Shown: positions 1-64,000, counted from the first letter of the stretch. The stretch: 64,000 nucleotides of DNA from Nitrososphaerales archaeon (GCA_965197925.1 CBDAOC010000017.1:128001-192000); one strand, 5' to 3'. Notes: generated from the sequence alone by a model not told the origin. Made by a program: numbers and translations.

Positions 1-78
1 TAGAAAGAGTGCTGAAAGTAATGTTATAGAGGACAAGTAAAGTACTAGATTTGGATTTGTAATAAAAGGAAAGATGAT

Positions 79-828
79 TTATCCTTCAGCTGGAACTAGT
101 TTCGGTTCCATCTTTCCCTTTTTTGAAAAACCCATCATATAGCCTCTAAGTAACTGTATACCCAATGCTGGATCCACCCCTTTAGGACATACTTTGCTAC
201 ATGAACCTGCAAAATGGCATCGCCATATACCGTGTCGATTGTCAATGATCTTTATTCTTTCATCCGCAGCTTGATCCCTGTTATCAGCAAAATATCTGTA
301 CATCTGAGCTAGCGCCTGTGGGCCTGGAAATTTTTTATCTGTAGCAACGACTGGGCATGCAGAATTGCAGAGACCACATTTAATACAATAGGAAAATTGC
401 ATAAACTTATCCAATTCTTCAGGGCTCTGCAAAAACTCCTTAGTTTTCTTATCTGTCTTAATATCGTTTAGAATGTAGGGCTTCATATCTTTGTGTTTCC
501 TCAAGAAGGTATCAAAATCAGGAACTAGATCGCGTATGATTGGAAAGTTCGCTAATGGTTTGCATGTAATAACGTCTGTATCAAGCTCGTTTATTTTTGT
601 GTGGCAAGCCAACCTAGGGATCCTATTGATCATCATTCCACAGGAACCACATGAAGCCATTCTACAAGAATAACGTATCGCAATCGAGTGATCCATATTA
701 GCTTTAGTATGTAATAACACATCAAGAACCGTCGACCAGCGCTCTACAGGTACTTCAAATTCATCATAATAAGAAGAATCCTTACCAGGTATATGCCTGT
801 ATACCTTTAATTTTATTTTTTTGGCCAT
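79..828 (-). CDS. sdhB: Succinate dehydrogenase iron-sulfur subunit
   Basis: SCRMASCGSC 2Fe-2S motif plus CIKCGLCNSAC and CHFAGSCSKVCP; last gene of the sdh operon; start taken at ATG 828 (MAKKIK). Confidence 0.95.
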   Translation of the reverse strand: MAKKIKLKVYRHIPGKDSSYYDEFEVPVERWSTVLDVLLHTKANMDHSIAIRYSCRMASCGSCGMMINRIPRLACHTKINELDTDVITCKPLANFPIIRDLVPDFDTFLRKHKDMKPYILNDIKTDKKTKEFLQSPEELDKFMQFSYCIKCGLCNSACPVVATDKKFPGPQALAQMYRYFADNRDQAADERIKIIDNRHGIWRCHFAGSCSKVCPKGVDPALGIQLLRGYMMGFSKKGKMEPKLVPAEG

Positions 829-829
829 T

Positions 830-1177
830 TTACAAAGCACCAGCCATTCCAGCTATTACTATAGTTCTGCTACCGTACGCAATAAGTCCTATGGCAGATA
901 CAGCACATGCCCAACTTACGCCTTTCTCCCAGTGGTGGCCCTGCCTCAATTCAATGAGTATTATTCGCAAGCCGTTGAAACCGTGGATTGAAACAGTGAC
1001 AAGTATTAATTCAAGTACGATAGCGTATGGTAAATTCTGATAATTTAAAATTACGTTTTCATACTCCAAACTCATCCCGTATGGAACTATCAATCTAAAC
1101 GATATATGTATGCCAACTAACACAATAGCAGCAAGGCCGGTTATGTAGTGAATATTCATTATTTGACTTTCCCTCAT
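830..1177 (-). CDS. sdhD: Succinate dehydrogenase membrane anchor subunit
   Basis: Hydrophobic helices with HGFNGLR heme-ligand motif; ATG at 1177 (MRESQ) lies 2 nt after the sdhC stop. Confidence 0.85.
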   Translation of the reverse strand: MRESQIMNIHYITGLAAIVLVGIHISFRLIVPYGMSLEYENVILNYQNLPYAIVLELILVTVSIHGFNGLRIILIELRQGHHWEKGVSWACAVSAIGLIAYGSRTIVIAGMAGAL

Positions 1178-1179
1178 TT

Positions 1180-1611
1180 CTATTCCCCTAATAATACAGT
1201 TGCACCATACATCATCGCAAGAGCCGCGAGAGCCATTGACACCCATAAACACGCACGCATCTTCATGCTTAATGAAGTAGGCCTGTACGGATAATCCGGT
1301 CTACCAGGAGCACCTATCCCCTTTCCCCCATGAGCAAGATATAGTCTAACGCCATTAGCTGCATGGAACACTGACATCCCTATTACAAGAATAAGTATCA
1401 AATGTCCCCCTGTGGTTTGCGTCATTTGGAGCATTTGATCCCAAGCAAACTTGCCCTGAGTTAGGGAACTGGTCTCTATTATGTGTGCTATGAAATAGGC
1501 CAGTAATCCAACACCTGTTAATCTCTGAAGCCAATACGAAATTCGTGGCCAACCATACCGTGTAGGGTTCAACCATCCCCTTACACCTTCCCTGTTTTCC
1601 TCTCTAACCAA
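1180..1611 (-). CDS. sdhC: Succinate dehydrogenase cytochrome b subunit
   Basis: QRLTG and HAANGVR motifs, three TM segments, lies between sdhA and sdhD. Confidence 0.88.
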   Translation of the reverse strand: MVREENREGVRGWLNPTRYGWPRISYWLQRLTGVGLLAYFIAHIIETSSLTQGKFAWDQMLQMTQTTGGHLILILVIGMSVFHAANGVRLYLAHGGKGIGAPGRPDYPYRPTSLSMKMRACLWVSMALAALAMMYGATVLLGE

Positions 1612-1622
1612 AATTGACCGCC

Positions 1623-3335
1623 TCAGTAATGTCGTTCAGCTGGTTTATATCTTGTAACAGTAACTGGAAGGTATTCAATCTTCGGCTCCTGCCCAGTAAA
1701 ATAGGCTAATGTATGCTTTAAGAAATTTACATCATCCCTTGTAGGATAATCCATCCGTGCATGCGCCCCTCTTGATTCCAGCCTATAATAAGCCCCCAAG
1801 AGTACAACCTCACTGGTTCTAAGCATGGAATCTAACTCCATCACATTGGTGAAGTTAGTATTGTATTCCTTTGCTTTGTCGTCAACATGCTTCCATGCTC
1901 GTTCTTGTAATTCCCTCACCTTCTTGATACCATCTGCCAAATCTTTCTCTGTTCTGAATACATATGCTTTCTCATCCATCATGTCTGTAAGTTCCTTCTT
2001 GATTTGATAAGGGTTTTCTTCTCCCCTTCCATGAAACACACCATCGTAGATCCTTTTCTCCTCCATAGCTACCATATCATTTGGTATTTTTCCAAATCCA
2101 TTTTCTAAAGCATGTTTAGCTGCAAACTCTCCAGTGTATTTCCCCCAAACCAAGCATTCTGCAGTTGAATTTGCCCCTAATCTGTTTGCTCCGTTTATAC
2201 TAACACAAGCAGCTTCTCCAGCTGCCCATAATCCCCGCATCTTAGAGGCGCCATCAATATTGACATGTATGCCTCCCATCATATAGTGACAAACCGGTCT
2301 GACGGGTATGGGTTCGTCAATTGGATCCAAATCAGAATACTTCATAGTGATCTCTCTTATTCCTGCCAATCGCTCCTTGATGATTTCGTCACCCAGATGA
2401 TGCAGATCAAGAAGTAGATGGTTCATTCCCGTTCCCGTGTCTGTAAATCCCCTACCCTCAAGTATTTCCCGAATCATTCCCCTAGAAACAACATCTCTTG
2501 AAGCTAGCTCCAACTTATCAGGCGCATACTTTTTCATGAATCGTTCTCCATCTTTGTTGATCAAAAATCCACCCTCTCCTCTGGCTGCCTCGGTTATCAG
2601 TATACCTGAGGGGAGTATACCAGTTGGGTGGAATTGGACAAACTCCATATCCTTTAATGCTAGACCAGCACGGTATGCCATGTCAATACCGTCTGGAGTT
2701 GATGTGAGTCCATAAGTTGCAAAGGAATAAATTCTTCCAGCACCACCAGATGCTATTATACAGGACTTTGCCTTGAAGAGCTTAAAATTTCCACTTTTAA
2801 TTTCTATTGCGGTCAAGCCTCTAAATTGATTGACATCATAAACTATAGATGTTACAAACCATTCATTGTAGAAATGTATGTTATCATATTTTAATGCAGT
2901 GTCATAAAGTGTTTGCATTTGGTAAAATCCTACCTTATCTTGTGCAAATGATGCTCTTGGAAAGCTATAACCACCGAATGCCCTCTGTGCAATTCTTCCA
3001 TCATCCCTTCTTGACCAGGGCATGCCCCAGTGTTCTAGCCGATAAATTTCATCCGGAATAGTGTGGACCAGTCGTTCAACGGTGTCTTGGTCTGCTAGGA
3101 AATCACTTCCCTTTACAGTATCATAAATGTGAGATTCGAAATTATCACCATCCTCTGGAAATAAAACTGCAGCAGTACCACCCTCGGCAGATACTGAATG
3201 TGAACGCATTACTTGTACTTTCGATACCAAGGCTATGCTTAACTTTTCACTCGTAATCGCAGCTTCGATTGCAGCTCGAAGGCCAGCAAGACCTGAACCA
3301 ACTATAATTACATCATGCTCTATAGTTTCAGACAA
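1623..3335 (-). CDS. sdhA: Succinate dehydrogenase/fumarate reductase flavoprotein subunit
   Basis: GSGLAG FAD motif, RSHSVSAEGG covalent-FAD His, QFHPT, HYMMGG, GANRLGANS, ESRGAH. Confidence 0.97.
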   Translation of the reverse strand: MSETIEHDVIIVGSGLAGLRAAIEAAITSEKLSIALVSKVQVMRSHSVSAEGGTAAVLFPEDGDNFESHIYDTVKGSDFLADQDTVERLVHTIPDEIYRLEHWGMPWSRRDDGRIAQRAFGGYSFPRASFAQDKVGFYQMQTLYDTALKYDNIHFYNEWFVTSIVYDVNQFRGLTAIEIKSGNFKLFKAKSCIIASGGAGRIYSFATYGLTSTPDGIDMAYRAGLALKDMEFVQFHPTGILPSGILITEAARGEGGFLINKDGERFMKKYAPDKLELASRDVVSRGMIREILEGRGFTDTGTGMNHLLLDLHHLGDEIIKERLAGIREITMKYSDLDPIDEPIPVRPVCHYMMGGIHVNIDGASKMRGLWAAGEAACVSINGANRLGANSTAECLVWGKYTGEFAAKHALENGFGKIPNDMVAMEEKRIYDGVFHGRGEENPYQIKKELTDMMDEKAYVFRTEKDLADGIKKVRELQERAWKHVDDKAKEYNTNFTNVMELDSMLRTSEVVLLGAYYRLESRGAHARMDYPTRDDVNFLKHTLAYFTGQEPKIEYLPVTVTRYKPAERHY

Positions 3336-3464
3336 TTCCTTCCATTTACCTAATTATGCTATATTATAATTAATCTATCCTGCTGATACTACCTCATCAC
3401 ATTTCAATTGTGTGAGAGAACCTATTGGGATTGAATGGTATGGACCTTGAGAATATGGAGAAGA

Positions 3465-3499
3465 TTTAAATATATCTCTGGTGATATTGCCTGTGATAT
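3465..3499 (+). promoter_or_regulatory. TATA box (TTTAAATA) with overlapping ATATC-N6-GATAT palindrome, possible PadR autoregulatory operator
   Basis: TTTAAATA 3465-3472, about 30 nt before ATG 3503; ATATC-TCTGGT-GATAT 3472-3487 and a further GATAT half-site at 3495. Confidence 0.45.
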
Positions 3500-3502
3500 A
3501 AA

Positions 3503-4006
3503 ATGAATGCAAGTTGGATACAAAGAGTCGGAAGCTCTGTTCCGAGGGGATTTTCCCGCTTCTATGTCTTGAATCTACTCAAGGAACAACAATTGACTGG
3601 GAAGGAGATCATAGAATCAGCATCAAAGGCAAGTAGTGGAATGTGGAAACCCTCCCCTGGGTTGGTATACCCTTTACTTGGAAGACTGTTGCAGGAAGGT
3701 TTGATTGAGGAAATTGCAAGTGGGAAACACGTGATAACCAACAAAGGACGTGATGTGTTAAATGATCTAAGTTCCATACAAGACGTGATGAAAAAGCAGT
3801 TAGATGTATTGATGAAGATTACCAATGCAGGTAAATTTCTGGCGCTAGATGTTTTGGAAAGGGTGACTTCGATGGGAATTATGTTGACAAACAATCTTGA
3901 CAAGCTGGGAAGGGAAGAAAAAGAAAAATACAAAAAGTTTTTAACAACTGAACTCAAGAAAATAGAAGAAGCAGAAAAAGGTAGAGAAAAGATAAGCGTG
4001 GAATAA
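3503..4006 (+). CDS. PadR family transcriptional regulator
   Basis: WKPSPGLVYPLLGRLLQEGLI wHTH signature; T-run follows the stop. Confidence 0.9.
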   Translation: MNASWIQRVGSSVPRGFSRFYVLNLLKEQQLTGKEIIESASKASSGMWKPSPGLVYPLLGRLLQEGLIEEIASGKHVITNKGRDVLNDLSSIQDVMKKQLDVLMKITNAGKFLALDVLERVTSMGIMLTNNLDKLGREEKEKYKKFLTTELKKIEEAEKGREKISVE

Positions 4007-4059
4007 TCCATTCTTTTTTTGTATATCTTTTTATTTAATTAATGTAACAAGGTTCTTGT

Positions 4060-5013
4060 TTGAGCGATCATTTACTAAAATTACCAGCAGTAAGCGAAGA
4101 GGAAGAGAACATCTGCCTGCCATTAGTAATAAGTGTAATCTCTAGGTATTGGAATGAGGAAATTCCTATCAGTGAAGCTAAGGAGATAGCAAAGATTTAC
4201 CCTAAGATCAGGGGAACAATAATGATGGAGGGTATAGAATTAGCCGAGAAACACGGTCTAAGATCCTACATTTATCATGGCTCGCTCCAAGACCTACAGA
4301 AGCGAATAGACCAAGGACTTCCTCCAATTGTAATTTTACCTGGGATACGAGAGACAGTTCAACATGCCATGGTAATATCTGGATATGACAATAGTACCAA
4401 TAGAGTGTTAACTTACTTTCCCGATCCTGATAAAATGGGCGCTATCAAGTACAATCAATTCAACCAATTATGGAAACAGGACGATAATGTCACGATGATT
4501 ATAGTTCCAACCGATGTCAGTGAAGTAGTAGAAAGGGATAAACTTAGTTTCACACAATCGAACAGATCTTGCTTTATAGCAGAAAAATTACATCTCCAAG
4601 GAAATTATGAAAAAGCCTTAGCAACACTTTTGCTTGCCAAAAATACTGAACCGAGAAATCCTAGAATATGGAATCAGATAGGCGCATTATACAATGAAAG
4701 AAATAATGAAGAAGCGGAAATTTGTTACAGGGAGGCGATAGAACTAAATTCTTGCTTTTACTTGGCATTTAGGGGATTAGGCAATTATTATCTCAAGAAA
4801 AAGGACTTTGCTAGAGCAGAAGAATATTATTCCAAGGCAATAACAATAAATCAGTTTAGGTTTGGTCCCATATACAAAAATCGTGCAATTGTAAGGATTG
4901 AATTGGGCAATAAGGAGGGTGCTGCTACCGATTTTAAAATTTATCTGGACCAATGTAAGAATGTTCCAGATAAAAAAAGCGTGGAAGAGATGATTAAAGA
5001 GCTTTCAACATAG
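4060..5013 (+). CDS. C39-like peptidase domain + TPR repeat protein
   Basis: N-terminal Cys (NICLP) and HAMVISGYD resemble a papain-like C39 domain; C-terminal TPR helices (YREAIELN, YSKAITIN). Confidence 0.75.
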   Translation: MSDHLLKLPAVSEEEENICLPLVISVISRYWNEEIPISEAKEIAKIYPKIRGTIMMEGIELAEKHGLRSYIYHGSLQDLQKRIDQGLPPIVILPGIRETVQHAMVISGYDNSTNRVLTYFPDPDKMGAIKYNQFNQLWKQDDNVTMIIVPTDVSEVVERDKLSFTQSNRSCFIAEKLHLQGNYEKALATLLLAKNTEPRNPRIWNQIGALYNERNNEEAEICYREAIELNSCFYLAFRGLGNYYLKKKDFARAEEYYSKAITINQFRFGPIYKNRAIVRIELGNKEGAATDFKIYLDQCKNVPDKKSVEEMIKELST

Positions 5014-5236
5014 CTTTCAATCATCCATCAATTTGATAATCACTTTAGCACTGAATGAAAAAACTCCCCCTAACATTTCATTGTGAGGTAGTGTAGAGAA
5101 GCGATTTTGTAAGTTTGTATTAATACGTTAGGGGTTATGATTCTAAAAAGTTCGATTACAACTTATTTTAGAAAAATCTCTACTGATTCATATCGAATAA
5201 TATAGATTGAACAAATAAGGATTAATAGGGTTGGAT

Positions 5237-7968
5237 TCAATGTATTGGATTCAATGTATTGGATACTCTGAAGATCGAGAATAGTAATTTTTCAGTATCA
5301 ATAGGTTTATTCACCAGTAATTGCAGTATGTTATATCTTGTAATGATTCCAACTACTTTCCTGTTATTTGTTATATCAACAATAGGAATGAGGTCATAAT
5401 GGTGCAAATTCATCTTCTCTATAACAGAAAATAGATCTTCGTTAGCATTTGATACTATGATTTTTTTGTTCATCATATCCTCTAATTTAGTAGATTTCCA
5501 TTTCTTCTGCGGTATCTTGTTGATCTCCCTTGTTGACACTGCCAAGAAGAATATTTTTATCTCCAGAACGAGGTAAGTTGATTTTGCAATATCCAAATGT
5601 TCCTGAAGGAACTGTGATACAGAAGTATCCTTGTCTACATGTGGTAAAGAAACAGACATCACGTCTTTTGCATTAAGGTCTGCAAACGCAATTCTAACAA
5701 AGTATGGTATTAGGGCTTCAGGCGATTCACCCTTTACTTCTTCCTCACGACCAAGAGCGTGTTGTAAACTGCTCGCTGAAAGGATCATCATCACAAGTGT
5801 TCCAAAGACAAGGAGCGAAAATAATTCATTCTCCAACAATCCCATACTTAGCAATGAAATCATCAATCCAAGATCGACTGCACCTTTAGCCATCACGCCT
5901 TTAGCGACGGTAGATGCAGGTGATAGGCGTGCAACCTTTGCCGCAATAAAGGAGCCTAAATATTTTACACCAATAATAATTATTAAGAAACCTATGATCA
6001 TTATTATAGGGAGTTGGAGGAACGAGGGTATGAAGTACAGACCAATTCCTGCAAAAAAGATAGGGATGAAAATTCCATGCCCTATGCTATGAAGACCTCT
6101 AGAAGTTTCAAAATATTCATCTCGAGGCATTTGCAACATTGCTACGCCTAGAAGCAAAGCACCGATTGCACCATGAATTCCACTAAACTCTGCAAAATAT
6201 GATACTAGAAGCTATCACACCGATTATAATCCCAAAATAGATCTCTTTAACTTTCATGTACTTCCTTACTGCTTGCAGCATACGAGGGAATACATATACC
6301 GCAAAGCTGCCGGCAATACCGAAAAAGATCAGGATCCTTATGAAAAGCCATGCAATATCGTATGCAGCTGGAACAGTTTCTGTTGTACCCATTTGGATCG
6401 TGACGCTGGCAACAATAATTGCTATGAATTCTACGATAGCTGTTACTGTAAATATTTCTAATCCTATTACCGATTTAAGCTTGCCCTTGTCCATCAATAT
6501 CTTTGCAGTAACACCTAGACTTGATGCACCAATTACACTTGCAATGGCAAAGGATTGAACAAAGTCCATTCCTAGATAAAATGAGAATAATGACCCTACT
6601 GTAAACAGTAATAAGAAACCGATTGCAGAAGCAGCAAATAATCTTTTTCTGAGTATGTTAAAGAGTCAGGGTAAATCGACTTTTTCTAGACCAATGAGAA
6701 AGAAGAGAAAGAATATGCCTATGGATATGAATAATTCTATCTCAGCTATTGGTTCTACCCATGAAAGTACAGCAGGACCGATTATTATCCCCGCAAGAAC
6801 ATTACCTAGCAGAGGGGGTTGCTTGATCTTAACCATAATTTCTTCAAATATTTTAGCACTGAGAATGAGTATGACTAAGAGCTTATCCTAAAATTAACAT
6901 CATAGCCTAATTGTTTATACCGAAACAGATCTAGATCTGTTCTCTCTAGCTAAATTTGTGAGAAAATCAAAGAAAAAGAGCATGCCGACCATATGGCATA
7001 TACCAAATGATCTATGGGTAGAGTTCAAACTAGTGTTGCCACCAGAGAAACCAGCAAGAACAGTTGGAAGACCGGCCGTGCCATTTAGAAAAGTATTGAA
7101 TGGAATACTGTATGTATTAAGAACTGGATGCCAGTGGAAGAAGGTGCCGAAAGAATTTGGTTCTGGTTCAACTTGCCATGCAAGATTTCAGGAATGGATT
7201 GGGATAGGAGTATTCAAGAAGGTATGGAAGAGGCTGCTGGAAATATATGATGAATTAAAGAGCATGGGATGGGACTGGCAATCCATGGATAGCGTACCGA
7301 AGGCCCCATTAGGGGGAAAACGACCGGAGCAAATCCAACGGATAGAGGCAAGCTAGGTACCAAACGTCACATGCTGGTTGATAGAAGAGGAGTACCTCTC
7401 TCATCTGTAATTACTGGAGCAAATAAACACGATATGAAATCAGCCTTTCCTACAATAGATAGCATTGTTGTTGATAGACCTAAAATTAAACAGAACATAT
7501 GCATGAATAGGATACGATTTCACTGAGATAGAGTATAGAGTATGAAATATGGAGTTAGGAAGGGGATATGTGGATCACATTCGTCATAAGGGTGAAGTGT
7601 TGAAAAAGAATTTGTACAAAGCAAAAAGATGGGTTGTAGAAAGAACCGCATCTTGGCATAACAGGTTCAGAAAGTTATTGGTAAGGTTCGAGAAGAGAGA
7701 GAATTATCGAGCATTGCAATTTGCTAACTGCCTAATAGTGTACAGAGCGATATATTGGTAGTGTCATAAACACGTTAATGCAACTGTTTCTAGTATCTAT
7801 TATCTACAATACTAATAAAATCAATAGTAAGAAAACTAAACCTGACAGTATGAACTAATATTCTTACATTCTAAATGATATCATTTCTACCAATCGTTAA
7901 CAATCAGATAGAATTTTAGGATAGGCTCTAAGTATAATATTGCCACAACCAATGCCTCAAATTGTCAT
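5237..7968 (-). pseudogene. CPA2-type cation:proton antiporter with C-terminal CBS pair, disrupted
   Basis: Reconstructed reading FEALVVAILYL|VILILSAKIFEE...QPPLLGNVLAGIIIGP is split by the IS at 6879-7928; in-frame TGA at 6666-6668 and frameshift near 6210; CBS motifs (LIPIVD...VVGIITRYNI) in 5237-6157. Confidence 0.85.
6879..7928 (+). mobile_element. IS5-family element, copy 1 (1050 bp, defective transposase)
   Basis: TIRs GAGCTTATCCTAAAATT / AATTTTAGGATAGGCTC; TAA on both flanks; orfA (LRTGCQW) 6958-7356 with slippery GGGGGAAAA; broken orfB (RWVVERT). Confidence 0.95.
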
Positions 7969-8122
7969 ATGTTAATAATATCCTTTTCCAACATCCCATC
8001 ATAAATTTCATTTTGAAAGATCAAAAATTCACCAATATTAAAGTGCTAGTAGATTATAAGACGAACCTTGTTATAGGATCAGAACCCGTTGCAACAATTG
8101 GCTCAACCGTAAAAATATAAAG

Positions 8123-8569
8123 ATGGACTATTATACTTCCTTAATGAATTGTATTTTTTGTTCAATAATAGACAAAAGGAATGAGGCAGCTCATATTTTT
8201 GAAAATAATAAATTTGTTGCTTTCATGGATATATTTCCAATAAATGAAGGTCATTCATTGGTTATGCCAAAAGAACACTACCAGACAATACCTGATATGC
8301 CGATTGAACATACTGGAAAACTTTTCAGTTTATCATCACATCTAGCTAAAGCTGTAGTAATGGCTGTAGGTGCGGATGGCTTCACATTGGGACAAAATAA
8401 TGGTATCGCCGCAAACCAGATCGTGCCACATGTTCATGTGCATATAGTTCCAAGGTTCAATAATGATAGCGATCCGGGAAGATGGCCAGAGAGAAAAAAT
8501 GTATCGATAGAACAACTTAATGACGTAGCTGCAAAGATACGAAAGTACATTGAACCAATATCGCTATAG
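8123..8569 (+). CDS. HIT family nucleotide hydrolase
   Basis: CIFC N-terminus and HVHVH histidine triad; real start may be the ATG at 8144. Confidence 0.93.
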   Translation: MDYYTSLMNCIFCSIIDKRNEAAHIFENNKFVAFMDIFPINEGHSLVMPKEHYQTIPDMPIEHTGKLFSLSSHLAKAVVMAVGADGFTLGQNNGIAANQIVPHVHVHIVPRFNNDSDPGRWPERKNVSIEQLNDVAAKIRKYIEPISL

Positions 8570-8648
8570 TGATGTGGATAGTCTTCATCTTGGTGATTGT
8601 TCATTCGAATTTTTTGATTCTTTCAAAATTCAGGCTTAACTACACTTA

Positions 8649-9698
8649 GAGCTTATCCGAAAATTAACATCATAGCCTAATTGTTTATACCGAAACAGAT
8701 CTAGATCTGTTCTCTCTAGCTAAATTTGTGAGAAAATCAAAGAAAAAGAGCATGCCGACCATATGGCATATACCAAATGATCTATGGGTAGAGTTCAAAC
8801 TAGTGTTGCCACCAGAGAAACCAGCAAGAACAGTTGGAAGACCGGCCGTGCCATTTAGAAAAGTATTGAATGGAATACTGTATGTATTAAGAACTGGATG
8901 CCAGTGGAAGAAGGTGCCGAAAGAATTTGGTTCTGGTTCAACTTGCCATGCAAGATTTCAGGAATGGATTGGGATAGGAGTATTCAAGAAGGTATGGAAG
9001 AGGCTGCTGGAAATATATGATGAATTAAAGAGCATGGGATGGGACTGGCAATCCATGGATAGCGTACCGAAGGCCCCATTAGGGGGAAAACGACCGGAGC
9101 AAATCCAACGGATAGAGGCAAGCTAGGTACCAAACGTCACATGCTGGTTGATAGAAGAGGAGTACCTCTCTCATCTGTAATTACTGGAGCAAATAAACAC
9201 GATATGAAATCAGCCTTTCCTACAATAGATAGCATTGTTGTTGATAGACCTAAAATTAAACAGAACATATGCATGAATAGGATACGATTTCACTGAGATA
9301 GAGTATAGAGTATGAAATATGGAGTTAGGAAGGGGATATGTGGATCACATTCGTCATAAGGGTGAAGTGTTGAAAAAGAATTTGTACAAAGCAAAAAGAT
9401 GGGTTGTAGAAAGAACCGCATCTTGGCATAACAGGTTCAGAAAGTTATTGGTAAGGTTCGAGAAGAGAGAGAATTATCGAGCATTGCAATTTGCTAACTG
9501 CCTAATAGTGTACAGAGCGATATATTGGTAGTGTCATAAACACGTTAATGCAACTGTTTCTAGTATCTATTATCTACAATACTAATAAAATCAATAGTAA
9601 GAAAACTAAACCTGACAGTATGAACTAATATTCTTACATTCTAAATGATATCATTTCTACCAATAGTTAACTATCAGCTAGAATTTTAGGATAGGCTC
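8649..9698 (+). mobile_element. IS5-family element, copy 2 (near-identical to copy 1)
   Basis: Same TIRs; TTA on both flanks (8646-8648 and 9699-9701); translated ORFs identical to copy 1. Confidence 0.95.
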
Positions 9699-10031
9699 TT
9701 AGTTATTTGTCAGTTCTTTTGCAATGGATTCCATGTCGGTGCTAGTAAGACCAACACCTTTATTTGCATCTCTCCTACACACTATTTCACCATTGTCGAA
9801 TGCTATCATAGTTGGTATTGATTCTATCTTGAATAGGTCCCACAAGGAATTTTCATCTTCATTCATTTGTGCACCAATTATTTTATATGGTAATTTATTT
9901 TGATAATTTTCCAATATAGGTTTGAACTTCGTACAAAAAGGACACCAGTCAGCATAAAATAGTACAAGAAACTGACCCTTACTCTCTACGACTTTGGGAA
10001 TAAAATCTTCATGATCTTCTATGGTCTCCAT
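9699..10031 (-). CDS. Thioredoxin family protein
   Basis: FYADWCPFC active site and cis-Pro SIPT; its TAA stop is the IS target duplication. Confidence 0.9.
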   Translation of the reverse strand: METIEDHEDFIPKVVESKGQFLVLFYADWCPFCTKFKPILENYQNKLPYKIIGAQMNEDENSLWDLFKIESIPTMIAFDNGEIVCRRDANKGVGLTSTDMESIAKELTNN

Positions 10032-10125
10032 CGTAATTCTTTCCCTGTGATTATATTTAGAACTTTCGAAAAAATCAAAATGTGAGAATGATCAATAAGA
10101 TTATGTGCTGAAGAATCTGAACCTA

Positions 10126-11373
10126 TCATTGAACTCTATAGCGTAGTATTGCAGCAACCTTACCTAGATTTTCCAGTATTTTACCATCTTCCGTTTTTGA
10201 AGAAATGATTTCAATCTTGGATCCCACTTTAAGAGCAAGTTCTTCAATGTAATCCACTACATCCTGCTCCTTAGAATCAAGATCAAGTGATGAACAACTG
10301 GTGCACGCAGTACCAAGCATTTCTTGTTTAGTCTGTATCAATTTATCTCTATCAACCACTTTCTCAGTCTTTGTTTTACATCTTTTACAAATTATCTCAA
10401 GTCTAACTTTTCTCATATTATCTGCAAGGAGGATCATTTCTGCAGCACCACCTTGGAGGATATTGATAACATCGTAGAGACCATAAGCAACAAGCCCCTT
10501 CTCCGAATGCACTTCTGCAAGCAATCTCTGAACAAGTTTTTTTTCTTCTACCAGCCTATATTCATGCAGGACGTCTTGTGCTCTGTCAATAGCCTCTCTA
10601 ATTCCTTCACTCCCAGCATATGATGAGTCTATTACAACTAGAACTTTATTTTGAAGTCTATAATCAAGATATCCATTCTTAAGAAAATCATCCTTCGTGG
10701 GTCCAGGACCAGAAACTATCAGGGCTTCAATTTTATATTCATCAAGAAAGACCGATTTTGCATGTTCAGCTACCCTTGTAAAGTAATCATTTAATTCCAT
10801 TTCTCTCAACCTTTCGAATCTTCTTTGCGATTGACCACCAGCCCTATGTTTTCCTGCAACACCAGAAGATAAATTATCAATTATTTCCAATCTGTCACCA
10901 AGTAAAATCCCAATACCAGATTCAGTGCTGTCGATGGAAAGTATTCCCACAATCTTTTCCTCCCTCAACATGTCCTTTAGTACCTCCGTATGAAAGTGAT
11001 CATCACATCTGTACAGGAATGTTTGTAGTGGTTTCGGAGGAACAACTTCATGCAGGGTAATAACCTCGCTACCAAAACCATTGGTAGGTAAAGCACCACA
11101 AAATACTACAAGACCATTATCTGGAGTAAAATTATAGAGTTTCAACCGCTGCATTGTTCTTGTCAAGGCATCCAATACATGATTCCTTGTGGTATCTGAC
11201 TTTATGTTTGACGCCGTCCCATATTCTTCCCTTAAAGTAGTTATTACCTCATGTATGGCTTTCCTGGGTGGAATATAAAGGGATACAAGCTCCGTGCCCC
11301 TTCCACTTTTATTTGAAAGCTCTTCAAGAACTCGTTTTATTCTATAAAGATGTACAGAATCCGGCTTTCCCAT
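10126..11373 (-). CDS. prf1: Peptide chain release factor aRF1
   Basis: NIKS, YxCxxxF (YRCDDHF) and GGQ motifs; Zn-ribbon mini-domain. Confidence 0.97.
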   Translation of the reverse strand: MGKPDSVHLYRIKRVLEELSNKSGRGTELVSLYIPPRKAIHEVITTLREEYGTASNIKSDTTRNHVLDALTRTMQRLKLYNFTPDNGLVVFCGALPTNGFGSEVITLHEVVPPKPLQTFLYRCDDHFHTEVLKDMLREEKIVGILSIDSTESGIGILLGDRLEIIDNLSSGVAGKHRAGGQSQRRFERLREMELNDYFTRVAEHAKSVFLDEYKIEALIVSGPGPTKDDFLKNGYLDYRLQNKVLVVIDSSYAGSEGIREAIDRAQDVLHEYRLVEEKKLVQRLLAEVHSEKGLVAYGLYDVINILQGGAAEMILLADNMRKVRLEIICKRCKTKTEKVVDRDKLIQTKQEMLGTACTSCSSLDLDSKEQDVVDYIEELALKVGSKIEIISSKTEDGKILENLGKVAAILRYRVQ

Positions 11374-11437
11374 GCAGTACGCAGATACCAGATCATAATA
11401 TTAAGGTTATATGCAGCTTTGTTGTTTTTCTGTGTAA

Positions 11438-11995
11438 ATGTTGTTACCAAAACTTGAATCCATTAAACAATCAAGAATGAGATTAGCATTAACACAACGA
11501 AAGTTAGCGTCCCTTACAGGTATTAGTACATCAATGATCAACCAAATAGAATCGGGGAGGTGCAAACCAGGTTATGACACAGCACGCAAAATCTTTGAGG
11601 TATTAACTTCATTGGAAGAACGACCTTCATTACATGCAGGGGACATTTGTAGCAAGACCTTGATTCAAATACCAAAATCCGCGTCGTTGCATAATGCCAT
11701 AGGATTAATGCAAGATAACTCCATTAGCCAATTACCTGTTTTCGATGGTTTAAAACTCGTAGGGTTGATCAGCGAGGAGGGTCTAGTAAAGTATATGACA
11801 GAGAAGGAAAAACATGAGCTAAAGAACTTAAAGGTTGAGGATGTGATGGAACCACCTCCCCCGATAATAGATATAATAACTCCGGCAAAGGCGCTGGTTC
11901 CATTGATTCGATTTTCCAATTGTGCATTGGTAAGTGAACGTGGAAACATTTTAGGCATCATTACAGCATCTGATACATTGAAAATGGTGGAATGA
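11438..11995 (+). CDS. XRE-family HTH + CBS domain regulator
   Basis: LTQRKLASLTGISTSMINQIESG HTH followed by a CBS pair (ISQLPV, GIIT). Confidence 0.9.
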   Translation: MLLPKLESIKQSRMRLALTQRKLASLTGISTSMINQIESGRCKPGYDTARKIFEVLTSLEERPSLHAGDICSKTLIQIPKSASLHNAIGLMQDNSISQLPVFDGLKLVGLISEEGLVKYMTEKEKHELKNLKVEDVMEPPPPIIDIITPAKALVPLIRFSNCALVSERGNILGIITASDTLKMVE

Positions 11996-12760
11996 GCATT
12001 ATTTTTTATGCCAAACAATTTCACTTGGCCAGCAACATTATATATTTTAGTTACGTAGGTATTATATTCCATTCTACCATTCTCGTGTATATACCCGCAG
12101 AACTGAAATATTTGTTGCTTCATTTTTATAAACTACATTATTTGGGCAGAAACAAGACGCAAGCCTAAATCTATTTCACCCGAACAACACTGCTGTACAA
12201 TGACTCAAAAATACAAACCTTTCCTCCTTCAAGGAATAACTTGGCAAGGTCAAAAACTGCTCCTCACTCAATTCAGAGGGGGTATTAAATGCGCTAATAT
12301 TACCTCCCCATAACCAATGAAAACAAGTCATTGCTCTCATAGTTACCATGTAGGTTAGTCCGTTTCAATTCTTACAAACCAATTTCATACCATCAGGTAT
12401 CTTAAAATTCCCAAAAGTAGCTAATACCCTCACATCAAATTTTCCTATCCGCCTTGCAACATTCGATATTAAACCGTGTGCCGGTTTTATGCCACCACAA
12501 CAAAGGATTAGATCAGCGTACTTCGACATTTGTTTTATCCTCGATATCATTGATTAATCCCCATGAACATCAGAGAATAATATACCTCGTATTTATTGTT
12601 GCATAGTTAACAGGCAAAATAAGCGGCTAGATATTTAATGTTCATAAAATTCTCTAATTATATATTTTTATTTTCTGAATCCTATTAGGTATTAGTTCCC
12701 AAATAATTTTATACTTTTTAAGCAGAGGGAGGCATCACGTCTATGCAGAATAAAATAGTT

Positions 12761-13753
12761 TTACTCTCCTTTGCTCTTCTTCTGTTCTGGGTCTTCTATT
12801 CCCTTTTCTGTTATGGTAAACCGCGTGTCGCCATATGGATGGCATGGTGAATCAAGCATTATTGCAATTCTGTCATGTGATGATTTTCTAAGTAAGATCC
12901 TATATGTAGATGCGTGAGCAAGTACATTACCACCTGCGATCCTTGTAGGGTCTCCAAAGAATGTGTCTGGCTTAGTTTGCACTTGATTTGTTACAATAAT
13001 AGCACAGTTGTAAATTTCTGCGAATCTTAGTAATCTATGGATCATCGCATTTAGCCTCTGCTGCCTTTCTGCAAGAGTTCCCCTTCCAACGAATTCTGCT
13101 CTATGCAACGAGATCAAGCTATCAACAATAATCAGCCTCGAATTGTATTGTTCTATATATTTTCCCAAACCTTTTAGCACAATTTCAAGGTGGTTGCTAT
13201 TGTATATCTTGCAGACAAAGATTTTTTTGAGTAATTCAATTGGGTCCAGATCTCTGCCTTTTGCAATCTGATGGATTCTTTCGGGCCTGAAAGTGTTCTC
13301 AGTATCGATGAATATAACACTAGAATTGAATCCTCCTTGCTCCACAGGAAGCTGTGATGTTACACAAATAGTATGGCAGATCTGCGATTTACCAGAACCA
13401 AATTCTCCCGCGAATTCCGTTATCGCTTGCGTCTCGATCCCCCCTTCGAAAAGAGTATCCAAATTTTTTGAACCTGTAATACATCTTTGTAAATTCTTTC
13501 TTCTTTCCAGTAGCTGCTCCCCAGTAGTAAATTCTTTTTCAAGTAAGCCAGAATCCATTAAAGACCTTTGGGCACACATTACCAGATTTGATATAGTATC
13601 TCTACTCGTGCCAGTCTCGTCTGCTAGTTCTTGTGGAAGAGCTGCAGCTAGATCCAGAATCGTTTCAATTCCAGCCTCTCTTAGCTTTCTAGCGGTGGTT
13701 GGTCCTATTCCTGCCAGATCTTGAATTTGTTGGTCTAAAACGATATCACTCAT
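12761..13753 (-). CDS. radA: DNA repair and recombination protein RadA (possibly a second paralog)
   Basis: N-terminal HhH, Walker A GEFGSGKS, DTENTFRPER, LIIVDS, TNQV, GGNVLAH. Confidence 0.93.
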   Translation of the reverse strand: MSDIVLDQQIQDLAGIGPTTARKLREAGIETILDLAAALPQELADETGTSRDTISNLVMCAQRSLMDSGLLEKEFTTGEQLLERRKNLQRCITGSKNLDTLFEGGIETQAITEFAGEFGSGKSQICHTICVTSQLPVEQGGFNSSVIFIDTENTFRPERIHQIAKGRDLDPIELLKKIFVCKIYNSNHLEIVLKGLGKYIEQYNSRLIIVDSLISLHRAEFVGRGTLAERQQRLNAMIHRLLRFAEIYNCAIIVTNQVQTKPDTFFGDPTRIAGGNVLAHASTYRILLRKSSHDRIAIMLDSPCHPYGDTRFTITEKGIEDPEQKKSKGE

Positions 13754-13803
13754 GTTTATCTATATTGATAGATACTGGCTTGTGATATAAGCAATGATGG
13801 ACC

Positions 13804-13822
13804 CCAGGGGGAGGGAGGGGGT
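13804..13822 (+). promoter_or_regulatory. ORB-like G-string element
   Basis: CCAGGGGGAGGGAGGGGGT directly after the cdc6-wHTH pair; inverted partner at 15367-15385. Confidence 0.45.
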
Positions 13823-13824
13823 AA

Positions 13825-14118
13825 CTAGATGTAACCGATCTCCGTGAAAAACTGCATCAGTCTTGAGACGGTGTCGTTTTTCTCGTTTATTTTATAGGTT
13901 TTGTTTGCAGATTCATATTCTACTACCCATCCGATACTGATCAATTTACTAAGATTATCCTTGATGTCCTTCCTCTTTAAACCTGTGTCCTTTTCAATAC
14001 CGTATATTGTATGAAACTTTGTCTTTTCCTTTGCTAGAAACCTTAGAATTTTTATTCTTCCTATTGTGCCCAGACCTAATTCGATCTGTTTAGGGCTTTC
14101 TTCTCTCTCCCAAACCAT
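13825..14118 (-). CDS. Small winged-helix protein overlapping the cdc6 3' end
   Basis: ArsR-like wHTH pattern (RIKILRFL...TIYGIEKDTGL...LSKLISIGWV...YKIN). Confidence 0.7.
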   Translation of the reverse strand: MVWEREESPKQIELGLGTIGRIKILRFLAKEKTKFHTIYGIEKDTGLKRKDIKDNLSKLISIGWVVEYESANKTYKINEKNDTVSRLMQFFTEIGYI

Positions 14119-15283
14119 TAGAAACCCTCTTAATTAAAGCATCAACGAATCCTCCAAGATCTTCAACTGCAGCTCCACTAATTCCGATCTCTCTAAGGGA
14201 ATGTATTTCTATTATTCCTCTATCACACAAATCCTGAAGGTAATCTTCAAAATTATTAAACTGTTTCAAGCCCAATTGCTCACAGATCATCCCACAATAA
14301 TTCCTTAGCTCCTTCAAATCAACATATGTTCTGTTCCTAGTTTTCAATGCTTTCGCAACTGCCAGAAGAGTAATCAGATGCTCTCTTTTAGTAAGGTTCA
14401 TTATATCCTCACTTGTAATCGATGGATGCATCTCTGAATAGATCTTCCTAACGTGTTCAGGTAGTACTTTATTATTCGATTGATTTTCAGCAAGATTTCC
14501 CGCAAAAAAGAGAAGATCTAATGCGTATCTAATGTCACTGTTTACTGGATGAGGATAAGTGACATCTGCTACATAATCAATCACTTCTTCGTCAACAACT
14601 CCCAGATTAAATGCTTCATCGGACCGCCTATTCAATATATCACTAATCTGTTCGACATTATACTGATGAAATATTATCGGAAACCTACCAAGGGAGCTCA
14701 ACTCCCCGGCGTCAAGCTTCTTGTGAAAATTCTTGCTTCTTGCAATGAAAATGACGCCGAGTATATTGCAACTTTTACCTGGTTCTATCTCGTTAAGTCT
14801 GGTTAAATCGTATATGATACTTGTATCGTCGGTTCTACCCACAAGATAATCAATTTCATCCATAATAACTATTGAATACTTTTTTTGCTCACGTAGATAT
14901 CGCATAAGAGCCTTTAGCATTTCCTCAGCGCTCAGACCTTGGGAAGGTATCTCGGGAGCTAGCAAATCAAGCAAATGCTTGAAGATTATATGTTTTTTAC
15001 CTCCTTGCAACTTCAGATTGACATAAGAAGGTAAGAGTTCGCACTTGAATTTCTTCGCTTCTTTTTGCAGAAATTCAGCGAATCTTAACACGGTAGATGT
15101 CTTGCCTATGCCTGCATTTCCTATAATCTGAATAACCTGTTGAGGAAAATTCTCGGGATCATCCATAGCAGAATTAAAGATTTGAAGGAGTTCTTTTTTT
15201 TCCTTTTCTCTATGTAGAAGAATGTCTGGAATATACCGGGGGGACAGTTTGTTTATGTCTTTGAAGATTCTGGTTTGTTCCAA
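14090..15283 (-). CDS. cdc6: Orc1/Cdc6 family replication initiator
   Basis: LSPRYIP..LLHRE N-terminus, Walker A GNAGIGKT, Walker B DEID, DIRYALDLL sensor-2 region, C-terminal wHTH. Confidence 0.92.
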   Translation of the reverse strand: MEQTRIFKDINKLSPRYIPDILLHREKEKKELLQIFNSAMDDPENFPQQVIQIIGNAGIGKTSTVLRFAEFLQKEAKKFKCELLPSYVNLKLQGGKKHIIFKHLLDLLAPEIPSQGLSAEEMLKALMRYLREQKKYSIVIMDEIDYLVGRTDDTSIIYDLTRLNEIEPGKSCNILGVIFIARSKNFHKKLDAGELSSLGRFPIIFHQYNVEQISDILNRRSDEAFNLGVVDEEVIDYVADVTYPHPVNSDIRYALDLLFFAGNLAENQSNNKVLPEHVRKIYSEMHPSITSEDIMNLTKREHLITLLAVAKALKTRNRTYVDLKELRNYCGMICEQLGLKQFNNFEDYLQDLCDRGIIEIHSLREIGISGAAVEDLGGFVDALIKRVSNGLGERRKP

Positions 15284-15366
15284 TACATGGTTGATTGTGC
15301 ACTTGCTACTTTAATGCTATCCTCACAACAAATTAATTATTTCTAGATACAAATGCTTAAAAAAGG

Positions 15367-15385
15367 ACCCCCCCTCTCCCAAAGG
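15367..15385 (-). promoter_or_regulatory. ORB-like G-string element upstream of cdc6
   Basis: Reads CCTTTGGGAGAGGGGGGGT on the minus strand; AT-rich flanks on both sides. Confidence 0.5.
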
Positions 15386-15650
15386 TGCTACATTTCTTAA
15401 ATAAATAATAGTAATAGAACCTATATGAGTCCTTACTTGAATTGGGTTTGGGATGGCGGGGATTTCAGATATCATGAATTTGTTTGCCAATCATATACTC
15501 TTTGTTCCACCTATTGGGAGTATGAGGATAGACATCCTTTACAAATCAAAAATCAATCCGGAGGAATTTTCCCTATTTTACAGATGCAATAAAAGAGGGC
15601 TTGTCCTTCTATAGCATTGATAATGAAAAAGGTAGATTAGGTGAATAGAG

Positions 15651-15869
15651 ATGTTCTGTTATTCTTTAACTGATAAGAAAATTTTCACCAATTTACTTGG
15701 AAGGATTTCAGACCACTGCTAATCAAGGAGTCATGAAGAATGTAAGGAATCTAATTGTATATGCCACTGCCATAATTTATTCTGTGTAAAGTGTGGAAGA
15801 AGGATGATTTACTGCAATAATGTCATAGAATGTGTGAAGTGTGGGTTCATAATTCTATCGGAATTCTAA
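15651..15869 (+). pseudogene. Small Cys/His-rich metal-binding protein with one internal stop
   Basis: AGGTGA SD-like motif before ATG 15651; reads ...ISDHC*SRSHEECKESNCICHCHNLFCVKCGRRMIYCNNVIECVKCGF; TAA at 15720-15722. Confidence 0.55.
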
Positions 15870-15889
15870 TTCTATCAAGTCGTTGTATT

Positions 15890-16195
15890 TCAAGAGCCTT
15901 TTTTCATTTTGATAATATATTGATTTACTGCCTTTACATGCCTACAATCCTTGTCAAAGTTTTCACTTGATATACATTGGACCCCCCATCCACAAGTGCA
16001 CGTAAGATGCTGCACTTTGTCATTATACCTTACGATATACGTTATATCCTCCTTATTTATGACGTCAAAATCCTTTTTACCTACTCGTTTAACCTTCAGC
16101 ATATCGTAGCGGCAATGAGGATGTTTTATTTTCCAGGAGCGCCTAAATACCCTTTTTCTGTCGAACACTGTGAACTCGCTAGACACTTGAACCAT
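15890..16195 (-). CDS. Small SWIM zinc-finger protein
   Basis: LTCTCG...DKDCRHVKAV fits the CxC-xn-CxH SWIM pattern. Confidence 0.65.
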   Translation of the reverse strand: MVQVSSEFTVFDRKRVFRRSWKIKHPHCRYDMLKVKRVGKKDFDVINKEDITYIVRYNDKVQHLTCTCGWGVQCISSENFDKDCRHVKAVNQYIIKMKKGS

Positions 16196-16473
16196 GATCT
16201 TATGTTGGTCTTATTATTTTAAGCAATTGGATCTCTCTACTATGCTAGAGGTTCAAGCCATGAAGGTACATATATGGAATATAAAAAAAGGATTATTCGT
16301 ATATTGCCTTACCTAGAAAACTCTTTAAGAAGAGAATAAAATATTCTTGATACAGGAATATCAGATCAATATTTTTGCCAGATTTCGCAAGTGAAAAATA
16401 TGAATTAAGAAGGCAAAGAAAAATGAATATTATTCAGTGGCTTCAATAAAAAGAGGCTAAACCCTAAGTAGCT

Positions 16474-17567
16474 GAGGCATGGGCATTATTCCATATAACA
16501 AAAATAACTTGATGCATCTGATTGATTAACTTCCCAACATGTGCTTCAATGCCCTTAATGGTCTTCCTGTCAAGTAGTTGTAGTATACCATCAGCTGGTA
16601 TAGCAATATAGAAATCAGAACGATGCTCCTAGCTTTATCGAACCCTCTAACAGGTAGTGGGTCTATATCAAATACATCCTTTATCTGCTCTATCAATGGT
16701 TCAACGCTTATGCTCCTCCGAGAATATACATGCTGCCCAAATTCCGATTGATAGAACTGCAGCAATGCCAGTCTATTATTATCTGTAGTATGCTTGTACC
16801 TTTCCAATGGGAATACTGGATGCTCTCTATACCTGCTGAAATCACATAACTTGTGATCATCATATCCTTCATCTCCTACAACATACCTTACCATTCCTGT
16901 AGGCAATGAAGATGTTATGCTTTCATACATCTTGTTATCAGTAATGTTAGCTGTTGTGAAATCAGCTGATAATGGAACTATCAACGAATCTGTGCTACAC
17001 GCTAGATGCAGTTTGTATCCTAATATCCATCCCTTGGTTCTGCTGTAGCCCCATCGAGCATCTGTATCTATACCGGAGCGTGGCACTTCATTCTTCTTCA
17101 TGCTAGATTTGTGCCATACATGTCCCTTTGCTTTCAACAATGAACTGTCAACGGATATTATGGCTGGGTCTACCAACCCATCTTTTATGAAGAGCATACC
17201 CATAGCATCCATCCTTGATCTTATGTCAATTGATATGGCCTTGACCTTTCTGTCGAATGTTCTTCTGTCTGGCAACCTATCAAGACCACATGCCTTCATT
17301 ACCTTCCTGTTGTATGGCATGTCTATCAAAAAGTTTCATACAAAGCATTGTTGCCTGGTATTCTTATCCATACTCTAACGATGAAGCATCTCACCATTAC
17401 TGTAGGAGAATAGTAGAATGGTCTACCCCTTTTCCTAAGAGAGGTTTTGGCCGAATCACGTCAATCAAAAATAATATACGAAGAAGTATGGAGTCTGAGC
17501 TAAACATATTACCAATGAAAATTGGAACCTGATCTTATCGTTTCGAACTAAATTACGCCCAAGCCTC
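16474..17567 (-). mobile_element. DDE IS element family B (1094 bp, 8-bp TSD), copy 1
   Basis: Imperfect TIRs GAGGCATGGGCATTATT / AATTACGCCCAAGCCTC; perfect TSD AAGTAGCT (16466-16473, 17568-17575); DDE transposase (VDSS, GYKLH, GDEGYD, RRSISVE) with frameshifted N-terminus. Confidence 0.93.
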
Positions 17568-17768
17568 AAGTAGCTTATAAAGATAAATTGGGGGTTACTA
17601 TTACTACACATTTACAATATCATCCATGATGGAGCCTTGGAACAAATGAGGATGGAATACCTGGTTGTTTGAGAATTGATAGCAAATTATCTTACTTACT
17701 GTATAAGCTGTCTAGGGAGAAAGATTGTAACTTCCACCAAGTATATCATACTTCTGATACTCTCATCT

Positions 17769-18167
17769 TCATTCTTCATGAGGTTCGCAAAGTTCTAAAA
17801 GAACTCCGTGGAGAGATTTTGGGTGGATGAAAGTTATCTTTCTACCATAACTGCCCTGGCGTATTCCTCCCAATATCTTTATACCATTATTTGTAGCAAT
17901 CTCTACGTCTTTTTCTAGATCGTTGGAACTTATGGATATATGATGAATTCCTTCCCCCTTTTCAGTAAGAAACTTCTTGATAGGGCTGTTGTCGTTCATT
18001 GGTTCAATAATTTCTATGGTAGAGTCCTGTAGTTTCAACATCGCAATCTTCACCCCTTCTTGCTCAACTGTCATTAGCTTTTTTTCATCGATCTTCAAAA
18101 CTTTTTCAAATCGTTCAACAGCTTTTTCCAGATTATTAACTACAATTGCCACATGATCTATTCGCAT
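17769..18167 (-). CDS. mce: Methylmalonyl-CoA epimerase
   Basis: VOC fold IDHVAI...GEGIHH...FIHPK..HGVLLELCE; adjacent to the mutase. Confidence 0.93.
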   Translation of the reverse strand: MRIDHVAIVVNNLEKAVERFEKVLKIDEKKLMTVEQEGVKIAMLKLQDSTIEIIEPMNDNSPIKKFLTEKGEGIHHISISSNDLEKDVEIATNNGIKILGGIRQGSYGRKITFIHPKSLHGVLLELCEPHEE

Positions 18168-18178
18168 TGTTTTTCCAC

Positions 18179-19777
18179 CTAGAAACTAATCTTCGGCTGG
18201 TATATACCAAAAACTTTCCTAAATGTGTTGCTTATTTCACCCAATGTAGCATATCCCCTTACTGCATCTATTATGAGAGGCATAAGATTATTGTTGTTAT
18301 CATATTCACCATCGTTTGAAGCTGCTTCCTCAAGTCTGGATAAAACCTGTTCCACCTTTCCGTTGTTCCTAGTCTCTTTTAATTGCTTCAATCTTTTCAC
18401 CTGCCTTCTTTCAATTTCAGGATCCAGCACATGAATCTTGGGCTCATTAGTGTCCTCCTCTATGAACCTGTTGACACCTACAATAATCCTCTTGCCTTCG
18501 TCAACTTCTTTCTTTATCGTATACGCATTATTCCTTATCTCGTCCTGAAAGAATCCCTTCTCGATAGCAACTAGGGAACCGCCCATTCGTTCTATGCGCT
18601 TCAAATACTTATAGACCCCCTCTTCTATTTTTCCCGTTAAAGATTCAACATAATAAGAACCACCAAGAGGATCCACTGTCTTGGTTGCACCACTTTCATG
18701 CGCAAGAATCTGTTGAGTTCTCAGAGCTATCTTTACAGCTTCCTCGGTAGGCAGTGCAAGTGCCTCATCCTTGGAATTGGTATGTAAAGATTGACACCCG
18801 CCGAGTACACCAGCAAGAGCCTGTATTGAAACTCTAATTATATTATTATCTGGTTGTTGTGCAGTAAGAGATTCGCCACTCGTTTGAACATGAAAACGGA
18901 GATGGGCCGACTTATTATTTTTGAAATGGTATTTTTCCTTCATGATTTTAGCCCAGATCATCCTTGCAGCTCTAAACTTAGCAATCTCTTCAAGAAATTC
19001 TATAGTACAGCAGAAAAAGAATGACAATCGTGGTGCAAAATCGTCTACTTTCAAGCCCCTCTCTATACAAGCATCAACATAAGCAATGGCATTTGAAAAT
19101 GTGAAGGCTAATTCTTGAATGGCATTACATCCAGCTTCTCTCATGTGATAGCCTGAAATACTAATAGGATACCACTGGGATACGTTTTTTGAACAATATT
19201 CAACAGAATCAACGAACAGTCTCATTGATGACCGGGGTGGATAGATGTAAGTGTTCCTAGCTATGTACTCCTTCAGTATATCATTTTGCAGTGTTCCACG
19301 TAAAACTCCAGATGAAACACCTTGTGATTCTGCAACCGCTATATAAAAAGACAATAATGTGGTAGCTGTAGAGTTTATTGTCATTGATGTGCTAACCTTA
19401 TCCATTGGAATACCATCAAAGCAAGTCATCATATCCTTAAGCGAACTTATTGCAACACCGGTTCTTCCAACCTCTCCTTCGGCGTGGGGATCATCTGAAT
19501 CATAACCTATCTGTGTTGGAAGATCGAATGCTAAACTCAATCCGGTCTGTCCGTTTTCAAGTAAAAACTTGAATCTATTGTTGGTCTCCTCTGCACTTCC
19601 AAAACCAGTATACTGACGCATCGTCCATAACCTCTCTCTATACATATTTGGATACAGTCCCCTTTTGTATGGATTCTTTCCCGGTTCCGCATTCTTGCTG
19701 TCATACTTTCTAGAATCCTTACCCTTGTAGACTCGTTTTACAGGTATGTTGGAATCAGTTTTGTAGAGCTTTTCCAT
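18179..19777 (-). CDS. Methylmalonyl-CoA mutase, large (substrate-binding) subunit
   Basis: WTMRQY, AFDLPTQ, QNDILKE, SGYHMREAG, QSLHTN..DEA. Confidence 0.95.
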   Translation of the reverse strand: MEKLYKTDSNIPVKRVYKGKDSRKYDSKNAEPGKNPYKRGLYPNMYRERLWTMRQYTGFGSAEETNNRFKFLLENGQTGLSLAFDLPTQIGYDSDDPHAEGEVGRTGVAISSLKDMMTCFDGIPMDKVSTSMTINSTATTLLSFYIAVAESQGVSSGVLRGTLQNDILKEYIARNTYIYPPRSSMRLFVDSVEYCSKNVSQWYPISISGYHMREAGCNAIQELAFTFSNAIAYVDACIERGLKVDDFAPRLSFFFCCTIEFLEEIAKFRAARMIWAKIMKEKYHFKNNKSAHLRFHVQTSGESLTAQQPDNNIIRVSIQALAGVLGGCQSLHTNSKDEALALPTEEAVKIALRTQQILAHESGATKTVDPLGGSYYVESLTGKIEEGVYKYLKRIERMGGSLVAIEKGFFQDEIRNNAYTIKKEVDEGKRIIVGVNRFIEEDTNEPKIHVLDPEIERRQVKRLKQLKETRNNGKVEQVLSRLEEAASNDGEYDNNNNLMPLIIDAVRGYATLGEISNTFRKVFGIYQPKISF

Positions 19778-19781
19778 ACAA

Positions 19782-20708
19782 TCATCTCAGAATATCATTG
19801 GTAAGTTCCTCCGCTGCTTCATAGGGATCAATCCTTTTCTTCAACAACTTCTCAACATATTCCTTGTACCTATTACTCTTGCTCAATTTTTCAAAAACCT
19901 TTTGTGCCATCAACCTTAAAACCATATCCGCCAATTCAGTCTCAGCCCTTTTACGATTCAATTGCTTATAACTACTATTTCTATCAATAATTAATTTCTC
20001 CATTGCCACTACCAATTCCTTCACACCTTTGCCGGTATGGGCAACGGTTTTGAATACCTTAGGATCTCGCGAAGTGCTTCCAATCAAATCACGTACATCA
20101 TTGAACAATTTATTTGCCCCTGTCAAATCACCCTTGTTTATAACATACACATCACCAACCTCCGTCAACCCTGCCTTTATGGCCTGAATGCTGTCACCTG
20201 TTTGTGGATTGAATATTACTACCGTGATTTCAACAATTTTAGAAATTTCAATATCCAACTGACCTGCACCTACACTCTCTACTATAATAATGTCAAATCC
20301 TGCAGCGTCCAAAACTCGAATACCATTTCTCACCGCATTGGACATCCCTCCCATTGCCCCACGTGAACCCATGCTCCGTATGAAGGTGCCTTTATCGAGG
20401 ACATGTTTCTGCATTCTTACTCTATCACCAAGTATTGCACCTCCAGAGATGGAGCTGGTAGGGTCAATAGCAAGGACAGCGACCTTATATCCATGAGATC
20501 TATATACTGGAATTAGCTTATCAATTAAGGTACTTTTACCTGCCCCAGTTGGTCCAGTAATCCCTATAGTATGAGCATTACCGGTTTTTTGGAAGATTTT
20601 CTTCACCAAAACCCTCGCACCTACGTGATCGTCCTCTATCATTGAAATTGCCTTTGCAACTGCAGATCTCTCGCCTTTGAATAATTGTTCTGCTAACTCT
20701 TTATCCAC
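19782..20708 (-). CDS. meaB: Methylmalonyl-CoA mutase-associated GTPase
   Basis: GPTGAGKST, DPTS...GGAILGDRVRM, ESVGAGQ, NKGD. Confidence 0.95.
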   Translation of the reverse strand: MDKELAEQLFKGERSAVAKAISMIEDDHVGARVLVKKIFQKTGNAHTIGITGPTGAGKSTLIDKLIPVYRSHGYKVAVLAIDPTSSISGGAILGDRVRMQKHVLDKGTFIRSMGSRGAMGGMSNAVRNGIRVLDAAGFDIIIVESVGAGQLDIEISKIVEITVVIFNPQTGDSIQAIKAGLTEVGDVYVINKGDLTGANKLFNDVRDLIGSTSRDPKVFKTVAHTGKGVKELVVAMEKLIIDRNSSYKQLNRKRAETELADMVLRLMAQKVFEKLSKSNRYKEYVEKLLKKRIDPYEAAEELTNDILR

Positions 20709-20752
20709 ATTCTTGCATTAGGCTTTCCCATTAAAAAGATAATTGTTCTCTA

Positions 20753-20782
20753 AGCTTGAAATAGCTTGAAATAGCTTGAAAT
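20753..20782. repeat. Tandem repeat (AGCTTGAAAT)x3
   Basis: Three perfect 10-mers in the divergent meaB / mutase small-subunit intergenic region. Confidence 0.9.
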
Positions 20783-20871
20783 CAAACTCCTGATTGAATG
20801 AACAAACAATTGATAAATAAGGATGAACAAATGCTTAAAGATTTTAAAGCCTTTTCCTATCTAAGAAATCA

Positions 20872-21279
20872 ATGCAACAGCAAAAACCTCTTCGTATATT
20901 AGTAGCAAAACTAGGTCTGGATGGTCATGACCGTGGTGCTCTAGTGTTGTGCAGGGCATTTAGGGATGCTGGGATGGAAGTCATTTATTCTGGATTGTTC
21001 TGTACACCTGAAGAGGTTGCAAATATGGCAATTGATGAAGATGTGAATGCTGTTGCAATGAGCCTGTTGAATGGTGCCCATACGACTATTTTTCCCAAAG
21101 TTGCAAAAATCTTAAGGGAGAAAGGTGTTAGAGGTTTATTATTGGTTGGTGGGGGAATTATTCCTCAGAAGGATAAGGAGATACTCGAAAATGAGGGCAT
21201 AACTGGGAACTTTGGTCCTGGAACTCCTCTACAAGAAATAATAGATCATATAGTAAAGAACACCGAAAAGAAAAAATGA
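20872..21279 (+). CDS. Methylmalonyl-CoA mutase cobalamin-binding small subunit
   Basis: GLDGHDRG B12-binding motif, SLLNGAH, VGGGIIP. Confidence 0.95.
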   Translation: MQQQKPLRILVAKLGLDGHDRGALVLCRAFRDAGMEVIYSGLFCTPEEVANMAIDEDVNAVAMSLLNGAHTTIFPKVAKILREKGVRGLLLVGGGIIPQKDKEILENEGITGNFGPGTPLQEIIDHIVKNTEKKK

Positions 21280-21287
21280 TTTTATTC

Positions 21288-22289
21288 TTAAACTTCTGAC
21301 TCTTTGGGCCACATCATCTTTCTTAACTTCTTCCCTACCAGTTCTACTTGGTGTCCCTCTAATTCCTTCATATAACGTTCGAATGCAATTTTGCCCTCTT
21401 TTTCATATGTGCTTACCCATTCTTCTGCAAACTTCCCAGACTGTATTTCTGATAATACAAGTTTCATACGCTTCTTTACATCACTATCAATTACCGAAGG
21501 ACCTCTAGTCAAACCTCCATACCTTGCTGTTTCACTTACCCTATTATACATGCCTGTTATTCCATATCTCTGTATTAAATCTACAATAAGCTTTAATTCA
21601 TGGAGACACTCAAAATATGCAATTTCTGGCTGATATCCGCTCTCAACCAATGTTTCGAAAGCATTCAATATCAACGCATAGGTGCCTCCACATAAATCAA
21701 CCTGCTCACCAAACCAGTCTGTCTCAACCTCTTCCTTGAAACTTGTCTCAAGAACACCGGCCCTAGTGCATCCATTGCCCTTTGCCATTGCCAAAACCCT
21801 ATCCCATGCCCTTTTAGTAGAATCCTGATTCACTGCTACCAGAGCGGGTGTACCAAAATTTTCTAGATATAACTCCCTCACTCGCTGTCCTGGAGCCTTT
21901 GGCGCCACCATTATAACATCAACATCTTCTGGTGGGTCTATCCATTTCCAGTGTATTGAAGCACCATGAGAAAAGCCAATCGCCTTTCCGCTCTTGAGAT
22001 ACGGTGCAATCTCATGTTTGTAAACTTTTGCTTGCTCCATATCAGGAACCAAAATTTGTATTATATCACCAATCTTTGCTGCTTCAGCAACTTCTCGAAC
22101 ATCATGACCATCTTTCTTGGCGTGTTCCCAGCTTTTACCTGTTTTGCGTAGACCAACCACGACCTTTAAACCTGAATCCTTTAGATTGTTTGCTTGCGCA
22201 TTTCCCTGAATTCCGTAACCAATAACAGCCACAGTTTCGTTCTTTATGGAATCAAGTTTAACCTGATCATCCATCCATTGCTTTGCCAC
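21288..22289 (-). CDS. ilvC: Ketol-acid reductoisomerase
   Basis: GYGIQG, MVAPKAPG, ETDWFGEQ, AYFECLHE, SETARYG. Confidence 0.97.
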   Translation of the reverse strand: MAKQWMDDQVKLDSIKNETVAVIGYGIQGNAQANNLKDSGLKVVVGLRKTGKSWEHAKKDGHDVREVAEAAKIGDIIQILVPDMEQAKVYKHEIAPYLKSGKAIGFSHGASIHWKWIDPPEDVDVIMVAPKAPGQRVRELYLENFGTPALVAVNQDSTKRAWDRVLAMAKGNGCTRAGVLETSFKEEVETDWFGEQVDLCGGTYALILNAFETLVESGYQPEIAYFECLHELKLIVDLIQRYGITGMYNRVSETARYGGLTRGPSVIDSDVKKRMKLVLSEIQSGKFAEEWVSTYEKEGKIAFERYMKELEGHQVELVGKKLRKMMWPKESEV

Positions 22290-22673
22290 GGCTTTTCCTT
22301 ATTCAACACGTTATTAAAACTATGCTGGATGTTTAGGATGAAGTTTACACGGCTTTTTTTGATAAAAACGATGAATATAGGCTTGATTCTTTATATCAAC
22401 CGAGAGGATAAAATTACAGAAATCGAATGTAATAAATCTTTACCAATTGATAGCAAGGAAAATATTGGTTGGTGTTGATTATAGATATAAAATATCAGTT
22501 AACAAATTTTGTAGAAATTATGGCTGATGTGAGGCTGAACTCTGATTAAATTATCAGACGCTTTGAGCATTTCCTGCATTCTAATAGAACTTTATATACT
22601 TCATTACTAATTACTTTGAATTTTTTTGAGCCACATTCAGGACATAATGGGCAGGCTCGATTGCCTCGCATAT

Positions 22674-23204
22674 TTACCACTCCTGAGGTCTAGTATCTGA
22701 TTGTGAGATAACTTTCATCCTCTTTACCCCATCTACTTTTTTTATCACTTTTGCAACTTCATTTGGTACCAAGGATTCCCAATCATTTCCCTTTAAGATC
22801 AATTGTCGAATCTTGCTTCCATTGTACTTTTCTTTGTTGTAAAAATTTATTCTTGACACTTTAATTTCAGCCTTTTGCATTAACATTGCCACGTATGGAT
22901 TTCCAGTATAAACAACATCAAACTGCGGAAGAAATGATTTAAGATATCCTACCCATCGCGCATTATTTTCATCGTTAACCAGAGGAATAATATAACATTT
23001 CGTAAGGTTGATGCTGACCTCCTTCAATGCTTCATGAATAAAGAGAATTCTTTCGCCAGCAGTAAATGGATCTTTTTCAATGAAGTTGAATTGTGCACTT
23101 GTTATTGCAATTATGAGTTCGTCACATTCCTTCAATATACCTTTAACCAGTTCTAGATGTCCTTTATGAAAGGGCTGAAACCTACCAATTATCAATCCAC
23201 GCAT
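22674..23204 (-). CDS. nadM: Nicotinamide-nucleotide adenylyltransferase
   Basis: GRFQPFHKGH, DPFTAGER, GSKIR; start taken at MRGLIIGR. Confidence 0.92.
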   Translation of the reverse strand: MRGLIIGRFQPFHKGHLELVKGILKECDELIIAITSAQFNFIEKDPFTAGERILFIHEALKEVSINLTKCYIIPLVNDENNARWVGYLKSFLPQFDVVYTGNPYVAMLMQKAEIKVSRINFYNKEKYNGSKIRQLILKGNDWESLVPNEVAKVIKKVDGVKRMKVISQSDTRPQEW

Positions 23205-23499
23205 AACACATTCAATATGTTCTTTCAATTAAAACTATTTTGTAAAATAACAAATAGGCCGGAAATCAGACTATATCTCCATGAACTAAGTTTAATGATG
23301 AGATTAATGACTCCATTATTATTTGTAAGCGACTCTGGTTATTACATTTTTTCCATAATTTATGCGAAACAGATTCCGGTATAGCTATACACATTATTAT
23401 TTTGGGTTGGAACATTACGAAAAAGTTGAGATTGTATTAACTCATACTAAAGTTATTAGGTATGTGATCTGATAGATTTGATGATTAGAGTTTGTTGCG

Positions 23500-24825
23500 A
23501 TGGTACTATCTAGTCATGATACCATCCTCATAGTACTACTGGTGGGCATTCTTACAATCATTTCTAATGTGGACAATGTGATTGAGTACAGCAATGCCTA
23601 GCTGATTGAGGGTTCCTGGACACAATCATTCCCTCCTAATCTGCCTGGACAGAAGAGGAGTGCGGCCTGGGCTTATGACAGCCTACATAATGTCATCATT
23701 CTATTTGATGGTGTCCCAGGGCCCAGCGAGACTTGGATTTATGATTTATCAACCGAATCCTGGGAAAGAAAGTCACCCCCTGTTTCTCCTCCTAGGAGAT
23801 CCGCTCACCCGATGACATTTGACAGCAATAATGGCGTCGTTGTCTTGTTTGGGGGATTTCGATTTTCACATGGAAACCACCTAGATGATACATGGGTCTA
23901 TGATGTAGAGACAAACACGTGGGAGGAATTGCACCCGGTTGGCTCACCCCCTCCGAGACACTGGGGCGGCTTTGCCTATGATAAGGATGATGGAGTAATA
24001 GTGCTCTTCGGTGGCCATAGTCCATTTGAAGGTAGCATCGGGGAAATACGGAACGATACTTGGATACTTAATTTGTCTACCGAGGCCTGGACCAAGGTGA
24101 ATCTTGTTCAAAGTCCTTCGCCGAGGCAGACATTTTTGATCTACAACGAAAGTGATGGGTTAGTGTACTTATTTGGAGGGTTGGAACAGGTATACAGACA
24201 AACCGATAGGAAATCATCTTTCTATAATGATATGTGGAGTTATGATGTTTCGATAAATACCTGGACACAAATATCAGGATTCACTGTAACATTATCAAAC
24301 CCAAATCAAGCTGAACCTTATTTTACAGCTCCTAAAGTTATGTTGGAGGAACAGTTGGTCTTTCAATTAATAGTTGATGATGGATTGGGATAGTACTCCA
24401 GAAATCGTTACGATCAATGTTAGACCTTCATACTTTACATTATCATCAACAGCGGAAGGGGCTACTTTCACAATAGAAGGTAAATCAGACCATATCATCC
24501 CTTTATCATTCAATATCAACCCTAAGGAGTCGGTAAAGTTCGACCTACCAGGGGGAGAGGGGGCGAGTTAGAGTTAAATCTCCAGAAGAATTTGATTGAT
24601 GAAATTCAGACTTTGAGATCGGAGAATGGGCAAATTTCCTTTCAAAAAATATCATCTACATCAACTTCAACTACCATCCGATTCACTGTGCCTGATGATA
24701 TAACTTCAATAGAGATAACGGGTGCATTTGTTGTACCGGAATTTCCAATTACTATGATCGTCTTTTCTGCGACGGTTGCTTCGCTACTGATCATGCGCTC
24801 TCACAGAATTATCTCATTGCAATAA
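23500..24825 (+). pseudogene. Secreted Kelch-repeat surface protein with PKD-like remnant and PEF(G)-CTERM tail, disrupted
   Basis: Signal peptide from ATG 23500; in-frame TAG 23599-23601; repeated LFGG...DTW Kelch units; FQLIVDDG PKD-like motif; frameshifts near 24390 and 24560; ends VVPEF-TM-basic tail. Confidence 0.8.
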
Positions 24826-25035
24826 AGTGGAGTATGAATCCATACAATCCAATACACCTTCACGAAAGGCTATACCAATTTTTCATATATCATGTAATCC
24901 ATTTCTTGAAAACCGTTATTCCTTCAATTAATACTTCCGATATAACAATTCAGTTATTGCTGGTGTAAGTATTATTTGGTAAAATTACAACACCAAATAT
25001 CAGCCTAAATCTGGCATTTGAATCTATAATTATCA

Positions 25036-25065
25036 AGTATGAGTATGAGTATGAGTATGAGTATG
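25036..25065. repeat. Microsatellite (AGTATG)x5
   Basis: Five perfect 6-mers. Confidence 0.9.
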
Positions 25066-25075
25066 TGTATACAAC

Positions 25076-25112
25076 ATATCACATATGATATATAATATAT
25101 CATATGTGATAT
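25076..25112. repeat. Perfect 17-bp inverted repeat made of two ATATC-N6-GATAT sites
   Basis: ATATCACATATGATATA-TAA-TATATCATATGTGATAT. Confidence 0.85.
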
Positions 25113-25194
25113 ATAATGTAGAATCTCATTTGACTTTTCTTTTCACCTAAATGTTATAGGTCACATCTGAATTAATCGTTGATAAATCAACAAA

Positions 25195-25635
25195 TCATGT
25201 AGCACTTGTTGAAAAGCAGCCAGAATTTGGACTAGGATAACACGTTGCATCTTTATCTTTAACATTATTTTTATCTTCAAGAGTCCTACTAACTTCATAT
25301 TGAAGTGTATCTTTAGCATTTGTAAACCAATTCCTGAAGAATGATATCTGGTTTTTGTCCCCTATATTTTGAAGATTCACCTCATCTAACTCAGACGTTA
25401 TCCTATTCTCAAAGTTGGTTTCAAAGATTGACAATGGGATTACCATTTCTTTTTTTGCTAGGATCTGAGCGGCGATAGATTTCTGTAATCCATTTAACGC
25501 CTTGCTTTCTATATGATCTCTATCCACAAAAGCGTTTGCAACAGGAAAAGAAACAGGAATACAGCTGATTATTATTATCTCACTCAATAAAATTGATAAA
25601 AGAATCAACTTCGATACTATTTGACTCAATAACAA
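25195..25635 (-). CDS. Hypothetical secreted protein (possibly a fragment)
   Basis: Hydrophobic N-terminus ending ANA; no recognised domain. Confidence 0.4.
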   Translation of the reverse strand: MLLSQIVSKLILLSILLSEIIIISCIPVSFPVANAFVDRDHIESKALNGLQKSIAAQILAKKEMVIPLSIFETNFENRITSELDEVNLQNIGDKNQISFFRNWFTNAKDTLQYEVSRTLEDKNNVKDKDATCYPSPNSGCFSTSAT

Positions 25636-26209
25636 TGGGTGGGTCTTGGTCGAATTAAACTATTTCCTAAGTTACCGTGATATCACCTTTGAAATGTCAA
25701 TGGGACACTGTAATCTTCCACACTTCACAAAAAGATCTTGATACAGGGTGTTGAAAGCGAGTCTGGCTGTATCAGTTGCGATAAAGGTTCGTGTTGTGAA
25801 TTTTATTTTCCTTTGGTCAATTCTTCTATGGTGCAAATGAAGAACGAAATAAGCGATGGAGAAGCATTATATGTTATTATCTTATATATTACTTTCAATA
25901 CTAAGATAAGCTCAACAATAAATAATATTTTTCTCATTGACATTCCCTTCGAATCAGTTGATATCTTCTACTTCTCTAGCAAACTTTACTCCTTTATCCA
26001 TGAACCGATAGCCTTTGTTGTCATGATGTATAAGGGAATACATCGGATCTCCCTGTTTGAGATGTACAATGGGCCTGAATAAAGTCTCCTAGGTTGTGTT
26101 GAAAGCGTGCCTGATATGTTCATAATGAGACATTGGATCCAACTTCAGAACTTCACCACTTGTAAACTGAGACATCTTTAATTATATGTTATGATGCTGA
26201 AAAAGTAAA

Positions 26210-27106
26210 GTGAGAGTAGGCACCATATTGATAGTAGGGTCAATAGCTCTAGATACGATAGAAACCCCTTATGCTAAACGAGAGAATTTGGTGGGAGGGT
26301 CGGCTACATATGCTACAATCGCCGCAGGAAATTTTTCATCCGTTCATGTAGTTGGGGTAGTGGGCCGGGATTTCCCTGCGGAAGGATTTCACATTTATGA
26401 GAACTTTGCAAAAGATTTAACCGACTTGAAAATCGAGGAAGGGACAACTTTCAGGTGGGGAGGACGGTATGGACATAATATGGATGACCGTGAAACCCTC
26501 TTTACCGATCTAGGAGTTTTTGAATCATTCACTCCTCAGCTTTCTGAAACCAACCGATCTGCAGATTATGTATTTCTTGCCAATATTCATCCGGCTCTTC
26601 AACAATCTATCATAAATCAGATTAATGCTAACACTAAGGTGATTGTAGATACAATGAACCTGTGGATTGACACCACCAAACAGGAACTTCTGAAGATAGT
26701 TGGGAGGGCGGACATCCTGATTATCAATGATAGTGAAGCCAGACTTCTGAGCGGATGTGGGTCTTTGGACGAATGTGCTGTCTGGCTCATGAGTAGGGGT
26801 CCTGATACTTTGGTAATCAAGAAGGGTAGTCAAGGAGCCATAATGTTCAAGGAGAAAGAAAAAATTTCCATATCGAGTTATCCGGTGAAAAATGTTATGG
26901 ACTCGACTGGGGCAGGGGACACATTTGGAGGCGGTTTTTCGTCTGTCCTTGCCAGGGGTGGTAGTCTTTTGGAAGCCCTTGTCACCGCTTCTGCACTTGC
27001 CTCTATTTGCGTGGAAGGTTTTGGCGTGGAAGCTCTGTTGAAGGCATCAGAAGAAGAAATACATAGCCGGGAAGATTTCCTGAGGACCACTCTCAAGTTC
27101 ACATGA
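26210..27106 (+). CDS. PfkB/ribokinase-family carbohydrate kinase
   Basis: GGSATY, DTMNLWI, INDSEA and DSTGAGDTFGGG signatures. Confidence 0.92.
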   Translation: MRVGTILIVGSIALDTIETPYAKRENLVGGSATYATIAAGNFSSVHVVGVVGRDFPAEGFHIYENFAKDLTDLKIEEGTTFRWGGRYGHNMDDRETLFTDLGVFESFTPQLSETNRSADYVFLANIHPALQQSIINQINANTKVIVDTMNLWIDTTKQELLKIVGRADILIINDSEARLLSGCGSLDECAVWLMSRGPDTLVIKKGSQGAIMFKEKEKISISSYPVKNVMDSTGAGDTFGGGFSSVLARGGSLLEALVTASALASICVEGFGVEALLKASEEEIHSREDFLRTTLKFT

Positions 27107-27672
27107 CATAAATTCTTCCCACTAATTTCCCCTCCCTTTACAGTATAAGTCAACTATAGAAGATTATGGGAAAATACATTATTAGGATTATTGTGGATAC
27201 AACTCATAATCTCATTGTATTTCCCGATGGATTAGAAGTAATCCGTGATCAAAATCTTTTGAATTTAATGATTTTAACTATTGTTTTAGTGTTGGTTACT
27301 ACCTAACAAAATTGAATCAGAAAAATAATCATGTAAGACTTTTTATGGGATATTCTAACATAATCAAGTTTAATTAGAAATTGAAATTAGTCATCACAAA
27401 TTGAAATCGTGATAATACGAAGATAAGAAATAAGGTGAGGAATTGTTCTTTGGTATAAAGCCCTCCAAAATTTGTCATCAGGTACTGAGTATAGAGGTAA
27501 ACGTCATGCTCCAGATTTATGAGTAGAAAAAATAATCCTAAACATTTTCAAAAGTCGAGAAATCTGATTATCAGGAACTTAAATTTATATCACTTCAATA
27601 AAGGAAATTTGAATCAACTATAGTGATTTTGTAAAGTATAGTTATATTTGCCTAATCTTCTTAGTAGCCATT

Positions 27673-27783
27673 TTAAGAACAACAGCTGGAACATGCCCTT
27701 TTGGGTTTTAACCCACACCTCAATCTTGTCTTGTGTCTCCGCAAATCACTAACGTATTTGTGACATGAAACACAGATAGGCAT
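27673..27783 (-). CDS. 36-aa zinc-finger-like microprotein (3' end may be frameshifted)
   Basis: MPICVSCHKYVSDLRRHKTRLRCGLKPKRACSSCCS; TTTATATA TATA-like box about 20-28 nt upstream on the minus strand. Confidence 0.5.
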   Translation of the reverse strand: MPICVSCHKYVSDLRRHKTRLRCGLKPKRACSSCCS

Positions 27784-28066
27784 ATTAATTGATCCTCGAA
27801 AAATATATAAAAACTTTGTGTACTTTATAAAATAATATTTTGGTTTTGTTTATTTGTAACATCATTCTTATCTCTGTTAACCAGTATCGAATAATGACGT
27901 TACTCAAATGGGAATTAATCTATATTGGTGGTGGTTTGTCCCTTAGCTAATGAGTATTTCCATCAGCATTTTCTAGAATGGGAATGATGTGTGACAAAAG
28001 GTACCGGTAACCAGTATCGATCCTTTTACTATTCATTTGCACTAAGAACTGAGTCTATAACTATAT

Positions 28067-29160
28067 GAGGCATGGGCATTATTCCATATAACAAAAATAA
28101 CTTGATGCCTCTGATTGATTAACTTCCCAACATGTGCTTCAATGCCCTTAATGGTCTTCCTGTCAAGTAGTTGTAGTATACCATCAGCTGGTATAGCAAT
28201 ATAGAAATCAGAACGATGCTCCTAGCTTTATCGAACCCTCTAACAGGTAGTGGGTCTATATCAAATACATCCTTTATCTGCTCTATCAATGGTTCAACGC
28301 TTATGCTCCTCCGAGAATATACATGCTGCCCAAATTCCGATTGATAGAACTGCAGCAATGCCAGTCTATTATTATCTGTAGTATGCTTGTACCTTTCCAA
28401 TGGGAATACTGGATGCCCTCTATACCTGCTGAAATCACATAACTTGTGATCATCATATCCTTCATCTCCTACAACATACCTTACCATTCCTGTAGGCAAT
28501 GAAGATGTTATGCTTTCATACATCTTGTTATCAGTAATGTTAGCTGTTGTGAAATCAGCTGATAATGGAACTATCAATGAACCTGTGCTACACGCTAGAT
28601 GCAGTTTGTATCCTAATATCCATCCCTTGGTTCTGCTGTAGCCCCATCGAGCATCTGTATCTATACCGGAGCGTGGCACTTCATTCTTCTTCATGTTTGA
28701 TCTATGCCATACATGTCCCTTTGCTTTCAACAATGAACTGTCAACGGATATTATGGCTGGGTCTACCAACCCATCTTTTATGAAGAGCATACCCATAACA
28801 TCTATCCTTGATCTTATGTCAATTGATACGGCCTTGACCTTCTGTCGAATGTTCTTCTGTCTGGCAACCTATCAAGACCACATGCCTTCATTACCTTCCT
28901 GTTGTATGGCATGTCTATCAAAAAGTTTCATATAAAGCATTGTTGCCTGGTATTCTTATCCATACTCTAACGATGAAGCATCTCACCATTACTGTAGGAG
29001 AATAGTAGAATGGTCTACCCCTTTTCCTAAGAGGTTTTGGCCGAATCACGTCAATCAAAAATAATATACGAAGAAGTATGGAGTCTGAGCTAAACACATT
29101 ACCAATGAAAATTGGAACCTGATCTTATCGTTTCGACCGGCTTAATTATGCCCAAGCCTC
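28067..29160 (-). mobile_element. IS family B, copy 2
   Basis: Same TIRs; flanks AACTATAT / AATTATAT (TSD with one mismatch); transposase 28119-28796 with frameshifted N-terminus. Confidence 0.93.
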
Positions 29161-29334
29161 AATTATATATTTGTCATACTCTAACATTCTTTTGCACTCT
29201 CCCTGGAAAAATAAGTTTGAAGTATTTGGTTTGTGTTAGGCTGTCCAACAACATGTGTATCCTTAGTTATAGAAAATCTGTCTTCTTTGTTCATTCCAGC
29301 TTATATTGTAGCCACACACCTAATAGAATGATAA

Positions 29335-30187
29335 ATGAATGGATTTTCCCGTTCAAAAGACAGTCGGACTGTAGGAATACAGGCAATCCTAGAGAAAACT
29401 AGGGTATGGATTGCGATAGTAATGTCTTTAATAATATTGATGCCCCTATCAACCTCATTAATATTTGCAGAGCCATTATATGATGTGATAGAGCTGAGCA
29501 CCATCGATGGTAACGATAGGATCACTAGCTACTCTGATACTATATTGATAAAAAAACAATGGTAATTCTGCCCTGCATAGTGTACGCTTATTCCTCTCTC
29601 CGGATATAGCAAGAAGTTTCCATCTTGAAAGTAATTCAATCAAGTCTATAGAACCAAACGGTACAGCAACAGTTGATATACAACTGTTTGGAAATCCAAA
29701 TAGGGATATTTATGGCGAGGTGATGCCTTACAATGGCATCATTACTGTAATGGCACCCAATCACAATCCCGTTTTTCTTCCAGTGGAGACTGAATCCTTA
29801 GACTCTTACCATCATCTATCCTTCATGGAGAAGGTAGCTGATTTGGAAAGGCAGCGTTCTAGGTTACCATTGATTAGTACTGTACTGAAAACTGGTCCTG
29901 TAAAGAAATCTGATGTAGAAGTAAGAACAGGGTTGGGCTCTAGAGAGATCAACTCAGCCTCAGGTGAAATTATGATAAAGAATACAAGTGATAGAGCACT
30001 GAACAATGTACGAATAATGTCATCAACACTTAGCAATGTATTCCTCCTAGATAAATCCAATATAGCAAAAATTTAACCTAATGGAGAAATATCCATACAA
30101 TTGATACCAAAGATAGACGCTGGTAAGTATGCAAGTGGATACTCTGGGGAAGTGATCATAGCACCAGAAGAAATACCTTTACCGTAA
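29335..30187 (+). pseudogene. Secreted protein with two similar Ig-like domains, disrupted
   Basis: Signal peptide; repeated I.IKN.....L..VR...IxPNG motif read across a frameshift near 29555 and an in-frame TAA at 30074-30076. Confidence 0.55.
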
Positions 30188-30318
30188 GTACATTGGTAGA
30201 AGGATGGGAGACGTTCGTACAGGTAAACGAAAATTAGTCATTACAATTGTACTAGAGGAAAGACTAATGTAGAATTTATCCCTAAAGTTTAATTGCTGGT
30301 TTTCAGTTAGCTGCTCGA

Positions 30319-31149
30319 ATGTCTGAAGATATACCAAAGAAGGAAGCCGAATCTCCTGACTATACACGAAAGGAAGCTTTAATGCCAGAGGGTATGACAA
30401 TGAAAAAATCCACTTTTAAAAAATTCTTAATTGGATTGGTAGCTGCATTGGTGATCTCTGCTTTTTTGGGAGGGTTTCTTGTAGGCGGCGGAGAAATAGG
30501 AATCTCTCCACCAGAACCTCTTCAACCGGCACAACAAGCACAACCTGCTCAACCTACTGAACGAATAGAACCCATTGAAGCAGAAAGAATTTTGGTTTCT
30601 TTGGGTGACGACCCTGTCAAGGGAGATTTAGAAGCACCGGTAACAATTGTGGAATTCTCTGATTATCAGTGCCCATTCTGTTCACGATTCTTTAGGAATA
30701 CATTGCCCCAAATACAGCAAGATTATATTGATACGGGGAAGGTAAAGTTAGTCTATAGGGATTTTCCTTTGGATAGTATACATCCAAATGCCATACCAGC
30801 GGCCATGGCTTCAGAATGTGCGCATGAACAGGGGGAGTTTTGGAGTTATCATGACAAATTATTTGGCAGTCAACAAGAATGGGCATCTTTAAGCAAAAAC
30901 GAAGTAAGTAACTCGTTCAAAGATTTCGCGATTGAATTGGGACTAGATTCAGAACAGTGGAGTTCTTGCTATGATTCTGGAAAGTATCTTGATGAAATAC
31001 TTGATGATTATCAGGAAGGAATAGAATATGGTACTAGAGGAACTCCAGGATTCTTTATAGGTAATGAAGAAGATGGATCTGTAAGAATTGCTGGAGCGCA
31101 ACCTTATTCCGTTTTCCAGCAGATTATTGATATAGAGCTAGCAGGCTGA
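30319..31149 (+). CDS. Membrane-anchored DsbA-family thiol-disulfide oxidoreductase
   Basis: TM helix, APVTIVEFSDYQCPFC, GTPGFFIG, GAQPY. Confidence 0.92.
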   Translation: MSEDIPKKEAESPDYTRKEALMPEGMTMKKSTFKKFLIGLVAALVISAFLGGFLVGGGEIGISPPEPLQPAQQAQPAQPTERIEPIEAERILVSLGDDPVKGDLEAPVTIVEFSDYQCPFCSRFFRNTLPQIQQDYIDTGKVKLVYRDFPLDSIHPNAIPAAMASECAHEQGEFWSYHDKLFGSQQEWASLSKNEVSNSFKDFAIELGLDSEQWSSCYDSGKYLDEILDDYQEGIEYGTRGTPGFFIGNEEDGSVRIAGAQPYSVFQQIIDIELAG

Positions 31150-31211
31150 ATTTGATTATATTCCCACAATAGGTCCAAGATTTCCTTTGAAGGCTAAAAA
31201 TGTTAAGCAAC

Positions 31212-32001
31212 TCATCTCAAAACCCTACAATACGTCAAAAATGATGCAGGATTAACAAATGCCAGATAGTTTTCTGCCGTTCTTTCATACCTGGTTCTTG
31301 TTCTGTGAAATCCATTCTTGAGCCATGCAAGGAATCTCTCAACTACAAATCTTGTCTTGTTGTAATGTTTGCAATCATTATTTTGCAAGATGAACTTGGA
31401 ATTTATTTTGTATGGGATGCAACATGCAATATTTCTATCCCACAAATACATTCTGATGTATTTTGCATCATTTTGTCTGCATAAACTGGTTCTATCTGTT
31501 GTATTGAATCATCATCAAGATAGTCTGAAATTGATCCTGTAGCATCCATGCATTTTGTACTGTCATGTTCATTTGCCGGACTCAGCAGTATGGATATTGG
31601 AAATCCGTTACCCTCTACTGCGGCATGTATTTTTGTACCTGTTATTCTCTTGAATCCATTATATCCAGTTACATTGCCCCTTTTTTATCAGGAATGGATG
31701 AAGAGTCAACTGATATTTTTTGTAGATTAATTTTGCCAGATTTATGTGCTGAGTGAATAGTACGTGATAGAATATTTTTCCAGATTCCTTTTTGTTGCCA
31801 TTTGTTTAACCTTCTGTTTGCAGTAGAATCATCACCATATCTTTTTGGCATATCGTCCCATCGGCATCCAGTAGTTAGAACATGGATTATTCCGTTAATG
31901 ATTTTTCTATCATCATCTCTAGGCCTGCCAGTTTTTGCATGTGGTGGTATGTGTGATTCTATCATACTCCACTGTTTGTCTGATAATTCTTGGAATTTCA
32001 T
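31212..32001 (-). mobile_element. Degraded IS5-family transposase (distinct from the 1050-bp element)
   Basis: LSDKQW...GRP...TTGCRW orfA; fragments with RFVVERFLAWLK...RTRYER; several frameshifts; TIRs not identified. Confidence 0.85.
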
Positions 32002-32919
32002 AAAATAATTTTAGATGTCGCTATTCATGGATCTAAATGGTCGCTAAAAATTGTCTAAATGGTTAGTTTTGAGATGAGTTGAGATAATTCATCTCTAAAA
32101 ATGGGGCGATATCGTTGGTTGTCATCGTTCCGCACACTCGCAAAATCAATATCGGTTCCTTCAACTAAAAGACGACCTTCACATTTTTCTGCATATTTTT
32201 CACCATCAACCTTCTTAACTTGAAGAGAATGGACGGATTCAACTTGAATTATTTTCCCAAAATCAAGTTTTGCTTTTGACTTTTCTAGTCTCTTATCTCT
32301 GAGTATTTCCCTAATCAATCCATTGCCTCCAAACAGTACATTTAAGATCAAAGCGATGCCACCAATTGTTGATGAACCTGCCCTGTTGCATAACCATGAA
32401 ATCCATTACCGGATAACGAAACTATTCTGTCATTGCGGTGCGAATCCCCGGACTGCATTTTCAATTATCCAGCCATGAGGCAAAAAATTGCAGAATTTTA
32501 GTTGTGCAACAAATAAACCAATTGGTCAAAACCTGAATTGGCCAGGGAAATAAAGAAGCTGGAAAATTCTAAAAAAATACGGATTGTCTCCTCCGTCAGG
32601 GGTCTGGCCATTCCTTCCCATTGACGGATAGTTTTATTCCAGGTACATCCGCCCTAGGTTCCTGAATTTAAGGAGCAAGGCGTAATTCAATTTAAGAATG
32701 AACATGTTGCAATCTTTTCATCCTTCCGGCAATGCATTCATCATTCCGACCTCCGTTTTGGAGTGCGAGGAATGCAAGAAATACCGGTTTGGAGTAATTG
32801 CATGCCCGTACCAATAACACCAGCGATTAAATTTAACTCCATGATATTTTACATTATTCCAGAAAATTCTAGACCAATTGTTCATTATGTTTAAATAAAA
32901 CTCCAAGAATCGGAAATTA

Positions 32920-33462
32920 ATGAACAAACTGGCAATACCAGGCATATTGGCAGCAACGCTATTGATAGCAGGGATATTCGCCTTGATGCCGGTAGAGAGG
33001 GCAAGCACGGTGCACACAGGTCTAGAAGCTAAGATAGACACTTTACAAGAAGAATTAGAAAGTAAAATTATCTCATTGAGTGTATTAGAACACACTGATG
33101 AGGATCAGGACGACGGAGACAGGTACGTGATAGACTGTACTACAGGCTTTGTAGTAACTAAAGTCATTGTTAGTATGAAGGGAACTCTAAATGAGAACTC
33201 CCTCCATGTCTTAGTTGGAGAGAACAGAATTAATGAAGAGGATGAGGATATTGTATTTAATTCTCCAAATAAAGTAATAAGTTATGCTCCAAACTCTACT
33301 GGAGTAATATATCCAGAGAATATTGTAGCGCCGGCCACCGATGACGTAATACTAGCCGCTAGTGAAACAAATGATGACGATGACGAAAAAGCAGTCATAT
33401 TACTTGCCGTTCAAGCGTCAAGCGGTGGAACTTGTACGCTAAGAGAAACAACAACTGGGTGA
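32920..33462 (+). CDS. Secreted hypothetical protein
   Basis: Signal peptide ending GIFALMPVERASTVHT; TTTAAATA TATA-like box about 30 nt upstream. Confidence 0.7.
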   Translation: MNKLAIPGILAATLLIAGIFALMPVERASTVHTGLEAKIDTLQEELESKIISLSVLEHTDEDQDDGDRYVIDCTTGFVVTKVIVSMKGTLNENSLHVLVGENRINEEDEDIVFNSPNKVISYAPNSTGVIYPENIVAPATDDVILAASETNDDDDEKAVILLAVQASSGGTCTLRETTTG

Positions 33463-33882
33463 AACAACAATTGGATTAGTTACTCCACTAACAGGAGACT
33501 TTTTATGGCGAAGAAAATTGGGAGAGCTCCAAGTAGGAGTAGTTGATTTTAATAAACATCTCGAGGAGATGGGAGCTCCACGGCATCTCGTAGTAATGGT
33601 TACCATGCAAACGCCAATAACTGCAGACTGCTCGTTAGTAGGGTATGTAAACCCCGGCAGTATACGGTGGTTTTGTCCGTCAGTAGACCCCGGTGGTATT
33701 TACTAGGATTATCCTTAGGCAGGATACCCTTTTTTTATTTATGCAACTTGGTTTGAACTCTGCTTGATCAGGCCGCCCATCTACTGAATATCACTAGAGG
33801 GCCACTAGACACATTTCCTAATATGTTACTGATCATTGGTAACAATATGCTAAATGATCTTCCCCAATATTCCTTTATTGGT

Positions 33883-34234
33883 TTACCTGCTTTTTCCAAG
33901 CATCCTAGAGCCTGTCCGAAAATCCTGTTCCAGAACCAGTTCTATATACTCAGATTTGTCTAATGGAACCTCATTATTTTTTGCATATACAATAAAGCGA
34001 TCGATAATTTTCCATGTTTTTGTCAAAATATTATCTCTTGCAGCTGCACTAACAAAAGGAGACTTCCCATGGCGTATATTATCTGCAAGCGGCTTGATAC
34101 CTATCTTAATATAGTCTTCAGAAATATTTAGCGCAGAACGGAATTCATCCCATGCCTTATTTTTATCATGTTTATTGAAATATTGCATTAGAGATTCAAT
34201 TGCACGATAGCAGAAAAATGGTGTGTCTTTAGGG
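33883..34234 (-). pseudogene. C-terminal fragment of a helical HEPN-like protein
   Basis: PKDTPFFCYRAIESL...AWDEFRSAL...ADNIRHG; no start of its own, abuts the sulfatase fragment. Confidence 0.45.
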
Positions 34235-34370
34235 AGACAAAAAAGATTATGTTCGGTGTGCCCTCCTTGGCCCGAACTGGAGCCGGCCAAGCTGGTGAGG
34301 ACTCGTCTACAGTACGCCCTATTTTACCGGGAAAAGCCTCACCTTGATTGTACTCCACCAATTCTGTCAA
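34235..34370 (-). pseudogene. N-terminal stub of an arylsulfatase
   Basis: FPGKIGRTVDESSPAWPAPVRAKEGTPNIIFFV, cut just before the expected DD motif. Confidence 0.7.
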
Positions 34371-34561
34371 TATCTTATTCGAAGAGATGTGAAAAGTTCC
34401 TATTATAATTTTGGTTCGAACATTAACTGGTGCCTAACCAAAAAGGAAGAGGATGGTACTGAATCACCTAATACTGATCAAACACAAATTATCATTGACA
34501 TGTCAAAATAATAAAATAAAAAAAGTTAGTGGTTTTCAAAGACCTATCTTGATTTTCACTA

Positions 34562-36076
34562 CTACTGAGGTGTCGTGCTTGCGGCTCTTGGAATTTCTAC
34601 TATAAATGGACAGTTAACCACGTGCTTCCCATCCATTGCCAGCTCCACTATTATGTTGTCCTTGTGTGATGTTATTCCATCCATCGTTGTTATTAGCCCT
34701 GGCTTAGCTGCATCATTCCATGTTATGAAGGAGATTCTCCACATTGGACTGTAATTTTCGTCTCCAACATCTGCAGCCCCTATACCCGGTTGGAAGCCCA
34801 TGGGTCCTGATCCTTCAACACCATTGGTAAATTGGAACAGATCCACAGCTGCTGGTGATAGCGCCAAAGCCTCAGTCTTGGGTGCATATACAACACCCAT
34901 CATATCCGCAGGGCCTTTTGGCGTAGCATCTGTCACAATGTAATAAATGGTCTGACCGTCGGAACCAAAGCCTCTATGTGCGATGAATGTAGCAAATCTA
35001 TTGTTCTGAGCAATCTGCAATATTTGTCCTCCACCATAGGGTGTGTGATCCAGAGAGGTCTTTGCAGGCTCCTTTACCATCATCTGTCCTCCAGGCCATT
35101 TGATCATAGGCAAATTAAGGACTATATTTGTCTCTGTTAGTTCAAGTGTTCCAGCTGATACACCTGCCATTATTTCTCCTACGGACATCAAAGGTGTTTG
35201 AGAAGGTGCCCCAGTCCATCTGACCTCCACAAGCTTTCTTAGCGGACTATAATCTGCAGTTTGATTAGGTGTAGAATCAAACACAGCCGTTTGACCACCC
35301 ATTATACCGGGACCAATTTCTATTGCCTTCGGGAAGATGTATACATTTGCCGTTGCTTCAACAGGAGCATCCGCCAATACAGGTGCATGCACAGCCTTGA
35401 AACCAGTCGCAGCTTCTATTCTGTCTCTAACATCCACGTCTGAAGTTTCTGTTGCAATGAAATAAACCTTCGATGAATTGTACCAACCTTGGATCATTGG
35501 GATCTTTAGAGGTACGTTAAGTCTATCGAGGTCCACCTTGCCTGCAATAACCCTTGCTCCAGGAGCGGGAGGCATCTCGGTTGGAAGTTCACCCTTTGCA
35601 GTGCCGAACGGTTCTGCAAGCTGAACTCCGCCAATGGTTGTACTTGGACTAGGATTAATATCGTCCTTGGGTTCTTCCGTTATAACTAGCATATCGTAAA
35701 TCGCTGGATTTACCATTCTTTGAGAAAAGATTAGCATATTCTTCTCATTGAATTGTCCTGTGCTCAATTTGTATCCACTCTCCGAATCAACAAGCCAGCC
35801 TTCCAGTACTTTGTCAGTCATCATCTTTGGCCCAGATAATTTGACAATGAATGTTACTCTGTTGTCGTCTTTTAGTCTTATCTTGAAGGTGCCTAGATTA
35901 TCTCCACCAAATGGTTTGTCTGCTGCAGCAGCAGTCAAATAGCCCTTGATGTAAACTGTTGCCTTCATCATAGTCGTCTTTGCTTCCATACCTGCATCAG
36001 CTTGGTATAGAGTTAATGGAGATGTCAATAGCGTAAGAGCCATAGTAGCCATAAGTAGCCCAGTTAGTTTCTTCAT
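34562..36076 (-). CDS. Secreted protein with two tandem copies of a YxIxT(D/E)...YSP(L/M) domain
   Basis: Signal peptide; repeats VYFIATETS...GPGIMGGQ...YSPLRK and IYYIVTDAT...GSGPMGFQ...YSPMWR. Confidence 0.8.
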   Translation of the reverse strand: MKKLTGLLMATMALTLLTSPLTLYQADAGMEAKTTMMKATVYIKGYLTAAAADKPFGGDNLGTFKIRLKDDNRVTFIVKLSGPKMMTDKVLEGWLVDSESGYKLSTGQFNEKNMLIFSQRMVNPAIYDMLVITEEPKDDINPSPSTTIGGVQLAEPFGTAKGELPTEMPPAPGARVIAGKVDLDRLNVPLKIPMIQGWYNSSKVYFIATETSDVDVRDRIEAATGFKAVHAPVLADAPVEATANVYIFPKAIEIGPGIMGGQTAVFDSTPNQTADYSPLRKLVEVRWTGAPSQTPLMSVGEIMAGVSAGTLELTETNIVLNLPMIKWPGGQMMVKEPAKTSLDHTPYGGGQILQIAQNNRFATFIAHRGFGSDGQTIYYIVTDATPKGPADMMGVVYAPKTEALALSPAAVDLFQFTNGVEGSGPMGFQPGIGAADVGDENYSPMWRISFITWNDAAKPGLITTMDGITSHKDNIIVELAMDGKHVVNCPFIVEIPRAASTTPQ

Positions 36077-36103
36077 TGAATTGCGGGAGATTCATGCTTT
36101 ATT

Positions 36104-36678
36104 TAACCTTAATCCCTGATTAATTATTATATGGGTAGGTTGGGCGCCAGAATTCTCGTTATATAACCTACAAAATACTCCAATTAAAGATTGGATGTAT
36201 TGAGATTACTACATGTTCGGGATTAGCATGAGCCGCGGTTATTCTCGGTATTATACTAGCTCCAACCTCAATGGATCAGTATGCAGAGGCCAAGAATAGG
36301 GACCTCAAAAGATTTTCCGTTACAGAGCAGTCTTAATTGATAACCTTAATCCCTCAATTAGCATTATCTATACAGGTAGGTTATGGCGCCAGAATTCTCG
36401 TTATATAACCTACACGATAAATACATGTTTGTTCCAGTTACTTGCAGGTGGCTAAAGAGTTGGACTGCACATGTATTCTGTCAGGTGCAATAAAATCTGA
36501 GATTACAACTGCAGAATATATTCCTAATGTTCATGATGGATTAGCATGATTGCCGCGGCAAATTCTCGGTATTATACTATCTCCAACAAATTACATCAGT
36601 TTATCAATGGATCAGTATGCAGAGGCCAAGAATAGGGACCTCAAAAGATTTTCCGTTACAGAGCAGTCTTAATTGATA
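36104..36678. repeat. Imperfect tandem duplication (about 240-bp and 340-bp units)
   Basis: Shared blocks TAACCTTAATCCCT and GGCGCCAGAATTCTCGTTATATAACCTACA; identical 75-bp tails at 36268-36342 and 36604-36678. Confidence 0.9.
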
Positions 36679-36693
36679 TAATATCAAAGCAAT

Positions 36694-37497
36694 CTAACAG
36701 GAGTTTATAGAAAAACTTGTTTTGGTCTGTGCCGAGGGAGTGCCCCTGGAAACCTCTGAGAAAACGGAAATAATTAATTCGTTGCTGGATGGGGGAGAGT
36801 TGTTCGTAGAAATTTCCAAGGAATATTCATTACTTCTATCTGGTCCAATCGATTCTAGCTCCAGTGTGGTGGGTGCGATGCTTATGCTATAGTGTGAGTT
36901 GCTCAGTGTTATTGATGCTGACAAATTGTTATAGTATACATTGGCACTCTTGTTGTGAACTTTGAATGCTAGAACAGTACTATCGGTGATACAAAGTGAA
37001 TTTTTACCCATAATTAGATTCACGGCTCCCCTCCCTACATCACCAAAACCGCGTGGCAACTCAAGTTGCCTACCCCAACCCAAATCAGTTATCTCTACAT
37101 CAGGTAGTATTGTATAGTCTACTGTTTTAGAGGAAGTTTCTCTATTTACAAACCCACTGGAATATTTGAGACGAACTTTGGTTTGATACACCCCGTCATC
37201 AATATCTGGAGCAGGGTGGGTGATTTTTAATGATGCCGAATCTCCTTCACTCAATATGAATAACGAATTACTACTTGTTGGAATATCGTCAAATTCAGTT
37301 TCCGCACTGATGTTCCAAACTGTGGATCCTTGATTAACGACTTTTATGTTTATGATTATATCCTCTCCAGGTTTCGCCGGAAGAGCATGCGCCGAAAATT
37401 GTAAATTGGAAGTTGAGAAACCAAGCGGAAATACTACAAAGGCAATTACCAGTATTGGTATCGGAACAATAATTGCCAACTTCTTTTTCTTACTCAC
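36694..37497 (-). CDS. Membrane-anchored hypothetical protein with CARDB/Ig-like domains
   Basis: Basic N-terminus plus TM helix; PGEDIIINIKVVNQGS beta-sandwich pattern. Confidence 0.65.
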   Translation of the reverse strand: MSKKKKLAIIVPIPILVIAFVVFPLGFSTSNLQFSAHALPAKPGEDIIINIKVVNQGSTVWNISAETEFDDIPTSSNSLFILSEGDSASLKITHPAPDIDDGVYQTKVRLKYSSGFVNRETSSKTVDYTILPDVEITDLGWGRQLELPRGFGDVGRGAVNLIMGKNSLCITDSTVLAFKVHNKSANVYYNNLSASITLSNSHYSISIAPTTLELESIGPDRSNEYSLEISTNNSPPSSNELIISVFSEVSRGTPSAQTKTSFSINSC

Positions 37498-37777
37498 AAG
37501 TAGACAATAAAAGAACTACCTCCTTATAGATATAGTCTTAGAATAGCGTAACAAGTAATATAACAATATCAAGTATCGACTATTGGTCAGAGTTTCTGAG
37601 TGTATAAATCCATTATAGTTACATTTGAAAGAACCTACCAGAATACTCTGTAATTGTTTATCCTGATTCAAGAATAATTTAGATGAACTCATTGATTGTT
37701 TGAAATACTCACCCTTGACGGTTCAGGAATTAATTTAACTATTTTAGGTAAACCTTATGATTTGCCAAGCGTAACAA

Positions 37778-37924
37778 TGGTTGTGGTGTTTATTACAACA
37801 ACCACATATTGGAGGCGGGATGATGCATTACCTGCAGCATCTTCTCCAATTAGATCTGAGGCAGACCCATAGTCCATGCTGTCGGCTTTAGTGGAGAGTG
37901 ATTATACCCTCTCCACTTGAGCCC
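37778..37924. ncRNA. Candidate structured RNA (three consecutive hairpins)
   Basis: Stems TGGTTGT/ACAACCA; ATTGGAG/CTCCAAT with inner GATG/CATC and TGCA/TGCA; GGCT..AGTGGAGAG/CTCTCCACT..AGCC; GC-richer than flanks, no ORF. Confidence 0.3.
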
Positions 37925-38076
37925 AAATTGAATCTACTAAGAATTAGTTCGAACATACAACTACAAATATCATATTTATTATCAATCTTCGATAATGAAC
38001 TTGTTTCTTTAACGATCTAATATTCCCCCAAACCATTTCACATAAAGAATAAGAATTTCGAAAACAAATCAATCAT

Positions 38077-38292
38077 ATGCAAAAAATAGATACTACAAAG
38101 ATCACTATGTTCACATTGCTAATGTTGGGAACTATCGCTGTAGCGGCACTGGGCTTCCAGGCAAATGCCTTCGCAACACATTCGGACATGTACTTTTATG
38201 ACGAAGTGTTCATCGGGAATTTGCCCTCCCACGTGGACGAAAGCGTTGTAAACGATTACTCAGATCCCTACCCTTATCCAGCATGTATGTGA
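38077..38292 (+). CDS. Short secreted hypothetical protein
   Basis: Signal peptide ending AFA; poly-T tract at ~38342 downstream. Confidence 0.55.
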   Translation: MQKIDTTKITMFTLLMLGTIAVAALGFQANAFATHSDMYFYDEVFIGNLPSHVDESVVNDYSDPYPYPACM

Positions 38293-38519
38293 GCAAGTGG
38301 ATATGTCTCATGTTGAAGAAGCCTCATGAGAATTCTATCCCTTTTTTTTTTTACCATTCCCATCAATATTATTTTCAGATTAGATTCTTCACCTAATAAT
38401 AATTTGTACGCCGATCACTGACAGTCTGAATCGATATTTTTAAAAGATGATATACATTCCTATAATGATCCAATAAGTGATATTTTATCTTAGTGAATAT
38501 TCAATTCCACCCCAAGTGC

Positions 38520-38585
38520 TAGACCATATCTTAGACCATATCTTAGACCATATCTTAGACCATATCTTAGACCATATCTTAGACC
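38520..38585. repeat. Tandem repeat (TAGACCATATCT)x5.5
   Basis: Perfect 12-mers with no spacers. Confidence 0.92.
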
Positions 38586-38705
38586 TTAGATATCTTCTGT
38601 TACCAATATTGAGTAACACCAAACAATAATACGAATATTTTTTTAACAGTTTGATACTTGTAAATAATCAGACTAGAATTGGTTAGACTGAAAGAAGAAT
38701 TAATT

Positions 38706-39778
38706 GAGGCTTGGGCGTAATTTAGTTCGAAACGATAAGATCAGGTTCCATTTTTCATTGTTGATATGTTTAGCTCAGACTCGATACTTCTTCGTATATT
38801 ATTTTTGATTGACGTGATTCCTTGGTCAAAACCTAATAGGAAAAGGGGTAGACCATTCTACTATTCTCCTACAGTTATGGTGAGATGCTTCATCGTTAGA
38901 GTATGGATAAGAATACCAATGGTAACAATCGTTAGAGTATGCATAAGAATACCAGGCAACAATGCTTTGTTCTTTTTGATAGACATGCCATACAACAGGA
39001 AGGTAATGAAGGCATGTGGTCTTGATAGGTTGCCAGACAGAAGAACATTCGACAGAAGGTCAAGGCCGTATCAATTGACATAAGATCAAGGATAGATGTT
39101 ATGGGTATGCTCTTCATAAAAGATGGGTTGGTAGACCCAGCCATAGTATCCGTTGACAGTTCATTGTTGAAAGCAAAGGGACATGTATAGCATAGATCAA
39201 ACATGAAGAAGAATGAAGTGCCACGCTCCGGTATAGATACAGATGCTCGATGGGGCTACAGCAGAACCAAGGAATGGATATTAGGATACAAACTGCATCT
39301 AGCGTGTAGCACAGGTTCATTGATAGTTCCATTATCAGCTGATTTCACAACAGCTAACATTACTGATAACAAGATGTATGAAAGCATAACATCTTCATTG
39401 CCTACAGGAATGGTAAGGTATGTTGTAGGAGATGAAGGATATGATGATCACAAGTTATGTGATTTCAGCAGGTATAGAGGGCATCTACTGGTACCCATTG
39501 GAAAGGTACAAGCATACTACAGATAATAATAGACTGGCATTGCTGCAGTTCTATAACTCTGAATTTGGGCAGCATGTATATTCTCGGAGGAGCATAAGCG
39601 TTGAGCCATTGATAGAGCATATGAAGGATGTATTTACCATAGATCCATTGCCAGTTAGAGGATTTGATAAGGTAAAGAGTATAGTGTTGTTATCAGTATT
39701 GTTGTATCAGGTAATGGTTTACTACAATCATCTAACAGGAAGACCATTAAGGGCATTGAAGCACATGTTGGGAAGTTA
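38706..39778 (+). mobile_element. IS family B, copy 3 (defective, right end lost)
   Basis: Left TIR GAGGCTTGGGCGTAATT; internal ~36-bp duplication, TAG at 39188 and frameshifts; ends at the IS5 insertion in its stop-codon region. Confidence 0.9.
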
Positions 39779-40825
39779 GAGCCTATCCTAAAATTCTAGC
39801 TGATAGTTAATGATTGGTAGAAATGATAACATTTAGAATGCAAGAATATTAGTTCATACTGTCAGGTTTAGTTTTCTTACTATTGATTTTATTAGTATTG
39901 TAGATAGTAGATACTAGAAACAGTTGCATTAACGTGTTTATGACACTACCAATATATCGCTCTATACACTATTAGGCAGTTAGCAAATTCTACTAGCGCC
40001 TGATAATTTTCCTCTCTCTTCTCGAACCTTACCAATAACTTTCTGAACCTGTTATGCCAAGATGCGGTTCTTTCTACAACCCATCTCTTTGCTTTGTACA
40101 AATTCTTTTTCAACACTTCACCCTTATGACGAATGTGATCCACATATCCCCTTCCTAACTCCATACTCTATCTCAGGGAAATCATATCATATCCTATTCA
40201 TGCATATGTTCTGTTTAACTTTGGGCCTATCAACAACAATGCTATCTATTGTAGGAAAGGCTGATTTCATATCGTGTTTATTTGCTCCAGTAATTACAGA
40301 TGAGAGAGGTACTCCTCTTCTATCAACCAGCATGTGACGTTTGGTACCTAGCTTGCCTCTATCCGTTGGATTTGCTCCGGTTGTTTTCCCCCTAATGGGG
40401 CCTTCGGTACGCTATCCATGGATTGCCAGTCCCATCCCATGCTCTTCAATTCATCATATATTTCCAGCAGCCTCTTCCATACCTTCTTGAATACTCCTAT
40501 CCCAATCCATTCCTGAAATCTTGCATGGCAAGTTGAACCAGAACCAAATTCTTTAGATACCTTCTTCCACTGGCATCCAGTTCTTAATACGTACAGTATT
40601 CCATTCAACACTTTTCTAAATGGTACAGCTGGTCTTCCAACTGTTCTTGCTGGTTTCTCTGGTGGCAACACTAGTTTGAACTCTACCCATAGATTGTCTG
40701 GTATATGCCATATGGTCGGCATGCTCTTTTTCTTTGATTTTCTCACAAATTTAGCTAGAGAGGACAGATCTAGATCTGTTTCGGTATAAACAATTAGGCT
40801 ATGATGTTAATTTTAGGATAAGCCC
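39779..40825 (-). mobile_element. IS5-family element, copy 3
   Basis: TIRs GAGCCTATCCTAAAATT / AATTTTAGGATAAGCCC; TTA on both flanks; ORFs 40348-40746 and 39946-40164. Confidence 0.95.
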
Positions 40826-40860
40826 TTAAATAGATTCTCTGATTAGAAAGTACAGAACAA

Positions 40861-40992
40861 ATGAACAAATTAGGAATAATGGCACTTATCATATCATCAA
40901 TAGCTCTTGCTGAAGCCACTTATCTTTTTATTAGATATTGCCAATTCATAGATGTTTTTAGACAGGCATTTGGTGGTAGTGGTTGCTTCTAG
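40861..40992 (+). CDS. 43-aa single-TM microprotein
   Basis: MNKLGIMALIISSIALAEATYLFIRYCQFIDVFRQAFGGSGCF; below the ORF-track cutoff. Confidence 0.35.
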   Translation: MNKLGIMALIISSIALAEATYLFIRYCQFIDVFRQAFGGSGCF

Positions 40993-41572
40993 TTAGCGGA
41001 TCAATTTCTATTATACACCGTTAATGTTGAGCACCAAGAACTGACGGTGTTCGGTGGTGAGCCATTAACTGTAGTAACAACATTACCGTAAAATTTAGAA
41101 TTTTGAACCATTACGCTTTTTCGCGGTACCTATGGGTAGTAAAACACGTAGGTTAGCTGTTTATATGATATCACTTGTATCACTAGGTAAGATGGTGGTT
41201 ATGTCCTTTATAGATAAAAACAATAAACAATGGGTTACCCATTAGGAATTTTTCAATTATTGGGTTTGAAGGGACAGAAAAGAAGTTCAATAATCAGGTT
41301 GTAATAAAGAGACAATAATAATGGTCAGCTAGACGGTATTTCATTCGGATTAATGGTGTCCGGAACAATTGAAGAAAGTGATGAAATAGCCAGCAGAGTA
41401 ATAACATCTTTTAGATTGATACAGGAAGGTGTCATAGGTTATAATACAATCGTTATGGAATGAATTAAGTGTTATAGTTTGAGGGATACATATGAGACAT
41501 CATAATTACGGTACCACATCCGTATGCTTAAATAACTATTAGTGTGACTATGGAGAGAGGCGAAAGAATACC

Positions 41573-41893
41573 TTGAGTACGGCATACATTGAAGATAGTA
41601 CGGCAGGTCCTAGTGATGTACAGAGAAGAGAAGTACGGGCTTCAAGCTATTCACCTAGCGCCATTTGGATAGGCAATGCAAGTTCCAGTTATAAAGTACG
41701 TCAGCAACTATTGCATGTTGCCATTGACGGTGACGAAAAGAGTGGATATGCAATTCAATGCGTAGAATATCCCGCAGCACTAAGTCAGGGTAAGACAAAA
41801 GAGGAAGCCAAGAAGAACGTCCTTGAAGCAATCTCCTTAGTCCTAGAGGAAGAAGGCAAACCTATAGAGGACATTATAATTATTGAATCTTAA
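41573..41893 (+). CDS. HicB-family antitoxin with N-terminal extension
   Basis: GYAIQCVEYPAALSQGKTKEEAKKNVLEAISLVLE HicB core. Confidence 0.85.
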   Translation: MSTAYIEDSTAGPSDVQRREVRASSYSPSAIWIGNASSSYKVRQQLLHVAIDGDEKSGYAIQCVEYPAALSQGKTKEEAKKNVLEAISLVLEEEGKPIEDIIIIES

Positions 41894-42069
41894 TGTCTCT
41901 TCCTGTGTTATCGGGAAAGGAATTAATCAAGATACTAAGCAAAGTTGGATTTGAAGTACCACGAATCTATGGCGATCACGCATTCTTGAAACATACAGAT
42001 GGAAGGCGTACTACAGTTCCACTATATAATGAAATAAGCCATTGCTTTCCAAGATTATTGGGCAGATAG
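41893..42069 (+). pseudogene. HicA-family toxin with C-terminal frameshift
   Basis: TAATG overlap with hicB; MSLPVLSGKELIKILSKVGF...GDHAFLKHTDGRRTTVP; expected tail LLSKIIGQIGLDRNEL lies in another frame. Confidence 0.8.
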
Positions 42070-42160
42070 GGTTGGATAGAAACGAATTATCAAATTGTAT
42101 CATGAGCATGGGTGATTTGATTGGTAGTTCAATCTAGACGTTTTATCGATTGGAAATTGA

Positions 42161-42583
42161 GTGAGCAGGGAAGATTGGAGTAAATATTTGCTACATGACG
42201 GCACTAGGCTCTTTGTGCGTATGGCCGTTCGAAAAATACTCCGCACGCCTGAGCTTGGTGATACCGGTTATCCTGACGTAACCATGGAATCAACCAATAT
42301 CGTAACTGCGTACGTTCCCGATTGGCTGAAACGTCAACCATCTATCCCACCTTATGATCCCAGGGTTGACAAAGGTGAAGAAATACGCTTTGAAGCCCAA
42401 GAGGAAAAATGGTAAGAGTATCAAACCCCTGATGGATTTCGGATATTTGTCAAGCCTGTGGTTGTCAAAGTTGTCAAGGTTGTCAAGTTTGACAAGTATT
42501 ATTCGTATGGGGAACCAGTATATGCTGCTACTACACAAGGAATTACCAATATGGAAAAAATCAAGGCAGAATCCGGTAAATAA
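42161..42583 (+). pseudogene. Protein of two tandem small beta-domains, split by an in-frame TAA
   Basis: EDWSKYLLHDGTRLFVR...GYPDV and EKW*EYQTPDGFRIFVK...GEPVY; TAA at 42413-42415. Confidence 0.6.
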
Positions 42584-42888
42584 TAGATGAATGCTAGAAA
42601 AATCTCGGGTTGCAAATTCCACTTTTTGTTCTATTCATGCGTTTTTCCAAATGTAGTAATTTAAGGATGGCTTGTTAAAAGTCAGTGAGACAAAAGCCTC
42701 ACCCTGTAATTGCCCTGGATAATTCAAACTAGCATCAAATGACGTAATTTTAACTTCCTACCGATAGTCAGAGAAACCAACTCTTCGATAAGGGAGATCA
42801 ATTCGCAATGACACTGGTGGCCGGGATTTGGCCAAGGGAGCCTCAAGTCGAACCCATTCACTTCAACTAATGCTTCGGTCCAAATCTC

Positions 42889-44007
42889 CTAGTCTTCTTG
42901 AAAGCCCGCATAGGATTCCTTTTTATATTCACAACTTTCTGCTATTTTCTCGATAAACTCTGGTTTCATATAATGAATGTTGTCACCAACCTGTTCTATC
43001 TCTTTCTTTAATTTAGAATAGGCAATGAACTTGCATATCTTTCGTAAAGGAGGATTTAGCCTGGCAAAAGTAGGTCTATTGATTTCTGTAGAAACTTTAT
43101 CTTGTCGTTCATCAGGTGCTATAATGTAAAGATCAATTTTGATGTTGGGTACCATACTTACCAAATCGGCCATCCTTAACAGTCCTGAGTAGATCGCAGT
43201 GCTATGCTCAACCTCGAAGGCAGATAGTATCACATTATCTTTCAACCATAACACATCAATCAATTCTATGATTCTATTGGTTACCTCATCAAACTGTCTA
43301 GGTAACTTCTCTCTTAAATTAGGAATATCTTGGAAACTCTTACCATTAACTTCACGATTTCTATCGTTTCTTGCTACATAAACATCAAGACCAAGATCAG
43401 AACCCAGCTTTAGCAGCAACCACTGAATTTCCTCATGCGATGTCCCTTTTTCCACTTCAGTTACTGGTTCTTGCTCCTTTTCTTCATCTGGGACAGTAAC
43501 AGGTCCAACCTTTGACTCATATACTCGTGGACGTCGCCAGTATTTCCTTTGATCATAATCTCGTTCTACAGGATTCTCTTTTGCGTTCTTTATTGCTTCA
43601 ACTATTATCTTACCATCTTGAGTATTAAACTCAGTAGGCGAACCTCTAAGGGGACCTGTCCAAGACCTTTTTGATTTCATATTATGAAACACAGAGAGTT
43701 TATCCTTCAACTCTTGAATCGGCACGGCTGTCTTTGCGTCAAGGGTATAAATTGTCCTAACTTTAAAACGGCAGGGAAAGGCTTCGTCAGCCCAAATAGG
43801 CGTCTTGTCAAAATAGCACTTTGACTTTACCTCTAAGATACCTATTAGTCTTGAGAGTCCAGTCAAGTAACATATCAGGTAATCTCCGGCATTGATCTTT
43901 TGTGCCACCTTTCTCCTTGTTTCTCGAAAGCCGGTAACATTAGCACCGTTCTTAAGAAATTCTTCCCATGTCTTACCCGTGAATAAATCTAACCAGTATT
44001 TAGTCAT
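42889..44007 (-). CDS. EVE-domain + PD-(D/E)XK nuclease (putative modification-dependent restriction enzyme)
   Basis: KYWL...GDYLICYL...IGILEV EVE/PUA pattern; C-terminal HEEIQ...IDVLW...FEVEHST..YSGLLR nuclease motif. Confidence 0.85.
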   Translation of the reverse strand: MTKYWLDLFTGKTWEEFLKNGANVTGFRETRRKVAQKINAGDYLICYLTGLSRLIGILEVKSKCYFDKTPIWADEAFPCRFKVRTIYTLDAKTAVPIQELKDKLSVFHNMKSKRSWTGPLRGSPTEFNTQDGKIIVEAIKNAKENPVERDYDQRKYWRRPRVYESKVGPVTVPDEEKEQEPVTEVEKGTSHEEIQWLLLKLGSDLGLDVYVARNDRNREVNGKSFQDIPNLREKLPRQFDEVTNRIIELIDVLWLKDNVILSAFEVEHSTAIYSGLLRMADLVSMVPNIKIDLYIIAPDERQDKVSTEINRPTFARLNPPLRKICKFIAYSKLKKEIEQVGDNIHYMKPEFIEKIAESCEYKKESYAGFQED

Positions 44008-44761
44008 CCAGGCATCTATGTCACACCTGCCGAGTCCACCTTTAAAGTTTAACGCATGCGATCAGTGCAATACAAAGAAACTATCAGCGAATCAAACCCC
44101 CATATGTTAATATTATGTGGTCAAAAATCAACCTTCCTGATTTTGAATATTTAAAATGGGTTCTACTTGTTTAACGTATTTGATCTGTTTCTGATATGAG
44201 TTTTCAAGATCCCAAAACCGTCTAGGTTCTTTTCCGCCAATCACGTTTCTCCATATCCCATTCAATATGTGTTCGAAGGTATTGCAATTGATCTTTAGAC
44301 ATTCTCTATGAGTGCCTTTCCGCCAATCAGTGGTCTCTCATTCCCAAATCTAGGATAGGTTTTGAGGATACAAGGCAGGGGTTTTACATTTGAACTTGAA
44401 ACATAACTCGCATTTTGAAACGTTGTCTATTGGACTAGGTCCACATATACTGATCTTATTACACATGGTACACTTTGTAATCTTCTCATCTTAGCTCTTG
44501 TCTTTGTTACCCCTAATATATTTTGATAATTGCTTCCGCCTTTGGCTTGGCAGTCTTTGCTGTGATTCCTGCCTTTGTCAAACAGCCCTGCCCTTCCATC
44601 AATCATGCGAAAAGTCTACATAAGATGCACAGGCCCTGGCCAGCCCGGCGATCTAACCATTATCGTCATGTCCAGATCATCAGAATTGACCAGGGCCGAA
44701 AACACGAAACGGGGGAAGGGATCCAGACGGCATAAGACATGACTTTCAAGCAACAAAGACC

Positions 44762-44953
44762 ATGAGTACAGAAAAGGTTTGGAGGAATGTGTTGGCATGG
44801 CTTGTGAGGATGGGCATTACCTGCAGGCTGCGGGGGTCTTCCATACAATACAAACGGATGCTTCCAAGCGGAAATGGGATTATATACCGCAATGTAGATG
44901 GTTGTCGCATGATAGGTTATTTCAGGCCTGGTGGTAGTGGTCGCAAGGCGTGA
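44762..44953 (+). CDS. Small hypothetical ORF translationally coupled to the Type ISP gene
   Basis: Stop overlaps the next start (GTGATG). Confidence 0.35.
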   Translation: MSTEKVWRNVLAWLVRMGITCRLRGSSIQYKRMLPSGNGIIYRNVDGCRMIGYFRPGGSGRKA

Positions 44954-47900
44954 TGACATTTGATGATGTCCTAGGGAAGATTAAAGGCGAGGCGACAGAC
45001 AGCAGGGATCTTGGCACCAGGTTTGAAAGCATGATGCTGGATTTTTTCAGGACGGACAAGCACTACAAGAACAGGTTCGGCGACAGGGTCTGGCCTTGGA
45101 AAAAATGGGCATATGACAACAAGGTGTACAGGCCTGACGAGGGAATTGACATAGTGGCCGAAGAGGCAAACGGGGATCTGTGCGGAATACAGTGCAAGTG
45201 CTATGCGGATGACCACAGCATAGACCTCAAGGCACTCGGCACGTTCATGACTGCCTGCACCACATACAAAATGAGAAACGTGATCCTGGTCTATACCGGG
45301 GATCATGTCACGGAAAAAGCCGAGCATCATCTCAAAAAGCACAACGGCGCCATCATAACACAGGAGACACTGCGTTCTTCAAGTGTTGACTGGGGCGATT
45401 TTCCAAGGCTCAAGGTGAGGCGGCCGTACGAGCTTTACCCGTTTCAAAAGGCTGCGTTTGACGACTCGATTAAAAATTTCAAAACGAGTAACCGCGGACA
45501 GCTCATCATGGCATGCGGCACCGGCAAGACGCTGGTCTCGCTCAGGATAATGGAAAAAGTGGTACCGCATAACGGCATCGTGCTGTACCTGGTGCCGTCA
45601 ATAACCCTGATACAGCAGAGCATGAGGAGCTGGTCCGAAAACAGGAAGACCGGACAGTACTATGTCGGGGTATGCTCGGACAAGTCGGTATCCGGCGAGG
45701 AGGGAAGCATAGCGGAGCTGGAATCCCCGGTATCGACCAGGCCTGAAGACCTGAAGCGGTATCTGAAGGAGAGGCCAGGCGACCGCACGACCGTCATATT
45801 CTGCACGTACAACTCGATACAGGTGGTGGCTGACTCTCTCGGCGGGCGGAAGATAGATCTGGCACTATGCGACGAGGCGCATCGAACCATCGGCGGTGCT
45901 GGCGATTCATACTTTACCACGGTCCACGAGGATTCGCGTATTCCAATAGAAAAGAGGCTCTACATGACGGCCACACAGAAGATCTTCACGCCCAAGATAA
46001 GAATGGCCGCCGATGCCCAGGAGAAGGTCATCTACGCCATGGATGACGAAGAGGTGTACGGCCCGATCTTCCATGAGCTGGCGTTTGGCGATGCGGTCCA
46101 CAAGCACGGGGCACTCTCGGACTACCGCGTCATAATAGCGTCCATCAGTCAGGCCGACATGAATCCCGACCTGCAGCAAAGCATGGCCGACGATGACGGG
46201 CTGCTTTCACTCGGCACCAAGAACAAGATGGTGGCCACATGGCATGCCCTGAGATATCCTGAAGGCGAGGACGCGGGCGAGATGCTGCTTCAGCATGCAA
46301 TAGTATTCTCCAACACCATAAGGGCGTCAAAAGATTTTACCGGGGAGCATGACGGCGGGCCTGACGGCGGGCCTGACGAGGATCCGGCTGATTCAGGCAA
46401 GACCCCGGAGTACGGTTTCAGGGGGTGGTAAGCAAGGTAAACCAGTCCGAGTCGACAAGCAAGAACGTCTCCGTGCTACACGTGGACGGCGGTACACGCG
46501 CGCTGAAGAGAAAGAGGCATCTCAGGTGGCTTGCGGAAAGCATTGACGACCGGGACGTCTGCCGCATCCTGTCAAATGCCAGGTGCCTGTCCGAGGGAAT
46601 CGACGTTCCGGCGCTTGACTGCGTGGTATTCATGGAGCCAAGAAGATCCGTCGTGGATGTAGTGCAGGCCGTGGGCAGGATCATGCGAAAATCAAGGGGC
46701 AAAAAATACGGATACGTCATACTGCCGGTGGCCGTCCCCGCGGGCGTGGACATCAATGACACGCTTGATGACAACAGGACGTGGGGCACGGTCTGGGAAG
46801 TCCTGAATGCATTGCGTTCACATGACCCTGACCTGAATCTGGACATCAACAAGCTCGTGCTTGACAAGAAAATCTCGAATGGCAGGGTAGGCGAAAAAAT
46901 AAGGCTGATGTCGGTAACGGATAGCGGCCAGGCACCCGACAAAAAATACCTTGACAAATTTTACGCCAAGCTGGCCTCCAGGCTTGTTGAGAAGGTGGGC
47001 GATGCCAACTATTATGACAAGTACGGGGAGAAACTTGGAGAGGCTTCGAGAGCAATAGAGGAAAGAATCACCGCCAAAATAAGGTCATCCGACGCCGTTC
47101 TAGACGAGGTCCGGAACCTGCACGCCAGCCTCAAGACCGTGATAAACGACGCCGTGACCCAGGACGATGCGGTACGCGTAATGGCACAGCACCTTGTACT
47201 CTCGCGCGTCTTTGATGCCATGTTCCAGGGGGAGTTCCAGTCACACAACCCGATATCCGTCGCGCTTGACGGCGTGGCCAAAAAGGTCGGGCTTGACGGG
47301 AGCTCGAGGGTCTTGAGGACTTTTACAGTGAGGCACAGAGCGAGTTGAGGGAGGTTACCACGCGTGAGGCAAGACAGAACTTTATCAAGAAGATTTACGA
47401 GAATTTTTTCAAGAGCGTGTCCAAAAATGAGACCGAGCAGCACGGCGTGGTGTACACGCCTGTCGAGATCGTGGACTTTATCATAAAAAGCATAGAACAT
47501 GTCCTGCGTGAAGAGTTTGGCCGCGGACTTGACAGCAAGGACGTAAAAATCCTTGACCCGTTTGCGGGCACCGGGACGTTCATTTCCAGGCTGCTGGAGT
47601 CCGGGCTAGTCAGGGAAAACATGTATGGGAAGTATCGAGAGGACATGCATGCAAACGAGCTGATCCTTCTTGCGTACTATATTGCCACGGTCAACATAGA
47701 GACCACGTACTCAAGCCTCAACAACATGAAGTACGTGCCGTTTGAAGGAATTGCATACACCGATACACTGCAACAGGATCCCAGATACCTGGAAGACCCA
47801 AGCCACAGGCAGAAGACCGTGACGCTGGACAATGCATTTATCGGTGCCTATAAGCGGGTGACGCGGCAGAACCAGTCATGCATCGATGTGATAATGGGAA

Positions 47901-49599
47901 ATCCGCCATACTCGGCAGAGGACAGCAAAACGCCAATGATGACAATCCCAACGTGAAGTATTTTGAACTTGATGAGAGAATTAAAAATACTTACGCTGTG
48001 AAAACAAAGGCCAGCGCTAAAAAATCTCTATACGATTCATATATCCGCTCGCTCCGGTGGGCATCCGACCGCATCGGCGAGCACGGGGTAATAGGGTTTG
48101 TCACCAACGGCAGTTTTATCAGGTCGGATGCAACAGCCGGCATCAGGTACCATCTGCATGAGGAGTTTACGGACGTGTGGTGCTTTGACCTTAGGGGTAA
48201 TGCGAGAACAAATGGAGAAGATCGCAGACATGAAGGTGGAGGGATTTTCGGTTCCGGTTCACGCGCCCCGATCACAATCATTGTCCTGGTCAGGAATCCA
48301 GCCAGAACAACACATCACATACACTACAAGGACATTGGCAACTATCACAACCGCGAAAAGAAACTGGATATCATAAGGAATACAGGCTCCATTAACGGCA
48401 TTGAAGACTGGCAGGCAATCACGCCGGACAAACATCATAACTGGCTGGACCAGCCCGGTGAGGCAGGCAGTCAGTTTGAGAAATATATCCCAATCGGCGA
48501 TAGCGATACAAAAAGGAACAAAGCCGAGACCGGAATATTCAGGATGTATTCACGTGGTCTAGTATCAGATAGGGATGCCTGGGTCTACAACTCATCCATT
48601 ACGGAACTCGAAAAAAATGTCAGGCATCATATAGGCTATTGTAACACACAGCATCCTGATAATTTTATAATCGATCCCAGACAAGCAAAGATTTCTCGTT
48701 CATTAATTGAACTACTAAAAAGAGGACGGAAAACCCGTTTTGACAGGCGGCATATACGTACGGCATTATACAGGCCGTTATTCAAACAACAACTGTACTA
48801 TGATGATGTCCACATTGAGATGCGATATAGAACGTATTTGTTCTTCCCCAATGGCGGCTCTGAGAACCTGGTGATTGTAGTGCCATACAAATTCATTGGC
48901 AGATCCTCCACATTCATAACGGATGTGACGCCGGATCTACATATTATTCATACAAACCAGTGTTTCCCACTTTACACATACGACAAAGACGGCCGCAGGC
49001 ATGACAACATAACAGACCATACGGTACGGATATTCCGCAAATACTACAGGGATGATTCCATAGGCCGCAAGGACATATTCTACTATGTGTATGGACTGTT
49101 GCACCATCCCGGCTATATCACAAAGTATCAGAACAGCCTGGCACGCATGCTTCCACGCATTCCAATGGCCCCAGATTTTCAGACATTCTCCAAGGCCGGA
49201 AAGGAGCTGGCAGGCCTGCATCTCAACTATGAGAGCTGTCCACGATACGGTCTTGGCGAACCCAAAAATCATGTAAAGAACTTTGCAAGGATGTCATTTG
49301 GCAAAGACAGGACAACGATGCGCATAAACGGTCTTGACATGTTTGACAATATTCCAAAGGTCACGTATCGTGTAAACAGAAGAACGCCATTGGAGTGGGT
49401 AGTTGATAGATACAGATTCACGACAGACGGGGACAGTGGTATTACAAATAATCCGTGTGAGGGGGCTGATCCAATAGCACTCATAGAGAGGGCGGTCTAT
49501 GTGGGCGTGGAATCAGACAAAATCATAAACGAACTGTCAGGGAAGGAGTTCGAGTCAGATGACTGGGAACCCCTAAAAACCGGCCTTGACGCATACTAG
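44950..49599 (+). pseudogene. Type ISP (LlaGI/LlaBIII-like) restriction-modification enzyme in four frameshifted pieces
   Basis: Mrr-like GIDIV...IQCK; helicase MACGTGKT, DEAH, MTAT, NARCLSEGIDVP; MTase DPFAGTGTF and GNPPY; TRD region RDAWVYN...LPRIP; frame breaks near 46425, 47310-47345 and 47915. Confidence 0.92.
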
Positions 49600-50167
49600 A
49601 TACCATGCCATTGCACCTTGGGATCTCACTGATTTTTCAGGACCGCTGCATTAGATGGTTGTGGCGTTATGCTAGGATGTCCCTTGGCCCCTGTGGTTCC
49701 ACAATCTCCTCATCAGCTGACGTACCTACAATGGTTACTGGCAAGCTTCCACATAGAATTCCCCGTCCTTTGATAGGCACCGGAGCCATAACAGTACCCA
49801 TAACCGCAAGAGGTTAATACAGCAAAGGCTAGTTTATCGTTCACTGTATCTTTCACTAAAAACTGGGTAACAACCGGGTATGGAGAATACAGTCATCCGT
49901 TCTATCGCGTATGTTACATTTGATATGGTATCCACATGACGGATTGGGATGCTACCTGTCATAAGACGAGGAATGCCAGGAAGTTCATTAGGGAGCCCCA
50001 GTGCTGAAGGTGAAATTCCTGCCAAAGAAGGTGCCACACCTAAACCCTGTAGAAAAGTTGGTTAATGCACTGATGAAATCAGTTGCATGCCCCAATAGGA
50101 GTCATCGTGGCATAGAAGAGGTAATAACAAATACTTATAGATTCTTCAGAGAATACAGAAAGAATTC

Positions 50168-50365
50168 CTACACCTGACTTAGTTCATCAAGAAGTTGTTT
50201 TCTTTTCTGTTCGGCTATATCTGGGAACTTACCCATACCGTCAAAAAGAATAGCTTTAGAGAGTTCGAATTCTTCACTACAGTGTGAGCACTCGGCAACA
50301 AGATTAGAATTCTTCAATTCGTTTATTATTTCAATATTCCCCAAAGCTCTGAATCCATTAATCAT
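50168..50365 (-). pseudogene. N-terminal stub of a probable Holliday-junction-resolvase-like nuclease
   Basis: LKNSNLVAECSHCSEEFELSKAILFDG..KFP then start of a coiled coil; nuclease part absent; family call from recall. Confidence 0.5.
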
Positions 50366-50535
50366 ACGTTCACTTAATAATATATATGCCCATTTGATGT
50401 GGTAAGATACAGTCCTTAACTCATAAAGATCTAATGTCAATAATAGCAAGTTATTTTTGATGAAAGAAAATAACTTAGGGAGAAACAAAAAGTACAACCA
50501 ACCTTAAATCATCTTAATACTAATTGTAACGGATA

Positions 50536-51639
50536 ATGGTACTTCGGGATAGTGATATCGATAAGTAGGAGTATAAAGAGCATACAAAGGTAAAGCATGA
50601 AATCCTCACGAAATATTTGGATGGTTGGACAAAGATCTTGAGTAGTACCAATGAAAGACTTCTCTATTTCGACTGTTTCGCGGGAAGAGGGGAATACAAG
50701 GAAGGACATCTCGGTTCTCCTATACTTATTATGATGGAAGCACAAAAATACGCTAGTAAAGGATGGGAATTTATCTGCATTGCTGTAGAAAAGGACAAGA
50801 CTAATTTTGACAATCTGAAGAAAGTATACGATAGAGAGAAGCACAGATTTCCAGATGTAAAGTTCAAACCCGTACATGGGACATTCGAGAAGTGTGTAGA
50901 CGAGATATCCGATTATCTTGAGAAAGAAAGATCAAATATAGCTCCTTCATTCTTTTTCATCGATCCGTTTGGTTTCGGCGGTGCGCCATTCAAGCTTGTC
51001 AAAAAGATATTGTCGTATCAGCATACGGAGATTCTAGTTACTTTTATGTCACGTGATATAAGCAGATTCTTCGAAAGTGCTCCACATGTCAAAGCAATCG
51101 AGGAACTGTTTGGAGCTAAGGTAGACCTAAAGGATTTTCCTGTAGATATCACTAGCAGGCAGGATGCACTAGTAGAATTATACAGGAAGCAGCTCGCACA
51201 TGATGCAAAAGCAAAATTCACATGTGCCTACAAATTGAGCCAGACAGATGCAAGGAAGTCGATCTACCATCTGATACATGCTACAAACCACTTCAAAGGA
51301 TTGAAACTGATGAAAGATATCACATATAGCCAAGGTGCTGCTGGCATGTTCACGTACTTCGGACCTGATGAAAGGAAGTTCGGCAAGGATCAGATGCGTC
51401 TTGATGAGTTCAAGACGCCGGAATTCCAGCAATTCCTGCTTAAGCGGTTTGCAGGTAAGACTATAAGTTTCTGGGATATCATGGAAGAAACATACACCGA
51501 GACTCCATACATAGAAAAACATTACAGAAATGCATTAAAAGATTTAAGGGACAGGAATATTGTTGGGTTTAAACCTATCAAACCAAGACCAAGGGGAGGG
51601 CTGGATTATTCGGACAAACTCGTTTTTCAAGCTAGATAA
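50536..51639 (+). CDS. tcmP: Three-Cys-motif partner protein (TcmP-like methyltransferase fold + wHTH); nonsense codon at codon 11
   Basis: HTKVKHEIL..YL..W, YFDCFAGRG, GSP, FFFIDPFG, YHLIHATNHFKGLKLMKD; ATG 50536 is in frame, with TAG at 50566-50568 where Trp is expected. Confidence 0.85.
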
Positions 51640-52745
51640 GCTTTTGGTCCGTAACAGTTGCATGTTAGGGGCGTATAAGGTCGTCCAAGTTCCTTCCACA
51701 TATCAACGGTTTCCTTGCACATAGAAACTTTTGTCAAATTATAGCCAAGCGAGTTTAATTTGTCATAGAAGAATTGATAGATTTCCTTGCGTTGATTAAA
51801 CGATAACTTCTTTCCCCAACCAGAATCTTCCTTGAAATATCTTGTCCATGACATGTCTATCCCTGCCTTATTCGCGTATTTTATCGTCTTCCACAATCCT
51901 CTTGGAGTTCCTAGTATGATTCTTTTTGGCTCGAATTCTGAGAGCAGTTTGTAGAGGAGTTCCTGATAATGCGATTGCCAGCTTTCTACGGGGAATATCG
52001 GATCGACTCTGATCCTTGTATCGTAGCCTGCGTCACTTACCATCTTTGCTGTCATAATCCTTTCTGATAGTGGTGGTGCTGCCTTCTCCCACAGTCTTGC
52101 GACTTCAGCATTTATGCTCCACGCACAAATGACTTGCTTTCTCGGTTTCTTGATAAGGAATTCCACATTACGTGGACCAAACTTGCTCAGAGTTGCAAGT
52201 TTGTGTTTTTTCTGAGTTTCAAATTTATCTGCTATCTTCTCCATCAACGATGGTAACATCAATGAATCGGAAAGCTCGCCGCTGTTGAAAATCGATGGTT
52301 CTTTGATATTCTCAAAGGCTTCATCCAATGCTGGCATGATATACTTCGGATCTATGGGACTAGGTTTCATTCTCCCTCTCATCGTACCACGTAGATAGCA
52401 GTAGTTGCAGTCAAGGGGACAGCCGAATGCCCATCTAAGCTCCCAGAATCTTCCACATGCTATGTCTTCTGGAGTCTTGTGGAACAAAGATACGATGTTT
52501 TTTCCAAAAGAAGTAACCTCTTCCATTTTCTTCGGTGAAATTATCTCTGGATGCTGTAACGATGTTACTGTTTCTGGTTTTACGAATTCTAGAATAGTTT
52601 TTGACCTTTTGCTTGCACTGAATCGCTTATTCTGCCTAATTGTCCTCCATGCCTTGTACGCTGCCTTGCGTTGGCGAGTGCTTGCACTGATTTTATTATT
52701 CTCTTGCTCTACTGAATCTACCAATATAGTAAAACAAACCAACAA
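51627..52745 (-). CDS. Spore-photoproduct-lyase-like radical SAM protein
   Basis: GCPLDCNYCYL (CxxxCxxC), FNSGELSDSL, LSK, SIN...WEKAAPPLSER, RVDPI, GTPR, CKE...CNC. Confidence 0.88.
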   Translation of the reverse strand: MLVCFTILVDSVEQENNKISASTRQRKAAYKAWRTIRQNKRFSASKRSKTILEFVKPETVTSLQHPEIISPKKMEEVTSFGKNIVSLFHKTPEDIACGRFWELRWAFGCPLDCNYCYLRGTMRGRMKPSPIDPKYIMPALDEAFENIKEPSIFNSGELSDSLMLPSLMEKIADKFETQKKHKLATLSKFGPRNVEFLIKKPRKQVICAWSINAEVARLWEKAAPPLSERIMTAKMVSDAGYDTRIRVDPIFPVESWQSHYQELLYKLLSEFEPKRIILGTPRGLWKTIKYANKAGIDMSWTRYFKEDSGWGKKLSFNQRKEIYQFFYDKLNSLGYNLTKVSMCKETVDMWKELGRPYTPLTCNCYGPKAYLA

Positions 52746-52763
52746 ACCTTAGTTTAAACTTGT

Positions 52764-53059
52764 TTAACTTTCCTGCAGTCGACAATTGCACAGAAATTTC
52801 CTTGCACCGCATTCTGTTACTAATCGTGCCCACGTTTCTCCCGATTCCTTACAGACACCCATCCGTTTGAATTTCAGGCTCTTGAAGGCAAACTTGTACA
52901 TTTCCCATCGTAGATTGCTTTCCAAGTGGTATCTCCTGTCACTTTCTCTACATGGAAGAAGATCTTTCAGATCCTTTGATAACATACCGCGCAGAGTAGG
53001 GAATGCGCGGTGTTCCAACAACACCATACAATTTCATTTTATTTAATTTCTTGAACAGG
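52764..53059 (-). pseudogene. C-terminal remnant of a second SPL-like radical SAM paralog
   Basis: ...KLYGVVGTPR/AFPTLR...RWEMYKF...MGVCKESGETW...LCNC parallels the neighbour's GTPR...RKEIYQF...SMCKETVDMW...CNC; truncated at the IS fragment. Confidence 0.75.
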
Positions 53060-53207
53060 TACCCCTTTTCCTATTAGGTTTTGTCCGAGGAATCACGTCA
53101 ATCAAAAATAATATACGAAGAAGTATCGAGTCTGAGCTAAACATATTACCAATGAAAATTGAAACCTGATCTTATCGTTTCGACCGGCTTAATTATGCCC
53201 AAGCCTC
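53060..53207 (-). mobile_element. IS family B, left-end fragment (148 bp)
   Basis: Matches the ends of copies 1-3, including TIR AATTATGCCCAAGCCTC. Confidence 0.9.
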
Positions 53208-53646
53208 ATCTAGTTGGAAGGCTATAAGATTCGTTCCACTAACAATTGGGTTACTAATGTTATATACATTTTTTATACACGATTACCTCGATGCAATACC
53301 AATTCTGAATTGGGGTTGGTTGGGTTATAACATAGCTCTGGGTCCATTAGGTGATCAGGGAATATATGGGATTTTGCCCTTTGTTCCAGTATTGATCTAT
53401 ATGTTATCACTCCTTAATTATTATGAAGAGATGTACTTCAGGAAGAGCAAAAAACTTGTTGTGTTATGGTCCTTTTTGCACATAACAATGGGTGTACAAC
53501 ACGTAATACTAGTACTATTACCCATAGGTTTCATCTATAAATATATCCATGATAAACATGGGTTAAAAAACTCCTATTCAGCTCATTTTTCCACAAATAT
53601 ATTCTTAGTATTCTCCATGGTGATTTCGTATATTTTATCTATCTGA
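53208..53646 (+). pseudogene. 5'-truncated CPBP/Abi-like intramembrane protease
   Basis: EEMYFR, WSFLH and AHFSTN motifs; the frame runs back towards the IS end. Confidence 0.6.
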
Positions 53647-53906
53647 CTATTTTTTAGCTTTTGTATAAACCAATGAGAATGCGCATCCAAGTCCAAGATT
53701 AATTACAGATAATAAGAGTATGATCAAATTACCTCCAAACATGTAGCTTATGCCTACACCCCATCCACCCACAACAAAGAACATTATCGCGATCCGTTTT
53801 GCCTTAGCTTTAGTTGTTTTCATTTAGGAACAATTGTTGTGATACTATAAAACCGTTTATACTTTCTAATAAAGATTCAAATTGGAACCAATGCCGCTAC
53901 AGTCTA

Positions 53907-54203
53907 ATGCAAGTAGTAGCTATCGGAAGCAGAGTTTTTATCACAAGCTTTCAATTAGCAGGTGTATTTGGTATAATGGTGGATTCTTCATCAGTTGCAC
54001 TTGCGGAGTTAAAAAAACTTTGTAAAAATCATTCAGTAGGTTTGATTTTGTTAAGTGATGATATTGGAAAAGATATTCGTAAGGAACTAACCGACATTAG
54101 AGCAAAGACTCCTGTGCCTTTAATCTTCGAAGTACCTGCTCCCGGTAGCAAGAAAGAGAAGCTTGACTACAGGGCTTTACTAAAGCAGATCCTTGGTGTC
54201 TGA
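53907..54203 (+). CDS. atpF: A/V-type ATP synthase subunit F
   Basis: VAIGSRVFITSFQLAGV...VGLILL...PLIFEVP...LKQILGV. Confidence 0.88.
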   Translation: MQVVAIGSRVFITSFQLAGVFGIMVDSSSVALAELKKLCKNHSVGLILLSDDIGKDIRKELTDIRAKTPVPLIFEVPAPGSKKEKLDYRALLKQILGV

Positions 54204-54284
54204 TTAAGAGTTTAAAAATTTTTCATAGTATTGTTAAACTGCAATTGAACCCATTTGAGAATATAATGTTTCTATGAGAATCCG

Positions 54285-54430
54285 CTATGTCGAATAATTA
54301 CTCATCATATTCTTCCATTTGACTGCCTTCACATGTTCTCCAAAGATAGGCATATATCTCAATGATAATAACTGATCAAAATCACATTCTATCTAATATT
54401 CACAAACTTCTGGTTAATTATTCGACCCAG
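54285..54430. mobile_element. MITE-like element (short copy)
   Basis: Perfect 12-bp TIR GTCGAATAATTA (54289-54300) / TAATTATTCGAC (54415-54426); about 120 bp shared with 62001-62121. Confidence 0.75.
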
Positions 54431-54637
54431 TATGAAAATCAAAATACATCAACCATCGATTCGTGAAATTAATCAAACATTAGTAGCCTTGATAAAAGTA
54501 ATTAAGGGCAGTTCACTCGATTTGCGGTCTTATATTGGACAAATTCGTAAATAGAAATAATCGTATAATTGTTGAAATATATTCATACAAAATTTGTTTT
54601 CATATATTATTTATAACGGAAGGAAAAAAGTTCTACG

Positions 54638-55663
54638 ATGAAGGTCGTAATTGTAAAAGAGGAGAACAAAGTTGCGGTTAATGATATTCCTATACCGAGT
54701 ATCTCTGAAGGGGATGTCCTAGTCAAGATGAAGGCTTGCGGTTTGTGTGGGTCTGATCTCGAAAAGGTATATGGACATTATGGAATGGTGTCAAAAAGAC
54801 TCGGACATGAACCTGCTGGAGAGATAGAAAGTGTTGGTAAAAACGTAAAAAATTTCAAAGTTGGAGATAGAGTTTTCGTACATCATCACGTTCCATGTTA
54901 TTCCTGTCACTATTGCATGCATGGAGATCATACATTATGTCCATACTACCAAAAAAGCAACATTGATCCTTGTGGGCTAGCCGAGTCCTTTCTTGTTCCA
55001 GAGTGGAATGTTAAAAGGGGAGGAATAATAAAACTGCCGAGCAAGGTTTCGTTTGAAGAAGCTGCAATGATTGAACCATTGGCAAGCTGTATCCGTGCAA
55101 TTAACAAAGCCAATGTTGCTGCTAATGATGATGTGGTTATAATTGGTGTGGGGCCAGTAGGGATAATGCATATTATGCTCGCGAAATTGTTTGGAGCTAA
55201 TAGAGTTTTTGCTTTGGATATTAACGACTTTAGATTAGACTTTGCTAGAAAGATAGGTATTGGGTTGACCTTTAACATGAATGAAAAGTATTACTCTAGA
55301 ATACGAGATGTGACGAACGGAAGAGGTGCGGACTTGGTTATTGTTGCCACTGGAAACAAAGAAGCATTCCTAAACTCATTGGAACTTACCAGAAGTGGAG
55401 GTAAAATTATCCTGTTTGGAGTACCTCCTAAGGGCTCAAATGTGGAGTTAGACATCAATCGTATATTTTCGAAAGAGATAAAAATTATACCAAGTTATGC
55501 AGCCACCGAAAAGGAAACCAGATATGCATTACGGTTGATAAAAAATGGGAGTGTTGACATCAAATCTATAATAACACATCGATTTAGTTTAGATAGAGCG
55601 AGCGAAGCGTTCAGATGTGCGTTTGAGGGCAAAAATACAATGAAGGTAGTTGTAACTGCGTAG
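54638..55663 (+). CDS. Zinc-dependent (MDR) dehydrogenase, sorbitol/threonine-DH-like
   Basis: CGSD, GHE, structural Zn CxxCxxC...C, GVGPVG. Confidence 0.92.
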   Translation: MKVVIVKEENKVAVNDIPIPSISEGDVLVKMKACGLCGSDLEKVYGHYGMVSKRLGHEPAGEIESVGKNVKNFKVGDRVFVHHHVPCYSCHYCMHGDHTLCPYYQKSNIDPCGLAESFLVPEWNVKRGGIIKLPSKVSFEEAAMIEPLASCIRAINKANVAANDDVVIIGVGPVGIMHIMLAKLFGANRVFALDINDFRLDFARKIGIGLTFNMNEKYYSRIRDVTNGRGADLVIVATGNKEAFLNSLELTRSGGKIILFGVPPKGSNVELDINRIFSKEIKIIPSYAATEKETRYALRLIKNGSVDIKSIITHRFSLDRASEAFRCAFEGKNTMKVVVTA

Positions 55664-55710
55664 AAAAATTTAACTATATCATTTCTCTCCTAAAAGTTAA
55701 AGTAATCAAT

Positions 55711-56511
55711 ATGAGCTGGGGAATGAAAAATCGAATGTCAAGAATATTCAAACCAATTGATGGTCGAACGGTAATGCTGGCAGTAGATCATGGTTATTTT
55801 TTAGGACCAACAGAAAAGCTAGAAGTACCTAGAAAAACCATTGAACCTCTTGTTCATTATGCTGATTCGCTTATGCTTACTAGAGGTGTATTGCGTACCT
55901 CCGTTAGTACCAGTCATGATGTACCTATAGTTTTAAGAGTATCTGGTGGTGCGAGTATTATTAGCCAAGATTTGTCGAATGAAATGATCACAACATCAAT
56001 AGAAGATGCTCTTAGACTCAATGCTTCGGCTGTAACATTATCGATATTCGTTGGTGCGGCACATGAACATCAAACACTTGTAAACCTTGCTAAACTTGTT
56101 GACGAAGGTGAAAGATACGGCATCCCAGTTTTAGCTGTTACAGCGGTAGGTAAAGAGATGGTTAGAGATGCAAGATACTTGGGTTTAGCTAGCAGAATTG
56201 CTGCAGAGCTAGGTGCACAGATGATAAAGACTTACTATTGTGAAAACTTTGAAAAGGTGGTAGAATCTTGTCCAGTTCCGGTAATCATTGCTGGTGGAAA
56301 GAAAACTAGTGAACTCGAAGCGTTGCAATTAACATATAATGCGATACAACATGGTGCTTCTGGTGTTGACATGGGAAGAAATATTTGGCAGTCGAATCAT
56401 CCAGTTGCGATGATAAAGGCGGTTCGTTCTATTGTACATGAAAATGCTAGTGTAAAGGAAGCATCTGATCTTCTTAACAAAGAATCAAAAATAATAGATA
56501 AGGAGAGATGA
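55711..56511 (+). CDS. lsrF: LsrF-like class I aldolase/thiolase
   Basis: MLAVDHGY, AAELGA..IKTYY, AGGKK, GVDMGRNIWQ. Confidence 0.88.
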   Translation: MSWGMKNRMSRIFKPIDGRTVMLAVDHGYFLGPTEKLEVPRKTIEPLVHYADSLMLTRGVLRTSVSTSHDVPIVLRVSGGASIISQDLSNEMITTSIEDALRLNASAVTLSIFVGAAHEHQTLVNLAKLVDEGERYGIPVLAVTAVGKEMVRDARYLGLASRIAAELGAQMIKTYYCENFEKVVESCPVPVIIAGGKKTSELEALQLTYNAIQHGASGVDMGRNIWQSNHPVAMIKAVRSIVHENASVKEASDLLNKESKIIDKER

Positions 56512-56937
56512 TTATCCCGTAGATTTGGATGGAACCGATGAAAAATGTTCATGAATTATTAACCAGGAGAAGTCCTTTTTAAGAAAGACCATGGTTCCCC
56601 TTGATTTGATATTCATAGTTGTACCAGTAAAACTGTAGTTGTCGACAAGCATACCTTTTTGCTCTACATCAAAAGTTGCTATTGCTACATTATCAAAAAA
56701 ATCAATCTCCAGATCAGTAATGTTGAAATCATAATCCGATACGCTTGCAAAGTATAATTCCTTAAACATACAGGCTTCATCATAGTCTAATCTTTTGTAC
56801 GGAGGTACATCACCAAATCTTGAAAATCTTTTATCTTTAGAATACTGCTCCCGCACTGCCATTATATCCTTACTTTTACCAATCTCAAATGACTTGTAAA
56901 CGGCTCGCTTAATAACCTCTCCCTCGCTTGTGACCAA
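56512..56937 (-). CDS. NTF2/SnoaL-like protein
   Basis: RGTMVF.....WLIIHEHFS C-terminal strands. Confidence 0.75.
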   Translation of the reverse strand: MVTSEGEVIKRAVYKSFEIGKSKDIMAVREQYSKDKRFSRFGDVPPYKRLDYDEACMFKELYFASVSDYDFNITDLEIDFFDNVAIATFDVEQKGMLVDNYSFTGTTMNIKSRGTMVFLKKDFSWLIIHEHFSSVPSKSTG

Positions 56938-57108
56938 ATTAATTTTCTAAATGGGGTAAAATATTTATAATTATTGGAGATTAACATAGTATAATATGGT
57001 AAATACTTATAGTAAAATGATTGGCGTGTCAGTAGATTTGCCTTTGCTAGTTTTCTTTTTAGGTTAACATTTGTGACTTTATTTGCAGAGGTTTTGGGGT
57101 AATCTATA

Positions 57109-58797
57109 GTGGTCGAGTTATCTGGTTCTAAGGCTCTAATGCGTGCTCTAGAGAAAGAAGGGGTAGATATTATATTTGGCATGCCTGGTGGCGCAAACCT
57201 TCCGATGTATGATGAATTAGAACGTAGTGACATTAGACACGTACTTGTGAGACATGAACAATCAGCCGCACATATGGCTGATGGCTATGGAAGAATAAAA
57301 AGGAAACCTGGTGTATGCTTTGCAACATCTGGACCAGGTGCAACCAACCTCGTAACAGGTATAAGCACTGCTTACATGGATTCTGCTCCTATGGTAGCAA
57401 TAACTGGCCAGGTTCCGAGAGCAATGATTGGTAAGGATGCATTTCAGGAATGCGATATAATGGGGATTTGCACTTCGATAACTAAATACTGTTTTCAACC
57501 AACATCCGCTACGGAGATTCCAGAGATGGTTAAGAAAGGCTTCCACATTGCAGAGAGTGGCAGGCCAGGTCCTGTTCTAATTGATATCCCTAAAGATGTG
57601 CAGCAAGAAGTATCAGAGATTACATTCCCCGAATTAATCAAAATAAGAGGATACACACCTCATGTTGATCCAAACATGGAACAGATTGGAAAAGCTGTAG
57701 AATTACTAATGAATGCAGAGCGACCAATGATCATGGCCGGTGGCGGAGTACATATATCTGGAGCTTTTCATGAACTGCAGACATTAGCAGAACTTCTAAT
57801 GATACCTGTTGTCACTACATTTAAGGGCAAGGGTGGATTCCCAGAGACCCATCCTCTAGCACTTGGACCCATTGGAATGCATGGCCATGCAGAGGCTAAC
57901 AAGCTGATACTAGAAGCTGATGTTTTACTTGCAATAGGAGCAAGATTCTCAGATAGGTCTGTTGGAAGATTTGATGAGTTTGGACAGAAAATGAAGATAG
58001 TGCACATCGACATAGACCCATCGGAAATTGGAAAAAACAAATCTGTAACAATACCTGTTGTTGGTGATGTGAGGGCTTCACTTCGCGCCCTTGTGAAGAT
58101 GCTTGGAACACGTATGTCCAAAAGAGAAGGTGAAAATATGTGGGTAAGACATATCAAGGAAGTGAGAGAAGAGGTGCAAAGCAATTTCAAAGATCATCCA
58201 GGCGATATAACTGCTAAAAAATCACTTAAGAAGTTAAGGGAACTATTACCAGCAGATGCAATAGTTACCACCGAAGTTGGTCAATGCCAAATGTGGACCT
58301 CACTATTCTTTGACATTATACAGCCCGGTACATTCTTCAGCTCTACCGGTTTAGGAACTATGGGTTTTGGATTCCCGGCTTCAATAGGGGCTAAAGCTGC
58401 AAGACCATCTGCTCATGTTGTGGATATAGCTGGGGATGGTAGCTTCAACATGACTGAAAATTCACTTGCAGTCTCTGTTCTTGATAACCTCCCTGTGATA
58501 GTATTCTTGATGAATAACAAATCACTAGGCATGGTGGCACAGTGGCAGAGACTCTTTTACGGAAGACGCTATATTGGAATCGATTTGAAAGGAGGGCCAG
58601 ATTTTGTTAAGCTGGCTGAAGCATATGGTGCACAGGGAATAAGAGCCCAATCTATGGACGAACTTGATATGGCCATAAGGGAAGCATTGAAGAGTGATGT
58701 AGTGACAGTAATTGACATTCTCATAGACCCAGAAGAGGATGTGTTTCCATTTGTAGCTCCAGGAACAGGACTTAAGGATATGATCACTGCAGCTTAG
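57109..58797 (+). CDS. ilvB: Acetolactate synthase large subunit
   Basis: RHEQ, TSGPGATN, GQVP, TPP-binding GDGS...NN. Confidence 0.97.
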   Translation: MVELSGSKALMRALEKEGVDIIFGMPGGANLPMYDELERSDIRHVLVRHEQSAAHMADGYGRIKRKPGVCFATSGPGATNLVTGISTAYMDSAPMVAITGQVPRAMIGKDAFQECDIMGICTSITKYCFQPTSATEIPEMVKKGFHIAESGRPGPVLIDIPKDVQQEVSEITFPELIKIRGYTPHVDPNMEQIGKAVELLMNAERPMIMAGGGVHISGAFHELQTLAELLMIPVVTTFKGKGGFPETHPLALGPIGMHGHAEANKLILEADVLLAIGARFSDRSVGRFDEFGQKMKIVHIDIDPSEIGKNKSVTIPVVGDVRASLRALVKMLGTRMSKREGENMWVRHIKEVREEVQSNFKDHPGDITAKKSLKKLRELLPADAIVTTEVGQCQMWTSLFFDIIQPGTFFSSTGLGTMGFGFPASIGAKAARPSAHVVDIAGDGSFNMTENSLAVSVLDNLPVIVFLMNNKSLGMVAQWQRLFYGRRYIGIDLKGGPDFVKLAEAYGAQGIRAQSMDELDMAIREALKSDVVTVIDILIDPEEDVFPFVAPGTGLKDMITAA

Positions 58798-58805
58798 GTG
58801 AAAAA

Positions 58806-59297
58806 ATGGGGTGGCATATAATTTCTGCCTTGGTTGAGAATAAGCCAGGTGTTCTTTTCAAGGTCTCCAATATGTTTAGAGCTAGAAATTTTAACATTGA
58901 AAGTCTTTCAGTGGGACCAACTGAGCAAACAGATTTGTCAAGAATAACGGTGACGATAAACAGTGATGAGAGTGTAACGGAACAGATGGTAAAACAGTTG
59001 CAAAAATTAATAGACGTGGTTGAAGTGACAAGGTTAGCCGTAGAAAATACAGTGTATAGGGAACTTGCATTGTTGAAATTGAAAGTAGTTGATCCAAATT
59101 CAAGAATGGAGATAATTAATCTCGCGAATGTTTTTAGGGCAAAGATCGTTGATGTCGGTGAAAGCTCTATAATGGTAGAAATAACTGGCACTCCAGATAA
59201 GATAGAGGCGTTTAGAAGTATGGTACAACATTTCGGTATAATACAGCTTGCAAGAACAGGGGTTTCAGCTCTTCCTAGAGGTGTTATATATGAGTGA
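58806..59297 (+). CDS. ilvH: Acetolactate synthase small subunit
   Basis: ACT domain ENKPGVL...NIESLSVG; ARTG. Confidence 0.95.
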   Translation: MGWHIISALVENKPGVLFKVSNMFRARNFNIESLSVGPTEQTDLSRITVTINSDESVTEQMVKQLQKLIDVVEVTRLAVENTVYRELALLKLKVVDPNSRMEIINLANVFRAKIVDVGESSIMVEITGTPDKIEAFRSMVQHFGIIQLARTGVSALPRGVIYE

Positions 59298-60804
59298 AAG
59301 ATTCGTTCGAATCTACGATACTACTCTCAGGGATGGTGAACAAACGCCGGGGGTTACCCTTACTCCGGAGAACAAAGTGAAGATCGCCATTCAGCTTGAC
59401 AAATTGGGCGTTGACGTTGTTGAAGCGGGATTTCCTATTATATCTCAAGGTGAGATGGATGTTATCAGGGAAATTGCAAAACAGAATCTAGATTGTGAGA
59501 TCTCTGGTCTTGCTCGGGTCGAAAAGAAGGATATAGACGCAGTAATGAAATGTGATCTCAATTATGTACATACTTTCATTGCCACATCTGACATACATCT
59601 CAAATACAAGTTAAAGATGACAAGAGAGGAAGCGCTTCATAAGGCTATAGAGGCCGTAGAATATGCAAAATCGCATGGACTTCTTTGCGAATTTTCAGCT
59701 GAAGATGCCACAAGAACCGATAGAGAATTTCTAAAAAAGGTGTACAAGGCAGTAGTAGATGCCGGTGCAGATAGAATAGACGTTCCAGATACCGTTGGAT
59801 ATTCTAATCCAAAGTATATTGATACCTTAATAAGGGATTTGAAGGCAATGGTTAATGTCCCAATAAGCATTCATTGTCATGATGACTTTGGTCTTGCAGT
59901 TGCCAATTCTATAGCTGCAATTGAAGCTGATGCTTCATGTGCACATGTTACGGTAAACGGTCTAGGTGAAAGAGCTGGCAACACTCCCCTTGAAGAGTTC
60001 GTCATGGCATTACACTGTTTGTATGACAAGAAGACGCATATAAGGACTGAATTGCTTTATGAGACCTCCAGAACAGTAGCAAGTCTAACTGGTATAGTTG
60101 TGCAACCCAATAAAGCAATTATTGGAGAAAATGCGTTCGGTCATGAATCTGGGATCCATACCCATGGCGTACTTTCAAATCCATTAACATATGAACCAAT
60201 TGCACCCGAGATGGTGGGGAGGAAAAGATGGCTAGAGGCTGGTAAACATGCCGGAATGCATGGGATCTCTGCAATGTTGGAAGAATATGGTCTAATCCCT
60301 TCAGAAGGACAATTGAAAGAAATACTCGCAAAAGTAAAGGATTTGGGAGACAAGGGTAAGAATATTACAGATGCAGATCTTCTTGCCATTTCTTCTCAGG
60401 TGATGCGACAACAAGGGCTAGAACGCAGAATAAAATTGAATGACTTTGTTGTAACAACTGGTATGAACATCATTCCAACAGCATCTGTACGGTTGATAAT
60501 AGAAGGAAAAGAATTCGTTGCTGCAGATACAGGTTTAGGTCCTGTTGATGCCGCCCTAAAAGCGATACAGAAAATCACTGATGAACTTGCTAACATAAGG
60601 CTAAGAGAGTTTAGGTTAGAATCAATAACAGGTGGCTCTGATGCACTTGCAGAGGTTAGCATAAAGGTCGAAGATAAAGATGGTCATGTAGCGTCCGCAA
60701 GAGCTGCAGGAGAAGACATCGTAATTGCAAGTGTAGAAGCAATGATCAATGGACTTAACAGAATAATGCTAAAACGAACTATGGATAAAGATAAAAAGAG
60801 TTGA
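59290..60804 (+). CDS. leuA: 2-isopropylmalate synthase (or citramalate synthase paralog)
   Basis: DTTLRDGEQ, HCHDD, GERAGN, HESGIH, C-terminal regulatory domain; start ATG 59290. Confidence 0.9.
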   Translation: MSERFVRIYDTTLRDGEQTPGVTLTPENKVKIAIQLDKLGVDVVEAGFPIISQGEMDVIREIAKQNLDCEISGLARVEKKDIDAVMKCDLNYVHTFIATSDIHLKYKLKMTREEALHKAIEAVEYAKSHGLLCEFSAEDATRTDREFLKKVYKAVVDAGADRIDVPDTVGYSNPKYIDTLIRDLKAMVNVPISIHCHDDFGLAVANSIAAIEADASCAHVTVNGLGERAGNTPLEEFVMALHCLYDKKTHIRTELLYETSRTVASLTGIVVQPNKAIIGENAFGHESGIHTHGVLSNPLTYEPIAPEMVGRKRWLEAGKHAGMHGISAMLEEYGLIPSEGQLKEILAKVKDLGDKGKNITDADLLAISSQVMRQQGLERRIKLNDFVVTTGMNIIPTASVRLIIEGKEFVAADTGLGPVDAALKAIQKITDELANIRLREFRLESITGGSDALAEVSIKVEDKDGHVASARAAGEDIVIASVEAMINGLNRIMLKRTMDKDKKS

Positions 60805-60826
60805 GGAAGTATTCTGTTTAGCTAGC

Positions 60827-61849
60827 ATGTATAGATTAGCAATTATTTCAGGAGATGGTATTGGGCCAGAAATATCAAAAGCAGCAAGATCTGTTTTACA
60901 ACTTATTCATGACAAGTATGATGTGAAGTTTGAAATAACGGATGTTGAGGCAGGTGACTCTGTTGTAAAGAAAGATGGGATGGCTTTGCCTGATCATAGT
61001 TTTCAAGCAATAAGGAACTCTGATGTATGCATGAAAGCACCTATTGGGGAGAGTGCTGCCGACGTTGTAGTTTATCTTAGAAGAACTTTTGATCTTTATG
61101 CTAATATTAGACCCGTAAAGAGCTATCCAAACATACAATCCTTGAAAGACAATATTGATATGGTCATAGTTAGAGAGAATACAGAAGATGTTTATGCTGG
61201 ATTAGAATATGAATTTCAGAATGCTTGCATCGCTATACGATTAACAACTAAGAAAGCATCGATTAGAATTGCAGAATATGCATTCAATCTAGCAAAGTTT
61301 AGAAATAAAATGAAATGCGTTACATCAGTTCATAAAGCCAATCTACTGAGGAAGACAGATGGTCTATTTTCAAGTTCTTGTAGAGAAGTATCTGAAAAAT
61401 ATACTGATATAAAATTTAACGAAATGTATGTAGATGCCTGTGCTATGAATCTCATTAGAAATCCTGAAAGTTTTGATGTAATAGTTACAACCAATTTGTT
61501 TGGAGATATTTTATCTGATGAAGCTGCACAGGTAGTTGGGAGCTTAGGCATTGCACCAGCGGCAAATATCGGCGATAGCTTTGCCATGTTCGAACCAGTC
61601 CATGGGTCAGCTCCAGACATAGCAGGCAAAGGGATAGCAAATCCGTTTTCTATGATATTGTCGGCAAGGATGATGCTTGATTGGTTGGCGCTAAACAATA
61701 ATGACAGCAAATGTATTTTTGCAGCTCAAAAAATAGAAACTGCTGTTATTAAGGTATTAGTGAAAGGTATAAAGACACAAGATATTGGAGGAAACTATAG
61801 AACTGATGACGTGACAAATGCAATATTAGACGAGCTAATATCTACTTAG
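60827..61849 (+). CDS. leuB: 3-isopropylmalate dehydrogenase
   Basis: GDGIGPE, RENTE, NLFGDILSD, EPVHGSAPDIAG; follows leuA. Confidence 0.88.
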   Translation: MYRLAIISGDGIGPEISKAARSVLQLIHDKYDVKFEITDVEAGDSVVKKDGMALPDHSFQAIRNSDVCMKAPIGESAADVVVYLRRTFDLYANIRPVKSYPNIQSLKDNIDMVIVRENTEDVYAGLEYEFQNACIAIRLTTKKASIRIAEYAFNLAKFRNKMKCVTSVHKANLLRKTDGLFSSSCREVSEKYTDIKFNEMYVDACAMNLIRNPESFDVIVTTNLFGDILSDEAAQVVGSLGIAPAANIGDSFAMFEPVHGSAPDIAGKGIANPFSMILSARMMLDWLALNNNDSKCIFAAQKIETAVIKVLVKGIKTQDIGGNYRTDDVTNAILDELIST

Positions 61850-61898
61850 ATTGGCGTTTCTGCCATATTTTTAGTATAATTATCTAAAGTTATCATTG

Positions 61899-62125
61899 CT
61901 ATATCGAATAATTACTATGTTACAACAGTTATTCAGATCCTTTTGGATTCATCGCAATGAACATGTTGTGTATGGATGCTTTTAGCATCAGTTCTTTACC
62001 CATATTCTTCCATCTTACTGACTTTACATGTTCACGAAGGATAGGCTTGAATCTCAATGATAATAACTGATCAAAATCTCATTCTATCAAATATTCACGA
62101 ACTTCTGGTTAATTATTCGACGCAT
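61899..62125. mobile_element. MITE-like element (long copy) retaining an IS5-type transposase C-terminus
   Basis: TIR TCGAATAATTA / TAATTATTCGA; minus strand reads EHVKSVRWKNMV/KELMLKASIHNMFIAMNP. Confidence 0.75.
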
Positions 62126-62142
62126 CAAATAAACCGATATAA

Positions 62143-62150
62143 TTTAAATA
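62143..62150 (+). promoter_or_regulatory. TATA box of glnA
   Basis: TTTAAATA ending 23 nt before ATG 62174. Confidence 0.55.
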
Positions 62151-62173
62151 GCAATTATTTGCGAATACGATAG

Positions 62174-63634
62174 ATGCCAAACAAGTGGGTAGAAGGTAAA
62201 CCAAAACAAATCAAATTCACCCGAAGTCAAGTTTTGGAAGCAATCGATGATCAGGGTATAAATTTTCTAGATCTTCAATTTACAGGTTTGTTTGGCAAGT
62301 TTCACCATACTACAGTCAAAGCATCTATGATTGATGATAATTCTATCCAAGATGGTATGCCAAAGCTTGACGGGTCATCTATTCGTGGATTTACAGGAAT
62401 TCATGAATCGGACATGATTCTAAAGCCTGATCCGAATACCTTCGCAAGGATCCCTTGGATTGAGAGGGACAAAACTGCTCGTATGATATGTGATATTTAC
62501 TGGGGACATGCGGGAGGTAGATTGGCAAGGGATCCCCGAGGGATCGCACAAAAGGCTGAGAAATTCCTACAAGAGGAAGGATTCAACTTTGCATACTGGG
62601 GACCGGAAGTGGAGTTTTTTGTATTTGATGAGGTTTCATGGGATACCATGTTACCAAGCAGGGGTACAAGCTACTCTATTAATTCGATAGAAGCCCCATG
62701 GAACCAGAACTTCTCTGGATACCCTATTCGACTAAAGGACGGATACTTACCTTCTGCACCGCATGACACACTTATAGAATACAGGAATGAATGTGTTAAT
62801 TTATTGCACGACGATTTTGGTGTCATATGTGACACACATCATCACGAAGTGGCAACGAGCGGTCAATGCGAGATCGACATTTATCATGATACTTTGTCCA
62901 ATATGGGAGATGGTGCCATGACCTACAAATATGTTGTTAAGAACGTCGCAAGGAAGTATGGAAAGGTAGCTACACTTATGCCCAAACCTGTTGCTATGGA
63001 TAATGGTTCTGGAATGCATGTAAATGTTAGTTTATGGAATGATAAAAACGAGTTCTTCGACCCCAACGATAAGGATGCAGAACTGAGCCAATTGGGTAGG
63101 TACTTTGGTGGGGGGATAATGGAACATGCAAGTTCACTATGTACTATTGTTGCTCCAACTACAAATTCTTATAGAAGATTGGTACCAGGATATGAAGCAC
63201 CAGTTTATGTTGCTTGGAGTAGTAGAAACAGATCCGCAATAATACGAATTCCCACGTACTTCAGGGGAGATGCTGCCGCTAAAACTAAAAGAATAGAATT
63301 TAGAGCTCCTGATCCCTCATGCAATCCATACTTATGTTTTGCATCTGTACTTGCAGCAGGTTTAGATGGTATAAGAAAGAAGCGAGATATGGGAGATCCT
63401 GTAGAAGAAGATATTTACAAGATGACCCCTGACAGAAGAAGACAATTGGGAATAAAGCAACTGCCAGGCAGTTTAAAGGAAGCAATTGACCATTTGAAGA
63501 ATGATCTTGATTACCTTAAACCATTATTTACTGAAGATACATTAGAAACCATTATTGAACTGGAAAATAAGGAACAGGAGGAGATTTCAATTAGGCCACA
63601 TCCACATGAATTCCAGCTTTATTTCGATATTTAA
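62174..63634 (+). CDS. glnA: Glutamine synthetase type I
   Basis: DGSSI, GPEVEFF, HHEVA, KP...DNGSGMH, NSYRRLVPGYEAP, RIEFRAPD. Confidence 0.98.
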   Translation: MPNKWVEGKPKQIKFTRSQVLEAIDDQGINFLDLQFTGLFGKFHHTTVKASMIDDNSIQDGMPKLDGSSIRGFTGIHESDMILKPDPNTFARIPWIERDKTARMICDIYWGHAGGRLARDPRGIAQKAEKFLQEEGFNFAYWGPEVEFFVFDEVSWDTMLPSRGTSYSINSIEAPWNQNFSGYPIRLKDGYLPSAPHDTLIEYRNECVNLLHDDFGVICDTHHHEVATSGQCEIDIYHDTLSNMGDGAMTYKYVVKNVARKYGKVATLMPKPVAMDNGSGMHVNVSLWNDKNEFFDPNDKDAELSQLGRYFGGGIMEHASSLCTIVAPTTNSYRRLVPGYEAPVYVAWSSRNRSAIIRIPTYFRGDAAAKTKRIEFRAPDPSCNPYLCFASVLAAGLDGIRKKRDMGDPVEEDIYKMTPDRRRQLGIKQLPGSLKEAIDHLKNDLDYLKPLFTEDTLETIIELENKEQEEISIRPHPHEFQLYFDI

Positions 63635-64000
63635 TTGGTTTTTTTATTATTTTGCAATTCCTAATACATGGGAAAAGGGATATTGATCTACATAGTATCT
63701 AGCTAGAGATATGTAATTTATTAGAATGGAGTTTAAGGATTAAGATTGAATTTGATTGAATGATCAATGCCAAGAAATGCTTGAAGGTGCAGATAATTTA
63801 TCTAGACATCATTAGAATGGTGATCTAATATACATTCATTAATTCCTATTATATTATTACAATTGGTAAATATCATTTACATAAGGTAAAATAGTACTAA
63901 TAGACATATCAATATCATAATTAAAAAATCAATTATTAATACAATTTATGATGTAATTTGAATAAATGAGCAGTTAATTCAAAATATGAAAATGAGGATA

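Follow-up and report, generated by a model that had tools for sequence, protein, structure and literature searches.

Remains of a mobile archaeal cassette that combines TcmP with two radical SAM genes related to spore photoproduct lyase

TcmP proteins and their radical SAM partners are widespread and catalogued, and they carry no assigned reaction. The TcmP pair itself is already known as an entry in such catalogues (TIGR04474; PDC-M30/M41). In the papers covered by our literature search, TcmP appeared only in table rows, and no functional study of TcmP, DUF5131 or the three-gene combination described here was found among them. A related combination, the radical SAM mobile pair A/B (TIGR04471/TIGR04470), has a MarR regulator and is not known to include TcmP. 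Radical SAM enzymes that act on DNA are, to our knowledge, very few, namely spore photoproduct lyase (SPL) and the phage protein gp53. In SPL a cysteine is the hydrogen donor; as reported in PMC3467042, cleavage persists in C140A/S mutants, but the thymine radical that they leave behind goes on to form adducts. Gp53 of phage M6 is described in PMC8989533 as an SPL-like radical SAM enzyme that installs a DNA modification. SPL-like, MJ0683-like and DUF5131 proteins are placed together in one RadicalSAM.org megacluster (PMC9477430).

The DNA analyzed here, referred to as the window, is a stretch of 64,000 nucleotides from a Nitrososphaerales archaeon. Its locus of interest preserves, in decayed form, a mobile three-gene cassette of archaea made up of TcmP and two SPL-related radical SAM genes. 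The core of this copy is dead, with a stop codon in TcmP and the second paralog deleted by an insertion sequence (IS), and only one radical SAM gene, assigned to what we call clade B, is intact. The earlier note had suspected an inactivated copy, and this is supported. The features are as follows.

42889-44007, minus strand: EVE domain plus nuclease, putative modification-dependent restriction enzyme (PF01878; PADLOC REase_II, E 6.5e-16)
44950-49599, plus strand: Type ISP restriction-modification gene split into four ORFs (PF22240, PF18135, PF13156, PF02384; PADLOC REase_MTase_IIG)
50536-51639, plus strand: TcmP pseudogene, ATG at 50536, TAA at 51639, 367 codons (TIGR04474, PF22560, PDC-M30A)
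50566-50568, plus strand: premature in-frame TAG at TcmP codon 11, where the database allele P0133 has Trp
51627-52724, minus strand: intact clade-B radical SAM gene of SPL fold, protein P0001, 365 aa (CPLDCNYC; PF20903, 48 bits)
52764-53059, minus strand: remnant of a type-C SPL-like radical SAM paralog; about 100 codons from the C terminus are left, with a frameshift near 53010, and the N-terminal two thirds are deleted
53060-53208, minus strand: 5' end of an IS (end and first transposase codons), 149 bp, fused to the remnant (113 non-self genomic blastn rows)

The locus shares with the TcmP/DUF5131 pair (TIGR04474, PF07505) a TcmP that passes TIGR04474 and matches PDC-M30A. It differs in its radical SAM proteins, which have a canonical CxxxCxxC motif and include clade B as a constant third enzyme; P0001 and type C do not match PDC-M30B/M41B, and component B was matched only at a second cassette of the same genome (L002). 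As in the mobile pair A/B, DUF5131-like and SPL-like radical SAM genes travel together, but the radical SAM types found next to clade B reach at best 87 and 84 bits against cut-offs of 410 and 355 (TIGR04470/04471), and P0001 matches neither profile. The likeness to thymidine hypermodification by phage M6, drawn from its description in PMC8989533, may lie in an SPL-like radical SAM enzyme that tailors a transferase-modified base; the kinase, amino-acid transferase and 5-hmdU genes of that pathway do not recur at cassette loci. Unlike in restriction-modification systems, no cognate nuclease is conserved with TcmP in the 30 long loci scanned.

The earlier note had read the first gene as a TcmP-like protein with a YFDCFAGRG stretch, a DPFG motif and a C-terminal wHTH, and profile searches agree. 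The window ORF scores 143 bits on TIGR04474, above the curated cut-off of 53, and 42 bits on PF22560 (GMT-wHTH, cut-off 27), and it matches PADLOC PDC-M30A with E 9e-29. The near-identical allele P0133 (367 aa) reaches 172 bits on TIGR04474 and E 6e-35 on PDC-M30A. The Trp at codon 11 is at least 90% conserved in the family alignment, and a restart at 50617 would cost the protein its invariant K20 and Y27. Sequencing error was rejected as the origin of the lesions: in the contigs of 4/4 public runs (three studies; one run may be the source), the stop and the frame break of the remnant read as in the window, without a differing base or a gap.

A structure model of the intact allele (pLDDT 90) revealed an RlmJ-like SAM methyltransferase fold with a C-terminal wHTH. 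The best match is RlmJ, the 23S rRNA A2030 N6-methyltransferase (6QE5; Z 17.5, rmsd 3.1, 214 residues aligned), followed by its Legionella homolog and Trm1, and in the Foldseek ranking other methyltransferases stand level with RlmJ, mixing tRNA and small-molecule enzymes. TcmP differs from RlmJ in sequence (10% identity), in its DPFG motif, in the added wHTH and in its mobile context; a TcmP profile run against PDB sequences gave no match. In a 64-row alignment D46, F48 and G50 of the class I SAM-binding motif I are invariant, as is the Asp-Pro of motif IV. A tally of 78 TcmP sequences gave DPFG in 50, DPEG in 14 and another or no motif IV in 14, with motif I varying as well. The motif IV consensus of amino-methyltransferases is DPPY, which RlmJ carries where TcmP has DPFG. 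Since motif IV is not DPPY and motif I is variable, methyl transfer to a base by TcmP is not assured. In one of the run contigs (X5) a 163-bp stretch of TcmP (51167-51329) contains seven substitutions, all of them amino-acid-changing, and those at codons 230 and 231 go towards residues of distant homologs; this contig possibly carries a recombined TcmP allele.

TcmP adjoins, with a tail-to-tail overlap of 13 bp at 51627-51639 that had been noted before, the clade-B gene as its three-Cys radical SAM-type partner. The cluster-binding C102, C106 and C109 of P0001 are invariant. The protein scores 21 bits on PF04055 (cut-off 29.5), and its model (pLDDT 75) has radical SAM enzymes with a partial TIM barrel as top fold matches. 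The best of these is SPL (4FHC; Z 15.5, rmsd 3.5, 240 aligned), which together with the PF20903 match supports the SPL fold that had been proposed. Clade B thus has the fold of SPL (SplB), its cluster motif and both flanking tyrosines. It is nevertheless not an SPL, as judged from its sequence and as the earlier note had maintained: on the SPL equivalog TIGR04070 P0001 scores 55.7 bits, below the cut-off of 400 (type C 118 bits, type A 76). In two profile alignments the hydrogen-donor position Cys140/141 corresponds to Glu150 of P0001, and Glu occupies it in 135/141 representatives. The base-flipping hairpin of SPL (Arg304/Tyr305) falls outside the aligned stretch, and residues 276-305 of the model have a pLDDT below 50. 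Clade B further differs from SPL by its methyltransferase partner, by a basic N-terminal helix and by four additional cysteines, C90, C336, C355 and C357, which are invariant in all 127-138 representatives aligned per site and suggest a second metal site. The helix (AxxKAW) occurs in 62/65 clade-B sequences and in 0 of the other 51 rows of a FastTree phylogeny (116 rows), in which a branch with support 100 sets clade B apart; used alone as a query, the helix gave no usable Atlas match.

Upstream of the clade-B gene the earlier note had seen a second, diverged paralog. The remnant at 52764-53059 indeed proved to be a true SPL-like paralog, 54-60% identical over 80 aa (E 6e-29 to 2e-34) to intact type-C paralogs, which in L005, L043 and L047 stand upstream of a clade-B gene. 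Its similarity to the neighboring clade-B protein is weak (28% over 53 aa, E 8e-4), and it has no Pfam or NCBIfam match. An assignment to type A or A2 was rejected, with at most 36% identity over about 50 aa. The GTPR that had been listed as common to both radical SAM paralogs did not hold up, because type C has GTLRAF at this place and the GTPR of the window is a product of the frame break near 53010. The lost N-terminal two thirds include the cluster motif, and the missing 5' part was not found elsewhere in the assembly. The IS end that cuts the remnant at 53060 matches an IS at 38705-38850 of the window.

The placement of the cassette inside a restriction island needs correction. It adjoins the split Type ISP gene and is not part of it: the GC content is about 40% in the cassette against 54% in the Type ISP gene (~0.54 in its core), and a transposase-like remnant lies between them. 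A copy of this gene is found at G000:C15:85037-89697; the two are 97% identical and both split (four ORFs in the window, two in the copy), and their differences are concentrated in two patches and the C-terminal specificity region. The GC content unlike that of the cassette and the copy on C15 indicate that the Type ISP gene was likely acquired separately. Within the transposase-like remnant, which we take to be of IS630 type, a 36-bp stretch (49958-49993) recurs in a contig of all four runs with the same 35 letters between the copies, and the assembly has one copy only. A short CxxC ORF (50168-50497), divergent from TcmP and without a Pfam match, is apparently truncated by this transposase remnant. 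No tRNA was found in the window, and a promoter/terminator scan of the locus, of a kind not suited to archaea, stayed at chance level. The architecture of the EVE-nuclease gene further upstream has been described (PMC7641849). The nearest named relatives of the window's proteins are Nitrososphaerota.

The scans for relatives yielded 28 GTDB loci, three viral loci and the best 80 of 301 metagenome loci. Together with the genome's own copies, 104 loci with a full clade-B gene were obtained and grouped into 67 clusters at 90% identity, so that all counts over 67 clusters rest on a set that includes the best 80 of 301 metagenome loci. As the earlier note had expected, radical SAM homologs keep company with both partners. 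TcmP lies within 1.3 kb of clade B in 62/67 clusters and in 38/39 with flanks, and the two genes are arranged tail-to-tail in 48/67. A second radical SAM gene within 3.5 kb is present in 63/67; the four misses are short contigs, and among clusters with at least 2.6 kb on both sides it is present in 26/26. When counted within 2.6 kb and without the type E profile, the figures are 60/67 and 23/26. The second slot is filled by seven subfamilies (A 25, DUF5131 16, D1 9, C 4, D2 4, E 4 and A2 2 of the 67 clusters), labelled with profiles built in this analysis. By their Pfam matches, A, A2 and C belong with SPL and D2 with Radical_SAM, and D1 and E show a weak match to DUF5131; L002 is among the DUF5131 cases. 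On the clade-B tree the type in this slot switches at least 13 times, against a minimum of 6. Hence the predicted cassette of two SPL-like genes and TcmP holds as to the co-occurrence of TcmP with a second radical SAM gene, but not as to the identity of that gene, and TcmP with a single radical SAM gene is a commoner unit than the triad. By sequence comparison the conserved unit is clade B plus TcmP plus any of seven radical SAM subfamilies of the SPL/DUF5131 group.

The suggested enrichment in defense islands turned out to be a tendency and not a rule. Pfam matches of defense type occur within 6 kb in 14/30 long loci and defense or mobile-element markers in 18/30, and in 12/30 the neighbors are only housekeeping genes, IS or unannotated. 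Such defense or mobile-element neighbors are absent from all 11 partner-less homologs taken from the class sample described below (Fisher p 0.007, which kinship and unequal thresholds make look stronger than it is); when L167, which came from a different search, is counted too, the figure is 1/12 (p 0.03). In this control the E-value was stricter, the flanks were shorter and the genomes were related. Across the 30 loci (194 ORFs scanned) no nuclease family is a constant neighbor.

The linkage is asymmetric. In a class-wide sample of 401 genomes of one class (taken to be Bathyarchaeia), TcmP is present in 21 and has an adjacent radical SAM gene in 18; the three partner-less TcmP genes are truncated, broken or at a contig end. 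Only 4/18 of the TcmP-radical SAM units have clade B and 14/18 lack it, whereas all four clade-B loci also hold another radical SAM gene. A fusion survey of 150 family representatives at 50% identity (30 longer than 450 aa; 39 and 30 proteins scanned) revealed four TcmP-radical SAM fusions above the TIGR04474 cut-off, all with type A rather than B. Other fusions in this set involve ParB (15), one type I specificity domain and HTH domains, and five representatives have intein or LAGLIDADG insertions. Long fused clade-B forms were not found among 1710 candidates of 640-2000 aa, which is weak evidence. Because all well-flanked clade-B clusters have a second enzyme, most TcmP-radical SAM units of the class sample are without clade B and the TcmP fusions are of type A, we conclude from these sequences that TcmP and one radical SAM enzyme form the core and that clade B is an add-on dependent on it.

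The genome (G000) holds the cassette in three states: complete at L002, without clade B at L001 and without the core in the window. At L002:8602-12782 (G000:C20:593601-597781), near a SNF2 helicase-PLD gene, lie apparently intact clade-B, TcmP and DUF5131 genes and a second, short TcmP. At L001:7172-10230 (G000:C17:104171-107229) DUF5131 is intact (dN/dS 0.11) and TcmP is full length (dN/dS 0.62), and the clade-B gene is broken by many small indels and stops, with 16 gap openings relative to L002. A DCD domain fused to a DNA methylase and split into two ORFs was noticed at L003:749-1967 (G000:C20). These three natural states, the core/add-on asymmetry, the seven-way exchange and the four-Cys signature are new here.

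What the cassette does can be proposed by analogy. The reading we favor, to which we give about an even chance, is that its proteins build a modified DNA base in steps. TcmP would bind DNA via its wHTH and, with SAM as donor, transfer a methyl group to an exocyclic amine, the kind of reaction that RlmJ performs on rRNA. The core radical SAM enzyme shares its fold with SPL, a lyase that flips its target base; it would abstract a hydrogen atom from the base and, having no Cys donor, would rearrange or couple the base radical instead of quenching it to a normal base, by analogy with the SPL Cys mutants. Phage M6 gp53 (PMC8989533) serves as the precedent. Clade B would act last, on the product of the core pair; this is proposed because clade B was not found without the core and the core often occurs without clade B. 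DNA is the presumed substrate on account of the SPL fold, the wHTH and the ParB and specificity-domain fusions. The mark could protect the DNA of the element or of the host in conflicts, and the L002 cassette could still supply a core to the intact clade-B enzyme of the window. Several findings speak against stepwise modification: accepting the products of seven distant subfamilies ill fits one narrow chemistry for the add-on, the cassette has no nuclease as a constant companion, 12/30 loci are surrounded by housekeeping, IS or unannotated neighbors alone, motif IV of TcmP is not DPPY, the substrate of RlmJ is an RNA, and partner-less relatives stand among housekeeping and repair genes, which fits repair. 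The interpretation in the earlier note is thereby supported in part, with base modification as its hypothetical component. If modification were shown, a new DNA base and a new radical chemistry would follow. We are more doubtful about a modular, cell-encoded DNA hypermodification, in which the methyltransferase and an exchangeable radical SAM enzyme would set a first mark and clade B, with its second four-Cys site, would convert it into an undescribed base; were this true, archaea and their viruses would possess an epigenetic mark made by radical chemistry, or else a new means of telling self from non-self.

The foremost alternative, which we consider unlikely, is direct-reversal repair or de-modification. 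Here the radical SAM enzymes would undo a lesion or an invader's modified base, two of them would widen the lesion range, and TcmP would target or cap. SPL is the sole solved relative by sequence and also the best fold match, with both cluster-flanking tyrosines kept; among solo homologs, the one at L158 adjoins MCM and an archaeal helicase and the one at L164 a Y-family polymerase, and interchangeable second enzymes fit independent, additive activities. Repair would, however, need no methyltransferase, yet TcmP is fused or adjacent, and the donor Cys is replaced by Glu nearly throughout. The patchy distribution also argues against it, clade B being present in 2/41 genomes of the host's order, the own genome included. 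Repair, if shown, would define the first lesion for the large SPL-like family.

We judge it distinctly unlikely that the cassette is an anti-invader effector without self-marking, with TcmP as a SAM-binding DNA sensor or scaffold and radical enzymes that damage or cross-link incoming DNA or make a toxic nucleotide. The non-canonical motif IV of TcmP would suit such a role, as would its fast divergence next to a conserved clade B and the listing of TcmP+DUF5131 by PADLOC as candidates PDC-M30/M41. PMC12445080 describes a TcmP co-regulated beside Hna in Sinorhizobium, and radical SAM defense systems exist, as described for Ophion (10.1101/2025.09.30.679545). Against this stand the cassettes that sit in proviruses themselves (L032, L069, L082), and an enzyme would be expected to keep motif I positions and the motif IV Asp-Pro invariant, as TcmP does in the 64-row alignment.

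An RNA or small-molecule substrate, that is, methylation and radical tailoring of a nucleoside or metabolite, appears improbable. The best TcmP matches, RlmJ and Trm1, are RNA methyltransferases, and a second metal site, if present, could allow for radical chemistry of another kind; the ParB, type I specificity-domain and HTH fusions and the SPL fold point instead to double-stranded DNA, and no transporter or biosynthetic genes recur beside the cassette in the 30 loci scanned. Finally, that the triad is not one pathway, and that integration hot spots common to both have simply gathered clade B-TcmP pairs next to pairs of TcmP with other radical SAM genes, is very improbable: two TcmP and two radical SAM genes do occur at L002, L021, L041, L043 and L049, gene order and orientation vary and clade B's TcmP partners come from distant clades, but most loci share a single TcmP, the second enzyme persists in every well-flanked cluster across the type changes on the clade-B tree, and the rarity of TcmP in the class sample makes chance clustering improbable.

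Some further arrangements were observed beside these loci. At L155, L156 and L163, the partner of the SPL-like gene is another methyltransferase, which is shorter, carries DLFAGKG and does not belong to TIGR04474; in one case the pair lies beside a terminase; judging from the sequences, this is a parallel partner family of SPL-like genes. Partner-less SPL-like genes of L157-L162 and L164-L166 lie among housekeeping genes (MCM, helicase, EF-2, RpoE', Y-family polymerase) and are candidates for an archaeal repair enzyme. At L021, L070, L075, L108 and L149 stand-alone ParB-like genes are located directly beside type A/A2, mirroring the ParB fusions.
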